Shown here: positions 1 through 10,288 of the stretch, piece after piece
Layout: every line of letters starts with the position of its first letter
Numbering within the stretch: the first letter of the stretch is position 1
NCBI RefSeq assembly: GCF_018420025.1
Contig: NZ_JAEDAM010000062.1
Coordinates: forward strand, 1 to 10,288
DNA from: Candidatus Vampirococcus lugosii
GTDB taxonomy: Bacteria; Patescibacteriota; Gracilibacteria; Absconditabacterales; Absconditicoccaceae
Direction of reading: 5' to 3'
Length of the DNA stretch: 10,288 nucleotides
Notes under the pieces: model-generated
The model's database searches: none
What the model was told of the DNA's origin: nothing
Seen by the model: the letters and a program-made list of their open reading frames with translations, nothing else
Made by a program: the position numbers and the translations under genes

Positions 1-148
1 GTAGTCAGCAATATAACTATTTCCCGTCTTTTTTCAAGTCCTTTTTTGACTTTTTTCTACTTACAATCAATATCTAATTTAATCTCGATTCAAGTAGTCA
101 GCAATATAACTATTTCCCGTCTTTTTTCAAGTCCTTTTTTGACTTTTT
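1..148. repeat. Two identical 55-bp direct repeats (1-55 and 94-148) separated by a unique 38-bp segment (56-93); period 93 bp
   Basis: Both copies read gtagtcagcaatataactatttcccgtcttttttcaagtccttttttgacttttt with 55/55 identity. Each copy ends in a short hairpin (AAGTC, 7-nt loop, GACTT) followed by a T-run on the + strand. The first copy starts at the window edge, so the array may continue leftward. Confidence 0.9.
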
Positions 149-391
149 AAAAAAATGTATAATAAATTTTATGCATTTAGTTAAACTACTTGTATTGAGT
201 CCAAATAGATTATGAAAAAGATATGGTATAATGTTTTTGAAAAAATATAAATTATTGTAGCTTACTTAATGCCAATTTTGATATACGACTATATTATTTT
301 TTTGAGTAATATTTTTAAAACTTACATCTAAATTTTTATAAGGAGTCTATTTGAATAATATCATTACACTTTTCTACTATACAAAAAAATA

Positions 392-1048
392 TTAAACTAA
401 TTGATTAGCATCTATCTCTTTAAAATTTCCTACATCATCAAAAATTTTAAATTTATTTGATTGAGGAGAAAAAGAATCAAATACATCAAATTCTCAATAT
501 TTCAAAACTTTTGCTGTATTTCATTCTACTGAAAAAGCTATACTCAAATTATTTTTTAAAACCATAATAATTAAATTAGTTCTATCAATACAATAATCCA
601 ATATATCTCAATCTACTTTATTATTTCAAACTAATAATGAAGAAACTCTCCTATCAAATGCAAAAGTATTTTCAAAAAGCAATAAATCCCCTGCTCTATT
701 TATTATAAAATTTCTAATTAAATTTCAATGATTTTGTCTTCCTACACTTATTCAAAAATGAATTCATTCCAAAGTAGAATTTATTTTATTACAATCCAAA
801 AATTTTGTTTCTTGTATAACTCATTTCTTATCAAGAAGATGTATTTTATAATCATAATTAGTACTAATGTTTACTTTTGAAACTAATATTAAAAAATGTC
901 TTTTGGTAAGACAATATAATTGATTTTTGTTGGAAGAAAATAGTCAACATATTCCTTGATATGAAATGGAAGATATTAATTTTCTAGTTTCACCAAAAGA
1001 CATATTTTTAATTAAATTACTCGATAGATAATCATTATTTTCAGTCAT
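392..1048 (-). CDS. Hypothetical protein, 218 aa (code 25, 12 in-frame TGA read as Gly); last gene of the hisS operon
   Basis: ATG at 1048-1046 and TAA at 394-392, with no TAA/TAG in between. The start lies 12 nt after the hisS stop. The protein begins MTENNDYLSSNLIKNMSFGETRKL and I recognise no domain. Confidence 0.7.
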
Positions 1049-1060
1049 TTATTGATAATA

Positions 1061-2389
1061 TTAATTAATTAAAATTTTCTGTTCATTTCATGTTTTCATA
1101 TTTTTAATAATATAATAATTATTACTTTTTTCATTTTGTCAAAATATAACAACATTTTTACTTAATCTTTTATTTGCAAAATCTAATTGTTTTTTAAACT
1201 TATCTTCAAAAGGATAAATTTCTACACTTTTTCATTTTTTTAAAAATGATAACATTATAGACAATATTTCTTTGTTGGTCTCATCAAAATTTAAAAAAAA
1301 ATAATCAGGTCAAGTTTGAAAATCTTTTTGAGAAAAAGTAATTTTTTTATCCAAAAAAATAGAATAAAGCCTATCAATACCAATACTTCCACCAACTCAA
1401 GAACAATTTATTTTGGAAGATAATGAATTTGTAAGTTTATCATACCTTCATCATGAACAAATACTTCAAAACTCTGGAAACTCATCTATAAATATTTCAA
1501 AAACAGTTCCTGTATAATAATCCAAACCTCTTATTATAGAAAAATCAATTTTATATTTTATATTAATACCTAAACTTGAAGAAATTGATAATAAAATTTC
1601 TAATAAAGAAATTAAATCGTTTACTCATTTTTTATAATTATCATCATCAATTAAATTTAAGATATCTGGAAGATCTTCAAAAAAAATTTCTTTTGATAAT
1701 ATTGAAACAAGAAAATCAATATCCTCATCAGATACAGAATTTTTTGATAATTCTTCAATAAAATTAGATTTAGATAATTTATGAAATTTATCAACGATTC
1801 ATACAAGTTTTTTTTCTATAATTTCACTTGAAGATATTTTTTTTAAAATACTTTCTATTATTAATTTATTATTAATATTTACTGTAAAATCTATTTTTTT
1901 ATCACAAACACCAACAATATCAAATATTGTCATATACAAAATGGCAATAATTTCTGCATCATAATAGAATAGATTATCAAACTTTTTTTGATTTCGTATA
2001 ACATCAATATCAGCTTGAGTAAATTCTTTAAACCTTCATTTTTGCTGTCTTTCTCATCTTCGCACTTTTCATATTTGATATTTTTTGAAAGGGAAAAGTA
2101 AATTTGAAAAATTATCTACAACAAATCTAGCAAAAGGAATTGTTTGATCAAAACGAAGAGAATATTTTTTTATATCATCTACTCACTGAGCCAATCAATA
2201 AAGTCCAAAAATTTGTTTACTTATATCTTCTCATCATTTTGAAAGTAAAACTTCATTTTTTTCTACTACTGGAGTTTCAATATGATTATAATTAAATTTT
2301 TTAAAATTAAGTTCAATTAAATCCAAAAAAGCATCATAAACAACTTGATTTTCAATACTATATTCATTAAATCATCATACTTTAAACAT
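1061..2389 (-). CDS. hisS: Histidine--tRNA ligase (HisRS), 442 aa, code 25
   Basis: Line-by-line translation is continuous once TGA is read as Gly. Class II HisRS motifs are present: GKVRRGERQQKGRFKEFTQADID (motif 2), IIRGLDYYTGTVFE, SICSGGRYDKL (the GG is TGA TGA) and GVGGSIGIDR (motif 3), followed by a C-terminal anticodon-binding-like domain. It ends in TAA at 1063-1061. Confidence 0.93.
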
Positions 2390-2400
2390 AATATTTTATA

Positions 2401-2817
2401 TTATATAACAAATATAAATCATTTATTATCTTGTATTTCTTTTTCTATATAAATAAATCTTTCTTTTCACATTTTTTTTATAAAATATTCAACATATTCT
2501 TTATCAACTACTAAAATTGATTTTGAATAATATTTTTTATTCTTTTCTAAATTTGAATATATATAAAAAACAGATTCTAATCAAAATCAATTTTTAAAAA
2601 CATAATCATCACAATAAATATCAGAATAACTAAAAAATCTTTCAAGATTTATTTTGTCTTGACACAACAGTTGGTAATTAACAAACAAATATCATAAAGT
2701 TGAAAAAGTAATTAATCTATATTCAGTATTTGATGATATATTGCTAACAATTTTATCAAAATTATTCTTTGCTACAATTTGGTTAATATCCAAAAAAAGC
2801 TCAAAATTTTTGTCCAT
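2401..2817 (-). CDS. Hypothetical protein, 138 aa (code 25, 5 in-frame TGA); first gene of the hisS operon
   Basis: ATG at 2817-2815 and TAA at 2403-2401, with an uninterrupted frame under table 25. The stop lies 11 nt upstream of the hisS ATG. No domain recognised. Confidence 0.65.
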
Positions 2818-2991
2818 AAAAAAATAAATTCAATTTATATAAATGTAATATAAAAACACTTTATACATAAAATACACAAAAAATCAATACAATAATTCTA
2901 ATTTTCTTCAATTAAAAAATATAAAAATTTCTAAAAATATAGTTAGAAACTAATAAAAACAATAAACAAAAAATGTAAAATTAATGGAAAT

Positions 2992-3522
2992 TTAAAAAAT
3001 ATTTATGATATTAATTAAAAAAGTAATGTATACTTGATTAGAAATTATATGATATATTAATGCGGAAAATTTGGTTTTGTCTATTGTAATATGAACATAA
3101 AGTTCTCTACTAAAATCATCAATTCATACAAATAAATATTCTTTAATTTTTTCTTTATCGTCTTTTATGTAAGGTAGTTTTTTTGTATCCATATGAAACA
3201 TTTCTCATGGATATGTTTTATTGTATCTTCTTGCTTGTGCATTTTTCTTCTTTAATGTTTTCTTTTCAATTTTTGATAATCTTTTAAATCAGTATGCTAA
3301 TCATCTAAATCTTGTGTTTGTTGAATTACGTATCTGAAATTCTTTTACTCTAGCTCTCTTTATCACTTTATACACTGTTGGTCTGCTTATATTATATTTA
3401 TTTGCCAAATCCACAACAGACCATTGATCACAATATAGTTTTCGAATATGTTTACGATTCTTTTCTGTTAGTCTCTGATTTTTATGTTCTTTTTTTTGAG
3501 TACATGTTATATGTATATTCAT
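2992..3522 (-). mobile_element. Truncated IS481-family-like transposase (HTH plus the N-terminal part of the rve/DDE integrase core), 176 aa; likely an IS remnant
   Basis: The track ORF 3301-3522 carries an HTH (SVVDLANKYNISRPTVYKVIKRA). Under table 25 it continues through 4 TGA as ...RFRGLAYGFKRL...ARRYNKTYPGEMFHMDTKKLPYI...EYLFVGIDDFSRELYV..DKT. This matches the IS481 pattern RYE..PGEL.H.D.K.L and YL.VAIDD.SR. The frame ends soon after the first catalytic D, so the TDNG.EF second-D and E regions are absent. No terminal inverted repeats were found. Confidence 0.6.
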
Positions 3523-3875
3523 ATTTTGTTTTTTACATAAATATAAATTTTATCTATTATATCTTTTTGTATAAATAACGCTAGTCTATATTACATATAA
3601 TGTATGATATGATGAAAATAAATTTAAAAATTTTTTAAAAAATAATATATATTATGAGAATTTTCAATTATAACTAAACAATTAAAACTAAAAAAATCTC
3701 TTAAATCTTGATTAGTTTGATATGTTTAGTATTATAATAATATTGATGATTTAGAAATTAGGAATGCACTTTATTTAACTTTAAATTCTATGAAGTTTTT
3801 GGGTATATGAAGTTGTGTAAAACTTGGTTTATGAAATGTATCAGTTTTTATTAATTAAATTTTGTATATAAAAAA

Positions 3876-3908
3876 ATAGAGTAGTTAAATATAACTCTAT
3901 TTTTTTTA
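3876..3908. terminator. Bidirectional rho-independent terminator downstream of the R-M operon
   Basis: 7-bp stem ATAGAGT (3876-3882) / ACTCTAT (3894-3900) with an 11-nt loop. It is flanked by an A-run upstream and T8 (3901-3908) downstream, so a T-tract follows the hairpin on both strands. It lies about 65 nt after the R gene stop. Confidence 0.6.
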
Positions 3909-3971
3909 CTATATATAGTAAATTAACTTGAAATAAAAGTTTTTATTATTAATAAATAATTGATTACATAA

Positions 3972-4892
3972 TTATTTTGTTAAAAACTCTAAAACTCCTT
4001 TCTCAAGCATTGCTAAATTAAAAATATAATCATTATGATCAAAATTTTCTCTTAAAGGTTTTTGTGTTTTTTGCCAACCAAAACCGTCTGTTATCCAGAA
4101 AAATTTATATTGTCCGTTCAAAACATCAAATAAATTTCTATATTCTCCTGCTGTAGATTTTAGTTTTGAACCACCTCCACCATAAAAATTTGTCTCAATA
4201 ATAAAAAGTTCTTTTCCGTTATCTATAACAAAATCATATCTTCTTGAAGATTTATCAACTGGTACATCATAACCTAATTCTTTTTTGATTTTTTCAGAAT
4301 TAGCTTCTTTTAGATACTTGTAATTACATTTTTCGCAAACATCTTTGATAAAAACTTCTACAATATTTTCCATTGCATGTCCACCACGATTTTTTCTTGC
4401 ATTACTGTCTAAGCCAGCTTCAACTCCTATCATATAATCAACTAAATTTTTCAACCTTTTATTTACAATCAAAGATTTTAATCCTGTTTCTTTTACAAAA
4501 TGTAAATATTTTTCAATATCTTCATCCTTAATTTCTTTTTTAGAAAAATCAAAATTTTCATAAACAAGTTTTTTATTTTGATAATCAACTAAAATTTTGA
4601 AATTCTTTTTATTGCTTCCGTCTCTAACAACCAAAGCAGGAAGTACTTTTGCAATACTTGGATTTTCTTTTATCAAAAATCTAAATTCATCATCAAAATT
4701 TTCTTTTCCGATCAAATAGTTTAGAGCATTTAAAGCAAGTTCAATCTGTTTTGTGTTTTTTAAAACTTTTTCCCAATTAACAAAATATGACCAAATAGTA
4801 TTGCTTGGTTTTAAATTAGAAATCAAAAAATCAAAAACTTGTTCTTCTGACTCTAAATTTAATACTGATTTATAAAATGTAATGTTTTTCAT
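3972..4892 (-). CDS. dpnB: Type II restriction endonuclease, DpnII/MboI family (predicted GATC specificity), 306 aa
   Basis: Intact ORF in the standard-code track. Segments match R.DpnII as I recall it: NLVDYMIGVEAGLDSNARKNRGGHAMENIV, RYDFVIDNGKELFIIETNFYGGGGSKLKSTA and FWITDGFGWQK..L.E.FD. The ATG lies 3 nt after the methyltransferase stop. It contains no TGA codon, and all 18 Gly are GGN. Confidence 0.9.
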   Translation of the reverse strand: MKNITFYKSVLNLESEEQVFDFLISNLKPSNTIWSYFVNWEKVLKNTKQIELALNALNYLIGKENFDDEFRFLIKENPSIAKVLPALVVRDGSNKKNFKILVDYQNKKLVYENFDFSKKEIKDEDIEKYLHFVKETGLKSLIVNKRLKNLVDYMIGVEAGLDSNARKNRGGHAMENIVEVFIKDVCEKCNYKYLKEANSEKIKKELGYDVPVDKSSRRYDFVIDNGKELFIIETNFYGGGGSKLKSTAGEYRNLFDVLNGQYKFFWITDGFGWQKTQKPLRENFDHNDYIFNLAMLEKGVLEFLTK

Positions 4893-4895
4893 AGT

Positions 4896-5756
4896 TTATT
4901 TTTTAGAATTAAATTTATTTTTTAAGTTTTTGTCCAATTCTTCAAATCTTTTAATAGACAAATCAAGATATTCTTTTTCAAGATCTATCCCAATAAACTT
5001 TCTACCAAACAAATAAGAGGCAAGACCTGTTGTAGAACTTCCCGTGAATGGATCTAGAATTGTATCTCCTTTATTTGTACTAGCTAAAACGATTCTTTTT
5101 AATAATTCTATTGATTTTTGAGTAGGATGTTTTCCAAAAGTTTTTTCAATTTTACTTGGAGTTAAAATAGACCACACACTTCTCATTTGTTTTCCTTTCT
5201 CGTGCATAACTTCATATCTATCTTTTTTTCCACAATGATTACATTTAATTTCTTTAGTATAATTATTTTCCCAATTTACCATAGTTTTATAATTGAAAGT
5301 ATGTTTTGCTTTTTTATCTTTTCATGCCCAAATCAAAGTCTCATGACTGGCAGTAAAAAAACGACAACTCAAATTTGGTGAAGCATTTGGCTTTAGCCAT
5401 GCAATATCATTTAAAATATGAAATTTATTTACTTGCAAGGCAAATCCACATTGATAAATAGAATGATATGTCCCTGAAATCCAAATTGTTCCATTTGGTT
5501 TTAAAACTCTTTTACAAGCCTCAATCCATGTAAGATGAAATTCAAAATTTTGTTTTGTCCCATTACACATATCCCAATCTCCTTTTTTTACACTTACCAT
5601 TTTCCCATTTTGACAAGTAAAACTTCCACTTGAAAGAAAATAAGGAGGATCGGCAAAAATCATATCTACAGAATTTTCTGGCATACTATTTAAAATATCC
5701 AAACTATTAGCTTGATAAAGTGTAAATTTTGGTTTTTCGTAATATGGTTTTTGCAT
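4896..5756 (-). CDS. dpnA: Beta-class N6-adenine DNA methyltransferase, DpnA (M.DpnIIB)-like, 286 aa; single CDS containing one in-frame TGA (5322-5324)
   Basis: Track ORFs 5322-5756 and 4896-5282 are in the same frame, joined by TGA plus 13 codons (..SHETLIWA-TGA-KDKKAKHTFNYKT-MVNWENN..). The N-terminal half carries catalytic motif IV DMIFADPPYF. The C-terminal half carries SAM-binding motif I ILDPFTGSSTTG and GKHPTQKS. The order and sequence resemble DpnA. It ends in TAA. Confidence 0.88.
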
Positions 5757-5865
5757 ATTATTTAGTATAAGTTTTAAAATAATATATTTCTATTTTATAA
5801 AATTTTGTAACTTTTCATTTAGTTATAAAAAATATTTATTATAAAAATATATTAAAAGTTTAATT

Positions 5866-7389
5866 TTAATCATCTACTATTATTTTTATTCTAGAAGATA
5901 TAGATGGCAAATTTTCATACCATGGAGGAGTAATTCTAATGATTCATACATCTATTTCATCATATCAAATTATAATATTTTTTGCTTGTGAAGCTGTTTT
6001 ACCTAATATTAAAGACGATATTTCATCTTTTAATGCTGACATATCTCTTTTGAAATCATATCATAGTACTACATCTATACTAGTAGGAATTATATAATAT
6101 CAATCTGATTTATTATTTTCATAAAAAATAATACTATCTTTATTAATATCTATCAAATTATAATTTTTAGATTTTCTAGTTTTCATAAATTTTTTTACTG
6201 CATTTAACATATCATTCCATTTTATGTAAGCTACATTAATTTTGAAATTAACTTTTCAATCAATACTATAAACTTTATCACCAACTTCCTGTTTTATTTG
6301 TTTATCTAATATTTCTACATCAATAAAATCTTGAAAATGTAATAAAATTTCATTTTCTTTATCTATCAAAGAACTTGCAAAAGAATTTATATTACTTTTT
6401 ATATGATCTTCCAAATAAGTATTTATAGTATCCAAATCTGCTTGTGTAACTTCTCATTCTTTTTCAGTTTTTCATCATACAAATTTTTCATTGGGATATG
6501 CATATATATTTTTTGCTATATTAGATTCGGGCAAATTTTTGATATATAATGTATCAGATTGAGATATATTTCATCTTGCTCAAATTACTTCCCCAAATTC
6601 ATCTTTACTATCTGCTACAACTTCTACAACAACATTTCAAGGTCAATCATCATTAGCAGGAGGAATGTTTACCCATGATTTAGTTCTAAAAATTAGTCAA
6701 GAATCAGTTATTAATCTAGTATTTGAAACTAAAGAGTAATCAAATTTAGTATCATTATATATAGTAATAGTTCAACTTGATGGTTCTTGACTATATTTAA
6801 TATTTTCTACATCAATAGAAATTGAATAATCCAATATTTTAGATTTTATATTATATGGAATAATAATTTGAGACATATTTGTAAAAGTATCATAATCTTC
6901 TTGAGGAACATATCTGAAGTTGTAAGTAATATTTTGTGGTTCATAAGATGATTTTATATATATACTAGCAGATGGAGTAACATATAGATAAAAATAATAA
7001 AAAATAACTAAAATAAAAAAAGTTTCCAAAAAAATAATAAAATATCAAAATGTAGATTTTTGTTTAAATATAAATTTTTGAAGTTCTGATGAATATAGAA
7101 AAAAATCTTTAATTTTTTTAAAAAATTTTAAAAATGGATTTAACTCTATTTCTTCATAATTTGCTCATATAGATTTATAATATTGTGATAAAGTTTTTGA
7201 TTTACACAAAAAAACATAATCAATACTTTTTGTATCTAATATATCCAATATTTGTTTTCATAACCATTTATTCTCAAATATAATATTTTTAGGATCAATT
7301 ACTATTTCTACACTTTTATTATTTGGAATTTTTTCCAAAGTTTTAAAAATTTTGTACAAACTATCTTTGGAAGAAAAAATAATTTTCAT
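5866..7389 (-). CDS. Membrane-anchored conserved hypothetical protein, 507 aa; resembles the CPR proteins often auto-annotated as baseplate J/gp47-like (tentative)
   Basis: Frame from ATG 7389-7387 to TAA 5868-5866 verified line by line under table 25, with 21 TGA. It contains track ORF 6772-7029. An N-terminal region of about 95 aa is followed by one strongly hydrophobic helix (YFIIFLETFFILVIFYYFYLYV) and then a large domain with SGTITIYNDT...NTRLITDSGLIFRT...VVVEVVADSKDEFGE...KFVGG and a C-terminal ITPPWYENLPS..IKIIV. The family call rests on memory only. Confidence 0.75.
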
Positions 7390-7448
7390 ATTTCAATAAT
7401 ATATTTATAATTAAATATTAAACTTTAAAATAATATTATAATTATTTT

Positions 7449-8219
7449 TTATCTTAATCTAAAATAAAGATATACAAAATATAAAGATATAAAAATAGTT
7501 CGATAATTTTTAATATCAAATGTGTATCAAAACATTTCCGTAACTAAAATTTTATCATATAATTGAAAATAAAAAACTAAATTAATCATAATAGATAAAA
7601 ATATAAATCAAAAAATTCATATTCAATATCTTCTAAATATGTAATTCAAGATTAATCATATAATAAAAATACTAATTCAAAGTAAAGATAAAAATAATCA
7701 TACAGGATATACCATATCATAATTATATAAAACACTATCTTGCAAAAAAGTAGATACACCAAATACACTAGATGTTGGTCTTCATATAAAATTATCTCAT
7801 AAAAGCAAAAATATTCAAAAAGGAACTAAAGATAAAGATATACTATAAAAAAATACATCTATCCATTTGAGTTTCTCTATTCTTAGATCTATTTTTTTCA
7901 AAAACATACTCAAAGCAATAATTAATCATAATGTAATTCAAATAAAATTAAATTCATAGCCATATGGAGAAAGAATAATAAATAAATCATTCAAACTTAA
8001 AGGAATTACTAAATTATATTTAAATAAATTATAAAAATATCATCACAAAATATAAGGCAATATTAAAAAGATAGGTAGCCAATTAAAAAATTTCCAAAAA
8101 TTAATATTAAATCTTTTTGAATAAAAATTAATTAAAAAAATTACACTAATAATAAAAATTACTACTCATATTCATGTCATATATATATTATTTCATGCTA
8201 TATTAATATAAGGATACAT
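7449..8219 (-). CDS. Polytopic membrane protein, Lgt-like (prolipoprotein diacylglyceryl transferase family, divergent), 256 aa
   Basis: Frame from ATG 8219-8217 to TAA 7451-7449 is continuous under table 25. The hydrophobic segment pattern and local similarity to Lgt blocks are judged by eye: NIYMTGIGVVIF vs hWYGl..lg, LVPFGIFLLLGDNFIGR vs ..lGqaiGRwGNF.N.E, and YPVGLFLSL vs P.qLYEs. Several canonical catalytic residues do not appear conserved, so the function is tentative. Confidence 0.55.
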
Positions 8220-8246
8220 ATTTATTTTTTAAATATATTTAAAAAT

Positions 8247-9737
8247 TTATCTTATATATGTTGTTATTTTACTTTCTCTTATTCATACAACTCTTACATT
8301 ACCAGGATAATCTAATTGATCTTCAATTTTTTTTGCTATAGACATTATAAGTTTTTCAAATTCATATTCGCTAACTTTATTAGAATCAACAAAAGTCATT
8401 ATTTCTCTACCTGCTTGCATTATATATACTTTTTCTACTCAATCAAACTCTGTAACTAGATTTTCCAAGTTTTCCATTCTTTCAATAAACATATTTTTAG
8501 TATTGAATCTAGCTCATGGTCTAGCGGCACTAATTGTATCTGATGCTGTAACTATCCAAGAAATAGGATCAACAAGAGGAACATCAAAATGATGTCATTC
8601 AGCAGAATTTATTGTAATTGAGTAAAATCAATATTGTCTAAGTATTTCTCAACCAATTTTTGCATGTGCCATTCATATTCATGCTTTAAGTTTACCTATA
8701 TCGTGCAACAATCATGCTTTTTTTGCTAATTGTCAATCCAAACCAAGTTCATTTGCTATTCATTCTGCTATTCTAGCAACTTCAATACTGTGAATCCATA
8801 AATTTTGTCAATAACTATATCTAAAATAAAATTGTCAAATCATATAAACTATATCTGATTTCATTATAGGCAAATTAAGAATAGTCAATGCTTCTTTACC
8901 TTTTTCAATAATAAAATCATCTATACTACTTAATACATCATTGTAGGTAGATTCGATATATAATGGATTTATTCTACCATCTTTTACTAATCTTTTTAAT
9001 GTTTCTCAAGCTACATATCTTTTTTCTGGATCAAAACAAGAAATATTTACAACCAAAGGTGTGTCATCTATTATTACTTCTGCTCAAGTAATCTTTTCAA
9101 AAAAAGATATATTTCTTCATTCTTTACCAATAATTTTTCATTTAGTTTCATCATTTGGAATATCTATAGTTGATATAGTAAATTCACTTACTTGATTCAT
9201 ACCAACTCTTGGTAAAACTTTTGATATAATACTTGCTGCTTCTTTCATAGCAACTTCTTTTTTCAAAGTTTTTTGTTTATCAATAAAATTAGCAAGATCT
9301 TTTGAATATGTACTTTCTACAAAAGAATAAATTCTGTCTTTAGCTTCATCTTTAGTATATCAAGAAATTTTTTCCAAAAGTTCTAATTGTTTATTTTCTA
9401 TATTGTCTAAACTTTCTTTTTTTTGAATTAATTTTTTTTCTTCTTCATTCAAAGAAGATATTTTTTCTTCAACTTTTTCTTCTTTTTTTGTTATTCTATC
9501 TTCCAAAGTTTCAATTCTTTTAAGTTTTTGTTCATATTCTTTATTTGCCTGTTCTATTATTGAATTAGCTTTTTTGTCCGCTTTATCTATTATAGAAATA
9601 TATTCCAAATCTATTTTTTCCAACCTTTCATCAAGTTTTTTTTCTTTTTTATTTACATAAGTTTCATATATAAACTTTCAAATAAAAACTCACAAAACTA
9701 ATACCAATATTGGTATTATGATGTTTAATATAGTCAT
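8247..9737 (-). CDS. rny: Ribonuclease Y (N-terminal TM helix, coiled coil, KH domain, HD domain), 496 aa, code 25
   Basis: Frame from ATG 9737-9735 to TAA 8249-8247 verified line by line, with 20 in-frame TGA. It starts with a TM helix (MTILNIIIPILVLVLGVFIGKFIY), followed by the coiled coil seen in track ORF 9360-9623. Next come LEKISGYTKDEAK, the KH block [33 protein letters not shown], the HD block YSYGQN...AGLLHDIGK...EGHH, then AARPGAR, MQAGREI and DYPGNVRVVGIRE. It is colinear with B. subtilis RNase Y. Confidence 0.93.
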
Positions 9738-10095
9738 CTTTTTATTTTTTTATCTAATTAAAATTAATTAATATATTATATTTTATTAAAAAATAAATTA
9801 TTTTGTAAATACAATAATTGTATTAATAAAATTGCTATATTTAAATTGATATGTTTTAAAACTTAAAATATATTTAATTAAGTTATTGTAAAAAATTAAT
9901 AAATTTAAATTATTCTTAACTTATGTTCTAAAAAATTTTAATATTTATTTATCATAATTTATATTTTAATATATTTATTAAATCTAGTTTAAAGTTTAGA
10001 TTTAAAAAATATTTCTAGTTTATTATATAATTTATATATTAATTGTATATTGTTTTTACTGATTTTAAAAATAAAATCAACTAAAAAAATAATTA

Positions 10096-10114
10096 TTCCC
10101 GCCCGGGCGAGGAA
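10096..10114. other. Isolated GC-rich palindrome/hairpin: perfect 10-bp palindrome CGCCCGGGCG (10100-10109) flanked by TTCC / (A)GGAA
   Basis: This is the only strongly GC-rich stretch in the window, sitting in an intergenic region that is otherwise almost entirely A/T. It contains a CCCGGG core and lies 72 nt upstream of the + strand ATG at 10182. Confidence 0.5.
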
Positions 10115-10181
10115 AAGATGTTGATTTTGTGAAAGAAAAAAATATAATGAAAGAGATTTAGTAATATTAAAAAATAAAGAG

Positions 10182-10288
10182 ATGAAAAAGATATTGATAT
10201 GAACACAAGATTTCAAAACATTTATAAATGAAAAATGATATTATATAGATAAAACTAAAACAATACATAATTTATTGATAAGTAATAG
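10182..10288 (+). CDS. AAA-ATPase-like protein (family normally paired with a C-terminal PD-(D/E)XK nuclease domain), N-terminal 35 codons only; runs off the window
   Basis: ATG at 10182. Table 25 translation gives MKKILIGTQDFKTFINEKGYYIDKTKTIHNLLISN, matching the characteristic N-terminus M.K.lPIGiqdF..li.....YvDKT..I..L of the Predicted AAA-ATPase family. Both TGA codons fall on Gly-compatible positions. Confidence 0.55.

What the first reader, a model, noticed from the sequence alone, without database searches (positions are those of the whole stretch)
3972..5756. DpnII-type (GATC) restriction-modification cassette with standard-code codon usage inside a UGA=Gly genome
The M then R operon (DpnA-like methyltransferase, 3-nt gap, R.DpnII-like endonuclease, hairpin terminator) encodes 34 Gly. 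By my count, 33 are GGN and only one is TGA. Flanking host genes, and even the adjacent IS fragment (4 of 4), use TGA for most Gly. That difference is far too large to be chance if the cassette shared the host codon bias.

The simplest reading is recent horizontal acquisition from a code-11 donor. Such a transfer works because a standard-code gene ending in TAA is read correctly by a code-25 host. The cassette sits next to an IS remnant in a roughly 3-kb accessory block between two housekeeping operons.

It also lacks the Dam-like dpnM gene of the canonical three-gene DpnII system, leaving the DpnA-type enzyme as the only protecting methylase.
Basis: partly seen in the sequence, partly recalled or inferred. 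Interest (0 to 1): 0.8.

Follow-up and report, generated by a model that had tools for sequence, protein, structure and literature searches.

The report
Imported standard-code restriction-modification cassette
A two-gene DNA-cutting and DNA-marking defence cassette in the UGA=glycine bacterium Vampirococcus lugosii still has standard-code codon usage because it arrived by horizontal transfer; this is a clear but unsurprising case of gene flow across a genetic-code boundary.

Summary
The window is a whole contig of Candidatus Vampirococcus lugosii (code 25). Seven host ORFs use TGA for 92 of 119 Gly codons. The M–R cassette (3972–5756, minus strand) uses it for 1 of 34 (Fisher p = 7e-16).

The cassette is a DpnII-family endonuclease plus a beta-class N6-adenine methyltransferase, 39% and 48.5% identical to R and the second methylase of the Lactococcus pSRQ700 system. 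Horizontal origin is strongly supported. An ungapped block (3972–5763) is 94.75% identical to a cassette in a code-11, ~47% GC, Uhrbacteria-like CPR genome, where it is also a low-GC island. Proteins about 80% identical occur across many phyla.

- The lone TGA is not a synonymous Gly codon. It replaces a conserved Arg (AGA) and would be a stop in any code-11 host.
- The missing dpnM is the normal two-gene layout of this clade.
- The cassette abuts a decayed cas6 fragment. An independent assembly places it beside intact, TGA-rich cas6 and csm3.
- A second code-25 lineage carries a TGA-free copy, so the immediate donor's code cannot be fixed.

This is a new member of a known kind, of modest interest.

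The parts
4896..5756 (-). M: beta-class N6-adenine DNA methyltransferase, 286 aa. Motif IV DPPY at aa 36-39, motif I DPFTGSSTTG at aa 235-244, stop TAA.
   Evidence: PF01555 E = 3.5e-56. PADLOC MTase_II 6.9e-95. 48.5% identical to the second methylase of pSRQ700. Closest solved structure is CcrM 6PBD. 15 GGN and 1 TGA.
5322..5324 (-). The only in-frame TGA of the cassette (M codon 145). Read as Gly in code 25. It replaces a conserved Arg (AGA) and would be a stop codon in a code-11 host.
   Evidence: AGA in L003 and L005. Arg in 25 of 27 locus homologs and 115 of 120 database homologs. One code-11 homolog has Gly here, encoded by GGG. Not covered by any independent assembly.
4893..4895 (-). 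3-nt spacer (ACT) between the M stop codon and the R start codon. Identical in the L003 copy.
3972..4892 (-). R: DpnII-family type II restriction endonuclease, 306 aa, stop TAA, no TGA. The family motif IETNFYGGGGSKLK is conserved.
   Evidence: PF04556 E = 1.5e-91, covering 2-277 of 278. PADLOC REase_II 2.3e-90. 39% identical to R of pSRQ700. dN/dS 0.037 against L003. Only two departures from columns that are >=90% conserved.
3972..5763 (-). Block shared with cassettes in other genomes, that is, the transferred unit. It runs from 7 nt upstream of the M ATG to the R stop codon.
   Evidence: 94.75% identity, ungapped, to L003/L004. 86% to the code-25 L006 group. 84-85% to L043 and L044. Flanks do not align convincingly.
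5757..5865 (-). Intergenic region between host gene g7 and M. Any promoter here is unproven. The 5' region conserved among L003, L006, L043 and L044 is not recognisable.
3870..3906 (.). A/U-rich hairpin flanked by A and T runs, between convergent R and the cas6 remnant. Terminator-like in both directions, and part of the host flank rather than the cassette.
   Evidence: dG -13.3 kcal/mol, z = -3.6 on the minus strand; -15.0 kcal/mol, z = -2.8 on the plus strand. No homology to other cassette loci.
3595..3858 (+). Decayed 3' fragment (about 88 codons) of cas6 from the type III-A CRISPR-Cas locus. It carries a 1-nt indel at 3652/3653 and TGG->TAG at 3728, relative to the intact gene in L001.
   Evidence: Intact L001 protein = Cas6 (PF10040, 33.5 bits against a cutoff of 25; PADLOC Cas6). 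Neighbouring Csm3 = TIGR02582, E = 1.2e-54.
2992..3522 (-). Truncated IS481-family transposase (HTH plus the first part of the DDE domain). 4 of 4 Gly codons are TGA.
   Evidence: NF033577 matches model positions 103-174 of 284 only. HTH and weak rve hits. Codon counts.
5866..7389 (-). Host ORF g7, directly upstream of the cassette (no family hit). 17 TGA and 3 GGN, which serves as a reference for native codon usage.

Best explanation
Window 3972-5763 is a compact, horizontally acquired type II restriction-modification cassette. M is a beta-class N6-adenine methyltransferase of the DpnA/LlaDCHIB type. R, 3 nt downstream, is a DpnII-family endonuclease.

By homology (inferred), M methylates the adenine of GATC and R cuts unmethylated GATC. 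The pair then acts as a defence and addiction module, and M is the only protecting methylase.

The cassette belongs to a very mobile, low-GC lineage of two-gene cassettes that circulates among CPR and other uncultivated bacteria. It landed in Vampirococcus beside the type III-A CRISPR-Cas locus, forming a defence island.

It contains no TGA sense codons and both genes end in TAA. It is therefore read identically under code 11 and code 25 and could be expressed at once. It has not been resident long enough to acquire the host's TGA-Gly, ATA-Ile or GC3 bias.

The one TGA it carries is a new Arg145->Gly replacement that is possible only in a code-25 cell. It makes this copy non-transferable back to standard-code hosts.
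For: Shown:
- Codon contrast of 1/34 against 92/119 TGA-Gly, p = 7e-16.
- The window is Ca. Vampirococcus lugosii, a code-25 organism.
- Family assignments and homology to both genes of pSRQ700.
- 94.75% ungapped nucleotide identity confined to the two ORFs, shared with L003/L004.
- The L003 host has no in-frame TGA, uses TGA as a stop, is ~47% GC and holds the cassette as a 26-28% GC island. Its CysRS is closest to Ca. Uhrbacteria.
- R proteins at 70-84% identity occur in about 110 loci from many phyla, nearly always at lower GC than their flanks.
- In the NJ tree, window + L003 has 100% support, + L006 has 100%, and the trio nests in code-11 sequences at 85%.
- Purifying selection: dN/dS 0.037 for R and 0.136 for M, dS about 0.22. 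Motifs are intact and there are few departures from conserved columns.
- Internal calibration: the adjacent csm3 and cas6 have 29 of 36 Gly codons as TGA, and csm3 is reported as HGT-derived in PMC8080830. Older imports therefore do adapt.
- Physical linkage: unitigs from two sequencing runs join R to TGA-rich cas6 and csm3.
Against: - GATC specificity and activity are inferred from 39-48% identity to the pSRQ700 system, not tested.
- Arg145->Gly hits a highly conserved residue. One homolog does carry Gly there, but loss of M activity is not excluded.
- Codon 145 and the M-g7 junction rest on a single assembly. Both independent unitigs stop at 5163, which hints at heterogeneity.
- 'Recent' cannot be quantified. 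Window-branch substitutions show no AT bias (8 GC>AT against 7 AT>GC).
- Donor direction is unresolved, because two of the three closest copies are in code-25 hosts.
Confidence: 0.8

Rival explanations
1. The cassette is kept free of TGA by selection, not just by recency. [quoted passage not shown] Copies that pick up TGA-Gly codons lose the ability to spread and disappear from the circulating pool.
For: Two unrelated code-25 hosts carry it, both without TGA-Gly codons (0/34 in L006 against 29% in its host, p = 4e-5). The three closest copies are code 25, code 11 and code 25. TGA-free, dual-code-compatible phages are described for these phyla (PMC10746230).
Against: There are only two code-25 data points. 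Simple recency explains both. The window copy has already acquired a TGA. No mobile vehicle was found. Lineage-level selection of this kind is hard to tell apart from fast turnover.
Confidence: 0.2
2. Assembly or binning artefact. The cassette would belong to a standard-code organism in the sample and was joined to Vampirococcus DNA by a chimeric assembly.
For: The left side of the contig is suspect. The window and L001 diverge at 3595, and all 7 differences cluster in 3602-3728. Both Logan unitigs break inside M at 5163.
Against: Unitigs from two runs join R seamlessly to cas6 and csm3, which are 16-24% GC and 80% TGA-Gly. Host genes flank both sides in the deposited contig. The in-frame TGA would truncate M before motif I in a code-11 organism carrying an intact R.
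Confidence: 0.04
3. The system is a decaying remnant. Arg145->Gly would have crippled M, R would be inactive or silent, and the cassette would no longer restrict DNA.
For: Position 145 is Arg or Lys in 119 of 120 homologs. T283N in R is unique among 119 homologs. The conserved 5' region of the cassette is not recognisable upstream of M.
Against: Both ORFs are full length with intact motifs and low dN/dS. A homolog with Gly145 (GGG) still sits next to an R gene. CcrM, by my recollection, has Ser at the equivalent site. Position 283 is Ala in R of pSRQ700.
Confidence: 0.1
4. Vertical inheritance, with a family-specific avoidance of TGA unrelated to transfer.
For: None beyond the shared TGA-free state in two code-25 hosts.
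Against: 95% nucleotide identity to a copy in a code-11, 47% GC genome. The insertion contexts differ. The cassette is nested in a code-11 clade. All 9 native and neighbouring genes examined are 64-100% TGA-Gly.
Confidence: 0.02

Closest known systems
LlaDCHI system of Lactococcus lactis plasmid pSRQ700 (NC_002798.1), a DpnII-type GATC system. The name and the specificity are from my own knowledge; the record itself says only 'DNA adenine methylase / site-specific DNA-methyltransferase / type II restriction endonuclease'.
   Same: M is 48.5% identical to the second methylase and R is 39% identical to the endonuclease. The gene order (second methylase, then R) and tight coupling are the same. 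Motifs are shared: DPPY, HET(L/I)LWARK and ETN(F/Y)YGGGGSKLK.
   Different: pSRQ700 has a third gene, a Dam-like methylase, upstream. The window has none. Identity is only moderate, so GATC specificity is inferred.
DpnII system of Streptococcus pneumoniae (dpnM-dpnA-dpnB). This comparison is from established knowledge and was not made by sequence here.
   Same: R belongs to the Pfam family named after DpnII (PF04556, E = 1.5e-91). M is the beta-class partner type, like DpnA.
   Different: Two genes instead of three. No competence-linked regulation is known here. The single-strand methylation that DpnA is known for is untested.
The two-gene M-R cassette clade in CPR and other uncultivated bacteria (L003-L024, L043, L044, L046 and following).
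   Same: Same architecture, 70-98% protein identity, low GC relative to the flanks, and mostly TAA stops.
   Different: The window copy sits in a code-25 genome and carries a TGA sense codon that the code-11 copies cannot have.
Code-11-compatible phages predicted to infect Gracilibacteria and Absconditabacteria (Liu et al. 2023, PMC10746230).
   Same: Mobile DNA found in code-25 hosts that lacks in-frame TGA and is readable in both codes.
   Different: Those are whole phage genomes linked to hosts by CRISPR spacers. This is a chromosomal two-gene defence cassette, and no phage carrier was found.
CcrM/HinfI-like beta-class adenine methyltransferases (PDB 6PBD).
   Same: Best match among solved structures (E = 3.5e-52) and best NCBIfam hit (NF050803), over the catalytic domain.
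   Different: The score is far below the CcrM equivalog cutoff (226 against 830 bits). M lacks the CcrM C-terminal domain. It is paired with a DpnII-family nuclease, so it is not an orphan cell-cycle methylase.

Membership tests
DpnII-family type II restriction endonuclease (PF04556) | Full-length match to the family profile above the curated cutoff | tested here: met
   307 bits against a cutoff of 23, covering profile positions 2-277 of 278. PADLOC REase_II 2.3e-90.
DpnII-family type II restriction endonuclease (PF04556) | Family-invariant residues and motif retained, as expected for an active enzyme | tested here: met
   IETNFYGGGGSKLK is conserved, as in R of pSRQ700. Only L147 and N283 depart from columns that are >=90% conserved among 119 homologs. 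dN/dS 0.037.
DpnII-family type II restriction endonuclease (PF04556) | Cleaves unmethylated GATC | not testable with these tools
   Inferred from 39% identity to R of pSRQ700. No solved structure is related by sequence.
DpnA/LlaDCHIB-type beta-class N6-adenine methyltransferase | N6_N4_Mtase domain with beta-class order: motif IV (DPPY) N-terminal, motif I (FxGxG) C-terminal | tested here: met
   PF01555 at 191 bits. DPPY at aa 36-39 and DPFTGSSTTG at aa 235-244, read directly from the sequence.
DpnA/LlaDCHIB-type beta-class N6-adenine methyltransferase | Closest characterised relative is the second methylase of a DpnII-type system, encoded immediately upstream of R | tested here: met
   48.5% identity over 272 aa to the pSRQ700 second methylase, with the same position relative to R.
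DpnA/LlaDCHIB-type beta-class N6-adenine methyltransferase | Makes m6A at GATC, including on single-stranded DNA | not testable with these tools
   Needs methylome data or enzymology.
Canonical three-gene DpnII/LlaDCHI architecture | A Dam-like (alpha-class) methylase gene adjacent to the pair | tested here: not met
   tblastn with the pSRQ700 Dam-like protein finds nothing in the window. Among the loci held at that point (L001-L040) it finds such a gene only beside distant relatives L025, L027, L029 and L036. The window belongs to the two-gene variant.
Code-25 (UGA=Gly) host genome | In-frame TGA at conserved Gly positions of housekeeping proteins | tested here: met
   RNase Y and HisRS motifs. 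Organism identified as Ca. Vampirococcus lugosii. Recoding is published.
Horizontally transferred island | Near-identical DNA in a phylogenetically distant genome, with homology ending at the island's edges and composition unlike the host | tested here: met
   94.75% identity confined to 3972-5763. The partner host is code 11, ~47% GC and Uhrbacteria-like. Codon and GC contrasts.
Dual-code-compatible mobile DNA (in the sense of PMC10746230) | [quoted passage not shown] | tested here: inconclusive
   The stops are TAA and relatives occur in both codes. This copy, however, now has one in-frame TGA, so it is no longer code-11 compatible.

The most novel reading that the evidence does not exclude
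This cassette lineage is a code-neutral selfish element that moves in both directions across the code-11/code-25 boundary among CPR bacteria and is kept TGA-free by selection on transferability. The Uhrbacteria-like L003 copy could then be an export from a code-25 cell. The window copy, with its Arg145->TGA change, would be caught at the moment of becoming locked into code 25. That would give a natural system for measuring how leaky the UGA=Gly 'firewall' is, and in which direction.
Probability: 0.18. Interest if true: 0.6.

Novelty: new member of a known kind. Interest (0 to 1): 0.35.

Why it matters
UGA=Gly recoding in Absconditabacteria and Gracilibacteria has been proposed as a barrier to gene exchange. 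The V. lugosii genome paper discusses this in both directions.

This locus shows concretely that the barrier is asymmetric and leaky. A standard-code gene pair with TAA stops is readable on arrival, and it can be recognised afterwards because it lacks TGA-Gly codons.

Comparison with the fully adapted csm3 and cas6 next door shows that TGA-Gly content can serve as a relative clock for imports in code-25 genomes.

The Arg->TGA substitution illustrates how a resident copy becomes untransferable to standard-code hosts.

None of this overturns current understanding. R-M mobility, HGT into this genome and TGA-free mobile DNA in these phyla are all already described.

Tried and rejected
- TGA = Trp (code 4): rejected for the window and for L006, because TGA falls on invariant Gly positions.
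- 'dpnM was lost here': rejected, because the close clade is uniformly two-gene.
- The lone TGA as the start of adaptation from GGA: rejected, because the ancestral codon is AGA.
- Phage or plasmid vehicle: two scans of viral contigs and a blastn of phage records found nothing relevant. Plasmid hits are only distant homologs (<50%) in Firmicutes and others.
- Target-site duplications or conserved flanks around the cassette: the flanks do not align and are too AT-rich to judge.
- More code-25 carriers: 80 metagenome loci added none.
- Independent confirmation of codon 145, the M-g7 junction and the IS-cas6 junction: failed.
- GATC avoidance in host DNA: observed/expected is 0.50 (10 against 19.9), but GTAC is 0.45, so 8.5 kb is uninformative.
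- tRNA, Rfam and consensus terminator or promoter scans: nothing useful.
- Dating the transfer from substitution direction: too few changes.
Full report
**What is in the window.** With TGA treated as a sense codon, the 10,288-bp window resolves into nine minus-strand ORFs:
- g1, 392-1048, no family hit
- histidyl-tRNA synthetase, 1061-2389
- g3, 2401-2868
- a truncated IS481-family transposase, 2992-3522
- R, 3972-4892
- M, 4896-5756
- g7, 5866-7389
- g8, a membrane protein, 7449-8219
- RNase Y, 8247-9737

TGA falls on conserved glycines of RNase Y (IIGKEgRNI, AgLLHDIGK) and HisRS (ggRYD), so the host uses code 25. The R protein is 100% identical to an NCBI entry from Candidatus Vampirococcus lugosii whose longest contig is 10,288 bp, so the window is that whole contig. 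The genome paper confirms UGA=Gly in this organism (PMC8080830).

**The observation.** R has 18 GGN and 0 TGA. M has 15 GGN and 1 TGA. The seven host ORFs have 92 TGA and 27 GGN, with per-gene TGA fractions of 0.64-1.00, and the IS fragment has 4 of 4. Fisher's exact p is 6.8e-16. Other signals agree: ATA-Ile 47% against 16% (p = 2e-4), GC3 9.3% against 14.5%, and Trp 0.44% against 1.85% of codons. M and R are separated by 3 nt and both end in TAA.

**What the genes are.** R is a full-length DpnII-family endonuclease (PF04556, E = 1.5e-91; PADLOC REase_II). M is a beta-class N6_N4 methyltransferase, with DPPY near the N-terminus and DPFTGSSTTG near the C-terminus. Its best solved relative is the CcrM catalytic domain, but it scores far below the CcrM equivalog cutoff.

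On Lactococcus plasmid pSRQ700 the homologs lie side by side. There, a Dam-like 'DNA adenine methylase' is followed by a second methylase (48.5% identical to M) and then the endonuclease (39% identical to R). From my own knowledge this is the LlaDCHI system, a DpnII-type GATC system. GATC specificity for the window's enzymes is therefore an inference from homology, not a result.

**Horizontal origin.**
- The block 3972-5763 aligns without gaps at 94.75% identity to L003/L004, a 167-kb contig. The alignment runs from the R stop codon to 7 nt upstream of the M start codon and no further.
- That host has no in-frame TGA in 20 genes, uses TGA as a stop and has housekeeping genes at about 47% GC. 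The cassette there is 26-28% GC, so it is an island in that genome too.
- The L003 CysRS is closest to Ca. Uhrbacteria proteins, at 62-64% identity.
- Database searches return thousands of homologs. R proteins of 70-84% identity occur in Azambacteria, Saccharibacteria, Buchananbacteria, Falkowbacteria, CPR3, Omnitrophota, Planctomycetales, Desulfurellales, Nitrospirae and others, and the cassette's GC is below that of its flanks almost everywhere.
- Against L003, dS is about 0.22 and dN/dS is 0.037 (R) and 0.136 (M), so both genes have stayed under purifying selection.

**A second code-25 carrier.** L006-L010 are one population seen in five samples. They carry a copy with R 94% and M 80% identical, 86% at the DNA level. 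Their flanks give long ORFs only if TGA is sense. TGA sits on invariant glycines of transglycosylase and transpeptidase motifs. About 29% of that host's Gly codons are TGA, yet its cassette has 0 of 34 (p = 4e-5).

A bootstrapped NJ tree of R genes gives (window[25], L003[11]) at 100% support, adds L006[25] at 100%, and nests the trio among code-11 sequences at 85%. The sequence therefore has a standard-code history. The immediate donor, and even the direction of the window/L003 exchange, cannot be determined. No further recoded host was found among 80 metagenome loci.

**The single TGA.** M codon 145 (5322-5324) is AGA in L003 and L005. The position is Arg in 115 of 120 close homologs, Lys in four and Gly in one. 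It is also Arg in the pSRQ700 methylase. So the TGA is an Arg->Gly replacement by an A->T change, not a synonymous switch to host usage.

In a code-11 cell it would truncate M before its AdoMet-binding motif while R stays intact. It must therefore have arisen in a code-25 cell, and it bars this copy from returning to standard-code hosts. The one other homolog with Gly145 encodes it with GGG in a code-11 context and has an R gene downstream, so Gly is probably tolerated.

Caveat: no independent assembly covers this codon. The exact M protein is on record only from this contig.

**Architecture.** A probe made from the pSRQ700 Dam-like methylase finds nothing in the window. Among the related loci it hits only next to distant relatives (L025, L027, L029, L036; R <=70% identical). 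The two-gene layout is thus the norm for this clade and not a deletion in Vampirococcus.

**Context.** Two Logan unitigs from the Vampirococcus sequencing runs (L001, L002) match window 3595/3821-5163. L001 continues past R into an intact cas6 (PF10040; PADLOC Cas6) and a csm3 (TIGR02582, E = 1.2e-54), which together use TGA for 29 of 36 Gly codons. The genome paper lists Csm3 among HGT-derived genes and describes a type III CRISPR-Cas locus acquired by HGT. Older imports therefore do adapt fully, and the R-M cassette is the later arrival.

In the window, only the last ~88 codons of cas6 survive (3595-3858, plus strand), abutting the IS fragment. All seven differences from L001 cluster in 3602-3728, including a frameshift and TGG->TAG, while 3729-5163 is identical. 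That pattern does not fit simple strain divergence and is unexplained. Possible causes are a paralogous fragment, gene conversion or a chimeric join. The 'accessory block between two housekeeping operons' is therefore uncertain on its left side.

The hairpin at 3870-3906 is real (z = -3.6) but lies in host flank between convergent genes.

**Prior knowledge and verdict.**
- The genome paper reports 'one type II' restriction enzyme and 126 HGT genes, including restriction and methylase genes.
- TGA-free, dual-code-compatible phages of these phyla are published (PMC10746230).
- The mobility of R-M systems is textbook knowledge.

The finding is correct and well documented, with some instructive details: the code-locking substitution, a second code-25 carrier, and the calibration against csm3. 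It is a new member of a known kind, not a new kind of system.

Noticed in passing
window 3595-3858 (+); L001 1306-2654: The window holds only a decayed 3' fragment of cas6, next to the IS remnant. Unitig L001 from the same sample has intact cas6 and csm3 after R. All 7 differences cluster in 3602-3728, and the next 1.4 kb is identical. That pattern is odd for strain divergence. It may reflect a paralogous fragment, gene conversion or a chimeric join.
   Followed up: partly
window 5163 (inside M): Logan unitigs from two different runs (L001, L002) both end at exactly this position. This suggests a branch in the assembly graph, meaning sequence heterogeneity or a repeat within M.
   Followed up: no
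window 1-55 and 94-148: A perfect 55-nt direct repeat with a 38-nt spacer at the very start of the contig. No Rfam match. Possibly the edge of a repeat array that ended the assembly.
   Followed up: partly
window 10093-10116: A GC-rich near-palindrome (TTATTCCCGCCCGGGCGAGGAAAA) isolated in a 12-14% GC intergenic region upstream of RNase Y.
   Followed up: no
L003 10926-14019: In the code-11 host the low-GC island extends beyond the cassette. It includes 77-aa and 149-aa ORFs with no family hit, a LEM-3-like GIY-YIG nuclease and two more small ORFs. None of these is shared with the window.
   Followed up: partly
L006 8491-9060 and 10924-11319: In the second code-25 host the cassette is followed, about 3 nt after R, by an Abi_alpha gene with one in-frame TGA. 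It is preceded by an IS200/IS605 Y1 transposase with two in-frame TGAs.
   Followed up: partly
L042 8001-9396: An M protein from the same 90% cluster is paired with a PDDEXK_11-type nuclease instead of a DpnII-family R, which suggests the nuclease partner has been swapped.
   Followed up: no
window 392-2389 (g1, HisRS): Host genes are almost free of Trp. g1 (218 aa) and HisRS (442 aa) have no TGG. Overall the host has 0.44% Trp against 1.85% in the cassette.
   Followed up: no
L022 526-529; L023, L025, L027 8001-8004: Several relatives end M with TGA overlapping the R start codon (ATGA). In a code-25 host such copies would read through the M stop. This is a possible filter on which variants can cross the code boundary.
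   Followed up: no

Follow-up and report, generated by a model that had tools for sequence, protein, structure and literature searches.

Downstream of a 507-aa host protein, the genome of Candidatus Vampirococcus lugosii carries the gene of a DNA methyltransferase (M), which is interrupted under the standard genetic code by one in-frame TGA and is followed by the gene of a restriction endonuclease (R) that would then be made in full. The locus raises the question of how this TGA is read, where it came from, and whether it makes the restriction-modification system "code-locked", as the original prediction had called it. The analysis covers the 10,288 nt of contig NZ_JAEDAM010000062.1 (the window), and all coordinates are window positions.

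Structure of the restriction-modification cassette

With TGA as a sense codon, the frame of M comprises 286 codons and a TAA stop, and codon 145 is its only in-frame TGA; the minus strand reads ...gag act ttg att tgg gca TGA aaa gat aaa aaa gca aaa cat.... Table 11 splits the frame into an ORF of 144 aa (5322..5756) and an ORF of 128 aa (4896..5282) that starts with the ATG at 5282. Because DPPY occupies codons 36-39 and DPFTGSSTTG codons 235-244, codon 145 falls between the catalytic and the SAM-binding motif (Table 1). Sequence and ORF calls agree here with the original prediction, which had placed a lone TGA between the DPPY and FxGxG halves of a methyltransferase of 286 aa under code 25 and 144 aa under code 11, next to an endonuclease gene without TGA; R is complete and has no in-frame TGA. 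In the homolog alignment, D235, P236, F237, G239, S240, S241, T242, T243, and G244 of the motif I block are invariant, as are H152, F154, and Y156 in the block that directly follows the TGA, where conservation reaches at least 90% at K146, K148, K151, T153, and N155.

Table 1. Features of the cassette and its surroundings in the window
Feature	Position	Strand	Basis or remarks
M gene, beta-class N6-adenine DNA methyltransferase, DpnA / M.LlaDCHI-B-like	4896..5756	minus	286 aa (code 25), TAA stop
DPPY catalytic motif (motif IV), M codons 36-39	5640..5651	minus	translation; D36, P37, P38, and Y39 invariant in homolog alignment
M codon 145, TGA, Gly in V. lugosii	5322..5324	minus	sequence
M codons 146-158 (KDKKAKHTFNYKT), from the TGA to the internal ATG at 5282	5283..5321	minus	conserved block
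SAM-binding motif I block DPFTGSSTTG, M codons 235-244	5025..5054	minus	translation
R gene, DpnII-family type II restriction endonuclease, 306 aa	3972..4892	minus	no TGA, TAA stop
Imported cassette	3972..5763	minus	DNA similarity to nearest standard-code relative
AT-rich inverted repeat (atagagt ... actctat), A-run before, T-run after	3870..3907	minus	read from sequence
Truncated IS481-family transposase (HTH and part of catalytic core), downstream of cassette	2992..3522	minus	Pfam HTH, NCBIfam

Both proteins are intact members of their families. M matches the Pfam family N6_N4_Mtase (PF01555; E = 3.5e-56, 191 bits at a cut-off of 26.7) over profile positions 1-220 of 221 (M residues 30-268) and has the circularly permuted order of the beta class, with DPPY in the N-terminal and the FxGxG-type motif I in the C-terminal part. 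R matches the Pfam family DpnII (PF04556; E = 1.5e-91, 307 bits) over profile positions 2-277 of 278 and carries a rare residue at none of 86 conserved columns. The two genes share a strand, with M immediately before R, which starts 1 nt past the stop codon of M. Both are exact matches to GenBank entries: R to MBS8122265.1, and M to MBS8122266.1, which is already entered as a methyltransferase of 286 aa.

Judging by family membership only, M and R would both act on GATC. The window has 15 GATC sites, five of which are inside the cassette; the 10 sites outside compare with whole-window expectations of ~20 (Markov model) and ~17 (base composition), counts that carry no information on specificity. 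A second methylase of the DpnM/Dam type (alpha class) is absent from the window and also from the nearest relative of the cassette (L001). The cassette is therefore a two-gene relative, not a classical three-gene system.

The gene upstream of M has no Pfam hit and contains 17 TGA codons. The transposase fragment downstream matches the NCBIfam model transpos_IS481 (5.3e-18) only at profile positions 103-174 of 284. The inverted repeat downstream of R lies in host-type sequence and is a possible terminator, although the G-C pairs in its stem are too few to be caught by a consensus terminator scan. Promoter and terminator scans gave no more hits than in shuffled sequence.

UGA is a glycine codon in V. 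lugosii

The proteins of the window are exact matches to GenBank entries of V. lugosii, and the genome paper of this organism reports the reassignment of UGA to glycine and gene calling with table 25 (PMC8080830). Under table 11, ORFs of 100 aa or more add up to 0.21 of the window length, versus 1.05 when TGA is a sense codon. In the seven host genes of the window, 91 in-frame TGA codons stand against 27 GGN codons, so that TGA makes up 77% of the glycine codons (91/118) and ~4% of all codons. The flanking host genes include HisRS, RNase Y, a membrane protein, and the IS481-like fragment. HisRS was aligned to two solved HisRS structures (6nhi and 3net) after its TGA positions had been masked; the masked columns proved to be mostly Gly and never Trp, and they include glycines of GGRYD and other class-II motifs. 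This rules out code 4, in which UGA encodes tryptophan.

UGA thus encodes glycine in V. lugosii, and the TGA in M is a sense codon, as already reflected in public annotation. Because V. lugosii decodes UGA as glycine, codon 145 is an ordinary glycine codon, and under table 25 M is neither a pseudogene nor a split gene. The original prediction had deduced the glycine reading from the intact state of R, next to which a truncated methylase would be lethal. Its conclusion stands and the argument is valid, but the code can be read straight from the flanking host genes, which makes the argument unnecessary.

A tRNA scan of the window found no tRNA gene, and Hanke et al. (2014) mention neither RF2 nor a UCA anticodon. 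The Logan translations put tryptophan at UGA (P0126), which is an artefact of gene calling.

Recent import of the cassette

The surroundings of M and R are host DNA, whereas the cassette itself is a recent import from bacteria that use the standard code. In a blastn comparison, window positions 5763-3972 align with positions 9994-11785 of L001 at 94.75% identity over 1792 nt without gaps, and the similarity stops 7 nt before the ATG of M and at the stop codon of R. L001 uses the standard code, as seen in its HSP70 gene (48 GGN codons and no TGA). The nearest relative of M (P0001 on L001/L002) is encoded on a contig of 42% GC, where the cassette also stands out with 26.7% GC; in the window, the GC content is 26.6% in the cassette versus ~15-22% in the flanks. 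Only one of the 34 glycine codons of the cassette is TGA, compared with 91 of 118 in the host genes (Fisher p = 8.6e-16). By contrast, all four glycine codons of the IS481 fragment are TGA, which places this host-adapted fragment outside the import.

Both junctions of the cassette with host DNA rich in TGA glycine codons recur in independent Logan contigs. The cassette is therefore truly part of the Vampirococcus genome, and contamination or a chimeric contig is ruled out. Restriction endonucleases and DNA methylases are among the entries in the list of horizontally transferred genes given in the genome paper (PMC8080830).

Homologs of M with 75-94% protein identity are present in many lineages, mostly Patescibacteria. 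None of the related loci examined represents a second code-25 genome with the cassette; even a locus labelled Gracilibacteria (L007) has standard-code flanks. Relative to the nearest relative, M shows 28 synonymous and 16 non-synonymous differences and R 32 and 6, ratios that are consistent with purifying selection on both genes. Of the substitutions in M attributable to the lineage of the window, 10 are AT>GC and two are GC>AT, and there is no drift toward the composition of the host. The locus cleanly illustrates how genes passed very recently from standard-code bacteria to a recoded CPR bacterium, with boundaries that are exact at the level of ORFs.

Origin of the TGA codon

Among 120 aligned homologs, the column of codon 145 holds Arg in 115, Lys in four, and Gly in one. 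At the DNA level, L001, the nearest relative, reads AGA; across the 81 related loci scored, the codon is AGA in 57, AGG in seven, CGN in 14, and GGG, AAA, ATT, or ATA in one each, and in none of them TGA. Comparison with these loci traces the TGA to an ancestral AGA, changed by an A-to-T substitution at 5324 that amounts to the missense mutation R145G. The original prediction had given arginine as the residue of the family and had proposed a single-base origin; both points are supported, and M.LlaDCHI-B also has Arg at this position.

The prediction went further and took the TGA for a first step of codon amelioration, and here the evidence points elsewhere. The cassette contains 19 GGA codons from which TGA could be reached silently, and not one has been converted. 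The ancestral AGA and its arginine, the unchanged GGA codons, and the lack of an AT-ward drift together rule out silent GGA-to-TGA amelioration. The one TGA in M is a single mutation and statistically unremarkable; what is remarkable is the scarcity of TGA in the cassette. R145G would have arisen after the import, because in a standard-code cell the same substitution would create a stop codon in M beside an active R, with lethal outcome. Under code 25, however, AGA-to-TGA is a missense and not a nonsense mutation.

Probable tolerance of glycine at position 145

The sequence of M finds its best solved relative in CcrM (6pbd, 3.4e-52). The fold was compared with an AlphaFold2 model not of M but of its 94%-identical homolog P0001 (pTM 0.71, mean pLDDT 68). 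The best match of this model is again CcrM 6pbd (E = 1.9e-22), followed by M.BceJIV, M.MboIIA, M1.HpyAVI, and M.RsrI; the model of P0001 thus has the methyltransferase fold of solved beta-class members. In this model, R145 is the last residue of a strand formed by residues 139-145. The equivalent residues of CcrM, S149 and K150, receive no discussion in the paper on the CcrM-DNA structure.

M departs from the homologs at four columns that are at least 90% conserved (R145G, L63M, L184M, and A196S), and R145G is the only radical change among them. If it disabled or weakened the enzyme, the cassette might be decaying, another GATC methylase might protect the genome, or R might be unexpressed or only weakly active. 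Such an impairment would fit the near-universal Arg or Lys at column 145 (119 of 120 close homologs), and the genome might hold a redundant methylase, since the V. lugosii paper counts eight DNA methylases and a single type II endonuclease (PMC8080830). The pairing of M and R is also often broken in nature: a DpnII-family R adjoins the M homolog in only 15 of ~85 related loci.

However, glycine occurs naturally at this column. P0066, a close homolog on a standard-code contig, has a genuine GGG there, and more distant active enzymes have Ser (CcrM and M.MboIIA) or Val (M1.HpyAVI) at the aligned position. R is full length, keeps all 86 conserved columns, and shows the 32:6 ratio of synonymous to non-synonymous differences. 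The GATC sites of the window, including those in the cassette itself, would be targets if they were unmethylated. Impairment of M is therefore unlikely; these observations suggest that glycine is tolerated and that Gly145 M is probably active.

Authenticity of the TGA

It is also conceivable that amplification or sequencing introduced the T at 5324, in which case the true codon would be AGA and the cassette entirely free of TGA. The sequenced DNA consisted of MDA and MALBAC amplification products of a few cells (PMC8080830), and an error free of selection could strike a highly conserved residue, as this substitution does. Moreover, outside this site, ~0.2-0.5% of the positions in the Logan assemblies of both runs disagree with the window, and one HisRS variant has ~8 residue differences; these differences represent heterogeneity or amplification noise.

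The same TGA is nevertheless present at codon 145 of Logan contig SRR13241709_107 (L088), an independent assembly that is 100% identical to window positions 7552..5216 (2,337 nt). This rules out an error of the original assembler and leaves whole-genome amplification as a potential source of error. The check involves one run (SRR13241709), because the contig from the other (SRR13241708; L089) ends at 5448, before the site. Elsewhere the window is identical to neither run, which suggests that more than one source of data lies behind it, and any single specified base has a small prior chance of being wrong. An error early in the amplification is unlikely, and an artefactual T of any kind is very improbable.

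History of the cassette and consequences of the TGA

The evidence makes the following history likely as a whole. A two-gene cassette of the DpnII/LlaDCHI type circulates among standard-code bacteria, mostly Patescibacteria, and entered V. lugosii recently, free of TGA and with TAA stops, so that it could be expressed at once on arrival. An A-to-T substitution, which would postdate the import, turned AGA (Arg145) into TGA and replaced arginine by glycine at the end of the H-E-T strand. Gly145 M is most likely still active and would keep R in check. As a by-product, the cassette would fail under the standard code, with M cut at residue 144 and R intact.

The designation "code-locked" is therefore correct as the logical consequence of one reversible point mutation, and nothing suggests selection for it. 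The same lock arises for any gene that gains a sense TGA in a genome using code 25, and a single mutation of this kind suffices to abolish the dual-code compatibility of an imported toxin-antidote pair. That the locus represents the first click of a one-way "code ratchet", in which import and a tolerated AGA-to-TGA change trap the cassette in a recoded lineage, is a speculative and highly improbable extension of this history. Should it hold true that imported toxin-antidote modules in code-25 genomes gain sense TGAs first in the antidote, this would amount to real containment or weaponisation rather than an accident.

A selected lock, kept because it is suicidal for standard-code recipients and serving to confine the cassette or to weaponise exported DNA, is extremely unlikely. 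Table 11 does yield a truncated M next to an intact R, and genetic isolation through recoding has been discussed for these bacteria (PMC8080830). However, the presumed lock consists of a single reversible mutation at the expense of a conserved arginine, whereas selection would more plausibly have used one or several of the 19 silent paths from GGA to TGA, none of which was taken. Among the related loci examined, there are neither other code-25 flanks nor any TGA at column 145, and a benefit to host or cassette is not evident.

Split methyltransferases do occur in other families (M.AquI and M.EcoHK31I), and both table-11 ORFs of M are present, but the probability that residues 1-144 and a product from the ATG at 5282 form separate subunits is negligible: no Shine-Dalgarno-like sequence precedes this ATG, 13 codons including the invariant H152, F154, and Y156 would be lost, all close homologs are single chains, and termination at codon 145 is not expected because UGA is the main glycine codon of the host. 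The absence of a Shine-Dalgarno sequence, the lost invariant residues, and the use of UGA for glycine rule out the split-gene reading.

The locus has little importance beyond its correct annotation, and the useful points are evolutionary. The idea that TGA-free mobile DNA is usable under both codes has already been published (PMC10746230); new here is that the cassette arrived very recently and that its sole TGA stems from an arginine codon.

Comparison with known systems

Among the closest characterized counterparts is LlaDCHI, encoded on plasmid pSRQ700 of Lactococcus lactis. R is 39.5% identical to R.LlaDCHI over 96% of its length, and M shares 49% identity with M.LlaDCHI-B, the second methylase of that system, which is of the DpnA type and belongs to the beta class, with DPPY before FxGxG. 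LlaDCHI and the DpnII system of Streptococcus pneumoniae, however, comprise three genes, the first of which encodes a DpnM/Dam-type methylase, whereas the V. lugosii cassette has two. M also differs from M.LlaDCHI-B by an insert of 23 residues with a CxxC motif and, at codon 145, by TGA (Gly) in place of Arg.

M has its fold and motif order in common with the beta-class N6-adenine methyltransferases CcrM, 1g60, 5hek, and 1eg2, and the ...HETLIWA-x-K... block aligns with these enzymes without gaps. Unlike M, CcrM possesses a C-terminal DNA-binding domain and is an orphan regulator, whereas M is paired with an endonuclease.

In code 25 of Absconditabacteria (SR1) and Gracilibacteria, the TGA of M is decoded in the same way as the 91 neighboring TGA glycine codons. 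The mechanism is identical, but this TGA lies in a fresh import and replaces an arginine instead of a GGN glycine codon. The relatives of the cassette resemble the "code-11-compatible" phages of code-25 hosts (Liu et al., mBio 2023, PMC10746230), which have no in-frame TGA, use stop codons other than TGA, and can be expressed under both codes; M and R likewise both end with TAA. Unlike these phages, the locus in V. lugosii is a chromosomal restriction-modification cassette, whose dual compatibility has just been lost by one substitution.

Genomic context of the methylase family

The methylase (M) of the imported restriction–modification cassette belongs to a family whose conservation is unusually high: protein identity is 75–94% among members that span many phyla and come mainly from Patescibacteria (loci L001–L086). 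The GC content of these loci is often below that of their surroundings. A DpnII-family endonuclease adjoins the methylase in only 15 of about 85 loci; the others have different neighbors, such as a PDDEXK_11 protein in L006. The family resembles a promiscuous methylase module whose partners can be exchanged. One locus labeled “Candidatus Gracilibacteria bacterium” (L007; JALVIB010000044.1) has flanks in the standard code, including an EF-Tu gene with 37 GGN codons and no TGA, and may be mis-binned or mis-labeled. Its DpnII-family gene encodes 241 amino acids and is apparently truncated.

Assembly discontinuities within and downstream of the cassette

The Logan assemblies of both V. lugosii sequencing runs are interrupted inside the methylase gene (window 5163–5216). 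Two contigs (L004 and L005) begin at exactly position 5163, and a third (L088, from SRR13241709) departs from the window at position 5215 and ends in 23 unrelated bases. These breaks could reflect a hotspot of amplification chimeras or branching of the assembly graph. The version of the gene in the window is supported by its colinearity with the nearest relative (L001), a standard-code locus that aligns to the cassette without gaps.

A second discrepancy lies downstream of the endonuclease gene. The independent Logan contig L004 (SRR13241709_1426) tracks the window from position 5163 to 3595 and then diverges. Where the window has an IS481-like fragment and the gene for HisRS, L004 carries csm3- and cas6-like genes of a type III CRISPR system (contig positions 1571–2910), with 19 and 10 TGA-Gly codons, respectively. 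Either the junction marked by the insertion sequence is polymorphic or rearranged, or one assembly of the two is chimeric. A CRISPR-Cas locus may adjoin the cassette. The truncated IS481-family transposase gene ends in an AT-rich tail. Every one of its four Gly codons is TGA; it is therefore a host-adapted remnant and did not carry in the cassette.

Host genes and GATC frequency

The Logan-derived HisRS (P0126), encoded on a 2.3-kb contig, differs from that of the window (1061–2389) in about eight residues and also at the TGA positions, which are Trp instead of Gly. These differences indicate strain heterogeneity or amplification errors among sequencing runs. The 507-residue host protein encoded upstream of the methylase has no Pfam match in this analysis; its UniRef name is “Baseplate protein J-like domain-containing protein”.

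Outside the cassette, GATC occurs 10 times; a second-order Markov model gives an expectation of about 20, and base composition one of about 17 over the window as a whole. The count of GTAC is low to a similar degree, and a single 10-kb window is too small a sample to call GATC avoidance.

Features of the window
Feature	Position	Strand	Remarks
IS481-family transposase, truncated	2992–3522	−	HTH domain; profile positions 103–174 of 284 only
Insert in M, 23 residues (NYTKEIKCNHCGKKDRYEVMHEK)	5184–5252		M residues 169–191; relative to M.LlaDCHI-B
507-aa host gene	5866–7389	−	17 TGA-Gly codons; N-terminal transmembrane-like segment

An insert in the methylase

Within the insert of the methylase, C172 and H185 do not vary, and C175 hardly does. 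The insert may form a small metal-binding or DNA-contact element; the confidence of the AF2 model is low across this region. The insert is found in the methylase and its close homologs but is absent from M.LlaDCHI-B, the second methylase of the pSRQ700 system.
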